From Macrostomum hystrix (Eukaryota; Animalia; Platyhelminthes), in NCBI GenBank assembly GCA_950097015.1, contig CATNEN010000037.1, positions 2,728,001 through 2,792,000 of the forward strand: a DNA stretch of 64,000 bases. The letters are read 5' to 3'. Position 1 is the stretch's first letter. Each line of letters opens with the position of its first letter. Shown piece after piece: positions 1 to 64,000 of this stretch. Made by a program: the position numbers and the translations under genes. Under the pieces are notes generated by a model. It ran no database searches, was not told the DNA's origin, and saw only the letters and a program-made list of their open reading frames with translations.

Positions 1-140
1 TTGAGATTACTTCTGACTGTTCTTGAGATTACTCCTGACTGTTCTTGAGATTACTCCTGACTGTTCTTGAGATTACTCCTGACTGTTCTTGAGATTACTC
101 CTGACTGTTCTTGAGATTACTCCTGACTGTTCTTGAGATG
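1..140. repeat. Minisatellite, 22-bp unit TTGAGATTACTCCTGACTGTTC, about 6 copies, truncated by the window start
   Basis: Tandem copies read directly from the sequence. Confidence 0.95.
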
Positions 141-379
141 ACTCCTTGAGATTGAGGTTGTGTATTATAGATTTCGATGATGAAAACATAAAACACTCGG
201 CAACGCAAAGCAGTTTTTGGCTTTGGTCTTCTTATCATCCCAAAACGTCAGATCCGAAAGCTTCTAACTTCAGAAGTTGATTATTGCTATCAGCAATTTA
301 GTTGTTTTCGGTCAAGTTAAGTTAAGTTGGATAAGTATAAAGTATTATAATCAGTCAATCAATCGAATCAATGATTTTG

Positions 380-724
380 TCATCCGTAGCGCACGATATT
401 GTAGCGTTGGTTCCCGCTGCCACTGCCGTCGCTGCCGCCGCTGCCGCGGGGTCTGGCCATGAATCGCTGGTAGGACAGCTGCGACGACAGCAGCCACATC
501 CGTTTGGCTAGACGGTCGGTTCGGTCAGCATCCGCCTCCAGCAGGAGATTCCAGCACAGCGGCGACGTTGGTAGGCGAAGACGGCGTCGAATTGCGCAGC
601 TGCGAGCCAGTCGGACTTCGACGTCGGAATCAGTGGCCTCGGCTGAAGCGGCCCACAGAAGTGGAACCAGCAGCAGCAGAAGAATGGGAAAGAGAGGCCA
701 GAAATGGATTTTAGCTAAAATCAT
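380..724 (-). CDS. Single-exon neuropeptide precursor (114 aa) predicted to release a 38-aa C-terminal RY-amide; NKY-like
   Basis: ATG at 724 (the track start at 745 is GTG). Hydrophobic signal peptide MILAKIHFWPLFPILLLLLVPLLWAASAEA, a Cys pair, a dibasic KR site, then MWLLSS...GSGGSDGSGSGNQRYNIVRY-G-stop (amidation Gly). Family assignment is from remembered similarity only. Confidence 0.75.
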   Translation of the reverse strand: MILAKIHFWPLFPILLLLLVPLLWAASAEATDSDVEVRLARSCAIRRRLRLPTSPLCWNLLLEADADRTDRLAKRMWLLSSQLSYQRFMARPRGSGGSDGSGSGNQRYNIVRYG

Positions 725-988
725 CTCAAAACAGTCGTTTCCCACTGGTCTATCTATTTTTAGAGAATGATCAGCCAGAAAGCAGAGTCAGGGCCAGGCT
801 TAAGCCTCGAATATTTCAACTCAACGCTAGAGAGCTCCACCTCAACACAAGCTGATTTTCCAATTCCCATTGGCTCTGCTGCTAACGATATTTTGTGCCT
901 GTTGACTTTGTCCTCAAATCAGCTGCTGACCCGTGAACAAGAGAGCGGCGATTTACGATTCCAGTGCTAATAGCCAGCCAATCACAGC

Positions 989-2355
989 GATGGTGTGTCC
1001 TCAATTAAACACCCATAGACTGTGATGGTGTGTCGTCAATTAAACACCCATAGACTGTGATGGTGTGTCCTAAATTAAGCTCCCATAGACTGTGTTGGTG
1101 TGTCCTCAATTAAACACCCATAGACTGTGATGGTGTGTCCTAAATTAAGCTCTCATAGACTGTGTTGGTGTCCTCAATTAAACACCCATAGACTGTGATG
1201 GCGTGTCCTCAATTAAACACCCATAGACTATGATAGTGTGTCGTCAATTAAACACCCATAGACTGTGATGGTGTGTCCTAAATTAAGCTCTCATAGACTG
1301 TGTTGGTGTCCTCAATTAAACACCCATAGACTGTGATGGCGTGTCCTCAATTAAACACCCATAGACTGTGTTGGTGTCCTCAATTAAACACCCATAGACT
1401 GTGATGGTGTGTCCTCAATTAAACACCCATAGACTATGATGGTGTGTCGTCAATTAAACACCCATAGACTGTGATGGTGTGCCGTCAATTAAGCTCCCAT
1501 AGACTGTGTTGGTGTGTCCTCAATTAAACACCCATAGACTGTGATGGTGTGTCCTCAATTAAACACCCTTAGACTGTGTTGGTGTCCTCAATTAAACACC
1601 CATAGACTGTGATGGTGTGTCCTCAATTAAACACCCATAGACTATGATTGTGTGTCGTCAATTAAACACCCATAGACTGTGATGGTGTGTCCTAAATTAA
1701 GCTCTCATAGACTGTGTTGGTGTCCTCAATTAAACACCCATAGACTGTGATGGCGTGTCCTCAATTAAACACCCATAGACTGTGTTGGTGTCCTCAATTA
1801 AACACCCATAGACTGTGATGGTGTGTACTCAATTAAACACCCAACGACTATGATGGTGTGTCGTCAATTAAACACCCATAGACTGTGATGGTGTGTCGTC
1901 AATTAAGCTCCCATAGACTGTGTTGGTGTGTCCTCAATTAAACACCCATAGACTGTGATGGTGTGTCCTCAATTAAACACCCATAGACTGTGATGGTGTG
2001 TCCTCAATTAAACACCCATAGACTGTGATGGTGTGTCGTCAATTAAACACCCATAGACTATGATGGTGTGTCCTCAATTAAACACCCATAGACTGTGATG
2101 GTGTGTCGTCAATTAAACACCCATAGACTGTGATGGTGTGTCGTCAATTAAGCTCCCATAGACTGTGTTGGTGTGTCCTCAATTAAACACCCATAGACTG
2201 TGATGGTGTGTCCTCAATTAAACACCCATAGACTTTGATGGTGTGTCGTCAATTAAACACCCATAGACTGTGATGGTGTGTCCTCAATTAAACACCCATA
2301 GACTGTGATGGTGTGTCCTCAATTAAACACCCATAGACTGTGATGGTGTGTCCAC
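989..2355. repeat. Minisatellite, 35-bp unit (33-bp variants) ATGGTGTGTCCTCAATTAAACACCCATAGACTGTG, about 39 copies
   Basis: Period measured 990 to 1025; recurring variant blocks. Confidence 0.97.
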
Positions 2356-2867
2356 CATAAGACACCATAGTTAAGATAAGACATTATCAAAGAAAAGAAT
2401 AATGTATTATCTCGCAGAATGAATACGTTATTCGCAGAAGCGTTTCTAGATTTAGCTAAAATCGAGTGACATTATTGCATAGCTACTGATATAAGCTATA
2501 CTAAATGTAGCACTGCCGTGTCCTGAGTAGCTAACGGATAAATTGAAAATAGTTTTAAATGGGACAATTCAAACCTGAATTGCGTCTGTTTCGCAACCTA
2601 ATAGTTGAATTTTCCAGTCGGCTTCCCACTCGGGTTTCATTCTGCTTTTGCCTTTGTTTTAATTGCTCAGTTTTTCAGATACTGTTAAAAAAATTAGTAT
2701 AATCTGCAGCCCTACCTTCACCTGAAAGCGAAACTGAAAAACTACTTCACTAAAACAAAAACACCTGAAAAAACTGCTTTTTTAGAAACAAGAACCACAG
2801 AAGCCAAATGACTCGCTGAAAATGAAATCCCACGGAAGACCCACCACCAGAATACAAATAACGCAAG

Positions 2868-3320
2868 GAAGTCAGGAAAAACCCAAGGGAGTCAGGGATA
2901 AACCCAAGGCAATCAGGAAAACCAAGGGTGTTAGGAATAAACCCAAGGGAGTCAGGGATAAACCCAAGGGAGTCAGGGATAAACCCAAGGCAGTCAGGGA
3001 TAAACCCAAGGCAGTCAGGGATAAACCCAACGGAGTCAGGAAAACTCAAGGTATTGCTAGAAAACTCAAGGGATTTCTGGAAAACCCAAGGGAGTCCTGG
3101 AAAACCCAAGGGAGTCCTGGAAAACCCAAGGGAGTCCTGGAAAACCCAAGGGAGTCCTGGAAAACCCAAGGGAGTCCTGGAAAACCCAAGGGAGTCCTGG
3201 AAAGCCCAAGGGAGTCAAGGATAAACCCAAGGGAGTCCTGGAAAACCCAAGGGAGTCCTGGAAAGCCCAAGGGAGTCAAGGATAAACCCAAGGGAGTGCT
3301 GGAAAACCCAAGGAAATCCG
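2868..3320. repeat. Compound minisatellite, 21-bp AAACCCAAGGGAGTCAGGGAT and 20-bp AAACCCAAGGGAGTCCTGGA units
   Basis: Tandem copies; explains spurious ORFs at 2750-3415. Confidence 0.93.
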
Positions 3321-3884
3321 TTGGTTTCCAAGGAAAAACGAACGGGCTCACAAATTTAAATTTTTGTAAGTTGGCGCGTTTGGTTTCTGCTGTTAGAAGT
3401 TTTTCAAGAAAGTGACCATCATACTACAGATAAAAAATTAATCGAACATTTATCTTAAGAAGTCATTAGAATTACAGAAATGCAACAACCCGCTTATGGG
3501 CCAATGCTTGAAATAATTTAGGTCATGCGTTAAAATGCAAGCCAAAGAATAATATCAATTGGATTGTCAAGGACGAAAAGGTTATTGATTTGCTGTCAGG
3601 CTCTGTATTGATTTAAGCGAACCAGTCCGATGGACTTCAGTTCTGCAAAGCAACTGAATTGATAATTCGAAATTCGCAACAACTAGAAGCAGTGCAAAAA
3701 TAAAAGAATGGAAATTTAACTTTTCCGAAACCGCTTTTAAAATTAAATTTTCGTATTCTGCGCTACTATGGAGTCAGTAGTACATTGCAGGCACGTAAGT
3801 TTTTTCTTTGAATAAAATTATAGCTCTTTTCAGAGTTATGATAGCCGATAATGCTGGTCACAAACAATAATATTGCTTTTGTCG

Positions 3885-3896
3885 CGCAATGTGGAC
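3885..3896. repeat. Target-site duplication of the LINE, copy at the element 3' end (CGCAATGTGGAC)
   Basis: Identical 12-mer at 10175-10186; flanking bases differ on both sides. Confidence 0.93.
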
Positions 3897-4221
3897 TTGA
3901 CTTACTTGACTTAGCTGCAGGGGGCATCTTCCGGATGCAGCGGGGAGGCGTTGCCGCCCATTCCGCTAGCCCCTGGCGACCACGGGCAACTAGAGCTGCG
4001 GTGTCGCGCAGGGGGATCCGGTGGTGCCGGCGTCCGCAGCGCGGTCCTCCTCCGGAGTGTCCAGGAGGTGGAGGGTTGCTCGCCCGGTGGCCCTCAGGTA
4101 TCGGACGAGCTGGCAGATGTTCTCAGGCCTGAAAACGTCGGGGAGATCCGGGTTTGGGCCGAGATAGGTGAGCCGGTCCTGAGTGAAGGCGGGGCAGTCG
4201 CAAATAAAATGCTCTGCATCC

Positions 4222-7200
4222 TCAATGGCAGAGGCAGAAGGGGCATTCCTCACTGCGGATTTTGCCTTGCAGGAAGCGGTGCCTGGCGAAACAGCCATGG
4301 CCAGAGAGGGCCATGGTGACTGCCCTGATGTCCTTGCGGTTCAGTCCAAGCAAGGCTTTGCGAAGGGCAGTGGAGGGACAAGGGACAGCAGCGCGAGACT
4401 GCCGACAATCGGCGGTATTGATCCATCTGTCCTTGTGCTTTGAGGTCACCCACTGGTTAATCCGAGTGTTGACGACGGCGGTAGGGGTGGAGACCGCAGG
4501 CACGGGGCCAAAAAGCGAACCCGTCGAACCGGCCTTGGCGAGGCTGTCGGCCAATTCGTTACCAGGGTGGCCAGAGTGCCCTGGAATCCACCTTAGGGAC
4601 ACCTTGTTGTGGGTCCCTAAGCGGTTGAGTTGCGCGACGCAGTCAAGGACTGTGCGCGAGCAGGTGTGCGTGCGTCCAAGGGCATGGATCGCCGCCTGGC
4701 TGTCCGAGTGGAGGAAGATTTCTGCTCCATGGACGTTTTGGTAGATCAGCTCCAGGGCGCAGGAGCTGATGGCCAGAACTTCGTTCTGGAAAACAGTAGA
4801 GTTTATGCCGGTGTGCTGGGAGAAGGTCGCCACAGTTTTCCCTCCGGACATAATGCAGTAGCCGAAACCAGAGACCGAGTTGATTTGCGATCCGTCGGTG
4901 AAGCAGTGAATTTCACGGGGTTGGCCGTGGTCACGTACTTCCTGGCGAGGCGGAATGCTGGTTTTGAATTTTTGCGGTGGGCACAGCGTCGACGGGATTC
5001 CGTCGGAGAGAATTTTGAGACCTCCTGCTGCGTCCAGGTCCCGTAGGCTGAGGTCGCCATGGGGCTGGAGGTTCCGCTTGCTGAAAGCAAGTTGCTTCCG
5101 GATGGAGATACCCGCGTCCAGAAGACGACGAGCCGTCTTCATCGCCTCCCCCTTGATAAAAAGATCTAAAGGGGGAAGGTCCAGGAAGGCATTCATGCCA
5201 GCGAAGGGAGTGGAGGGTGCCGCACTCATGATGGCTCGACAAGCACGGCCCTGCACCTTGTTTAGGGCCTCCAGGACCCCTTTGGTCTCCAGGGCACTAT
5301 TCCAGATGAAGCCGGCAAAAGAGATGGCCGGTCTTACAATGGTAGTGTAAATCCACCAGAGACGGCGGGGGGTGAGGCCCCAGGTGGCGCCGAAGGCTCT
5401 GCGAATCTGCGCGAGCGTCGCAAGAGCTTTACGGGTTTTGAATTTGACGTGAGGTGTCCAGCTCAACCTGTGGTCGAGGATGACACCTAAGCATCTGGTT
5501 TGCTTCTCCATGGCGATTGGTTTGTTATAGAGAAGGAGAGGCTCAATCCTCCAGTTTCGTTTGCTGGTGAACATAATGGCGACGGTCTTGGACTCAGAGA
5601 GTTTGAGGCCGCAGCCATTGGCCCAGCGTTCGGCACGGTGGATGAAAGCTTGCAGAAGGTCTCTAAGGACCGGGGGAGACGGTCCGGCCACGGTGGCGGT
5701 GACGTCGTCAGCATAGCCGATTTTTTGGACCGGGTCCGGGTCAGGGCTGCAGAGCAGTTCGTCCATGACAAGGTTCCAAAGGATCGGACTGAGAACGCCA
5801 CCCTGCGGGCCTCCCTTCTGGACATTCACAGAACGGGAGTGTCCAAGCAGGTGCGAGGTGGCAGTTCGGTGAGAGATCATATACATGATCCAGCGGGTGA
5901 GGTGCTCGTGCGTAGCCCGGCGTTCCAGGGCTCGCCTAAAGGCTCCGAAGAGCACATTGTCGAAGGCACCATCAATGTCGAGGAAAAGCGAGAGAGCAAA
6001 ACCGGTGCCAAGCACGGCGCGCTCCAGCTTGTCGACAATGGCATGCAGAGCACTTTCGATGGAACGTCCGGATCGAAAGGCGTGCTGGTTGGCGGAGAGC
6101 GGGGAGTTCCTCAGCTCAACGTGAAGGAGGCGCCAAAGAACAAGCCTTTCAAGCAGCTTAAGAAAGAAAGATGTTAAGCTGATGGGGCGGAAGGCTTTGG
6201 CGGAGTGGTAGTCTCCCTTCCCAGGTTTGGGGATGAAGACGATAGTGGCTTCCTGCCAAGACCTGGGTACGTACCCGAGGGTGATACAGGCCTTGAACAG
6301 GTTGCAAAGGAGGCCGAGGAACCTGTCATTTTTTACCGCTTCATGTAGGAAGGCGGGGTAAATGTTGTCAGGTCCAGGCGACTTAAAAGGCGAGAAGGAG
6401 TTAGCAGCGCGAGCTGTCCGTTCTCTAGTGATAATAGTTGTCGCAAGGATGTGTCCACCCGGAGTGTGGTCCGGCGGGTCCTGAAGCGGCGCAGTCTGGG
6501 GGAAGGCGCTGGCGAGCATGATGTCCAGCGATTCGCCAGGATTCTCAGCAAGCCGGCCGTCCGGTCTTTTGATCACTGAGAGCTTCGACATTTTGTCAAG
6601 AGTGAGCGCTTTTACAACGCGAGAAGTTGGGCGGGCGCCCTCCAGCTCGGAGCAGTATTGGCGCCACTTTTCGGACTTCGCTTTCCTGGTGTCACGCTTA
6701 AAGTCACGAATCGCATTCTGGTAGGCGGTCAGGTCAGCTGGGTCCTTGCTTTTCCGCGCAATCCGCTGGAGGGATTTGGCCTTTCGCCGGAGGGTTCCAA
6801 GCGCTGGGTTCCACCAGGGAGCGGATTTTTTGCCTTTGTAGGCTTTAAGGGGGCAAGAGGTTTCATGAGCTGTCAAGATGGTCATGCTGAGTAGATCAGC
6901 CAGATCGTCCACTTCTTGACAGGTGGCAGGAACAACGGATTCTAACTGGTTGGTCTGGCGCTTCACGGATTCCGCAAAGGCCGTCCAGTCAGTATTCCGG
7001 GCGTTCCTTCTCCACAGAATACCAGGCTTGGAGTAGGAGCTTAGCAACCGGAAACGAATGAAGCGATGGTCAGACAGAGATTCCTCTTCGTCCCACACCT
7101 GCCAGTTCATAATCAGAGGGATCAGGCCCTGAGAGGCGAGGGTGGCGTCAAGGACCTCCGTCCATCGTCCATTGTCAAAGGTGGGTGTGCCACCCGAGTT

Positions 7201-7692
7201 GCAGAACTCAATATTGGTGGTGCAGATGTAGGCAAGGAGATCCTCGCCTCTGCAGTTGGAGGTAACACTGCCCCAGTGGGTGTGGTGGGCATTTATGTCG
7301 CCTGCCACCAGCAGCTCAAAGTCGCGGTCTGAGCAGTAGTCCACGAGGGAAGTGAGACTGGGCGGAACCGCAGGACCGTCACCAGGAATGTATATAGAGG
7401 CGATGATGACGGTGCGGTTCGGGAGAATGTGGTTGGTTTGGATGACACAGAGGTCTTTGTCAGAGAGGTCTGGTCTATACCAAGCTTTTAGATCGGTAGT
7501 CGCGAACACAGCAGCCCTGGGGTTTTGGGGCATGAAAAAACAGTCAAAACCAGCAGGAATGTTCGGAATCTTACCTTTCTTCGTCCAGGGCTCTTGGAGG
7601 AGGATGATGCCCGGTTTTTCGAAGTCCACCACACGCGCCAGGTTGGTCGAGGCCGCGATGCAGTGGTGCAGGTTCAGCTGCAGGAAGCTCAC
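4222..7692 (-). CDS. LINE ORF2 polyprotein: AP endonuclease, reverse transcriptase, RNase H, C-terminal CCHC knuckle (frameshifted tail continues about 4234 to 3990)
   Basis: APE motifs QLNLHH, LLQEPW, GDINAHH..WGS, SDHRFI; RT motifs [37 protein letters not shown]; RNase H motifs [39 protein letters not shown]; CPFC then, in another frame, [13 protein letters not shown]. Confidence 0.97.
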
Positions 7693-7727
7693 CCCAGGAG
7701 GGGCGGTCCGTGCGGCTATCTGCTGAC

Positions 7728-9215
7728 CTACGGCGAGTTGTTCAGGAGCGATTCCTCGTCCTCGCCGGTGTTTTGCCCGAGCTCCATCGGTTCCTCCTGA
7801 ATCGGATCCAGAGTTGAGGCCGGGGCTGCCGCAACAGCGGCGTCCGTGTCCTCAACCCGGTTTTCCGCTGGGGGTTCCGATGAAACATTGGGCCGGGTGG
7901 TGCTGCGGTGGCGTCCACTGTTGGGGTCCGACAGCTGTCTGGCGCGCTGAGTCAAGCCAGCACGGATGGTGTTGCGGGCGGGTTTCCGGCCCTTACCACG
8001 TCCGCCTGTCGTTGCGGCTCGCGCGGCTTTGCCCCTGATAGGGTCCGCATCCTCGGAGTGGTCGTGACGATCAGGAGTCTGTGTTCCAGGGCGCAGGGGC
8101 CCGGCAGAGCTCTGGTTCGTCCGTTTCCGCTTTTCCGGGGGCGGCGGGCGAGTGGCGTCGGACTCGAAGCTGAAAATCTGCATTCGAGTGAGGCCTGCAC
8201 TGATGTAGGACATGTCTGGGCAGCGGAGCATCCAGCTGTCCGACAATCCTAGGATGGCCGTGAAACCGTCTCCACCAGGTCTGGTGATGGTTTCATGAAC
8301 CACGACACCGTTTGCTGGCAGATCCGGGTGGATTGCCAACAGCAGGCGGCGCAGTTCTCCGGCGTTGGTGATGGCGCTGCGAGCTGGAATCCAAACACGA
8401 TGACGGTGTGTCTGGGGGCGCTCGTCCTCCCTGTAGATAAACAGGTTGCCCATTTCCGTGCCCCAGTCGAAGGATTTCAGCATCTCGAGGAGTTGCTGTC
8501 CGGACTGGTTGTCGGCAGGCTGGACAATGAGGGCTTGGTCCTGGATGTCGGTCTTCAGGACGTGCAGTACAGTGCCGCTCAGTGCCAGTTTGACCAGATG
8601 GGAGTCCAATCTGCGCCAGATCTGGTCGAGTTGCGCTGTTGTGAGGGGCGTCTCCTGGCCTCGGATAACCAAGGCCGGCTGCCTCTTTGCCATAGCAGCG
8701 TAAGTGCGCTTTGGCCTTGTGGTTTGGCCGGCGCCTCCCGCAACGGGCCCCCCAGCAGTCGTCGGAGTTTCCGGATGACTGTGAGAGGTTCCGCCGCGAG
8801 AGGAACCGGATGCCCCAGAGGCCTGGGCGGCACTTTTCCGCGCTTCCGGATTTCCCGGACGGCGCGAGGAGTCCGCCTCCTTGTTGGGTGCCGGTTCCTC
8901 CGCGATGTTCGCAGAGTTGCCGGCCCCCTCCTCGGAGGCGGTGGTTGGCGCGGATTTCGCAGCCAACCGTACTTCCTGTTTTCGCCGCCGGAATTCCTGG
9001 AGGCGGGCGAGGCTGCGGGCTTGCGTGGAAGGGGAGCGTTTGCTCTTTGATCCAGCCGCTCTGGTGTTTTCCTGAGTGGCGGAGGAGCAGGATGAATTTT
9101 GGGCGCCGGTGGAACCGGTGTCGCCCTGGCGCTGGTCCTGAGGATCTGCGTCGCCGGCCGGGGTCGGCGTTTCAGCAGGGTCCTGGGACGTGCTGGAGCT
9201 GTAGTGGGACTCCAT
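7728..9215 (-). CDS. LINE ORF1 (495 aa), DUF4780-like core with low-complexity flanks, no CCHC knuckle seen
   Basis: Intact ORF directly upstream of ORF2. HRVWIP and [12 protein letters not shown] resemble the DUF4780 ORF1 domain of LOA-type elements (recalled similarity, not searched). Confidence 0.88.
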
Positions 9216-9221
9216 AGGTCG

Positions 9222-9256
9222 CTGGAAAAAGAGAAAGAAGAGAATAAAAATAAAAA
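9222..9256 (-). promoter_or_regulatory. Strong 3' splice acceptor (polypyrimidine tract plus CAG) 6 nt upstream of the LINE ORF1 ATG
   Basis: Minus strand reads TTTTTATTTTTATTCTCTTCTTTCTCTTTTTCCAG|CGACCT-ATG within an otherwise GC-rich UTR. Confidence 0.7.
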
Positions 9257-9344
9257 CCGCTAATGGCCGGATAGACTCCCCGGACCTTTCAGCCCCTCAG
9301 CGCGGTGAGACCTTAGGCATAAGAGGACACCTAAAGCAGTGCCA

Positions 9345-9900
9345 GGCCCGCAGACTGGCTGCGTACCCTGTTGAGGTCGAAGGGTGACACCTGTCCCTCA
9401 GAGCCGTAGCCAGAGGTACCTGATCACGCACAGGTGCACGAGCGCTGCGGACTGGCCGCATACCCTGTTAAGGTCAAAGGGTGACACCTTTCCCTCAGAG
9501 CCGTAGCCAGAGGCACCTGATCACGCACAGGTGCACGAAAACTGCGGACTGGCCGCATACCCTGTTAAGGTCAAAGGGTGACACCTTTCCCTCAGAGCCG
9601 TAGCCAGAGGTACCTGATCACGCACAGGTGCGCGAGACGCTGCGGACTGGCCGCATACCCTGTCAAGGTCAAAGGGTAACACCTCTCCCTCAGAGCCGTA
9701 GCCAGAGGTACCTGATCACGCACAGGTGCGCGAGACGCTGCGGACTGGCCGCATACCCTGTCAAGGTCAAAGGGTAACACCTCTCCCTCAGAGCCGTAGC
9801 CAGAGGTACCTGATCACGCACAGGTGCACGAAAGCTGCGGACTCGCCGCATACCCTGTTAAGGTCAAAGGGTGACACCTTTCCCTCCAGCCAGGGCTAGA
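9345..9900 (-). repeat. Tandem 97-98 bp monomers (about 5.5 copies) in the LINE 5' UTR
   Basis: TGATCACGCACAGG recurs at 9421, 9518, 9615, 9713, 9811. Confidence 0.96.
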
Positions 9901-10174
9901 GGTACCCAGTTTGGCCAGAGGCCCTGGATGGGTCATCCAGCGCTGTTGCCCATTCTGTCCGGCTGCCCTAGGGTCAGCCTTGAACACTCGCGGGACGTGT
10001 ACCCATGGGTCAGCTGACGGGACAGCGTGGAGGGATCCCTGCACCCGGAGGTACAGGGCTCCTTCCTGCCAGGCCTGCTCAAAAAACGACTGCAGGTGTG
10101 AGGCATCGCAGACCTTAGCCCGTAGGCCTGGTCTGACTCATACCACACAGGCATTGTGTCCCGCCGGTGCGAGC

Positions 10175-10186
10175 CGCAATGTGGAC
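10175..10186. repeat. Target-site duplication of the LINE, copy at the element 5' end (CGCAATGTGGAC)
   Basis: Identical 12-mer at 3885-3896. Confidence 0.93.
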
Positions 10187-10309
10187 AGTGGGACATGCAA
10201 AACGGAATGACCCATGGAATTCTATGGCCAAGCGTTTGAATTCACAAGAGCAAGTAAGCCATAGACAACTCAATTTTTCATGCAATAAGGACCGATATGA
10301 GCCAGAATA

Positions 10310-10500
10310 CTTGTACATGTACATCAGTCAGTAATCAGATGTCATTCAGTACATGTACATCAGTCAGTAATCAGATGTCATTCAGTACATGTACATCAGT
10401 CAGTTATCAAATGTCATTCAGTACATGTACATCAGTCAGTTATCAAATGTCATTCAGTACATGTACATCAGTCAGTTATCAAATATCATTCAGTATCAAA
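10310..10500. repeat. Minisatellite, 36-bp unit TACATGTACATCAGTCAGTAATCAGATGTCATTCAG, about 5 copies
   Basis: Tandem copies. Confidence 0.92.
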
Positions 10501-10838
10501 TATCATCATTCATTATCTAGTCTGAAAAAAGAGAAATAAAAAGTACACAAACATTATTTTTGCTGAATGCTTAGTTTGGGCCGCACAATGAAAGTGTCAC
10601 ATTAAAGAGTATATTTATCGCCAATAAATTTTGATGAATTTTTGCGGTCCTGTGGGGAAGGCAGATTTTTGGGCTCTCAGGTGTGCTTGTTAAATTTCTG
10701 CCGCACTTGAAAAAAACTGACTCATCGAGTTTGGAAAATCTTTTAGAGTGAGAGCTCAGGAAAGTAGATATTATCGTGTTGTTGATCTTTAATCTGCTGC
10801 TAGTTCATATTAGCTATGGTTAGTGAGTTTTGTAGTCG

Positions 10839-12398
10839 TCACTCAGCCAGCGGCTCCTCGAGGTACACCCGGCGACCGGCCTTCTTCTCGACCGTGTCTA
10901 GAGCGTCGACTCCGTCCAGCCAGGGATTCTTCTTCTCCATCTAAAAGAGAAATTGTTCTGGTTTGCATCTGCGAAAACTGACCCAAGATTTCCCACTCTG
11001 TTCTCACCAATCTCCCAAAATATTCCCCAACTCTCTACTCACTAATCTTCCCAGAGATTCCCCCACTCTGTTCTCATCAATCTTCCCTGAGATTTCCCCA
11101 CTCTGTTCTCAGCAATCTTCCCTGAGATTTCCCCACTCTGTTCTCATCAATCTCCCCTGAGATTTCCCCACTCTGTTCTCATCAATCTCCCCTGAGATTT
11201 CCCCACTTTATTCTCCCCACTTTGTTCCTGAGATTCCACCACTCTGTTCTCACCAATCTCCCCTGAGATTTCCCCACTTTGTTCTCCCCACTTTGTTCCT
11301 GAGATTCCACCACTCTGTTCTCACCAATCTCCCCGAGATTCCCCTGCATTTTCCCATCCGAAATCCCCAAAGCAAGCCAGGCAGCACTGACCACACGGCT
11401 CTGGAAGTTAGCCCGCACGCCTCGCTTGCTGACTGAGTATCTCGGCGACTTCTTGGCGTCCAGTTTGTCGCGCTTGTTGCCCAGCAGGAATGGATTGAGG
11501 TGGCCGCCCATCTGCAATTCAGCGGTGGGAGGTGGTGAATTAATGAGAAGAGGTCGGGGGTTCGAATCTGGGCCTGAAATCCTTATTAAGATCAGTGCAT
11601 CAAATAGGTCATGATTTGCAATGACCCAGGGAAAGCAACCTAACTATAAATTCGGCTCACATTGGCGGCCTTCTTGGAGGTGACGCTAACAGTGCCAGCC
11701 GGGCACTCCATGTGCTCATTGTCGCAGGGGCACTGGCCGGTGGCCATCTTGTGCAGGGCGTCGTTGCGGTTGTACTCGGCCGTGTCGTGGACGGCGCTGT
11801 CGCATGGCGCTGCCAGCTTTGACCGGTCGATGCCAACTGGGCAGGGATTTGGCGGCTCGCAGTAGCTGGGCAGCGAGTCGGTGATGATCTTGGCCTTCTG
11901 CGGCTTATTCTGCGGCCCGGTCACCTGGCCGGGCTCACCGGCGCCGCCGCTGACCTTCTGGGCGCCCCAGATCTTGTTGAGGAAGGGCTCCTCCTCGCGC
12001 CGGGCTGGGATGTCAGGCGAGTCCGAATCGTCCAGTTGATGGCCGAGCAGTTCGTTGAGGTCACCGCGAGTCAGCCGGGGAGCCTCGGCGGCGCCAGTTC
12101 GCTCGAGCAGCTCCGACCAGTAGCGGTCGGCGTCGAAGCCGGTAGGATAGGCGTTGTCGTTGACGTAGTGCCGAGCCTGCAGATCGGTCACGTGACCGTT
12201 CAGCTCGTCCAGGAAGTTGCGCTGGCCCTCAGCCAGGCCGGACAAATAGTCCGAGTGCAGGCGCTGGTTGCGCTTTTCGATGCCGGCCAGGTAGTCACCG
12301 TAGTTGCCGCCGGCGCAGGCGGCCGGCACGATCAGGGCGGCTGCAGCCAGGAGCAGTGTCAGCAGCCCAACTGGGCTGGAATGGTTGAGCAGCTGCAT
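10839..12398 (-). CDS. SCG5: Neuroendocrine protein 7B2 (secretogranin V, PC2 chaperone/inhibitor); exons 12398-11661, 11511-11392, 10940-10839; about 319 aa
   Basis: Signal peptide MQLLNHSSPVGLLTLLLAAAALIVPAACA; family motifs GAQKVSGGAGE, LPSYCEPPNPCPVG, CPCDNEHMECP; CT-peptide motifs NPFLLGNKRDKLDAKK and NPWLDGVDALDTVEKK; phase-0 GT-AG junctions. The exon 2 donor position is less certain. Confidence 0.93.
10980..11345. repeat. Minisatellite, about 35-bp unit CCCTGAGATTTCCCCACTCTGTTCTCATCAATCTC, in 7B2 intron 2
   Basis: Period 35 measured 11085 to 11120. Confidence 0.9.
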
Positions 12399-13239
12399 TG
12401 CTGGGGGGATGAACAAGTGGCGGCACTCAGTGAGGAGGGAAAAGAGGCAACTGGCTTCGGCCGGTACCGCATTTATCTGCCCGACTCTCTGGATCGATGT
12501 TTTCTCCCATCCCCGGCCTCGCTCTCGCCCTCCTCTAACCCCTGCACTGATCCCGCACACTAATTTTGCTGGTTGCTATGGGCAACGCTCTAACACACAA
12601 ATTGTACACTTCAGAGTGCAGTGTTCGACGGATTTCAAGATGGAATGGATGCTCAGGCGGGGGGAGTACGATTATTGATTGCTTCGTATTGAGTACTCAG
12701 AAAGTGTACTCAATCAGCTAGGCTGTTGAGCTGCTTGGGATGTGGAAGCAGTTGGGACGAGAGGAGAGAGAAGGAGGGGATTGGAGTATTAGAAGCCTAG
12801 AGGGAGGCAGCGTTGCTTCTCTCTCCTCATCCCCATTCCATATATGGGCATAGGGATGCTGCTTACGTAGAAGAGACGTAGCATTGAGACAGGGGAATAG
12901 GCTAGGGGATATTTTTGGCACAAGCGCGGGCTAAGTGCACCTAGCTTGTTTGCCCAAGCAACAAAAGCAGCAGCAGCAAATATCCCGTTTTAATGCATAG
13001 TGTGTTAATACGGCATTTGAACATTTTGTAAGAAATGTGAGACAGCCGAGGTGTTGCCATCTTAGTGTGATAGGTTTTTCGCTAAATACAAACCATAAAC
13101 CTGTCGCTTTCGCTACGAAAAACTCTTGTCTCCGAGTCCCTTTATTTGACCTGCACTTTTAATCTTAATGAAGCATGGTTTAAAAATAGAGTTTTCGAGA
13201 TGAAATATATATTTTTGAATTTTCTGGATCTTTTATCGT

Positions 13240-13815
13240 GCAGTTCCGACACTTTTTACCATAGACAACAGCCTCCCACTGTTACCACAGACAGTATTTT
13301 GATATTCTTAAATCGAATGCCGTTCCGACACTTTTTACCATAGACAACAGCCTCCCACTGTTACCACTGACAGTTTTTCGATATTCTTAAATCGAATGCC
13401 GTTCCGACACTTTTTACCATAGACAACAGCCTCCCACTGTTTCCACTGACAGTATTTTGATAGTCTGAAACTAAACGCAGTTCCAACACTTTTTACCATA
13501 GACAGCAGCCTCCCACTGTTACCACTGACAGTATTTTGATAGTCTGAAATCGAATGCCGTTCCGACACTTTTTACCATAGACAACAGCCTCCCACTGTTA
13601 CCACTGACAGTTTTTCGATATTCTTAAACCGAATGCCGTTCCGACACTTTTTACCATAGACAACAGCCTCCCACTATTTCCACTGACAGTATTTTGATAG
13701 TCTGAAATTAAACGCAGTTCCGACACTTTTTACCATAGACAACAGCCTCCCACTGTTACCACAGACAGTATTTTGATAGTGTGAAATTAAACGCAGTTCC
13801 GACACTTTTTACCAT
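13240..13815. repeat. Minisatellite, 79-bp unit starting CCGACACTTTTTACCATAGACAACAGCCTCCCACTG, about 7 copies
   Basis: Period 79 measured 13246, 13325, 13404. Confidence 0.95.
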
Positions 13816-15129
13816 AGAAAGACCATTCACAGAAACAATACAAAATTTGCTTTGTCATCCCCAGCAGGACACAAAGAAGTGGCCTAGACTTAAAAAAGGA
13901 GTGCCACAGAAGCTTCACCAAGTCACAATTTCGGCTGTTGCTAACAAAAAATTAAAGCTTTAAAATGTGTATCGAATTAGAAAATTCGTTTGTATTTGTA
14001 TAGTTTTTTGTGTCTCACGTTTCCTAAACGGGCCACCAGGTTAGTCAATAACAAATCAATACTATATGTTATAGCGGTGAAAACGACTACAAGTTTAGTC
14101 CTAGAATGAAGCGGTGGAAATAATTAATTACGCAAATGGGACGCTATTAATAATATCAATCAAATAAGATTAATCAATATGCTAAGAAAACAAGCAAAGT
14201 TGGTAAAATATATTGTTTGAAAAAAAGATCAGTATAAACTTGTGTATTGGGGAAAACAACAGGAATGACTGCAAAATAGACTGCCTCGATCAATGTGATG
14301 GAACCAAAGCGGGTTGGAGGAAGCTGGAAAAATAGTAAATTGTTAATTCAGGAATTATAACAACAGTGAAGCGAATGCGCTTTTCATACTACTACTTTTC
14401 GTCGAGTCAGTAGTAACTATCTGGGAAAGCAATCGAGAAAAAAACAACAAAAATCGGTCTGAAAAAGGTGGTACTTTTTGCGTACAATCTTTAAAAAGAG
14501 AACAAGCTTAGCTAGTACAGTTGCGCTAATGGAAGCGAAGAGAGAAAAACTGAGAAAGCTAAATTCTGCCAGCAACGCGCTAAACAAAAAAAGTTTTTTT
14601 TTAAAATAAATTTAGTTTATAATAATCGGTAACAAAAATTAGCGTTGAGACAAAATTGTCAGGAATACATAAACATACATATATATTATTAGGTGAAAGC
14701 AAGTTAGTAATAAATAGATAGTGCCTTAGCGTTTGGATAATTGAAATAGCCGGCAACAGAGGCCCATACAACAGAGTAAATAATTAACGCGTGTCGTTGT
14801 TGTGATATGGAAACCCAACAGCAATTGAAGCAAAACAGAAGATACGGATTTTCTTACATTGTGGAGACACCCAATCTGGGCGACATTAATTTGATTTTAG
14901 AATAAGTGCATGCGTACCTTTATGCGGTAGCTTTTTTCTCGTACATTAAAAAGAACTAAATCTGCTGTGCACTTTACAGTAAAAGTACAAATACCGACCC
15001 AGTTTTTTAGAGTACGCATGTACTTAAAGAGTATAATAGTAAGAAAATTTCGATAAAACAAAGTGAGTAAATAAATAAACATGTAAAAGTTAACTCGACT
15101 CAAATCCGAGCAAACTCCGACCCAAATTT

Positions 15130-18100
15130 TCACTGTCCGCCGCTGAACATGGATCGAAGGCTCTGGGTGGCGCCCTGCTTCGGCAGCTCGCCTTTGTCCA
15201 ATCCGGCGCCGCCGGCCTCCCAGCGGGCGACGTCGGGCGGCGGCGGGGCCGGCTCGTTCTCCGACGATTCGTCGCGCGGCGGCGGCACAGACGACTCCGG
15301 GGTGTCGCCGGCAGCCGGGGAGGCGATCGCACCGACGGCTCCGGGCAGCCGGATGTTGTTGTTGACGGCGGAGGTTTCGCGGGCTCGCTGACGGAGGCGC
15401 TCGGAGGCCTCCGGATTGGGGGCCACCCGGCCGCCCTGAATCTCCTTGTCCTTCCACATCTGCAGCGCCGAGCGAGTGAAATTCGCCGGCGGCAGCTCGT
15501 CAGCCGGGTCAGGCTCGCCGGATCGGACAACGTCGGGCGGACGGTCGGCCGGGCGAGACTCGGACTCGGCAGAGTTGCGCACAGGTGCGGTGTAGTCAAA
15601 GTCCATGTTGGGCTCGGGCTGGTAGGGGCGGCGCTGGCCCTGGCCAATGGACTGCGGATTGGACAAAGGAATTGACTCAAAATTAGAGTATTTAGCTAAT
15701 ACGAGCTGGCTTGTAGCCTAGTGTTTCCGACTTGAAGGTCGGGAGTTCGATTCTCGACTCAAACGGAACATTTCGTATCCTTTAGCGAGACACTTCACCC
15801 AGCTGTTAAATGGTTATTAGTATTAGCTGGGGCAATCGAATGTGGGTGTGGCGTCCCCCCCAGTCCATGGACTGAACAGCCGTAGGCAGCCTTCAGATGC
15901 GCCGCGCTATAGCTGTCGGCTGCACATCTGGCCCGAGTGGGGCAGGTGTAATCGTCTACTATTATTAATTAACTAATACAGGTGTACTTTGTACTTAAAT
16001 GTACTTAAGAGTACTCCAAAAAAGGAAGTAGTAAACGAATTAAGGTGTACTTTTGCGGACTTTGCAGACACAAAAGCATGCTAAATAATAGTGCAGAGCT
16101 GAAAATTAAACATAAGTGGTATCAAATCTGGTAACATTATTGCATCAAGTAAAGTAATCATTGCTGTCAGCGCTGGCTGGTAAGCTGAAATCATGCAAGC
16201 CTAGCGGAATGCACACACATTCTGCAATACCAATTATAATATTCTATCAGGCAAGCAATGTGGCAGCAATATGCTGAATAAATTTAACAGCAAGCAGCAG
16301 ACTCAAGCTCAATCTGAAAATTGGTGCCTTCGCTGAGATTAGACAAGCAATGCTGCGCTTTTATTCCCGGACAGATTAGCAATCCATTATATTCCTTCAT
16401 CTATGGGATAGACTAGCAATCCATTCTGCTCCTTCATCCACGGGATAGACTAGCAATCCACTCTGTTCCTTCATCCACGGGATGGACTAGCAATCCACTC
16501 TGTTCCTTCATCCACGGGATGGACTAGCAATCCACTCTGTTCCTTCATCGATGGGATAGACTAGCAATCCACTCTGTTCCTTCATCCACGGGATAGACTA
16601 GCAATCCACTCTGTTCCTTCATCCACGGGATAGACTAGCAATCCACTCTGTTCCTTCATCCACGGGATAGACTAGCAATCCACTCTGTTCCTTCATCCAC
16701 GGGATAGACTAGCAATCCACTCTGTTCCTTCATCGATGGGATAGACTAGCAATCCATTCTGCTCCTTCATCCACGGGATAGACTAGCAATCCACTCTGTT
16801 CCTTCATCCACGGGATGGACTAGCAATCCACTCTGTTCCTTCATCCACGGGATGGACTAGCAATCCACTCTGTTCCTTCATCGATGGGATAGACTAGCAA
16901 TCCACTCTGTTCCTTCATCCACGGGATAGACTAGCAATCCACTCTGTTCCTTCATCCACGGGATGGACTAGCAATCCACTCTGTTCCTTCATCGATGGGA
17001 TAGACTAGCAATCCACTCTGTTCCTTCATCCACGGGATAGACTATCAATCCACTCTGTTCCTTCATCCACGGGATAGACTAGCAATCCACTCTGTTCCTT
17101 CATCGATGGGATAGACTAGCAATCCACTCTGTTCCTTCATCCACGGGATAGACTAGCAATCCACTCTGTTCCTTCATCCACGGGATAGACTAGCAATCCA
17201 CTCTGTTCCTTCATCGATGGGATAGACTAGCAATCCACTCTGTTCCTTCATCCACGGCATGGACTAGCAATCCACTCTGTTCCTTCATCCACGGCATGGA
17301 CTAGCAATCCACTCTGTTCCTTCATCCACGGGATGGACTAGCAATCCACTCTGTTCCTTCATCCACGGGATAGACTAGCAATCCACTCTGTTCCTTCATC
17401 CACGGGATAGACTAGCAATCCACTCTGTTCCTTCATCGATGGGATAGACTAGCAATCCACTCTGTTCCTTCATCCACGGGATAGACTAGCAATCCACTCT
17501 GTTCCTTCATCGATGGGATAGACTAGCAATCCATTCTGTTCCTTCATCGATGGGATAGACTAGCAATCCATTCTGCTCCTTCATCCACGGGATAGACTAG
17601 CAATCCATTCTGTTCCTTCATCCACGGGATGGACTAGCAATCCACTCTGTTCCTTCATCCACGGCATGGACTAGCAATCCACTCTGTTCCTTCATCCACG
17701 GGATAGACTAGCAATCCATTCTGTTCCTTCATCCACGGGATGGACTAGCAATCCACTCTGTTCCTTCATCCACGGGATGGACTAGCAATCCACTCTGTTC
17801 CTTCATCCACGGGATGGACTAGCAATCTACTCTGTTCCTTCATCCACGGGATGGACTAGCAATCCACTCTGTTCCTTCATCCACGGGATGGACTAGCAAT
17901 CCACTCTGTTCCTTCATCCACGGGATGGACTAGCAATCCACTCTGTTCCTTCATCCACGGGATAGACTAGCAATCCACTCTGTTCCTTCATCGATGGGAT
18001 GGACTAGCAATCCACTCTGTTCCTTCATCCACGGGATGGACTAGCAATCCACTCTGTTCCTTCATCGATGGGATAGACTAGCAATCCACTCTGTTCCTTC

Positions 18101-20234
18101 ATCCACGGGATGGACTAGCAATCTACTCTGTTCCTTCATCCACGGGATGGACTAGCAATCCACTCTGTTCCTTCATCCACGGGATGGACTAGCAATCCAC
18201 TCTGTTCCTTCATCCACGGGATGGACTAGCAATCCACTCTGTTCCTTCATCCACGGCATGGACTAGCAATCCACTCTGTTCCTTCATCCACGGGATAGAC
18301 TAGCAATCCACTCTGTTCCTTCATCCACGGGATGGACTAGCAATCCACTCTGTTCCTTCATCGATGGGATAGACTAGCAATCCACTCTGTTCCTTCATCC
18401 ACGGGATAGACTATCAATCCACTCTGTTCCTTCATCCACGGGATAGACTAGCAATCCACTCTGTTCCTTCATCGATGGGATAGACTAGCAATCCACTCTG
18501 TTCCTTCATCCACGGGATAGACTAGCAATCCACTCTGTTCCTTCATCCACGGGATAGACTAGCAATCCACTCTGTTCCTTCATCGATGGGATAGACTAGC
18601 AATCCACTCTGTTCCTTCATCCACGGCATGGACTAGCAATCCACTCTGTTCCTTCATCCACGGCATGGACTAGCAATCCACTCTGTTCCTTCATCCACGG
18701 GATGGACTAGCAATCCACTCTGTTCCTTCATCCACGGGATAGACTAGCAATCCACTCTGTTCCTTCATCCACGGGATAGACTAGCAATCCACTCTGTTCC
18801 TTCATCGATGGGATAGACTAGCAATCCACTCTGTTCCTTCATCCACGGGATAGACTAGCAATCCACTCTGTTCCTTCATCGATGGGATAGACTAGCAATC
18901 CATTCTGTTCCTTCATCGATGGGATAGACTAGCAATCCATTCTGCTCCTTCATCCACGGGATAGACTAGCAATCCATTCTGTTCCTTCATCCACGGGATG
19001 GACTAGCAATCCACTCTGTTCCTTCATCCACGGCATGGACTAGCAATCCACTCTGTTCCTTCATCCACGGGATAGACTAGCAATCCATTCTGTTCCTTCA
19101 TCCACGGGATGGACTAGCAATCCACTCTGTTCCTTCATCCACGGGATGGACTAGCAATCCACTCTGTTCCTTCATCCACGGGATGGACTAGCAATCTACT
19201 CTGTTCCTTCATCCACGGGATGGACTAGCAATCCACTCTGTTCCTTCATCCACGGGATGGACTAGCAATCCACTCTGTTCCTTCATCCACGGGATGGACT
19301 AGCAATCCACTCTGTTCCTTCATCCACGGGATAGACTAGCAATCCACTCTGTTCCTTCATCGATGGGATGGACTAGCAATCCACTCTGTTCCTTCATCCA
19401 CGGGATGGACTAGCAATCCACTCTGTTCCTTCATCGATGGGATAGACTAGCAATCCACTCTGTTCCTTCATCCACGGGATGGACTAGCAATCTACTCTGT
19501 TCCTTCATCCACGGGATGGACTAGCAATCCACTCTGTTCCTTCATCCACGGGATGGACTAGCAATCCACTCTGTTCCCTCATCCACGGCATGGACTAGCA
19601 ATCCACTCTGTTCCTTCATCCACGGGATGGACTAGCAATCCACTCTGTTCCTTCATCCACGGGATGGACTAGCAATCCACTCTGTTCCTTCATCCACGGC
19701 ATGGACTAGCAATCCACTCTGTTCCTTCATCCACGGGATGGACTAGCAATCCACTCTGTTCCCTAATCCGTGGGACTAGAGATATAGGGACAACACTCTA
19801 CACTAGTGAATCACAGGTGAGCGGCAGTGCGGCATTGAAATAAATCAACATCATGAAATATTTGGATAGTGAGGAGATAGTTCAGCAGCAGCAGCGGCAG
19901 CAGGCCAGTCTAACCTCAGTCAGCCTGGGTGAGGAGGCTCCGCTGGCGGGGCTGTGATAGGACTGCCGCCGGCTGTTTCCGTTCACCGCCAACAGGGAGG
20001 AAGCAGATGGGGTGCGCTCAAATGCAAGAGATTGCCGCTTTTTAATCTGCTGCTTTTTCTGCTGCTGCTGCTGCTGCTGCTGCTTGTGCTGCTCTTTGCT
20101 GCGCCAAATGCTAAGCAGAGCTTTGGCTGTGCCAGACTCAGGTCGAACGTCGTTACTATCTGATTCTCGAACAATATCATCAGTAGCGGCGGCAATGTTA
20201 TTTTGAATTTTCGGAGCCTGCTGCTCCTGGTTTG

Positions 20235-20267
<33 letters not shown>

Positions 20268-23200
20268 TCTGCCTCTGTATAGGCAACGAACTTTGCTGGG
20301 GCTTTGCCTGAGAAGTCCACTGCTGCAAGTTGTTCAGTAGTCCTTTTTTACCATTTCCGACCAGATAATATACTCACTAAGAACAGCTGTAGACTCAAAC
20401 TATATAGCAACTGCGCAGAAACTAATAGCAATATCATAAAATAGGAGAAGCAAAATTGGCTAAATATGAATACTTCGCAAAATTAAATTGTCAAATATTT
20501 ATTTCTCTACCACATAACTTACAAAAAATAAACTACACACTCATACAAACCTCCGGTCACTCCTATCAACCTCCGGTCACTCCTATCAACCTCCGGTCAC
20601 TCCTATCAACCTCCGGTCACTCCTATCAACCTCCGGTCACTCCTATCAACCTCCGGTCACTCCTATCAACCTCCGGTCACTCATATCAACCTCCGGTCAC
20701 TCATATCAACCTCCGGTCACTCATATAAACCTCCGGTCACTCCTATCAACCTCCGGTCACTCATATCAACCTCCGGTCACTCATATCAACCTCCGGTCAC
20801 TCCTATCAACCTCCGGTCACTCATATCAACCTCCGGTCACTCATATAAACCTCCGGTCACTCCTATCAACCTCCGGTCACTCCTATCAACCTCCGGTCAC
20901 TCATATCAACCTCCGGTCACTCTTATCAACTTCCAGTCACTCATATCAACTTCCGGTCACCCCTATCAACTTCCAGTCCCTCCTGTGAGTTTTCAGTCAC
21001 TTCTGCTAACTTAAAGATTTTAAACTCAAATTAAACAGCATACCAAGCAAATATTTTGAGCAGTTATTATACAGATAACAGATGAGGCTTGCGTTAATGA
21101 TAGCAACAACAAAAAATTAGGATTCATGGCTAAATAGCTAAAAAAAGCAAAAAGCCATGAATTTAAATAAAAGCAAAACAAAGTTACTAGGGAGCCCCTA
21201 GTATTAGATCTAGCAGAATGGCAGCTTCACGATAAATATTTCTAAGCATCATGCGCCACAACAGCAAAATATTATTTAATGTGTCTTTTAGTAGCCATTT
21301 AGATTGTAAAAAAACAAAAACAGAGACAGACAATTTAAATACAATATCTTACCCCCTTCACCCTAGCTGGCTGCTGCTGCTGCTGCTGCTGCTGCTGCGA
21401 GTCGTCCTTTGCCGGCGGCTGTCCGCCCATCTCCAGGCTGCGAAACATGGCCAGGACATTCTTGCTGGCCCCGGGCGGCGGCAGCTCGCCATCGGCCTGG
21501 CCGGCATCGCCGCTGCGGACAATATCCGCCTGCTGCTGCTGCTGCTGCTGTATTGCGGAGCCGTTTCTGTCGAACTGCGAAGGCTTAGCCGACGATGGCG
21601 ACGGTTGATGAACGCCGGCAGAAGGCGCAGTGACGACAACCTGGAAATCATAGACGAAGAAAATGCAAGTTAGGATCAAATACTTCAGTAGTAAAAATGC
21701 TGGTAACTTAAGTACATACTTTAATTCAGAGAGCAGATGTACTTGAAATCGAGAATGTACTTTAAAAGTAGAAATTTACTTTTAAAGTAAAAATTTACTT
21801 TATAAACAAATATGTACTTTAGATATAAACTTACATGAACTCTAGAGATACAGATAATTTTTTACTTTTACATTTACGAAGCAAAGTGAAAATGTACTTT
21901 TAAAGAACGAGTTCAAGTTTTAAATACTCGCTCTTATCTACTTAAATGTGAAAGTGATCAATGCGCAGAAACAATCGAGCTACCAATATTCGCTGCGTCA
22001 TCCAAAAAATGATGCAATCAATCATGCGCAATTGGACTTTTTATGTCCACCTCGAAGGAATTCTATTTGATTGTCATGCTAAACAACTAGCATTACTAAA
22101 TATTAGAAATCGGCAAAAAAAGGCGGAGAAAGAAACGGTGCCAGTAGGCAAAGCGGATTTGTACTTTTAGGCCGGCCACATTTGGCGAGCTGCGTCGCGG
22201 CTCCCGGCTCCAACTGGGTGCGGGGCTCGGGGCGGCGCGAGCGGCTGGTGCCGCCGCCGGTTCCACCGTCGGGGTCGAGGCCCGTCTAGGGCTCTGCTTG
22301 CTGCCTGGCACCGATAGTTGATGCTGCTGCCGCATGCAGACAAGTTGATCTTTTGCACACTATATTTGTTTTCCATTATTTCAACATAATCCATCATTTA
22401 GGACAATCCAAGTACACAGTTTATCATTTTTAGAGAATCCAAGCACCCAATCCATCATTTGTGAGAATCCAAGCACCCAATCCATCATTTGTGAGAATCC
22501 AAGCACATAATCCATCATTTGAGAGAATCCAAGAACCCAATCCATCATTTGTGAGAATCAAAGCACCCAATCCATCATTTGAAAGAATCCAAGTACCCAA
22601 TCCATCATTTGAGAGAATCTAAGTACCCAATCCATCATTTGAGAGAATCCAAGCACCCAATCCATCATTTGAGAAAATCCAAGTACCGAATCCATCATTT
22701 GAAAGAATCCAAGTACCCAATCCATCATTTGAGAGAATCCAAGCACCCAATCCATCATTTGAGAGAATCCAAGCACCCAATCCATCATTTGAGAGAATCC
22801 AAGCACCCAATTCATCATTTGTGAGAATCCAAGCACATAATCCATCATTTGTGAGAACCCAAGTACCCAATCCATCATTTGAGAGAATCCAAGCACCCAA
22901 TCCATCATTTGTGAGAATCCAAGCGCCCAATCCATCATTTGTGAGAACCCAAGCACTCAAGTCTCTCACCGAAGAATCGCCGGTTGATTCAAAGCGCGAC
23001 TTCAGATCGCTGAGCTTCTGCACCTGGGAAAGGCCGTCGTCAACTTGATTTTCACTGCCTAAAAAAATAAAAGTATGCAATAAAAGTAGACAGCTAGAAT
23101 TCAAAACACTACTAATGAGTAGGCAAGTAAAAATTCAGTTTTCATTTTGCTGAAACTTTAATGCCAGTAGGATAAAAAATAGCTAGGAAAACTCACCGAC

Positions 23201-26200
23201 GACTTGAGCCGGAGGACGATCTGTGGAAGCCTCATAGTGGCCTAGGCAAAGGAGAATTTCAATTGTGATTGTGAAACTTTGAAATTACAAATTTCAAATT
23301 ACAAATTACAAATTTCAAATTTCAAATTACAATAACTGACCTCGCATGCGGAAGATTTCCAAATAGTGCGGCTGGCAGTACAGCTGGTTGTCAAGGACGC
23401 CAAAGTTGCCGACGCTGTAGTGGTGTAGGAAGATTATAATTCACCATTTGGATCAATTTATAGTTACTATAATAGCTTTCTTGTCAATTTTATCATCACC
23501 TTGTCACCCAAATTACCACCTTGTTACTCCTGTAAACTACTGGTCCCTCCGATCACTTTTTTGTCATTAAAATCACTTTTTTTCACTCCGATCACCTCCT
23601 AGTCACTCCGATCTTCTCCTAGTCACTCCGATCACCTCCTAGTCACTCCGATCATCTCCTAGTCACTCCGATAACCACCTAGTCAACTCCGATCACCTCG
23701 TAGTCACTCCGATCACCTCCTCGTCACTCCGATCATCTCCTAGTCACTCCGATCACCACCTAGTCACTCCGATCATCTCCTAGTCACTCCGATCACCTCC
23801 TAGTCACTCCGATCACCTCCTAGTCACTCCGATCACCTCCTAGTCACTCCGATCACCTCCTAGTCACTCCGATCACCTCCTAGTCACTCCGATCATCTCC
23901 TAGTCATTCCGATCACCTCCTAGTCACTCCGATCACCTCCTAGTCACGCCGATCACCTCCTAGTCATTCCGATCACCTCCTAGTCACTCCGATCACCTCC
24001 TAGTCACGCCGATCATCTCCTAGTCACTCCTAGTCACTCCGATCACCTCCTAGTCACTCCGATCACCACCTAGTCACTCCGATCATCTCCTAGTCACTCC
24101 GATCACCTCCTAGTCACTCCGATCATCTCCAGTCACTCCTTGTCACTCCGATCACCTCCTAGTCACTCCGATCATCTCCTAGTCACTCCTAGTCACTCCG
24201 ATCACCTCCTAGTCACTCCGATCATCTCCTAGTCACTCCTAGTCACTCCGATCACCTCATAGTCACTCCGATCTGCACCCAGCCAGCACCAACCTGAGCA
24301 GCCTGTTGCACTTGTGGCACCGGTAGCAGGACTTGTGATAGATGTGCCCGTCCGAGGTCAGCAGCTCCATCGGGTAGACCTTCTTCTGGCACAGCCGGCA
24401 CACGTCACCGGGACTGCCCTGTTGAAAAAGAAAATTTAAGTTTGTGCTTTGTAATTTCACATCAAAACTACTTTGATCGGTAGTATAAGCTTTTATGTAT
24501 AGGCGATAGTACAATTTTTTCTAAGAAAGCTTTACTAAAATATTGATTTCATTGTTAAATACATTGTTACCAAAGCACAATGGTCCTCACGTTTATTTTT
24601 TTTATTTGAAGCAACTAAGTGTGGTACACGTTACTAAACAAGAGAAGAACAAGTACAAAAGTTTCTGTATTAGATACTTCGGAAACGCTTACTTTCAGTA
24701 TCTCCGACTAAAAAGAGTAAATTTTAGTAGAAATGCAAGTTGGAAAGTAATCATTTCATAAATAACTTGTCTTGTTAGTTTAATGAGAAGTTATTGAATT
24801 TCACAAAACGAAACTGAAGTTAGTCTAAAAGCCTCAATCCCCTGAAACTTCAGCGAGTCTACAGGCCACAATCCACTGAAACTTCAGCGAGTCTACAAGC
24901 CTCAATCCCCTGAACTTCAGCGAGTCTACAAGCCTCAATCCCCTGAAACTTCAGCGAGTCTACAAGCCTCAATCCACTGAAACTTCAGCGAGTCTACAAG
25001 CCACAATCCACTGAAACTTCAGCGAGTCTACATGCCTCAATCCCCTGAAACTTCAGCGACTCTACAAGCCTCAATCCACTGAAACTTCAGCGAGTCTACA
25101 AGCCACAATCCACTGAAACTTCAGCGAGTCTACAATCCACAATCCCCTGAAACTTCAGCGAGTCTACAAGCCTCAATCCACTGAAACTTCAGCGAGTCTA
25201 CAAGCCACAATCCACTGAAACTTCAGCGAGTCTACAAGCCTCAATCCCCTGAAACTTCAGCGAGTCTACAAGCCTCAATCCACTGAAACTTCAGCGAGTC
25301 TACAATCCACAATCCCCTGAAACTTCAGCGAGTCTACAGTCCTCAATCCACTGAAACTTCAGCGAGTCTACAAGCCTCAATCCACTGAAACTTCAGCGAG
25401 TCTACAAGCCTCAATCCCCTGAAACTTCAGCGAGTCTACAGGCCTCAATCCCCTGAAACTTCAGCGAGTCTAGAGGCCAGAGTACCCTAAAATGAAACCT
25501 CAGCGAGTTGCTCCACATGAGATGTAGTTATGCTCGCAGCTTTGCACGCATTTTAGTTGTAAGGACACTCGATGGAGTTATGAACAGCAGCCTTACAATT
25601 CCAATGCCAACATAATATGGATTTGGCGCATCGGACATTTTCCTGTGCTGCTGATTTGCTGCTGGCTTGGGGTCTGTGGCAGCTGACAGGTCCGCATTGG
25701 CCCAAACCGGCGTGGCCCGCGCCTTGGCGCAAGAGAAACAAAAAAAACAATAGAAATTACAAAAAACAATAAATAACGATTTAAGAGCAATTCATGTGGA
25801 ATGAATAAGTAATATCTAAGCCAAATAACCTTGTACTTCACAGCCATAGACATCCTGTACTCTAGTGCTGACCCAGCCATAGACATCCTGTACTCTAGTG
25901 CTGATCCAGCCATAGACATCCTGTACTCTAGTGCTGATCCAGCCATAGACATCCTGTAATCTTGCACTTCACAGCCATAGACATCCTGTACTCTAGTGCT
26001 GACCCAGCCTAAGAATCTTGTACTTCACAGCCTAAGAATCTTGTACTTCACAGCCTAAGAATCTTGTACTACACAGCCATAGACATCCTGTACTCTAGTG
26101 CTGATCCAGCCTAAGAATCTTGTACTTCACTGCCATAGACATCCTGTACTCTAGTGCTGATCCAGCCTAAGAATCTTGTACTTCACTGCCATAGACATCC

Positions 26201-29200
26201 TGTACTCTAGTGCTGACCCAGCCTAAGAATCTTGTACTTCACAGCCTAAGAATCTTGTACTACACAGCCATAGACATCCTGTACTCTAGTGCTGACCCTG
26301 CCTAATAATCTTGTACTCTAGAGTCGTAAAAATCATGCACTAAAATCACTGCGTTCAGCGGTACTGAAGTGAATGTGCAATAAATAACTGGAAAAGCGAA
26401 TTACATTTATTGTGTGATTTTAACTTACACACAATAGGCGAGATTTTTTTTAATAATGCCTTTCTTAAGGTGCCAGTGAATTTGTCAACGAATCATTGCT
26501 TCTAGACAACCTGTATAAATGAATCGATGGAAAACAGAAGTTTCACTATACGCTACCGTGCTACTAATAGTAAGCAGACAGCAAGCTGCTTTCCCAATCA
26601 GGTGGCGGTGATAAGCTACAATTAGTCAGCGGCTGCGACCATGCTGGACGACAGAAAATACGAGGCACACTTGCACATTCAAAGCGCTAGTTAAAATTTG
26701 TGCAACCTAACAAAATAACAAAACAATGAACTGCTGAATTATGCTTATTTATTGAAATTAGAAAATTTTTACATTAAGCGAATTCCTGGACTGAGATGAG
26801 GCTGCGGTGGCACTGGAAACTGCACCGGAATTGTTCAATGAATGCGACGAACTGTCACTAATGCCGTTGTATTGCTTAGCAACAATCTTGGTGCTGGTAC
26901 TCCAATCGTGCTCCGGTTTGGGACGAAGAGAAATGGCCTGCATTACATGCAAGTGTGCCGAGGTTAGCGTCTTTTTATTTACTTTGCTATTTTTTTGACA
27001 AATTAGTAAAAAAGTTGGTAATACTATTTACAGTAGAGTGACGCATATATTGAATAAGTTTTTTAATTTCATTTAATGAGTTAACTCTTAACTGTAATAC
27101 AGGTGCCTAGAGTCAGTTTTTTCTAATCCTAAAATAATTATTAATTCCGTGATTTTTTTATAACTAAGTGCGCGACAAAGTACAAAAATGTAACGATTAA
27201 GGGAAAATTTCTATGATTCTAGAGAAAAATTAAATCTCCAGTTATAATAAACAAAGATTTTCAAATTTTACCCGTGCAGTTTGGGAGCTGCTAGTGGGGT
27301 TAATGAAGATCGTTTATAAAGATTTTTAGTTACTGACTTAGGCTGTTCTAGCAAATGGTAGAATTTTTTGTTTTTATTTCAAGCAAAAAAACACAAGGTT
27401 AAGTAGGCTAAATAAAAAACTAGACCAGTTTAAGCTCTGTCACAATGCATGCATAATGGCTTAAGAACATTTTTTAGTAGGCTGTTGTTTCATGCTGTTC
27501 AAAAAGCTTGTCTAATGCCAGCCACTCAATGGAAGTCAAGCGGTGCTACAGAAAATAAAACTAGATCTAAACGTTATTCCGCGCCAGCCAATGAGAGCCA
27601 AGCAGGGGGACGAGAAAATTTTCTATGTAATTTACATTCTAACACCAGCCAATAAGAGTTAAACAAGGGACGAGACATTTTTAAAAGTAATTCATGCTCC
27701 TGCACCAACCAATAAGCGTCACTCAGAAGAAATTAGGAACAGAAAATACGAAAGCTGAATTGAAGCAAAATCAAAGCCAATTAGACGCTCAGTCAAATGC
27801 ACTTACCACTCCGCTACCGCTGGACTCAACTTCGTACTGGCGATCTTCCACTGGCGAGGCGACTGCGGCGGGAACGGCTGCGGCAGCGGCGGAAGCGACA
27901 AAATCGACATTTCGTCCGAAGTGGCTGTCAGTAGGATGGGCAACTGACTGGCCGTCAGCTGATTGTATGCTGCCAAAGTCGATGGCGGAGTCCTGCTGCT
28001 GCTGGGCCATGTCGGAAGGTGTCTCACTGTCCAAATCGGCAATTGGTTGCTCTTGTTTTTCTTGTCGTTGCTGATGCTCAAAGCCGCCTTCGGGCGCTTC
28101 CACTGGTGAAAAAGCGCTGGGTTCCTCTGCACATTTCAAATGGAGAAGCAAATTTATTTAGAATTATTTGGAAATAGGCCAAAAATTAAAAGCATTTGTG
28201 CATGCAAATATAAAAACGACCACAGCAATCCTTGTTTGTGAATTAAAAAAGTATCTACGAGAAGTGATGACCTGTCAGTAGACGGAGGCAAGTGATGGCC
28301 TGTCATTGTACTGAGGCAAGTGATGACCTGTCAGTAGACGGAGGCAAGTGATGGCCTGTCATTGTACTGAGGCAAGTGATGACCTGTCAGTAGACGGAGG
28401 CAAGTGATGACCTGTCAGTAGACGGAGGCAAGTAATGAACTATCAGTAGACTGAGGCAAGTGATGACTTGTCATTGTACTGAGGCAAGTGATGACCTGTC
28501 AGTAGACGGAGGCAAGTGATGACTTGTCATTGTACTGAGGCAAGTGATGACCTGTCATTGTACTGAGGCAAGTGATGACTTGTCATTGTACTGAGGCAAG
28601 TGATCACCTGTCAGTAGACGGAGGCAAGTGATGACCTGTCAGTAGACGGAGGCAAGTGATGACTTGTCATTGTACTGAGGCAAGTGATGACCTGTCATTG
28701 TACTGAGGCAAGTGATGACCTGTCAGTAGACGGAGGCAAGTGATGAATTGTCATTGTACTGAGGCAAGTGATGACCTGTCAGTAGACGGAGGCAAGTGAT
28801 GACTTGTCATTGTACTGAGGCAAGTGATGACCTGTCAGTAGACGGAGGCAAGTGATGACTTGTCATTGTACTGAGGCAAGTGATGACCTGTCAGTAGACG
28901 GAGGCAAGTGATGACCTGTCAGTAGACGGAGGCAAGTAATGAACTATCAGTAGACTGAGGCAAGTGATGACTTGTCATTGTACTGAGGCAAGTGATCACC
29001 TGTCAGTAGACGGAGGCAAGTGATGACCTGTCAGTAGACGGAGGCAAGTGATGACCTGTCAGTAGACGGAGGCAAGTGATGACTTGTCATTGTACTGAGG
29101 CAAGTGATGACCTGTCATTGTACTGAGGCAAGTGATGACCTGTCATTGTACTGAGGCAAGTGATGACCTGTCAGTAGACGGAGGCAAGTGATGACCTGTC

Positions 29201-32200
29201 ATTGTACTGAGGCAAGTGATGACCTGTCATTGTACTGAGGCAAGTGATGACCTGTCATTGTACTGAGGCAAGTGATGACCTGTCATTGTACTGAGGCAAG
29301 TGATGACCTGTCATTGTACTGAGGCAAGTGATGACCTGTCATTGTACTGAGGCAAGTGATGACCTGTCATTGTACTGAGGCAAGTGATGACCTGTCATTG
29401 TACTGAGGCAAGTGATGACCTGTCATTGTACTGAGGCAAGTGATGACCAATGGAATCGTCATAGAAAGATGACCGGTAATTAGACTGGCAGATGGATGAA
29501 GATGAAGACAAACTAATGGATAAAAAAGTATCAAGATAACATTGATCAGAGGCAAGTTGCAAGCAAGCTAATGGTGACTAAAATCCTAGCTGAGTCATGT
29601 GAGCAGTGCCGGCCATGTCTGGCCTGAGTATTGAATAATACGAGTGGGATTTAGCTAAAAGAGCACATCGATTTCTATGCCAAACCCGGCCTCCGTCTCC
29701 TGTCTGACTCTGAGTCTGCTAGAAATCCTCTCTTAACTCTCGGGGTCGATAGCAAAACTCGATCAGGGGAGCCGAATGTGCTCACAAAAATAAGAGAGAG
29801 AGAGAGGGGACGAACAAGATGGAGCCGGGAAAGAGAAGTGTGGAAGAAAGGGTAGAAATAAAGTCAGTACAACTGCACACGCCACCACTGTACAATTTTT
29901 GTGCACGCCGTCTGCACCCAAGCAGTTGCTATGCAAATCAGCCAGACCGACTGCTGGTGGTAGTAACAAGGAATTAAAGAAATAAAATTTAACTCAGTAG
30001 CAACCACCAGTCAATGAATAGCTGTTCATCAAAACTAAACCCGAGTTATAAGATACGAAAAGGCCAAGCAGAGAAAGCTCTGCTTTTGGCATAAAATAAT
30101 TATAAAGTCAAGTGAGACAGCGACGGAGAGAGAGAGGTGGGGTGGTCAATCTTATCTACATTCTCTCGCCCTCTCGCCCTCTTCACGGCACACATAATCA
30201 ACACCAGAGCAGTGCATGTCCAGGCTGCATGTCCAGGCTGCATGTGGGGCTTATAGTGAAGCTAAGACGAGGCGCTCTACTGAAATTTGCTGCTACATAG
30301 TGGACCCACTGCTGGTGAATAGGTACTCGTAAACACCACCATAGAGAAATAGAATTCCAAAACGCAAAGATAAGGCTAGTGTTTTTCAAATAAATTTATT
30401 TCAGTTCAAGAATTGGACACACTCTGTGACTTAAAAATGGTATTGTGAGCTGAAATTATAAAACTCGTAAGTAAGGAATTAAAATATACAGCGCTGAAGT
30501 GAAAATACTCGAGTTGACAGTGAGAATACGATATAGAAAGCCGCTATTGTGTATATGTCAGATACGGAGTTGTGTTTAAGTGGAATGCAGAATTGTGTTT
30601 AAGTGGAATGCAGAATTGTGTTTATGTGGAATAGAGAATTGTGTTTAAGTGGAATGGAGAATTGGGTTTATGTGGAATGCAGAATTGTGTTTATGTGGAA
30701 TGCAGAATTGGGTTTATGTGGAATGGAGAATTGTGTTTATGTGGTATGGAGAATTGTGTTTATGTGGAATGCAGAATTGTGTTTAAGTGGAATGGAGAAT
30801 TGTGTTTATGTGGAATGCAGAAATGTGTTTATGTGGAATGCAGAATTGTGTTTATGTGGAAAGCAGAATTGTGTTTATGTGGAATGCAGAATTGTGTTTA
30901 TGTGGAATGCAGAATTGTGTTTATGTGGAATGGAGAATTGTGTTGAAGTGGAATGGAGAATTGTGTTTAAGTGGAATGCAGAATTGTGTTTAAGTGGAAT
31001 GCAGAATTGTGTTGGAATGCAGAATTGTGTTGGAATGCAGAATTGTGTTTAAGTGGAATGCAGAATTGTGTTTAAGTGGAATGCAGAATTGTGTTTATGT
31101 GGAATGCAGAATTGTGTTTAAGTGGAATGCAGAATTGTGTTTAAGTGGAATGCAGAATTGTGTTTATGTGGAATGCAGAATTGTGTTTATGTGGAATGCA
31201 GAATTGTGTTTAAGTGGAATGGAGAATTGTGTTTAAGTGGAATGGAGAATTGTGTTTAAGTGGAATGCAGAATTGTGTTTATGTGGAATGGAGAATTGTG
31301 TTTAAGTGGAATGGAGAATTGTGTTTAAGTGGAATGCAGAATTGTGTTTAAGTGGAATGGAGAATTGCGTTTAAGTGGAGTGGAGAATTGTGTTTATGTG
31401 GAATGGAGAATTGTGTTTAAGTGGAATGCAGAATCGTGTTTATGTGGAATGCAGAATTGTGTTTATGTGGAATGCAGAATTGTGTTTAAGTGGAATGCAG
31501 AATTGTGTTTAAGTGGAATGCAGAATTGTGTTTAAGTGGAATGCAGAATTGTGTTTATGTGGAATGCAGAATTGTGTTTATGTGGAATGCAGAATTGTGT
31601 TTAAGTGGAATGGAGAATTGTGTTTAAGTGGAATGGAGAATTGTGTTTAAGTGGAATGCAGAATTGTGTTTATGTGGAATGGAGAATTGTGTTTATGTGG
31701 AATGCAGAATTGTGTTTAAGTGGAATGCAGAATTGTGTTTAAGTGGAATGCAGAATTGTGTTTATGTGGAATGCAGAATTGTGTTTATGTGGAATGCGGT
31801 CTCACCAGATCCGCGCCGACGGCTCCAGCAGCACAGAGCTGATGAAATTCTTTGGTAGTGCGAAATAGCAAGGCAGTTAACGATTGATGCGCAGATAAGA
31901 AATAATAATGAATGCAGTGGAGCCCAAGATGCACCTCAAACAGCTGGTTTGGAGGGCCAATAAGCATTGACCAATGACCAACTGAGTCAAACTAAATTAT
32001 GCATCAGGGGCCGGATGGAATGCGAAATAAAGCAAGTTGTAAAAATGTATTGATAGATAAGAACTCTTGACTGGGAGCGAAACAGACAAGGTACTAAACT
32101 GCTGCTCACGAGACCATTCAGCAAATGCCTTCATACTTGCACTATAGTGGGCACAACTGAAACTATACATTGATTATTCAGTCAGCTGGGACAATGCCAC

Positions 32201-35200
32201 TTGCCAACCGCCTATTTTGCTTAAAACTTTGCATCACTTCATCAGTGCAACCTCACATAATTTATTTGATTCTCTCTGAGGATTTCCTATGTTCTCATCC
32301 CCTCTTCTCAACCTCCCACACCCTCAACATCTTCTCTTCCCAAACTCCTATTTCCTCCACATCCCCTCTTCTCAACCTCCCATTTCCAACACATCCCCTC
32401 TTCTCAACCTCCCATATCCACAACATCCTCTCTTCCCAAACTCCCATATCCTTAACATCCTCTCTTCCCAACTCTGTCCTTGAGAATCAAAAAAAGTTAT
32501 TACATCGAAGCCCCTTACCGATTGGCTGGAAAATTCCGGCAGCCTCTGGCTCTTCTCTGATTGGCTGGCTCTGATCCTGTGGCGACTCTGGGGTGACTGC
32601 TGAGCACACTGGGTCCGCTAGGGCCGACTGGCTCTGCAAGTAAATTGCTCCAATTAAAAAATAGTCAAATAAACAACCAATCAAACCGAAAGACGTGTAA
32701 AAAACTGGTGTGACAAAAATAAAACCCTATTTGGTCAATTAGAAGTTTTTAACTGGGCACAGAAAATGCGCTGTAACAGCAAAAACTGATGCACTTCAAG
32801 ATCAGAGGCTGGTGGCTGAGACAATGAAGGATCAGAGGATGGTGGCTGAGGCATCGAAGGATCAGAGGATGGTGGCTGAGACACTGAAGGATCAGAGGAT
32901 GGTGGCTGAGGCAATGAAGGATCAGAGGATGGTGGCTGAGACACTGAAGGATCAGAGGAAGGTGGCTGAGGCAATGAAGGATCAGAGGATGGTGGCTGAG
33001 ACACTGAAGGATCAGAGGATGGTGGCTGAGGCAATGAAGGATCAGAGGATGGTGGCTGAGGCAATGAAGGATCAGAGGATGGTAGCTGAGACACTGAAGG
33101 ATCAGAGGAAGGTGGCTGAGGCAATTAAGGATCAGAGGATGGTGGCTGAGACACTGAAGGATCAGAGGATGGTGGCTGAGGCAATGAAGGATCAGAGGAT
33201 GGTGGCTGAGGCAATGAAGGATCAGAGGATGGTGGCTGAGACACTGACGGATCAGAGGAAGGTGGCTGAGGCAATTAAGGATCAGAGGATGGTGGCTGAG
33301 ACACTGAAGGATCAGAGGAAGGTGGCTGAGGCAATGAAGGATCAGAGGATGGTGGCTGAGGCAATGAAGGATCAGAGGATGGTGGCTGAGACACTGAAGG
33401 ATCAGAGGAAGGTGGCTGAGGCAATGAAGGATCAGAGGATGGTGGCTGAGGCAATGAAGGATCAGAGGAAGGTGGCTGAGGCAATGAAGGATCAGAGGAT
33501 GGTGGCTGAGACACTGAAGGATCAGAGGAAGGTGGCTGAGGCAATGAAGGATCAGAGGATGGTGGCTGAGGCAATGAAGGATCAGAGGAAGGTGGCTGAG
33601 GCAATGAAGGATCAGAGGATGGTGGCTGAGGCAATGAAGGATCAGAGGATGGTGGCTGAGGCATTGAAGGATCGGAGGCTGGTGGCTGAGGCATTGAAGG
33701 ATCAGAGGCTGGTGGCTGAGGCATTGAAGGATCAGAGGCTGGTGGCTGAGGCAATGAAGGATCAGAGGCTGGTGGCTGAGGCAATGAAGGATCAGAGGAT
33801 GGTGGCTGAGGCATCGAAGGATCAGAGGATGGTGGCTGAGACACTGAAGGATCAGAGGATGGTGGCTGAGGCAATGAAGGATCAGAGGATGGTGGCTGAG
33901 ACACTGAAGGATCAGAGGAAGGTGGCTGAGGCAATGAAGGATCAGAGGATGGTGGCTGAGACACTGAAGGATCAGAGGATGGTGGCTGAGGCAATGAAGG
34001 ATCAGAGGATGGTGGCTGAGGCATCGAAGGATCAGAGGATGGTGGCTGAGACACTGAAGGATCAGAGGATGGTGGCTGAGGCAATGAAGGATCAGAGGAT
34101 GGTGGCTGAGACACTGAAGGATCAGAGGAAGGTGGCTGAGGCAATGAAGGATCAGAGGATGGTGGCTGAGACACTGAAGGATCAGAGGATGGTGGCTGAG
34201 GCAATGAAGGATCAGAGGATGGTGGCTGAGGCAATGAAGGATCAGAGGATGGTGGCTGAGACACTGAAGGATCAGAGGAAGGTGGCTGAGGCAATGAAGG
34301 ATCAGAGGATGGTGGCTGAGGCAATTAAGGATCAGAGGATGGTGGCTGAGACACTGAAGGATCAGAGGAAGGTGGCTGAGGCAATGAAGGATCAGAGGAT
34401 GGTGGCTGAGGCAATGAAGGATCAGAGGATGGTGGCTGAGACACTGAAGGATCAGAGGAAGGTGGCTGAGGCAATGAAGGATCAGAGGATGGTGGCTGAG
34501 GCAATGAAGGATCAGAGGAAGGTGGCTGAGGCAATGAAGGATCAGAGGATGGTGGCTGAGGCAATGAAGGATCAGAGGATGGTGGCTGAGGCATTGAAGG
34601 ATCAGAGGCTGGTGGCTGAGGCATTGAAGGATCAGAGGCTGGTGGCTGAGGCAATGAAGGATCAGAGGCTGGTGGCAGAGGCATTGAAGGATCAGAGGCT
34701 GGTGGCTGAGGCAATGAAGGATCAGAGGCTGGTGGCTGAGGCAATGAAGGATCAGAGGCTGGTGGCAGAGGCATTGAAGGATCAGAGGATGGTGGCAGAG
34801 GCAATGAAGGATCAGAGGCTGGTGGCAGAGGCATAGAAGGATCAGAGGCTGGTGGCTGAGGCAATGAAGGATCAGAGGAAGGTTTTATTAAACTTTAACT
34901 AATTATGATTATTGCCTGTAACATACCTACCAAAGTAAAGATAGGGTATGACAGTTTTGTTTTAGAAACTTTCGATAACCCCTAGACATCAGCCAAAAGA
35001 GACAAAGAATAAAGAGAATGGATTGGCCATTACAAAAAAATGAGTGAGCAAAGAAACAATATTCACAAATCCGAGGCGATGACAAATTTCTTTATTTGGT
35101 TCCAGGGTCCTATACAAACTAAAACGATTACATTTTGGCCGCGTAATAACTACTTCTGGTTCTCAAATCAACACTGCCAATAAACTGGTCGAGAGAAAAA

Positions 35201-37598
35201 AAATGATAAAATGTAGACAAGACTCAGTAACAATTAAGAAAATAACTAAGACAGCAATGTCATTCCAAGCATGCTTTCATTCTGGTATGACAGGAAAAGC
35301 AATGCTGACGAGCTGTGAAATTGGTTGAAGACACATCCATTAAAATATGTTTGTTCTGACAAAAGTCTCATTCTGACAGTCAAAAGCCTCATTCTGACAG
35401 TCAAAAGCCTCATTCTGACAGTCAAAAGCCTCATTGTGACAGTCAAAAGCCTCATTCTGACAGTCAAAAGCCTCATTCTGACAGTCAAAAGTCTCATTCT
35501 GACAGTCAAAAGTATCATTCTGACAGTCAAAAGTCTCATTCTGACAGTCAAAAGTATCATTCTGACAGTCAAAAGCCTCATTCTGACAGTCAAAAGTCTC
35601 ATTCTGACAGTCAAAAGTCTCATTCTGACAGTCAAAAGTATCATTCTGACAGTCAAAAGCCTCATTCTGACAGTCAAAAGCCTCATTCTGACAGTCAAAA
35701 GTATCATTCTGACAGTCATAAGCATCATTCTGACAGTCATAAGCCTCATTCTGACAGTCAAAAGCCTCATTCTGACAGTCAAAAGTACCATTCTGACAGT
35801 CATAAGCCTCATTCTGACAGTCAAAAGCCTCATTCTGACAGTCAAAAGTACCATTCTGACAGTCATAAGCCTCATTCTGACAGTCAAAAGCCTCATTCTG
35901 ACAGTCAAAAGTATCATTCTGACAGTCATAAGCCTCATTCTGACAGTCAAAAGTCTCATTCTGACAGTCAAAAGTATCATTCTGACAGTCAAAAGCCTCA
36001 TTCTGACAGTCAAAAGCCTCATTCTGACAGTCAAAAGCATCATTCTGACAGTCATAAGCCTCATTCTGACAGTCATAAGCCTCATTCTGACAGTCAAAAG
36101 TATCATTCTGACAGTCATAAGCCTCATTCTGACAGTCATAAGCCTCATTCTGACAGTCAAAAGCCTCATTCTGACAGTCAAAAGTACCATTCTGACAGTC
36201 ATAAGCCTCATTCTGACAGTCAAAAGCCTCATTCTGACAGTCAAAAGTATCATTCTGACAGTCATAAGCCTCATTCTGACAGTCAAAAGTCTCATTCTGA
36301 CAGTCAAAAGTATCATTCTGACAGTCAAAAGCCTCATTCTGACAGTCAAAAGCCTCATTCTGACAGTCAAAAGCCTCATTCTGACAGTCAAAAGCCTCAT
36401 TCTGACAGGCAAAAAAATTCGAACGAACTCTCGAATATCTCTTTCTGATTCTGATTCTCAAAATTCTCGTTCTGACTTTCTAAAGTCAGATTTTGAATCT
36501 AAAAACTTTCGTTCGGACTCTTAAAGTTATCATTATGATTATGTATAATGATTATTGGACTCTGAAAAATGTCTGACCATGATCTTAAAGATTTGCTGAT
36601 TCTATTAATCATTCTGATTAATATACAAGTAAGATCCCATTCTGACTTTGCTTAATCTTATAATATGAACACTAAGCTTGCAAACATAAAAAACGTTGAC
36701 AAGCCATAAGAAGGGACACTTCAAATGAATTCCTAAATACAATTGTTCATTGCACGCACAGTCGAGTGTACAAGCACCCGTGTCTCTAGTGCAACATCAC
36801 ACTAATTCATTAGGTGCAACAGTGTGGCAGCAGTAGCAGCAGCTGCTAATGACACGTACCATATGTACGCGTTGCTGCATTCTATAAGTTGTTTAGTTTA
36901 AGAATAAGCGATCATATTTTTAACTGTGAAACGTTTTGTTACAGTAATAATACATAACACAGTTAAGCATCATCTAGGAGTTCATTGTGCAAGGGTTAGG
37001 CTTGATTGAAAGCGGATTAATAGTTTTTTGTTAAAAAAATCTATACATTTTCTAAAAAAACTTTTTTAGACTAGAAACAATTCAATAAGTATTTTGAACA
37101 ATAAGGCTAGTTACTTTTTATTTCCTCCTATTCACTAGCAACAAAAAAAGAAGAAAAACAATGATACTAAACTATGCTTCAAGTCTTCTTGAACATAATA
37201 TGCAGATTATAAGCCTGAAAATGATTGGTAAAAAGTATTTAAAAAAATCCAAATTTAAGTAGAATAAATTATGAACTTTTGTCTAAATACAAGAAATCAG
37301 TCAACAATGCTAAAAACCACTCACCTCAACAACACCATTGTCTTCGGTGCTGTCAAAATCCAGCAGGTTGGCAGAATTGGGACTTGCAACCACCTGAAAT
37401 TCATGATTTTGCATCGTCATGTGGCATCTAGACCTATTAGATAAAAAAATTATAAGTAAAAAACATTTGATGCACATGCCAATCAACTTTGCTTCAATGC
37501 AAATAAGTTTCTATATCATTCATTGTCATCTGACTTACTTCATTGTTTGTTTCAGCAGTTGGTGAGCCAAAGTCTAGCAGATTGTCCACTTCAGCCAT
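15130..37598 (-). CDS. Multi-exon single-LIM-domain protein of EPLIN/LIMD2/Xin type, about 855 aa. Exons 37598-37539, 37393-37325, 32633-32519, 28126-27807, 26937-26773, 25722-25597, 24418-24294, 23414-23341, 23241-23197, 23058-22970, 22326-22165, 21640-21353, 20322-19915, 15651-15130
   Basis: All listed exons have GT/AG ends with compatible phases and join into one open frame (2568 nt). The LIM and C-terminal exons are well supported. The N-terminal exons and the ends of the 22.3-kb exon are less certain. Confidence 0.7.
15700..15972 (+). mobile_element. tRNA-derived SINE with CORE-like central block, antisense within the last LIM-gene intron
   Basis: A-box-like TAGCCTAGTG (15714-15723), B-box GTTCGATTC (15745-15753), TCCTTTAGCGAGACACTTCACCCAGCTGTTAAATGG resembling the CORE domain, TATTAT-type tail. 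Confidence 0.65.
16395..19760. repeat. Minisatellite, 37-bp unit GACTAGCAATCCACTCTGTTCCTTCATCCACGGGATA, about 90 copies, intronic
   Basis: Tandem copies with an internal 1369-bp block duplication. Confidence 0.98.
20548..20975. repeat. Minisatellite, 20-bp unit AACCTCCGGTCACTCCTATC, intronic
   Basis: Tandem copies. Confidence 0.96.
22385..22960. repeat. Minisatellite, 30-bp unit AATCCAAGCACCCAATCCATCATTTGAGAG, intronic
   Basis: Tandem copies beginning just after the donor at 22969. Confidence 0.96.
23341..24418 (-). CDS. LIM domain, two exons (24418-24294, 23414-23341)
   Basis: Spliced peptide CRLCQKKVYPMELLTSDGHIYHKSCYRCHKCNRLLSVGNFGVLDNQLYCQPHYLEIFRMRG fits the LIM consensus and the VYPME signature of EPLIN/LIMD2-class LIMs. 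Confidence 0.93.
23580..24275. repeat. Minisatellite, 20-bp unit TCACTCCGATCACCTCCTAG, in the intron splitting the LIM domain
   Basis: Tandem copies. Confidence 0.96.
24825..25505. repeat. Minisatellite, 34-bp unit AAGCCTCAATCCCCTGAAACTTCAGCGAGTCTAC, intronic
   Basis: Tandem copies. Confidence 0.96.
25830..26320. repeat. Compound minisatellite, 33-bp CAGCCATAGACATCCTGTACTCTAGTGCTGATC and 23-bp CAGCCTAAGAATCTTGTACTTCA units
   Basis: Interleaved tandem copies. Confidence 0.92.
28265..29450. repeat. Minisatellite, 28-bp unit GGCAAGTGATGACCTGTCATTGTACTGA with a ...CAGTAGACGGA variant
   Basis: Tandem copies; the variant dominates the left end and is absent from the right end. Confidence 0.97.
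30570..31798. repeat. Minisatellite, 23-bp unit GTGGAATGCAGAATTGTGTTTAT
   Basis: Period 23 measured 30672 to 30695. Confidence 0.97.
31806..31849 (-). CDS. Possible 44-bp additional or alternative exon of the LIM gene ((E)FHQLCAAGAVGADL)
   Basis: GC-rich island with a GTGAGA donor and AAG acceptor. It enters in phase 1 but exits in phase 0, so it needs a partner exon that I could not identify. Confidence 0.3.
32800..34880. repeat. Minisatellite, 30-bp unit GGTGGCTGAGGCAATGAAGGATCAGAGGAT, about 69 copies, intronic
   Basis: Tandem copies; source of the 674-aa ORF in the track. Confidence 0.98.
35355..36407. repeat. Minisatellite, 21-bp unit CTGACAGTCAAAAGCCTCATT, about 50 copies, intronic
   Basis: Tandem copies; open in several frames. 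Confidence 0.98.
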
Positions 37599-38119
37599 GT
37601 CTGTTGTAGTTGCTTAAATAAGTTAAATGTTAATTTTTTAAGGCACTTTTTTAAGAAACATTTTACTACCTGTTTAAAACTACATCTGGGACAAAAAAAA
37701 TAATATTGAGAATAGCTAGAGTATTCCATTCTAAAGCAAAATTGAAAAACTAAAGCACAGAAAAACATAGACATGTACTACCAAATAAACAAAAAACTGA
37801 GAGTTTTTTAATGAAATTATTGGATAACTTTAATGAGAATATAGTATATTTACAAAACCTTTAAATAAGGATTTAAAATCAATTTAAAAAAGTTAAAAAA
37901 TGGTTTTGTAGTCTTACATTTTTATACATTTAAAACAATTTTATAAAGTTTAATTTTTGTATACATGTTTAATTTTTATTAAACAACCATAGTTAAAATT
38001 GTATATAGTAGCTATTGTGACATACAATTGACAGGATTTTATTATACACTTTGACATAAACATAAGCCTTCTCTATATATAAACATCATGATTAGCTAAT
38101 ATAACAACATTAGTCCAGA

Positions 38120-38612
38120 GGATCCTAGTCACTTTGTCAAATGCCATTTTGTTGAAGTGAAATTTTGTCAAATCTTGAACAAAGTGGCTGGAATTAAGGG
38201 GTGCCCAAATTTGCATTTGATGAAGTGACCAGAATTTCTGAGGCTAGAAATCTATATTTGATAAGGTGACCAAGTTGGCTGTTTTGTCAACTAGTTTTTT
38301 TAACTTGCTGTGGAGTGCAATGTGCAAAATGACAAAAGCATGGCTACTTTAGACCCCACCAGCCCTTGGATCCAGCCCTCCACATTTACTCTTAACACAA
38401 TGTGCAAAGTAAGCTGACAATTGACTACAATGTACATGTAATGGCATATACAGCCATATATACAGTATGTATATGTACTACATAATTGGCTATTTCATGA
38501 AGTGACCAAAGTTTGAGATGGCCTGACTAGTTATTCAACAAAGTGACCAAATACAGAGATGAGTCTGGTTGATGACCATTTGATGAAATGGCATTTGAAA
38601 AAGTGACTAGCA
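38120..38612. mobile_element. Degenerate MITE-like element with terminal inverted repeats
   Basis: CTAGTCACTTTGTCAAATGCCATTT at 38125 versus the reverse complement ending at 38610; the right arm is homologous to 50032-50190. Confidence 0.65.
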
Positions 38613-41374
38613 ACTAGTATAGATCATGCTAATGATATACAATAAGAAATTTGGTATGCATTCTTCCTTTTTGCCAAAATATGAAAAAATAGAAAAAATT
38701 GCTTGAAACTTTACACCAAATTATGCTACATGGAAAAAGTTTGCAAGGCTTTAAACTAAATTGCACCAACAATTAATTATGTTTGCGATTATTTTACCTT
38801 AATAAATAGAAATGTATGAATTCATTTGTCAAAATAGCCTTGAGCTATCCTATATAAAACTATCCTAACAGAAATAAAATAAAAACAAGAGTATGAAATA
38901 ACATTTGTTAAGCCTAAAAAAGTTCTTTAAATTTTGCTAATTTAGGTCTGCATCTCACAACATTGCATTAAGTGGAAGACAATAGTCTTGTTATTGTTGT
39001 ATTACACTAAAATGCAAAAAAGTAGTGCTAGGATTTATATATTGCCACTACCAAAAAGCTACTGCTAAGCTAAGTAAAATACTTATATTTAAATGCACTA
39101 AAACAATTTTTTTACTTATTACGAGCTAAAAATATGTATGTATTGTCTTAGACTAGAACATGTAGATAAGAGTTTAGGAGCTCTAAACTGAATGCAAGTA
39201 TATGTATAGTATTTTAGCTAAAAGCATAAAACAAACCTGACCATCTAAATATTAAATTACAAAAAACATGCAAAACAAAGTAAAAAACTATTGAAAAAAT
39301 TGAGTACAAACTAATAAAATTCTGATTGACAATGTACGAGCGTACTTGAGTGTTGTGTTACGTTTATGAACAACTAACTAGAAGTACTTTGATACAAGTG
39401 TTAATGTCAATGCAAATAAAAAATTATAGACATCTGATTGATTATTTATTCTAAATAACTGTTACCTTCGAAATCACAAACAACTTTCGCGGAGTTGATT
39501 TTGCTTTTTGGTCAGGAAGTTGTAGCATTCGTTTCTTGGAAAATTAGTCACTCATAATCTGCCTTGACTCATTTATTCTGATAAACAAAACACTTTAGTG
39601 TCGTTCATGTCGCACTAAAAAGTCCTATTTTTCACGTTCATCAATGAATTCATTATTAACTACATAGCTGATATAAATCATTATAGGTGCATTTGACTCT
39701 GCGAACTCAGCATTTCACCCAACGGCGACTAGATGAAGGTCCACGATTTCACTTGCCAAACGAATACGCGATGGCGGAAGATTTGCAAATCGAAAATATG
39801 CTTTGTCAGTTAGTGCTATGATTGTTTTCTGAACCATACCATACCACCCTAATTTATGTAAATGAATTTCATGAAGTCCTGAAAAGTTCGTTAAACAATT
39901 TAGTTTCGATTGATATTTGTGTCAATTCTTGACGTTTCACAGGAAAAATAGTTGTCTTAGCAAATACCTCTCATTTGTATGCTTTTCTAAAGTTTACAAT
40001 ATATATCTTAGTTTGCGCTTATCTGGCAGTAAAAACCAAATCACTTAGTTAAAAATAAGTGGGTCGATAATTTTTTTGTTAAGGATAGCTATGGCAAAGT
40101 TAAGAAGACAAGGTGAAAAGCTCATGTACGATGTGTAAGCAAACTCTTCATACACAAATAGTTCAGTCATATAAACGTATTTATAATATTATATATGTAG
40201 AATCGTCTGTTACAAGTAAGCACTGGGACATGCAAAGTGAAACACAGATAAAACGCGTCGCAAAATTTAGCCTTTGATTTGTGAAGGGATAGTGGCGCAG
40301 AAAAAAAACTAGCAAAGTTTGCAGTTAAAAAAAATTGTAATAAGCGAGGAAAAAAGCTAGCAGGGCTGAATGAGCGAAAGAATATCGCTTAGAAAGTATA
40401 GCGTGGGAAGACGATTATGAATTTCATAAATAATATAATTTGTTTTCTGAAGCTTTTCATAATGAAACCAAATCATGACCTAAATTAATAGCCGGATTAT
40501 TCTACATTTTACTTCTAAAACAATACATTTTTTTAATGCCGATATGTTTTTAAATTGTGGGAACTTGACAAGTAGTACACTTGGCTGAGCTGTGTGATAA
40601 TTCAACTGAAATAAAACTCAATAAGGGGCAGGATCTTAGGGACTCACGCGAGCATATACACATAAAGTGGGACAAGCTCAAAAAACCAAGCGACTCTTGA
40701 CCTTGAAAGTGGGACCAAAAATGAGATAGTAGATGCATTTCCAATTTAATCTGCGAAGTTTAATAGTGAACATATTATGTATCCTAGCTGACCGGAAGGT
40801 GCAACTACGGCCAGGGCACAAATAGTTTCCTTAGAAAAAGCTAGCCAATTTAATTAGCACGCGACACCAAACTCGTTTCCGACTAACCAGTTAAAGTGCA
40901 TCTCTGCCGCAGTTAGTTTGTTAGACAGAGTGGTTGGTTTCGGCGGAGAGGGACAGAGCAAAAGACACCGATTAAAATAAAATACGTTAAGATGATGGCC
41001 GAACGCTTTTGCCTATACCTGTAACTAAAGTCTGACATATGCACACTAAATAAATATGCAAATTATGAATTTTAGGTATAGCCACCAATCAAATTGAAGC
41101 GCGGCGAACAACGACAACTGTTGCATATTGTTTATTTTTAACAGTTGATGCTAAATGGACGGTCATACAAATAGCCAGTTGGTCGAGGGCTAGTAGTGAA
41201 GCAATTTCTTTAATTTTGTTAAAGCAGTTATGCCAATAGTAAAATTATATGAAAAAAATAAATATGAAAAAGTCTCACACAATGGCAATGGCAGTGAGCA
41301 CTGATTGCTGACACAATCGATTGGGATTCTTTGTAACCTAATATCTGGGCGAGAATGTGAGGTGTTGCATGGTC

Positions 41375-41820
41375 TGCGTAGCCAATCATACGGGTGGGGA
41401 GGTGGGTTGGTGCGTAGCCAATCATACGGGTGGGGAGGTGGGTTGGTGCGTAGCCAATTATACAGGTGAGGAGGTGGGTTGGTGCGCAGCCAATCATACG
41501 GGTGAGGAGGTGGATTGGTGCGTAGCCAATCATACGGGTGAGGAGGTGGGTTGGTGCGTAGCCAATCATACGGGTGAGGAGGTGGGTTGGTGCGTAGCCA
41601 ATCATACGGGTGGGGAGGTGGGTTGGTGCGTAGCCAATCATACGGGTGGGGAGGTGGGTTGGTGCGTAGCCAATCATACAGGTGAGGAGGTGGGTTGGTG
41701 CGTAGCGAATCATACGGATGAGGAGGTCAAGTGGTGCGTGGCCAATTAAATGTGTGAGGAGGTGGGATGGTACGTGTTAAATCATACGGGTGAGGAGGTT
41801 GGGTTGTTCGTAAACAATCG
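41375..41820. repeat. Minisatellite, 36-bp unit GTGCGTAGCCAATCATACGGGTGAGGAGGTGGGTTG, about 11 copies, intergenic
   Basis: Period 36 measured 41382 to 41418. Confidence 0.95.
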
Positions 41821-42646
41821 AGGCGGAGCAGATAGTTTAGACAGAATATGTCAAAGCAAAAATTAGGTTAGGAAAAATAGTGACAAAACAAGACTAATAA
41901 TGTTAGCTATTAATAGAAATCTTTATAATGAGCTAATAGTGTCCGAAATGTCAATCAGATCAGAATAGTACACATAAAAACTAGATTAAATATTCATAAC
42001 ACAGGTCTGGAGTGCTTGACAGTTCCGCTTGGTGGCATTTAAACTAGTAAATATAGAAATAAATGTTATATACACGCCAATTTTCGATAGAAAGACTAAA
42101 AAACAATCATCGAATCGCTAATAGTTAAATTGAAGGCAGTGAATATGTAGGCTGCAGGCAGGGGATTTGAGGTCTACATAAATTAATACAATATATATTT
42201 TTTTTTCAGTAACTGCCTGCTGGGCAAACATTCTTTGGTTGTAGCAATTAAGTTATGCTTCTTAGCTTTTTACAAAATTCGTACAAAAATTCTGCCAATG
42301 GTGCACTGGAAAAAGCGAGACAGGGACAGGGAAAGGCGTAGAGAGTCGGGGAAAGACAATGAGAAATACAGGGAGAGAGATGAAGGCAGGGAGAGAGTTG
42401 TGGCAAAGACCTTACCTTCATACTGAGTGAAAAGAAAGAAAAGTGCTCGGTAAAAAATTGCCGATATGTATTGAAAAAATAGTAATTTAACACTCAAGAA
42501 ATTTTAAGAAATCAAGGGTGGCGTTCGTTTGATCAATTTAGATACCTAAAGTCCCAGTGACTAGGAGATTGTAGAGCAAGATAAGGAGCAGGAGTGGGGA
42601 GGAAGTGCAAGTAGCGGCAGCTGCAGAATGGTGGCAATGGGAAGCC

Positions 42647-45575
42647 TCAGCCAATAAAAACACTATCAGCTGGTGCGTAGAATTCGTCAATGTTGAGGTC
42701 CAGGTCGATCTCCATGTCCATAGCGCCGCCGATGTCCATAGGCGAAGGCGCCACTAGGCCTGGCGTCAGAGGCGGATCGCTATCCCGATGACTGTAGAGG
42801 CCGCAGTTGGCGACAGAACTAGAGCCAGCCGATGCTCTTGCAGTTGCCGGGTTAGCCAGCTGTTGTGTATTGAATACAGTGTCCATCTGCATTGGAGACT
42901 GAGACGGACGCTGAAATTGTACCTGCTGCTGCTGCTGCTGAGATATGTGCGCAGAGCCTGTGCAGGTTGAAAATTAGCAAATTGGGCGTTATTGAAGCAA
43001 AACAAAACAAATAATGCACCAATTTAACATAAGGATGAACAAGCCATTTGCCGCACGATTTTATACCAAGGGGGGAATCCCACTTGGTCTGAAGAAGATT
43101 CTTATTTCAGAAGATGCGCAACAAATAATTGGCCCGTCTTCTTGAGTTTCGTGTGCTTGCGTTACTCTGTTCGGGCGCAGCACAAAAAACTCCACCCCCT
43201 TGGTAGTTCTACTGTTAAGAAAGAATCGTCAAGTGTCGTTTTGGCGTCCTTACCAACACTGGGCTCCATGCTCTGAATAAGATTGTCCAACAGATCGAAC
43301 TCTGCAATGTCCTGGCCATTGTCGCTTTGGCTAAGAGGATGTTGCTGCTGTTGCTGCTGCAGATGGGTCTGCGAGTTTGAAGCTAGCCAGGCCCGCAGTT
43401 CTCCAGTGCTGCTAGACTGCAGCCCGGCACTAGAGTGATGTGGGCAGTGGAAGACAAGCTTTGTTTCATAAGCTTGAAATGCAGCCCTTACAGCTATAAG
43501 ATATTTCCCTCGATTTAACGAAAGTCAGTTGTTAACCAACTTCCTCTGCTAGTTCAACAGTCAGCTGTTAACCTACTTCCTCTGCTCCTTCAACAGTCAG
43601 CTGTTAACCTACTTCGTCTGCTCCTTCAACAGTCAGTTGTTAACCTACTTCCTCTGCTCCTTAAACAGTCAGCTGTTAACCTACTTCCTCTGCTCCTTCA
43701 ACAGTCAGTTGTTAACCTACTTCCTCTGCTCCTTCAACAGTCAGTTGTTAACCTACTTCCTCTGCTCCTTCAACAGTCAGTTGTTAACCTACTTCCTCTG
43801 CTCCTTCAACAGTCAGTTGTTAACCTACTTCCTCTGCTCCTTCAACAGTCATTTGTTAACCTACTTCCTCTGCTACTTCAACAGTCAGTTGTTAACCTAC
43901 TTCCTCTGCTCCTTCAACAGTCATTTGTTAACCTACTTCCTCTGCTCCTTCAACAGACACAAAGAGCCATCAATAGGCGATTAGTAATGCACCTAAAATC
44001 GTTGACCACAATAGAGCCAGCTGGCAAGTTGGCATATCTGTGCTGACGCTGGTGTGCCTGAGCCAGAGGATGCTGCTGCTGCTGCCCCTCCTGCTCTGTG
44101 GTGTCCAGGTAAACTGGAACTAGACAGTAGGCCAGTCTGCCTTGCTGCTGCTGGTATTGCTGGGGATACTGGTATTGCAGCTGTTGCAAGGCGGCGCCCT
44201 CGGACGAGGATCTGGCAAGGCTAGGCGATGAATAGCCGAGCTGGACGCTGCTAACAGAGGCGCCACTGTTTGTCACAGCGGCTCTGTGGACGTTTGCAGC
44301 AGCAGCCAATGCAGCTGCAGCTCCAGATGATTCAGACTTAGCCGGACCTCTGACAGTCATTGCTGCCCGGGTCGGCAGTGGCGGAGGCGGAGGCGGCGGC
44401 GGAGGAGCTGGCGGCGCAGGCGGCGGCGCGGATGTCGTTAGTGGCGCCGGACAGGGGAATCCGTAGGCTTCAGCTAGCTCCTGACGGTAGGGCTCCAGCA
44501 GGGCGGCCAGCTGTTCCTTGTTGCCAGAGCGTTTCAATCCGCGCTTGCTGCACTCAGCTCGCAGCTGGGTTGATGATAGATGATGATCAAGCCGGCCCGA
44601 GCCCGGAGCTGAGCCACTGGGCCCGGCCATCTCAGTTAACAATTCGTCCATCAGGCGGCTGCGCTCGGCCTCCATGCGCAGGTACATGCGCTGCTGATCT
44701 TCGCGGCATCGATTCGCTGGTCCGGGCGGCACGTACTGATGAAAGGTCAGGCCGCCGAATTTCTCAATGCGCTCGTTGCGCGATGAGGCGGAGGCGCTTT
44801 TTTTGCAGGACTTCGCCGAACCGCCGGGGCGCTTTCTGACCGCGGCATTGGTAGAAGACAGCGACGATGTGGAAGACGATGACGGCAGCGTCGCGGCGGC
44901 TGAAGCCGAGGTGGCTGCGACGGGGGCGCCGAAGTAAGCGAAGGTGGACACGGCAGCAACAGCCGAGGAGGATTGGACGGAATTGGAAAGAGGCGATGCG
45001 GACGGGGAAGCTACGATAGTGTGGGACGCGGAGACTGATGCCGGAGGCGAACTGCCGCTTTGCGAATCGTCGCCGAATGCGGTCACCGCGGATGAAGCGG
45101 TTGACGAATCGGCGAGTCCGTCGGCAACTTTAGTGAACGGAATGCAGCCGTCTTTGAGTAGGGTTTGAGCACCCATGCTCAGCGGTAGGTAGCCCATCTC
45201 GGCTACTTCTAAAGCGCCTGGCCTAGCGGCCAATTTGGAATTGAGTTCGTCGCGCAGTTTTTGCTTCTGCAACTGCTTTTGGGCCTCGTGAAGTATGGGG
45301 GACACGCCGGGATTGCTAGCCGTATCCATGAGGATGTGATAGTCCACTAAACGGCGCCTGTCTGGCCGATTGTTCAGATGCAGCGCAACTCGAGCCTTGG
45401 TGCTCTCTAAGCTGCTGTGAATAGGTGTGGACTCCACCGTGCCCTGGGGACTGGACTCCCAAATGGTCCAGTCGTCGGCTGCGTCGCCATTTGGCACAGC
45501 GGCGCCGGCAGCTGCTGCCAAGGAGCCAGCGTATTCTACATTTAAATTATTCTCATCTACCTGATGCCGCTGCAT
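42647..45575 (-). CDS. MRTF: Myocardin/MRTF family SRF coactivator; exons 45575-43993, 43429-43254, 42957-42647; about 689 aa
   Basis: RPEL-like repeats NRPDRRRLVDYHIL and ARPGALEVAEMGYLP; basic box LTFHQYVPP; Q-box-like QQRMYLRME; SAP domain LSSTQLRAECSKRGLKRSGNKEQLAALL; acidic C-terminus; phase-2 and phase-1 junctions join in frame. The start codon is less certain. Confidence 0.88.
43525..43955. repeat. Minisatellite, 36-bp unit TTAACCTACTTCCTCTGCTCCTTCAACAGTCAGTTG, in MRTF intron 1
   Basis: Tandem copies. Confidence 0.96.
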
Positions 45576-47033
45576 TGCTACGAACGGAGAGGAGCTGAGT
45601 GGGAGCGAGAGCAGTGCGTAGCCTAGGCTAGGCTCTAGTAATGGCCCAGTGCAACTTAGGTTAGCGTTGCACTGCGTTGCATGGCCCAGTGTGGCCAGGG
45701 CACTCTGAAATTGGTAGGAATTTAAACATTCTTGCGAATAGCAACAATTGAATAGTGGAATTTCCGTGAAATAATTCATTTCGTTTACTTTAAAAGTTGA
45801 CTGTTGGGTTAAGGTTTTGATGTTCTAGGAGTACATTAAATGTTTGAAACCTTAGAACTGAATATCAGTTGTTTTGCTCAGTGTCCACCATGTCCATTTA
45901 AGTTGGACTAGGCCTACCTACCAAGCCAATGCAGAGCCAGTACAGAACAGTTTCCAGTTATAATGCAAGACCAAGAGATCAAGTCTTTGATCTGTAGTCT
46001 TTAGACTTAAGTCTTTGAATTGATTTTTGCTATATTTAATTATCATTCAATATCGAAAATTATAACACTGGTCAAGTTTTACAATAAAAGTTTTTTAAAA
46101 CTACCTACACAAGATACCTACACAATGTAGATTTTTTTATTTTTTGGGATATTGAAAGAGGATAAATTGAAGCTATGCTGCATTGATACAAGGTAGCTAT
46201 TAATGAGGTTCACTTTCATTCAAAATGGATCTAATTAAACCAAAGAATTAAATTTAATCAATAGCATCTTTATAATTACTTCTATTCAAAAGCTTACATG
46301 CAGCTCTTTTGTTGGTCATAGGACCTATAGATTCATAGAAGAATAAGGTTGAACATATTGGGTTTTTGTGCACTCCTCATTTTTTGCCATCATAAATTTT
46401 AAACAATAGTGACTAAATAGGCTTAGCTGCCAAGCACTATGGTTATGATTTTATAGGCCTAGTGAAAAAAGGGCCACAGTATGTATATTGTCTTGACTCA
46501 AACATAAAAATGCTAAATTTGTAATAACTCTAACAAGTGCACCAATAATTTTGAAACTTTTCCAAAAGGAAATATTGAATTGAGCATGAAATTGAGCAAT
46601 AGCTAGCTATATTATAAGGAAAAATGTTCTTTTGAAGAAAGCATAATATGAAAAAAATCTCATTTATTAATGAATCAATGAGCTAGCTACATGATTATAA
46701 AACTTTGAAGTGGGTGGAGTCAATAAGGGCATAACAATATGCCAATGCCAATTGGATAAAAAAGCTTCTAACATGAGATTATAAGATTATTCTAAGACAA
46801 AGACCTCTGATATAAAGGTCACAAATTATATAATAGCCAATCAAATTTAAAAGGAAAATTTGGGAAAGCTATGAGGTTAGGTAGGGGCCTATACTTTCTG
46901 GTCACTAAAACAAAAAAAAACAAAAATAGGCCACAGAAAAGTGAAGTTAAAAAATCTAAGATAGGCTAGCTAAGGATCAATTATGTAGATATAGCTATAA
47001 TAGTTAGGACTGCTTCAAGCTCCAAATTTATTT

Positions 47034-48704
47034 GGGTTATGATCACTTGGGCAACAAATCACTTTGGCGACAGTCATTTTGGCAAATTGACTTTGGCAAC
47101 AATTTTTTGATCACTTAGGTGACAAAAGGATTACTTGTTGGCCATTTAATTACAGGAGATAATTGTACTTTAAAATGGGTATGACATTTGTTTTATAACA
47201 ATACATTAATGTCAGTAGTATTTTGCAAGTTTTATATATAACTTATATATATATTCATATCTTCTCCGCCTACAGTGAGAGGCCTGCCAAGTTTATTAAT
47301 TGAATTTTAACCCAGCCAAATCTGCCCTAGCCCATTGTACACACTTCAATATTGAACAAATCAGACCCCTCAATAGAAATGACTTGCAGCACCCTCTCTC
47401 CACCAATGCACAGAGGCAGTTAGAATGTGCGTACTGGGCCACATCTCCTCCCCATTTTCAAATTGACTGCCAACCCTCCACTGGAGAGACAATACACTAA
47501 ACAGATAGGCCAAAATGATAGGCTAGGCACAATCACATTTACCGACTCCAGTTATTCAGCTTAAAAGAAAGTCTATACTATTTGGTTTGGTCTATAAATT
47601 CAAGGGAGGCAGTTTTACACTGATGAAAAGCATTTCTAGCTTAGAGGTTAACAATGAATGGCCACCATGCTGTTCACCCATCAAATTTCTGTCCTGAATG
47701 CTCTGCTGCCATTTGTCTGGTGTATGTAGAGGACACTTGTAGAGGTGTATGTGATAATGACATTGAGGCCATTACCATTGATGATCCAGCACCTCTTCCT
47801 CTAGTGACTGATAAAGCTAATTATTGTAAATTCAAGGTCATCAATGGCAGACTGACAAAGCAAAAATATGTTCTTGTCATTGACGGTGTTTATTCTTTCA
47901 TAGTCAGCTGCTGTAGAGAAACAAGTATGTATTGGAGATGCACACAACACAATGCTCACACCCGTTGTAATGCAATAGTGGTACAGTGTGGAAACATCAT
48001 CTCCAAAGGAATTACAGCTCATAGCCATCTTGCTCAACATACACCAGCTGCAAGAGCAAGACTAAGGCAATGGGTGATCAGACAGGTGGCTTCAAACCTA
48101 TTTGTTTTGGCCAACCAGATAGCTTGTGTGGAGATTCTTGAGCATCATGCCACTTTTGGAAATGTGAGTACTTAAAAAGGTGGTACAATGCCCTCTATAC
48201 ATACTACTATTTCTATCTACAAAACATTTTACCATAACTTAATGTACCATTATGTAGACTGCTCCAAATCCAACAGCTGCTACAAAACTGGCATAAGCAG
48301 CAAATTGACAGGGCAGCAAGCTTGTCTAGAAGAACCAGCTAACTTAGAGCTCAAGATTCAACAGCACAGCAGGCCATGCCAGAGGGCTTTCTACAGTTCT
48401 CCTAGAGGCTTGTAGTCATCTTAATGGACCTTAATTCTAACTCTAACACACTAGCATAGTCTGAAACTTTGTGCATGATCAACTACGTAAATAGTTTTAA
48501 CATAAAACTTTAAACATAAAATATAAAATATAAAAAGCAAATATTTTATCAACATTGTTTTATGATAGAGTTGGGTATAATTATTGCCTATAATTTATTG
48601 TTGCCTAAGTGATCAAAACTTGTTGCCAAAGTCAATTCGCTGAAATGACTTGTCGCCAAAATGACTGTCACCGAAGTGACTTATCGCTAAAGTGATTGGT
48701 ACCC
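47034..48704 (+). mobile_element. Non-autonomous Mutator-like (MULE/Phantom-type) DNA transposon with internally repetitive TIRs of about 100 bp
   Basis: GGG...CCC termini; imperfect TIRs (47034-47130 versus 48601-48704) built of GACAAGTCATTTTGGC-like subrepeats; 8-bp TSD ATTTATTT at 47026-47033 and 48705-48712; internal FLYWCH ORF. Confidence 0.82.
47654..48175 (+). pseudogene. Truncated transposase fragment with FLYWCH zinc finger
   Basis: VLVIDGVYSF...MYWRC...RCNA...HSH pattern; no DDE catalytic domain within the element. Confidence 0.75.
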
Positions 48705-49014
48705 ATTTATTTACTATTATTTAGTAACTAACCAAGTGCCATAGTAAATAAATAGAAATATAATTATTAAAAATTGGTAGGCCTTAGATAAGTCATGGTA
48801 GGCCCTATAAATTAAAATTAATGAGTAGGCCTAGTCTAGATGTCCAACACAGGCAAAATATTGTGTCCTAATTTTCTGCTGCTTTTAGGCCCTATGTGCC
48901 TTATTATTACATAGTAGAGGTCTAGCTAATTGTGTTGCCTGTTAGGCCAGAAAAGGCCTGTATTGCATAGGATAGGCCCTAAGACAAACTCACAACATCA
49001 ACCAATTGGCACAT

Positions 49015-49400
49015 TAGTGACATTTTACCGCACAGTAAAAACAGAATTTATCACACTGTTTAAATAACCTCATTTCAGGCTTGGACTTGGACTATGCAGT
49101 AGACTATGCGGAATTTACCGCACAGTGAAGTTAGTGGTTTTTACCGCACTGTTTATAGCCGAGCCGCCTATGGGCTTGCTGCAGTCATGAATGAGGTGAA
49201 CTTTCCCATTGACCATTGTCTTTAGCAATGCGGCAAGAGGGCTCACCATAGTTGGCTTTTTGGCAACCACCAGATCTACCATTGTCGATCTCCTATTTAT
49301 AAACAGTGCGGTAAAAACCGCTAACTTCACCACAGGGTAATGTGTTGCCATTACTATGCGGTAAAGTTAGCAGTTTTTACCGCGCGGTAAAATGTTGCTA
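49015..49400. mobile_element. MITE-like element with nested inverted repeats
   Basis: CATTTTACCGCACAGTAAAAAC versus GTTTTTACCGCGCGGTAAAATG; an inner arm GTGAAGTTAGTGGTTTTTACCGCACTGTTTATA is inverted at about 49296-49330. Confidence 0.7.
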
Positions 49401-49611
49401 ACATCAATTGGCAATTATAAGTAGCCCCCCTATTACCATAGGCCCTAATCTGCCAATTATAAATATTTTGGTGCAAATTGAAATAACTAAAAGCTACTTA
49501 TAATAGGGGCTTACATCCAAAATTGTATTTGTGGTCTCAGTGTAGGCCTATATAAAATTTTTAATGAAAAGGCTAAGTGAGTGATCCTAGTAGTGTTAAT
49601 ACTGCAAAGCA

Positions 49612-49700
49612 TACATGGTACATCATTTGGTGACACTAGACCCACAGCCTGCGAGTTGACAATTCTGACCATTTCGCTGACTCTCGAGCAAACACCCAAG
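49612..49700. repeat. Dispersed repeat of about 85 bp, second copy at about 59801-59876
   Basis: CATCATT(T/A)GGTGACACTAGACCC...CCATTTCGCTGACTC shared in direct orientation. Confidence 0.8.
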
Positions 49701-50024
49701 GTCTGCAAGTCCCGAGGTCTGCAAGTCCCGACGTCTGCAAGTTCGAGGTCTGCACAGTTCTTGAGGTTCAATTTTTTTGCTTTCTTTCCTTAAAAACGAA
49801 AGGAGCTAAGATTTAGATGTAAGATTTAAATGAATTAGTAAGGTTTAAAAAAATACTCAACACTTTCGTTTGCTCAAGGTGCTCATGTTTTGAAAGTAAT
49901 TTTAATATTCTGTTTTGTTATACTCTTTGCTGTATACAAAAAGCTAGTTTTCCTGGAAAACGGGAAGTAGTGTGCGTTTGTGTGCATTGTCTTTAAAGTA
50001 CTGGCTGTTGCTACGACGATAATT

Positions 50025-50190
50025 TGGGGTGCTGGTCACTTCGTTAACTGCCATTTCGTCAAATGGTCGTCAAATGGACTCATCCCTGTATTTGGTCACT
50101 TCCTCAACTACCCGATCAAGCCATCTCAAAGTTTGGTAACTTCGTCAACTAGCTATCGGGCCAACTCAAACTCTAGTCACCGTCAACTAT
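50025..50190. mobile_element. Solo terminus of the same MITE family as 38120-38612
   Basis: GGTCACTTCGTTAACTGCCATTTCGTCAAATGGTC...CTGTATTTGGTCACTT aligns to the reverse complement of 38480-38610. Confidence 0.7.
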
Positions 50191-51063
50191 CCAATTATGC
50201 AATAACTGTTTACATACTGTATATAATGCTATAATATATATAAAATACTATACTGTATACTTAGTCTGTGCGCAAGGCGGAAAGTCATGGTTTGTAGTTG
50301 AGAGCCGAAAGGTATAGTATAGGCATAATTCATAAAGGAGTTTACATATATATTTGCTTTTGTTTAATTGCATCTCAAAGTGAGTGCAATTATCATTTCT
50401 TATCTTTTCATCCTTTTCCATTCTGGGTTTGGGACCAGACAATGGCAGAGTTACTGCCAGTTTTTACTGGCTATCATTAATACAGCTAAAAGAGATCACA
50501 AATATCACGAAGAAAAACTTAATTTATGTTAACTTTTAAATACAATAAAAATAATAAGAAGAAACTAAAAGTTAAGTTAGAGCTAGCCTACTTACTGCTA
50601 CTTAATGCTGCTGCTGCTGCTGCTGCCTGTTCTCAAACTGAGGGATGTTGCTAAGGCATGCATAGCATTACAGAGAGGTTAGCTTTTCCATTCAATTCTG
50701 TTTTATTATTATTATATAGCTCAATGTTTCATTGTCTGTCAAATAAATGGAGGGGCTCCTAAACAGTGTTTTGCGTTTTTGTTTTTTCATTGCTTGTTTT
50801 TTAGATGCGCTTTCTTTCTGCTCATTAGTTGGATACACTTTGCCAAATAGGTCTCAACTTGCATGTTGCATCTCTAGCCACTCATACTGTGGTTGGTTCT
50901 GATGCTCCTGCACTTGGTTATCTAGCACTGTATCAATTTAGTTACATAAGCAAAAGTTTGTTAATATAGGTTTTAATAAAAAATTTAAATACTCTTAACT
51001 TTCAATAACAACAGTAATTATTATTTAATTTTTGGTTTGTTTAACTCTACAACCATTACCACA

Positions 51064-51350
51064 TAGGCCTACATACATGCGCAACCTCCCAAATCTTAGC
51101 CGGCCGTGCAACTTAGTTTTTGCTCTCATTTGCGACTTAGTTCATTTCATTGCTCTATTTACGACTTAGTTTGCTCTCATTTGCTCTCTTTTTCTCTCCC
51201 CTTTTTCCTTTTCTTCACGCCTTCCTTTTTTGTCCCTTGGTCCCCCCTTTGATTTTTTGCGCTTGGTCTATTGGTTTTTGCAACTTACCTTGCTTGGCCC
51301 TTGTTTCACCCAGCCGGGTTGGCCGGGTGTTGCGCATGTATGTAGGCCTA
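51064..51350. mobile_element. MITE-like element with perfect 22-bp TIR TAGGCCTACATACATGCGCAAC (terminal TA may be the TSD)
   Basis: 51064-51085 is the exact reverse complement of 51329-51350. Confidence 0.75.
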
Positions 51351-51484
51351 TATTCATTTAAAGAAAGAAAGCATCATAGCATTGCTTACTTTTCTCTGGT
51401 TCTTTGTTCATAGAAGATGGCATTATTTTCTATAATTTTATTGTGTTTTTAATACAATTATGTTTTATTGCCAGTACATTGCAG

Positions 51485-51665
51485 CACTGGCGCCCCTTTT
51501 CGGCCGCTGGCGCCCCTTTTTCAGCCGCTGGCGCCCCTTTTTCAGCCGCTGGCGCCCCTTTTTCAGCCGCTGGCTCCCCTTTTTCAGCCGCTGGCTCCCG
51601 TTTTTCAGCCGCTGGCGCCCGATCTTGGCTCCTGGTGCCCTTTTTCGGCCGCTGGCACCCCCTCT
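51485..51665. repeat. Minisatellite, 21-bp unit GCGCCCCTTTTTCAGCCGCTG, about 8 copies
   Basis: Tandem copies. Confidence 0.92.
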
Positions 51666-52874
51666 GTGATTCTCATGGCGCTCCCCTTATAGACCGCCCC
51701 AAAACAAAATTCCTGGATCTGCCACTGACTGTATAGAGGAGTGGCTAAGAGACATGTTTCTAAAGAAGTAATCAAGGGGGGGCTGTTTGGACAAACTTTT
51801 CACTTATTTTTTACTTAAAACGCCCTTAGACAAACTCTTCACTTTTCATTAATGCAGTAAATAAATAAATGGTGACCTTCACTATAAAGTCAATACAGAG
51901 ACGTGAATTGCTTACTGCTTTGCTTTAAATTTCTGCCCCAAAAACAACGGGCAAAAAAAGCTAGTATTTATATAGGCCTATATTTTTTTTCAGAATGTTG
52001 TAGGGACAAATCAAATTAAATATCACATTAGAACATAAATATAAGTTAAGCATTTCATTTTTTCTTATATAGCTCATATAGGGATTCAGTTTGGAATTCT
52101 AGGATTTTAGACCTGGGGCTTTAAAAGCCAAGCACTGAGAATGTGGCTATAGAAATTTAATTTTGAAAATTTCCAAAAATAACACAAGTTTAAGCTAAAA
52201 CCTAAATTCGAAACCAAATGTTTTGCTTCACTTAAAAAAATTCTAATAAAAATTTCTGAAAGTTCAAAATACCTATTGTTATAGAATTCCAAAACCAAAA
52301 GCTAATATTCAGAACCAACACTAGTTTATTGCTAGCTACTCATAGTCATACAGTATTTTTATCAATACCTTCAATAGTGGACTATAAGTATATTTTATTT
52401 GTCACTTCAGTCAGTTTTACAAAGTTCAAAATAAGAGCTTTGATCTCTCTATAGATAGCTGTTGATTTGCTGTGCAAGTAGAATATACAAGACAACTTGT
52501 AAGGAAATATGAGTATTGCAGTGAATAAAAGTGCAAACAGGCAAAAATGAGGAATTATGAGCTAAATAGCTTTACAACAAAAGATAAAAAACTTGAATTT
52601 GTATTTATTATACACTCTTATTTTCTATTCAGCCTAGTTAGTTAAGTCAGCTATATATAGTAGAATGGAAGCATGAACTTGGTAGTTACATAGCCATATT
52701 AGTTAACAGTACTATTTTGTAGTCACACATGTGAACAATTCGTCCTTTTTAAATTACATATTGTTTTCTATATGCAAAATATTTTATCTTGAATATTGTC
52801 TCACTTTATTTTTGTCTGTAAAACGTTATATACTACTCAATAGTAACCCAGAAAGCTGGCCATTTCCTCTACAG

Positions 52875-55478
52875 TCGGACAAGCGCCTTATTGTGGTGCT
52901 GGAATCTGCCAGCCTGGAGACTGCCAAGGTAGGCGGCGAGTATGTCCTGTTGCAGGCCGATCGGCACCGGGACCGCATCAAGAAGCTGGGCAAGGAGCCC
53001 GCTGACTACCGCCCAGACATTGCCCACCAGTGCCTGCTGATGCTGCAGGACTCGCCTCTGAACAGGACTGGCCTGTTGCAGGTGTTTGTGCGCACAAATC
53101 GAAATGTGCTGATACAGGTGGATCCGCAGACCCGGATACCTCGCACCTTTGATAGGTTTGCTGGCCTAATGGTACAACTGCTGCACAAGCTGGCTATTCA
53201 CGCTGCCGATGGAAATAGGAAGAAACTGCTAAGGGTGCGACCTTTGCGCTTGTGTTTAATTGTATTCGAGCTTAGTTTCTTATCATCGCAGATCTCACAT
53301 CCCAATAGTAAATGCCCCTCACATGACACACATTTAATGTGTCGCTTTGTATCCAAGCTTCAATCTTAATAGCTAGTCTCTCTCCCAGATCCCATCTTGA
53401 TAGCTAGTCTTTCCCAGATCCCATCTTGATAGTCCCTGTCCCAGATCCCATCTTGATAGCTAGTCTTTCCCAGATCCCATCTTGATAGTCTCTGTCCCAG
53501 ATCCCATCTTGATAGCTAGTCTTTCCCAGATCCCATCTTGATAGTCTCTCTCCCAGATCCCATCTTAATAGTCCCTGTCCCAGATCCCATCTTGATAGCT
53601 AGTCTTTCCCAGATCCCATCTTGATAGTCCCTGTCCCAGATCCCATCTTGATAGTCTCTCTCCCAGATCCCATCTTGATAGTCCCTGTCCCAGATCCCAT
53701 CTTGATAGTCTCTCTCCCAGATCCCATTCTTAATAGCTAGTCTTTCCCAGATCCCATCTTGATAGTCCCTGTCCCAGATCCCATCTTGATAGCTAGTCTT
53801 TCCCAGATCCCATCTTGATAGTCTCTCTCCCAGATCCCATCTTGATAGCTAGTCTTTCCCAGATCCCATCTTGATAGTCTCTCTCCCAGATCCCATCTTA
53901 ATAGTCCCTGTCCCAGATCCCATCTTGATAGCTAGTCTTTCCCAGATCCCATCTTGATAGTCCCTGTCCCAGATCCCATCTTGATAGTCTCTCTCCCAGA
54001 TCCCATCTTGATAGTCCCTGTCCCAGATCCCATCTTGATAGTCTCTCTCCCAGATCCCATTCTTAATAGCTAGTCTTTCCCAGATCCCATCTTGATAGTC
54101 CCTGTCCCAGATCCCATCTTGATAGCTAGTCTTTCCCAGATCCCATCTTGATAGTCTCTCTCCCAGATCCCATCTTGATAGCTAGTCTTTCCCAGATCCC
54201 ATCTTGATAGTCCCTGTCCCAGATCCCATCTTGATAGTCTCTCTCCCAGATCCCATCTTGATAGTATCTCTCCCAGATCCCATTCTTGATAGCTAGTCTT
54301 TCCCAGATCCCATCTTGATAGTCTCTCTCCCAGATCCCATCTTGATAGTCTCTCTCCCAGATCCCATCTTGATAGTCTCTCTCCCAGATCCCATTCTTGA
54401 TAGCTAGTCTTTCCCAGATCCCATCTTGATAGTCCCTGTCCCAGATCCCATCTTGATAGCTAGTCTTTCCCAGATCCCATCTTGATAGTCCCTGTCCCAG
54501 ATCCCATCTTGATAGCTAGTCTTTCCCAGATCCCATCTTGATAGTCCCTGTCCCAGATCCCATCTTGATAGCTAGTCTTTCCCAGATCCCATCTTGATAG
54601 TCCCTGTCCCAGATCCCATCTTGATAGTCTCTCTCCCAGATCCCATTCTTAATAGCTAGTCTTTCCCAGATCCCATCTTGATAGTCCCTGTCCCAGATCC
54701 CATCTTGATAGCTAGTCTTTCCCAGATCCCATCTTGATAGTCTCTCTCCCAGATCCCATCTTGATAGCTAGTCTTTCCCAGATCCCATCTTGATAGTCCC
54801 TGTCCCAGATCCCATCTTGATAGTCTCTCTCCCAGATCCCATCTTGATAGTATCTCTCCCAGATCCCATTCTTGATAGCTAGTCTTTCCCAGATCCCATC
54901 TTGATAGTCTCTCTCCCAGATCCCATCTTGATAGTCTCTCTCCCAGATCCCATCTTGATAGTCTCTCTCCCAGATCCCATTCTTGATAGCTAGTCTTTCC
55001 CAGATCCCATCTTGATAGTCCCTGTCCCAGATCCCATCTTGATAGTCCCTGTCCTAGATCCCATCTTGATAGTCTCTCTCCCAGATCCCAGATTTTAAGT
55101 CAAACATTTTTACCGTTGCTGTTATTTTTTGTTTCAACTGCCTCAAAATTCTCCTCCAACCAGGTGATAAAAAATCCCATCACAAATCACCTGCCGGCTC
55201 AGGCGCATAAGTTCACCACCTCGGTGCAGGCGGACGCTCGCCTAGAGGAGCAGCTGACCAGAACTCCCATTGGGGATCAGCCGGTTGTTTTTGTCATAGG
55301 CGCAGTGGCTCACGGCTCGATCTCGGTTGACTACGCAGAGGGTTCCGTCTCTCTCAGCGGCTACCCGCTGTCTGCTGCTCTGGCCTGCGCCAAGCTAACC
55401 AACCATTTTGAATCTTATTGGCGCGTTGAAGAATTGCGCGAAAATACTAACGGTACTACTGCCGACGACCGGTCCTAA
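52875..55478 (+). CDS. EMG1: EMG1/Nep1 18S rRNA pseudouridine N1-methyltransferase (SPOUT); exons 52875-53234 and 55164-55478; start codon not found in the genome
   Basis: RLIVVLESASLETAKVG, RPDIAHQCLLMLQDSPLN, PQTRIPRTFDRFAGLMVQLLHKL, VIKNPITNHLP, VFVIGAVAHG, YPLSAALACAKL are family motifs; phase-0 GT-AG intron. Confidence 0.95.
53365..55090. repeat. Minisatellite, 27-30 bp units on core CCCAGATCCCATCTTGATAG, filling the EMG1 intron
   Basis: Tandem copies with 333-bp and 586-bp block duplications. Confidence 0.97.
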
Positions 55479-55569
55479 AAGTAGCCTGTTAAGCGCTTCA
55501 ATGACTACTGGAACCGATTGATAGCCGAATTTTAGTCGTTTAACTATCCACATGGGTGCATTGCCTCAG

Positions 55570-55930
55570 ACAGTTCTGATTGGTCGCTAACGCTCAACCT
55601 AGGCATATTACCCTAGGACAGTTCTGATTGGTTGCTAACCCTTCACCTAGGCTCAAAACCCTAGGACAGTTTTGATTGGTCGCTGACCCTCGACCTGGGC
55701 ACATTACCCTACGATAGTTCTGATTGGTCGCTGACCCACCACCGAGGCACATTACCCTAGGACAGTTCTGATTGGTCGCTGACCCTCCACCTGGGCACAT
55801 TACCCTAGGACAGTTCTGATTGGTGGCTAACCCTCCATCTGGGCACATTACCCTAGGACAGTTCTGATTGGTCGCTGACCCTCCACCTGGGCACTTACCC
55901 TAGGACAGTTCTGATTGGTAGCTAACCCTC
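55570..55930. repeat. Minisatellite, 48-bp unit CCCTAGGACAGTTCTGATTGGTCGCTGACCCTCCACCTGGGCACATTA, about 7 copies
   Basis: Tandem copies between EMG1 and the next ORF. Confidence 0.93.
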
Positions 55931-56247
55931 TGAGGAATAGTTTCATTAAATTTCGCTAAAATCATGATATTATTTATTGGTTCGTAGCTTCAATCGACTT
56001 TAATGCATTTTGCTTTTTATTCTAGTAGTGCATTGTTTTGGCTAAAACCTGGTCAGCGATCGAGAAACAATTGAATTAGTTGTGAATAATTGCAATTATA
56101 ATTGCTGTTTTTGTGTACTTATGTATGCTCTTTGGCTTTGTCTTTGGTTGTCTTTTTATTTTTATTTACCTAGTAAGATAATGACAGTCCTAAAGTGGTA
56201 GTTTCCATTCTCTGAATAATACGTTGACTAATTTCAGCACAGTTGCA

Positions 56248-56598
56248 ATGCATTCGCATTCCCTAGTCTTGCCGCTGCTGCTGCTGCTGCTGCACTCAGT
56301 CGCCGGCGTCACATTGGAAGAAGCTCTTCGCCAGCCGGAATATTACATTCGCTACGACACCAGCAGCTTCAACTCCGGAGTACAGGCAGCCCTGGCCATG
56401 CTGATCTGCCTGGTCTCTCTTGGCTCAATCTGGCTCATTGCCCAGGGCTGCTCAGCTTTCGTATTTCGTCGACGTAGACGCGCCGGTGGTGCTTCTGGTC
56501 GCTGGGGTGACTCACTGTCCTCGTCGAAGTCGCCAACTTCGGGATTTCTAGTCGATGCCGGGCACACGGACAATTTTGATGCCGACAATGGCTTCTGA
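56248..56598 (+). CDS. Small (116 aa) type-I single-pass membrane protein of unknown family
   Basis: Signal peptide MHSHSLVLPLLLLLLHSVAG, short ectodomain, TM segment AALAMLICLVSLGSIWLIAQGCSAFVF, RRRRR stop-transfer; GC-rich island in AT-rich DNA; acceptor TTTCAG 11 nt before the ATG. Confidence 0.72.
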   Translation: MHSHSLVLPLLLLLLHSVAGVTLEEALRQPEYYIRYDTSSFNSGVQAALAMLICLVSLGSIWLIAQGCSAFVFRRRRRAGGASGRWGDSLSSSKSPTSGFLVDAGHTDNFDADNGF

Positions 56599-56654
56599 CG
56601 CGTTATGCTGATTGATTTGGCAACCTGTTTTGCGCGCAATAGAGCTTCAGGCTA

Positions 56655-58500
56655 ACAATCAGGGGTGTAGGATCAGGTGTTAGTTGATCACCTGAACAAT
56701 CAGGGGTGTAGGATCAGGTGTTAGTTGATCACCTGAACAATCAGGGGTGTAGGGTGTAGGATCAGGTGTTAGTTGATCTCCTGAACAATCAGGGGTGTAG
56801 GATCAGGTGTTAGTTGATCACCTGAACAATCAGGGGTGTAGGGTGTAGGATCAGGTGTTAGTTGATCTCCTGAACAATCAGGGGTGTAGGATCAGGTGTT
56901 AGTTGATCACCTGAACAATCAGGGGTGTAGGGTGTAGGATCAGGTGTTAGTTGATCACCTGAACAATCAGGGGTGTAGGATCAGGTGTTAGTTGATCACC
57001 TGAACAATCAGGGGTGTAGGATCAGGTGTTAGTTGATCTCCTGAACAATCAGGGGTGTAGGATCAGGTGTTAGTTGATCTCCTGAACAATCAGGGGTGTA
57101 GGATCAGGTTTTAGTTGATCACCTGAACAATCAGGGGTGTAGGGTGTAGGATCAGGTGTTAGTTGATCTCCTGAACAATCAGGGGTGTAGGATCAGGTGT
57201 TAGTTGATCACCTGAACAATCAGGGGTGTAGGATCAGGTGTTAGTTGATCACCTGAACAATCAGGGGTGTAGGATCAGGTGTTAGTTGATCACCTGAACA
57301 ATCAGGGGTGTAGGATCAGGTGTTAGTTGATCTCCTGAACAATCAGGGGTGTAGGATCAGGTTTTAGTTGATCACCTGAACAATCAGGGGTGTAGGGTGT
57401 AGGATCAGGTGTTAGTTGATCTCCTGAACAATCAGGGGTGTAGGATCAGGTGTTAGTTGATCACCTGAACAATCAGGGGTGTAGGATCAGGTGTTAGTTG
57501 ATCACCTGAACAATCAGGGGTGTAGGATCAGGTGTTAGTTGATCACCTGAACAATCAGGGGTGTAGGATCAGGTGTTAGTTGATCACCTGAACAATCAGG
57601 GGTGTAGGGTGTAGGATCAGGTTTTAGTTGATCACCTGAACAATCAGGGGTGTAGGGTGTAGGATCAGGTGTTAGTTGATCACCTGAACAATCAGGGGTG
57701 TAGGGTGTAGGATCAGGTGTTAGTTGATCACCTGAACAATCAGGGGTGTAGGATCAGGTGTTAGTTGATCACCTGAACAATCAGGGGTGTAGGATCAGGT
57801 GTTAGTTGATCACCTGAACAATCAGGGGTGTAGGATCAGGTGTTAGTTGATCACCTGAACAATCAGGGGTGTAGGATCAGGTGTTAGTTGATCACCTGAA
57901 CAATCAGGGGTGTAGGGTGTAGGATCAGGTGTTAGTTGATCACCTGAACAATCAGGGTGTAGGATCAGGTGTTAGTTGATCACCTGAACAATCAGGGGTG
58001 TAGGATCAGGTGTTAGTTGATCACCTGAACAATCAGGGGTGTAGGATCAGGTGTTAGTTGATCACCTGAACAATCAGGGGTGTAGGCTCAGGTGTTAGTT
58101 GATCTCCTGAACAATCAGGCGTGTAGGATCAGGTGTTAGTTGATCACCTGAACAATCAGGGGTGTAGGATCAGGTGTTAGTTGATCTCCTGAACAATCAG
58201 GGGTGTAGGATCAGGTGTTAGTTGATCTCCTGAACAATCAGGGGTGTAGGATCAGGTGTTAGTTGATCTCCTGAACAATCAGGGGTGTAGGGTGTAGGAT
58301 CAGGTGTTAGTTGATCACCTGAACAATCAGGGGTGTAGGATCAGGTGTTAGTTGATCACCTGAACAATCAGGGGTGTAGGATCAGGTGTTAGTTGATCAC
58401 CTGAACAATCAGGGGTGTAGGATCAGGTGTTAGTTGATCACCTGAACAATCAGGGGTGTAGGATCAGGTGTTAGTTGATCACCTGAACAATCAGGGGTGT
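56655..58500. repeat. Minisatellite, 41-bp unit AACAATCAGGGGTGTAGGATCAGGTGTTAGTTGATCACCTG (48-bp variant), about 43 copies
   Basis: Tandem copies. Confidence 0.98.
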
Positions 58501-59069
58501 AAGATGAAGTGTTAGCTGTTTTCTACATTTCATCATGATTTATCAATGTACTATTGCTATTGCTGCATCAACATCAGTATGTGAATTTTGTGTTAGCTCT
58601 GATGATTTCGCCAATGATTGGCAGCTTATTACAATTAAAAGGGCTTGTGCAATATTGTGTTGATTTTGATTGATCAATTTTTACACTGCTAATAAAATTC
58701 GCTAGTTTGCTAGGACATTTTTGTCCTTTATATTCATTCCATTTGCTCCTATTTAAACTTATTCTAGCCTTTTGCTAACTTCCAGTTTTTTTAAGGCGCA
58801 AATTTTTGTGTTTGCCATGTTTTACTGTCAAAATATACACAGAATACGTAAAAGTATGCCAGTCTGTACTGGCCTGGCAATCCTACGCTTTGCTTTAGTA
58901 CAGTTTATAACTCTAAATTAGTAGACCATATCTACCTGCTTACCGTTTCTTCTTATTTTTACCCTTAGTTGGTCAATTATTCAGGGCCGTACTTATAGTT
59001 GTAGTTAGGAAAAATATCAACTTTCAAATACAGGTACAATTTCGCCACATTAAAGAAACCAATGTCGCC

Positions 59070-59710
59070 ATATTCGGTATTGATAGTGCCATATATTTGG
59101 AATTGATAGTGCCATATATTCGGTATTGATAGTGCCATATATTTGGTATTGATAAGTGCCATATATTAGGTATTGGTAGTGCCATATATTTGGAATTGAT
59201 AAGTGCCAGATTTGGTATTGTTAAGTGCCAGATTTGGTATTGATAGTGCCAGATTTGGTATTGATAAGTGCCAGATTTGGTATTGATAAGTGGCAGATTT
59301 GGTATTGATAAGTGGCAGATTTGATTTTGATAAGTGCCAGATTTGGTATTGATAGTGCCATATATTTGGTATTGATAAGTGCCATATATTTGGAATTGAT
59401 AGTGCCAGATTTGGTATTGATAAGTGCCAGATTTGGTATTGATAAGTGCCAGATTCGGTATTGATAGTGCCAGATTTGGTATTGATAAGTGGCAGATTTG
59501 GTATTGATAAGTGGCAGATTTGGTATTGATAGTGCCATATATTTGGTATTGATAAGTGGCAGATTTGATTTTGATAAGTGCCAGATTTGGTATTGATAGT
59601 GCCATATATTTGGTATTGATAAGTGCCATATATTTGGAATTGGAATTGATAAGTGGCAGATTCAGTATTGACAGTGCCAGATTTGATATCGATTGTGCCA
59701 GATTTGGAAT
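59070..59710. repeat. Irregular minisatellite, 21-24 bp units on TTTGGTATTGATA(A)GTGCCA(G/TAT)A
   Basis: Tandem variant copies. Confidence 0.93.
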
Positions 59711-60351
59711 TGATTAAAACTTGCATATGGGACGAGAACTGTGTCGATGTGGGCTACCAATGGTTTAATGATAATAATAATTGCAGGAAGGCTGCGGGCA
59801 ATGGCACATCATTAGGTGACACTAGACCCGCAGCCAGCGAGCAGGCAATTCTGCCCATTTCGCTGACTCCTGAGCACACACGCACACAGATACTGTACGC
59901 AGACATACGCTCAAACAGGTGTGTACATCTGCCCTGACTTTCTCATCGTCAGGCAGTGTACACTCTCACTGTGCCTTGGAGGTTGGCCCTCAAGGGTGTA
60001 AATTGCACGACAAGCCCCCAAGCCTTCTATCCGCGGCTGCGCCCCAAATGAATGTGGCCTCGCCGTGAAATCGAACTTAGGGACTGTGGTGCGAGAGGCA
60101 AACGCATTAAGCGCTCTGCCACCGACCAATGGTTTAGTAGCAATCTAGCTTGATCGATGGCCGGTTCTGTGGTATGGCAAGTGCTGTTGGCGTGATGAAA
60201 TTTGCTTTTATTTAGGATATTTCGTATCGAGAATTGTCGCTTTCGTTCGCCTTCATTACGAGCTATCAAGAATTACGGAGATGACATTGTGCTTTGACCC
60301 ATCATTGAGACCAGAGTTCTACAGATTGGCAAATGGGAGATGCTTTCTATA

Positions 60352-61520
60352 TTCCTTCAGGAGATACTGTCTCAAGTCCTTCAGGAGATGCTGTCTCAAG
60401 TCCTTCAGGAGATGCTGTCTCAAGTCCTTCAGGAGATGCTGTCTTAAGTCCTTCAGGAGATGCTGTCTCAAGTCCTTCAGGAGATGCTGTCTCAAGTCTT
60501 TCAGGAGATGCTGTCTCAAGTCTTTCAGGAGATGCTGTCTCAAGTCCTTCAGGAGATGCTGTCTCAAGTCCTTCAGGAGATACTGTCTCAAGTCTTTCAG
60601 GAGATGCTGTCTCAAGTCTTTCAGGAGATGCTGTCTCAAGTCTTTCAGGAGATGCTGTCTCAAGTCCTTCAGGAGATGCTGTCTCAAGTCCTTCAGGAGA
60701 TGCTGTCTCAAGTCCTTCAGGAGATGCTGTCTCAAGTCCTTCAGGAGATGCTGTCTCAAGTCCTTCAGGAGATACTGTCTCAAGTCTTTCAGGAGATGCT
60801 GTCTCAAGTCTTTCAGGAGATGCTGTCTCAAGTCCTTCAGGAGATGCTGTCTCAAGTCCTTCAGGAGATGCTGTCTCAAGTCCTTCAGGAGATGCTGTCT
60901 CAAGTCTTTCAGGAGATGCTGTCTCAAGTCCTTCAGGAGATGCTGTCTCAAGTCCTTCAGGAGATGCTGTCTCAAGTCCTTTAGGAGATACTGTCTCAAG
61001 TCTTTCAGGAGATGCTGTCTCAAGTCTTTCAGGAGATGCTGTCTCAAGTCCTTCAGGAGATGCTGTCTCAAGTCCTTCAGGAGATGCTGTCTCAAGTCCT
61101 TCAGGAGATGCTGTCTCAAGTCCTTCAGGAGATGCTGTCTCAAGTCTTTCAGGAGATACTGTCTCAAGTCCTTCAGGAGATGCTGTCTCAAGTCTTTCAG
61201 GAGATACTGTCTCAAGTCCTTCAGGAGATACTGTCTCAAGTCTTTCAGGAGATGCTGTCTCAAGTCTTTCAGGAGATGCTGTCTCAAGTCTTTCAGGAGA
61301 TGCTGTCTCAAGTCCTTCAGGAGATGCTGTCTCAAGTCCTTCAGGAGATGCTGTCTCAAGTCCTTCAGGAGATGCTGTCTCAAGTCCTTCAGGAGATGCT
61401 GTCTCAAGTCCTTCAGGAGATACTGTCTCAAGTCTTTCAGGAGATGCTGTCTCAAGTCTTTCAGGAGATGCTGTCTCAAGTCCTTCAGGAGATGCTGTCT
61501 CAAGTCCTTCAGGAGATGCT
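60352..61520. repeat. Minisatellite, 24-bp unit CCTTCAGGAGATGCTGTCTCAAGT, about 49 copies
   Basis: Tandem copies; source of four or more overlapping long ORFs. Confidence 0.98.
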
Positions 61521-62129
61521 GAGGTCCTTCGAAGTGCGTTAATCTGGGGTTCATGGTGACGTCACACGCCCTGGGTCCTTCAGTGGGCCCATGAGTATGG
61601 ACCCTGTTTCCTACCATCAAACGAACTCGGTGGACAATATTTTGGTGGTAGCATATTTTCGTAACTTTGGCCCTCTCAAATTTCTCGCTGGCAGTTTTGT
61701 CACCCTTGGATGCATTTTCGGACTGAATTGGCACTGGACAGTCTAAATGGCCGCTTCTTGAACTGCAGCTACATTTCGCATGCAAATTGGTCTGGAGAAA
61801 ATGTTTGCAGCGTATCTCCGCCGCTCCGAGCACAAGCAAACCTGTTCTCTGACCGCTGTCAGATTATGTACAGTTTCATTTTTGCAGCCTGATCTGGCTG
61901 CCACTCCTATAGGATTTCCTGTGAGGAATGAACTCAACGAATTAATGAAATGAATTTAAACTGTTTCAAAAGCATGAAATATGCTGACGGCTCGCATGAA
62001 TTCTTAGGTCATGAAATCAAATGGCTTTCGATTTACAGGTTAAATTCAATCCAAAGTAAGCTTGCTAAGTTGCTAGCTTTTCTAAATTTTAAGTTTTAAC
62101 TTTGTTTTTTCTCAAATCCTAAGATTGGT

Positions 62130-62420
62130 TTGGTCTGTCCCCTTTTCCCATTTCCCCAAATCCTCAGATAAGTCTGTCCCCTTCTCCCATTTCCCCAAAT
62201 CCTCAGATAAGTCTGTCCCCTTCTCCCATTTCCCCAAATCCTCAGATAAGTCTGTCCCCTTCTCCCATTTCCCCAAATACTCAGATAAGTCTGTCCCCTT
62301 CTCCCATTTCCCCAAATCCTCAGATAAGTCTGTCCCCTTCTACCATTTCCCCAAATCCTCAGATAAGTCTGTCCCCTTCTCCCATTTCCCCAAATACTCA
62401 GATAAGTCTGTCCCCTTCTC
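62130..62420. repeat. Minisatellite, 39-bp unit GTCCCCTTCTCCCATTTCCCCAAATCCTCAGATAAGTCT, about 7 copies
   Basis: Tandem copies. Confidence 0.95.
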
Positions 62421-62805
62421 TTATGTCTGTAGCTCAGCAGTTTTTTCGGTCCCCTTCTCACCTTCTGTAAATTAGGTGTGAGGGAACTAATTTCCTGGCA
62501 TCTGTTTCTTGGATTTTGAAAGTATCAGTTTTTAACGTAGGGCAGGTCCTTTTTAGGTAAGAACTTGTGTGATCAGAGGGTCAACACGACCCTTTTATCT
62601 GGGTTGAATCTCTGAAGCCTTAAGTCACTTTGAATTTCCTGATACAAAACTGTAGCCAAGTAATTAATTAAGCCGGTTTGGACTCAACCAGGTGATGAAG
62701 CCGACTGTTGCTTGACAATTAAACAAATGATCTCTTTCGATGAACTGAAAGGCGGAAGAAATTCTGGTTGGAATTCGAAAACAAAGCTTCGTGAACTGAT
62801 CTTCG

Positions 62806-64000
62806 AGCTACATTCCTTCCAGCTACATTCCTTCCAGCTACATTCCTTCCAGCTACATTCCTTCCAGCTACATTCCTTCCAGCTACTTTCCTTCCAGCTA
62901 CATTCCTTCCAGCTACATTTCTTCCAGCTACATTTCTTCCAGCTACATTCCTTCCAGCTACATTCCTTCCAGCTACATTCCTTCCAGCTACATTCCTTCC
63001 AGCTACATTCCTTCCAGCTACATTCCTTCCAGCTACTTTCCTTCCAGCTACATTCCTTCCAGCTACATTTCTTCCAGCTACATTTCTTCCAGCTACATTC
63101 CTTCCAGCTACATTCCTTCCAGCTACATTCCTTCCAGCTACATTTCTTCCAGCTACATTCCTTCCAGCTACATTCCTTCCAGCTACTTTCCTTCCAGCTA
63201 CATTCCTTGCAGCTACATTCCTTCCAGCTACTTTCCTTCCAGCTACATTCCTTCCAGCTACATTCCTTCCAGCTACATTCCTTCCAGCTACTCTCCTTCC
63301 AGCTACATTCCTTCCAGCTACATTTCTTCCAGCTACATTTCTTCCAGCTACATTCCTTCCAGCTACATTCCTTCCAGCTACTTTCCTTCCAGCTACATTC
63401 CTTGCAGCTACATTCCTTCCAGCTACATTCCTTCCAGCTACTTTCCTTCCAGCTACATTCCTTGCAGCTACATTCCTTCCAGCTACTTTCCTTCCAGCTA
63501 CATTCCTTGCAGCTACATTCCTTCCAGCTACATTCCTTCCAGCTACATTCCTTCCAGCTACATTCCTTCCAGCTACTTTCCTTCCAGCTACATTCCTTGC
63601 AGCTACATTCCTTCCAGCTACATTCCTTCCAGCTACTTTCCTTCCAGCTACATTCCTTCCAGCTACATTCCTTCCAGCTACTTTCCTTCCAGCTACATTC
63701 CTTGCAGCTACATTCCTTCCAGCTACATTCCTTCCAGCTACATTCCTTCCAGCTACATTCCTACCAGCTACATTCCTTCCAGCTACATTCCTTCCAGCTA
63801 CATTCCTTCCAGCTACTTTCCTTCTAGCTACATTCCTTGCAGCTACATTCCTTCCAGCTACATTCCTTCCAGCTACTTTCCTTCCAGCTACATTCCTTGC
63901 AGCTACATTCCTTCCAGCTACTTTCCTTCCAGCTACATTCCTTCCAGCTACATTCCTTCCAGCTACATTCCTTCCAGCTACTCTCCTTCCAGCTACATTC
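62806..64000. repeat. Minisatellite, 15-bp unit CAGCTACATTCCTTC, about 80 copies, runs off the window end
   Basis: Tandem copies. Confidence 0.98.

What the first reader, a model, noticed from the sequence alone, without database searches (positions are those of the whole stretch)
9345..9900. Tandem 97-98 nt structured-RNA monomers with compensatory changes in the LINE 5' UTR
Seen on the sense (minus) strand: each monomer has (a) a hairpin CCUC-U-GGC[UACG]GCU-CU-GAGG with a cUACGg UNCG tetraloop, which in the 5'-most copy becomes the 7-bp stem CUCUAGC[CCUG]GCUGGAG; (b) ACCCU/AGGGU around an 11-nt loop; (c) UGCGG[CCAGU]CCGCA, which in the 3'-most copy is CGCAG[CCAGU]CUGCG, i.e. two compensatory pair swaps with the loop unchanged; and (d) AGGUGU/GCACCU closing (b) and (c) into a multibranch junction. 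Loop CCAG could also pair with CUGG in the next hairpin (a). Established: many non-LTR elements carry 5' self-cleaving ribozymes, and some carry monomer promoter arrays. I could not fit this unit to HDV, hammerhead or twister consensus. Inference: a possibly undescribed repeated RNA module (ribozyme, ORF1p-binding, translation or splicing control). The covariation rests on very few copies.
Basis: partly seen in the sequence, partly recalled or inferred. Interest (0 to 1): 0.8.

Follow-up and report, generated by a model that had tools for sequence, protein, structure and literature searches.

The report
Repeated RNA hairpin unit in flatworm LINE
A 97-base unit repeated six times in the untranslated leader of a flatworm jumping gene carries two RNA hairpins that evolution has kept paired; it is a duplicated piece of an older single-copy leader, and its function is still unknown.

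Summary
The array is real. Six units of 96-98 nt lie at window 9906-9349 on the minus (sense) strand. They sit in the 959-nt 5' UTR of a full-length non-LTR retrotransposon, 268 nt below its 5' end.

Across 99 distinct units, hairpin c is 100% paired with 4 of 5 pairs covarying. Hairpin a is 99.4% paired. Elements from other samples carry a single, unrepeated homologous unit with different base pairs in a and c.

Helix b shows no covariation. Helix d is doubtful: in terminal units its 3' strand forms a better-supported hairpin (e) with a downstream partner. The CCAG:CUGG loop pairing fails, because the loop takes 13 forms.

There is no Rfam match, no excess folding stability and no RNA data.

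Leader plus units are 92-98% identical among LINE lineages of this genome whose ORFs are only about 70% identical. The 5' module therefore appears to have been shared or captured.

Best reading: a conserved cis-acting RNA domain, tandemly duplicated to 2-9 copies, that probably binds a host factor. A DNA-level enhancer role is not excluded, and a ribozyme is unlikely.

The parts
3897..10174 (-). Full-length non-LTR retrotransposon (5' end at 10174, 3' end at a short TAAGTCAAG-type repeat)
   Evidence: The 5' boundary is shared by 27 of 30 genomic copies. Contigs from other samples continue into different flanks at 10174. The 3' end was read.
10175..10186 (.). Target-site duplication, upstream copy (GTCCACATTGCG on the minus strand); the downstream copy is at 3885-3896
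   Evidence: Read directly from the sequence. The first 2-3 bases overlap the element's 3' repeat, so the TSD is 9-12 bp.
9907..10174 (-). Unique 268-nt leader upstream of the array
   Evidence: It is 95-97% identical among diverged LINE lineages of this genome.
9811..9906 (-). Unit 1 (96 nt), with the variant hairpin a' of 7 continuous pairs
   Evidence: Every lineage in the genome has this variant as its first unit.
9421..9810 (-). Units 2-5, internal (9810-9713, 9712-9615, 9614-9518, 9517-9421)
   Evidence: In unit 4 the helices lie at: a 9610-9590, b 9579-9559, c 9557-9543, d 9586-9581 with 9534-9529.
9349..9420 (-). Terminal unit, ending with hairpin c in the form CGCAG[CCAGU]CUGCG (9363-9349)
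   Evidence: The c stem and loop of the terminal unit are lineage-specific, yet always paired.
9326..9343 (-). Hairpin e (GGCAC / GUGUC).
   Evidence: Alignment A6 of 19 lineages: 92% paired, and 4 of 6 pairs changed on both sides.
9265..9286 (-). Hairpin f in the tether, with the conserved loop GGAGU(A/C)..U
   Evidence: Stems CCGG/CCGG, CUGG/CCAG, CCAG/CUGG and UCCGG/CCGGA in different lineages, read by eye.
9222..9256 (-). Pyrimidine tract followed by CAG, ending 6 nt before the ORF1 ATG
   Evidence: The same layout occurs in all lineages, including L031 and L035. Its function was not tested.
7728..9215 (-). ORF1 (495 aa, no Pfam domain)
4222..7692 (-). ORF2 (endonuclease, reverse transcriptase, RNase H). 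The C-terminal zinc-knuckle part continues out of frame in 3990-4298

Best explanation
The 97-nt monomer is a tandem duplicate of an older, single-copy structured segment of the 5' UTR of a flatworm (probably Macrostomum) LINE clade. It is transcribed as part of the sense RNA, because it lies 268 nt downstream of the element's fixed 5' end. On that RNA, hairpin a (just after GGUACC) and hairpin c are under selection to stay paired. Outside the repeat, hairpins e and f are under the same selection. Helix b is only a conserved CCC/GGG complementarity, and helix d is not established. I infer that the unit is a cis-acting binding platform for a host factor that acts on the RNA (translation, stability, export or RNP assembly). 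Extra copies would add binding sites but are not essential. The leader plus units form one 5' module that diverged LINE lineages of this genome have shared or captured by recombination. Shown: the array, its position, the covariation, the single-copy homologues and the module sharing. Inferred: transcription of the units, host-factor binding and any dosage effect.
For: Structure-blind MAFFT alignment of 99 distinct units: 97.2% of cells paired, and 10 pairs changed on both sides against 2.5 +/- 1.0 in shuffles (0 of 500). Slid controls give 2-5. The model-fitted alignment gives the same picture.

Hairpin c is 100% paired. Its stem forms are UGCGG/CCGCA, CGCAG/CUGCG, UGCAG/CUGCA and CAAGG/CCUUG, plus the G.U intermediates CGCGG/CUGCG, UGUGG/CCGCA and UGCGG/CUGCA. 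Its loop takes 13 forms.

Hairpin a keeps pairing in L035 (CCCC..GGC/GCC..GGGG) and in L031 (CUCGC/GCGAG).

RNAalifold, given no structure, recovers a, the core of b, and c.

The sense strand pairs better than the antisense: 97.2 against 89.4% overall, 99.4 against 88.9% for a.

Single-copy homologous units exist in L031 and L035.

Element 5' ends lie at 10174, not inside units.

Leader and units are 92-98% identical between lineages whose ORF1 and ORF2 are 66-73% identical. This points to a host-side rather than an element-encoded partner.

Hairpins e and f covary too.
Against: No RNA data could be obtained. The runs found are contigs that behave like DNA.

Single units fold no better than shuffled sequence, with z from -0.8 to +0.5. 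The MFE fold of a monomer differs from the proposed fold (-28.7 against -27.1 kcal/mol). In the whole UTR the predicted pair probabilities of a, b and c are only 0-0.6.

Most variation among internal units is recent and shared by descent, so independent events are few: about five double changes in c.

An abundant lineage has only two units, so the array length may be neutral.

Nothing identifies the binding partner. A DNA-level role for the same sequence is untested.
Confidence: 0.5

Rival explanations
1. DNA-level promoter or enhancer monomers. The units would be repeated transcription-factor sites of the internal promoter, as in mouse L1Md, and more units would give more transcription. The RNA hairpins would be secondary.
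For: Tandem repeats of variable number (2-9) in a LINE 5' UTR, followed by a non-repeated tether before ORF1. This is the layout described for L1Md (PMC6454616). One 5' module shared by many lineages is what competition for host transcription factors would produce. Unpaired stretches such as GGUACC and CACCUG are strongly conserved.
Against: Element 5' ends lie in the unique leader, not in the units. In L1Md, by contrast, the 5' ends and TSS fall inside monomers. Compensatory changes that keep complementarity while changing the bases are not expected for protein sites on duplex DNA. G.U pairs favour the sense RNA strand. A prolific lineage has only two units.
Confidence: 0.25
2. Only one or two units matter. 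The longer arrays would be neutral by-products of slippage, unequal recombination or template switching between repeats.
For: Relatives have a single unit (L031, L035). Several lineages of this genome have just a first and a terminal unit and are still multi-copy. Some arrays hold runs of identical units, which indicates recent expansion (L017).
Against: The youngest, near-identical copies of the window's own family keep 6-8 units. Disruptive mutations in the a and c stems are rare even in internal units. Recent descent could explain that, however.
Confidence: 0.15
3. Each unit is a small self-cleaving ribozyme of an undescribed class.
For: Ribozymes are known at the 5' ends of several non-LTR families (established knowledge). 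The unit has conserved unpaired stretches next to its stems.
Against: No Rfam family matches at E up to 10 in the window UTR, or up to 1 in L031 and L035. Full-length copies retain the leader and all units, and 5' ends do not pile up at one position inside units. Loop c and the length of loop b vary freely, and L093 lacks b and c altogether.
Confidence: 0.03

Closest known systems
Mouse L1Md 5'-UTR monomer arrays (A, Tf, Gf types)
   Same: Head-to-tail repeats in a LINE 5' UTR, variable copy number between copies, a non-repeated tether before ORF1, and 5' modules exchanged between lineages (PMC6454616; module exchange in L1 is from my own knowledge).
   Different: The units here are 97 nt against about 200 bp. 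They lie downstream of a unique 268-nt leader that holds the element's 5' end, whereas L1Md 5' ends and TSS fall inside monomers. They also carry stems with compensatory changes on the sense strand, which to my knowledge has not been described for L1Md monomers.
L1Tc Pr77 and the HDV-like ribozymes of R2, RTE and related non-LTR elements
   Same: A 5'-terminal segment of a non-LTR element that acts both as DNA (promoter) and as structured RNA (PMC5814959 was listed but not read; the rest is my own knowledge).
   Different: There is no match to any ribozyme model. The units are not at the 5' end. No double pseudoknot is present. The units are repeated.
Retroviral leader hairpins (packaging signal region)
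   Same: A series of short conserved hairpins in an untranslated leader upstream of the first ORF, with a splice-site-like signal between them and the ORF. This is a resemblance from memory only.
   Different: A different class of element, and no evidence here for packaging or for splicing. A search for cis-spliced copies found none.

Membership tests
LINE 5'-UTR promoter monomer array (L1Md type) | Tandem head-to-tail repeats in the 5' UTR, with copy number varying between copies | tested here: met
   5.5 copies by TRF. 2 to 9 units in other copies.
LINE 5'-UTR promoter monomer array (L1Md type) | The array reaches the element's 5' end, and 5' ends / TSS fall inside monomers | tested here: not met
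   27 of 30 copies start at the same base of a unique leader, 268 nt upstream of the array. Contigs from other samples break at 10174 into different flanks. L1Md behaviour is taken from PMC6454616.
LINE 5'-UTR promoter monomer array (L1Md type) | Each monomer has promoter activity | not testable with these tools
   Needs reporter assays or CAGE. No RNA runs were available.
Self-cleaving ribozyme of a retrotransposon 5' UTR (HDV-like, hammerhead, twister and others) | Match to the family's covariance model | tested here: not met
   cmscan against Rfam 15 with permissive filters found no ribozyme family.
Self-cleaving ribozyme of a retrotransposon 5' UTR (HDV-like, hammerhead, twister and others) | Element 5' ends coincide with the cleavage site | tested here: not met
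   5' ends lie at the start of the leader, and all units are retained in full-length copies.
Self-cleaving ribozyme of a retrotransposon 5' UTR (HDV-like, hammerhead, twister and others) | Site-specific cleavage in vitro | not testable with these tools
   Bench assay.
Conserved cis-acting structured RNA element | Helices kept through compensatory changes, beyond controls | tested here: met
   Met for a and c and for e. Not met for b. Inconclusive for d.
Conserved cis-acting structured RNA element | Strand-specific pairing (G.U tolerated on the RNA strand) | tested here: met
   Sense 97.2% against antisense 89.4% paired. The difference is driven by a and d; c is neutral on this test.
Conserved cis-acting structured RNA element | Folding stability above shuffled sequence | tested here: not met
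   z-scores from -0.8 to +0.5. Low pair probabilities in the whole UTR.
Conserved cis-acting structured RNA element | The region is present in the RNA | tested here: inconclusive
   It lies downstream of the fixed 5' end, so it should be in the template RNA of every full-length copy. No RNA reads were available to confirm this.

The most novel reading that the evidence does not exclude
The leader hairpins, including the repeated unit, would mark the full-length RNA as the template for retrotransposition, much as a packaging signal does. The pyrimidine-tract-CAG just before ORF1 would be a spliced-leader acceptor that removes the whole 959-nt, 12-uAUG leader from the RNA that is translated. The element would then separate its mRNA from its genomic RNA in the way retroviruses do, using the host's trans-splicing.
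Probability: 0.08. Interest if true: 0.85.

Novelty: new variant of a known kind. Interest (0 to 1): 0.55.

Why it matters
Repeated 5'-UTR monomers of LINEs have been studied almost only as DNA promoters in mouse. Here a repeat unit carries RNA stems that selection has kept paired across lineages, and an unrepeated ancestor is available for comparison. This gives a clean system for asking whether such monomers work as DNA, as RNA or as both. It also documents one 5' module spreading through many diverged LINE lineages of a single flatworm genome. In addition it defines an RNA motif that has no Rfam family.

Tried and rejected
- Rfam scans of the window UTR and of L031 and L035 gave only sub-threshold noise.
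- A pattern scan of metagenome contigs for the unit returned 12 hits, all chance matches in unrelated sequence.
- Sequencing runs: only Logan contigs of unknown kind were found. They end in different flanks at 10174, so they behave like DNA. No starts, splice joints or expression could be read from them.
- The contig of P0002 had no DNA. L095 has no UTR. L093 lacks b and c.
- I looked for spliced-leader-headed or cis-spliced copies. The ORF1 loci without units are ordinary random 5' truncations. A search for the unit-donor/ORF1-acceptor junction found only one copy, which has a microhomology deletion.
- The CCAG:CUGG loop-to-hairpin pairing is rejected, because loop c varies without any compensation.
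- Pairing of the b loop (GACCUUA) with UAAGGUC in the leader is not kept in L031 (by eye).
- Thermodynamic support was sought and not found.
- The big ORF1 profile search gave only 34 relatives and few usable contigs.

Full report
WHAT IS THERE

On the minus strand of the window, TRF reports a 97-nt repeat at 9353-9886, with 5.5 copies and 94% matches. In register there are six units: 9906-9811, 9810-9713, 9712-9615, 9614-9518, 9517-9421, and a terminal unit at 9420-9349. They lie in the 959-nt 5' UTR of a non-LTR retrotransposon. The UTR is 60% G+C and holds 12 upstream ATGs.

ORF1 is at 7728-9215 and has no Pfam domain. ORF2 is at 4222-7692 and has endonuclease, reverse transcriptase and RNase H domains. 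This copy is full length. The same 12-nt string flanks it at 10186-10175 and 3896-3885. The C-terminal zinc-knuckle part of ORF2 is out of frame in this copy.

The best named protein relatives are from Macrostomum lignano. The 220-Mb genome is therefore probably a Macrostomum flatworm. This is an inference.

POSITION IN THE ELEMENT

The genome holds at least 40 arrays of this kind. In 27 of 30 fetched copies, similarity begins at the same base, 268 nt upstream of the first unit. Contigs from other public samples break at window 10174 into different flanks.

The element therefore starts with a unique leader, and the units lie inside the template RNA. This differs from mouse L1Md, where the 5' ends and TSS fall inside the monomers (PMC6454616). 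Unit number ranges from 2 to 9.

THE STRUCTURE

To avoid circularity I also aligned 99 distinct units with MAFFT alone and projected the structure onto that alignment.

On the MAFFT alignment, 97.2% of cells are paired. Ten pairs changed on both sides, against 2.5 +/- 1.0 in shuffles (0 of 500) and 2-5 in the slid controls.

- Hairpin c is paired in every one of the 99 sequences, and four of its five pairs covary.
- Hairpin a is 99.4% paired.
- Helix b has no compensatory change, and its end pairs break in 11 sequences. Only the CCC/GGG core is nearly constant: each of its pairs breaks in at most one of the 99 units.
- Helix d is 92% paired, but its departures are about as often disruptive as wobble-compatible.
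- RNAalifold, given no structure, returns a, the core of b, and c, but not d.
- The sense strand pairs better than the antisense: 97.2 against 89.4%.

RELATIVES

The strongest evidence comes from elements outside this genome. Two of them carry a single, unrepeated homologous unit: L031 (a Logan contig from another sample; the RT region of its ORF2 is 82% identical in protein) and L035 (a JGI metagenome contig; its ORF1 is 33% identical).

- Hairpin a becomes CUCGC[CUCG]GCGAG in L031 and CCCC..GGC[CACG]GCC..GGGG in L035.
- Hairpin c becomes CAAGG[CUAGC]CCUUG in L031 and UGCAG[CCAGU]CUGCA in L035.

Within the genome, the terminal unit of each lineage has its own c stem and loop: CGCAG with loops CCAGU, GUUAA, AUUAA or UUUUGAA, and G.U intermediates in L055, L071 and L079. 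The stem is never broken. I count about five independent double changes and three wobble singles in c, and no disruptive change. The 5-nt loop, meanwhile, takes 13 forms. This also disposes of the proposed CCAG:CUGG interaction.

HELIX d AGAINST HAIRPIN e

Across 19 lineages aligned with MAFFT, this hairpin e is 92% paired. Four of its six pairs changed on both sides; one of them splits 8:8 between A-U and G-C.

Over the same changes, helix d only moves between U-A and U.G. Hairpin e is therefore the selected helix there, and the multibranch junction is not established. In internal units, d and a shifted version of it (pairing with the next unit) cannot be told apart.

A further hairpin, f, at window 9286-9265, keeps a GGAGUA-type loop and changes its stem by compensation (read by eye). 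The whole leader is a chain of short conserved hairpins. L093 shows the same plan without b and c.

WEAK POINTS

- Single units fold no better than shuffled sequence.
- In the whole UTR the predicted probabilities of a, b and c are 0-0.6.
- No RNA reads were available.
- No Rfam family matches.

MODULE SHARING

Within this genome the leader and units are 92-98% identical between lineages. Their tethers are 72-81% identical, and their ORF1 and ORF2 are 66-73% identical at the DNA level. That is as diverged as L031 and L035 are from the window's element.

Between samples the leader is only 70-81% identical. The near-identity inside the genome is therefore recent sharing, by recombination or conversion, and not extreme constraint. 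The break lies inside the terminal unit, near hairpin c. Lineages with very different ORF1 proteins use the same module, which argues that its partner is a host factor.

READING

The unit is a duplicated piece of an older structured leader. Hairpins a and c are real RNA features.

- I rate a cis-acting, host-factor-binding RNA role as most likely (0.5).
- A DNA-level enhancer role comes next (0.25).
- Neutral expansion of a functional single unit follows (0.15).
- A ribozyme is unlikely (0.03).

A pyrimidine tract plus CAG ends 6 nt before the ORF1 ATG here, and the same layout sits close before the ATG in every lineage. With 12 uATGs in the leader, either trans-splicing or internal initiation seems necessary for translation. 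I found no spliced copies and could not test this further.

Noticed in passing
window 9222-9256 (minus strand); also L031:575-596, L035:505-518, L032, L034: A pyrimidine tract followed by CAG ends 2-8 nt before the ORF1 ATG in every lineage of this LINE clade. It looks like a 3' splice or spliced-leader acceptor. Another reader flagged it (s1-300549). I found no copies headed by a spliced leader and no cis-spliced copies.
   Followed up: partly
G000 loci L048-L092 compared with window 9349-10174: Leader plus units are 92-98% identical among at least eight LINE lineages whose ORF1 and ORF2 are only 66-73% identical in DNA. The 5' module has been shared or captured recently, with the break inside the terminal unit.
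   Followed up: yes
window 9265-9286 and 9326-9343 (minus strand): Two more covarying hairpins lie in the non-repeated tether: e, just before a conserved CCCUCUAAKG motif, and f, with a conserved GGAGUA-type loop.
   Followed up: partly
window 3990-4298 (minus strand): In this copy the C-terminal zinc-knuckle region of ORF2 continues in another reading frame after the stop at 4222, so this copy's ORF2 is not intact at its end.
   Followed up: no
window 9213-10174 (minus strand): There are twelve upstream ATGs in the 959-nt leader. One sits in hairpin c of each of units 1-5 (GUAUGCGG), opening reading frames of 12-54 codons.
   Followed up: partly
window 10313-10495 and 10992-11344: Two unrelated tandem arrays (36 nt x 5.1 and 35 nt x 10.1) lie in the flank just upstream of the element's insertion site.
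   Followed up: no
window 2750-3415: Overlapping ORFs on both strands run through a short-period repeat that encodes reiterated PRESWKTQGSPGKPKGV-like peptides. It is probably a satellite rather than a gene.
   Followed up: no
L033 (G000:C38:22002461-22005515): A leader plus 1.3 units is followed abruptly by unrelated AT-rich sequence. It is either an interrupted copy or a solo 5' module.
   Followed up: no
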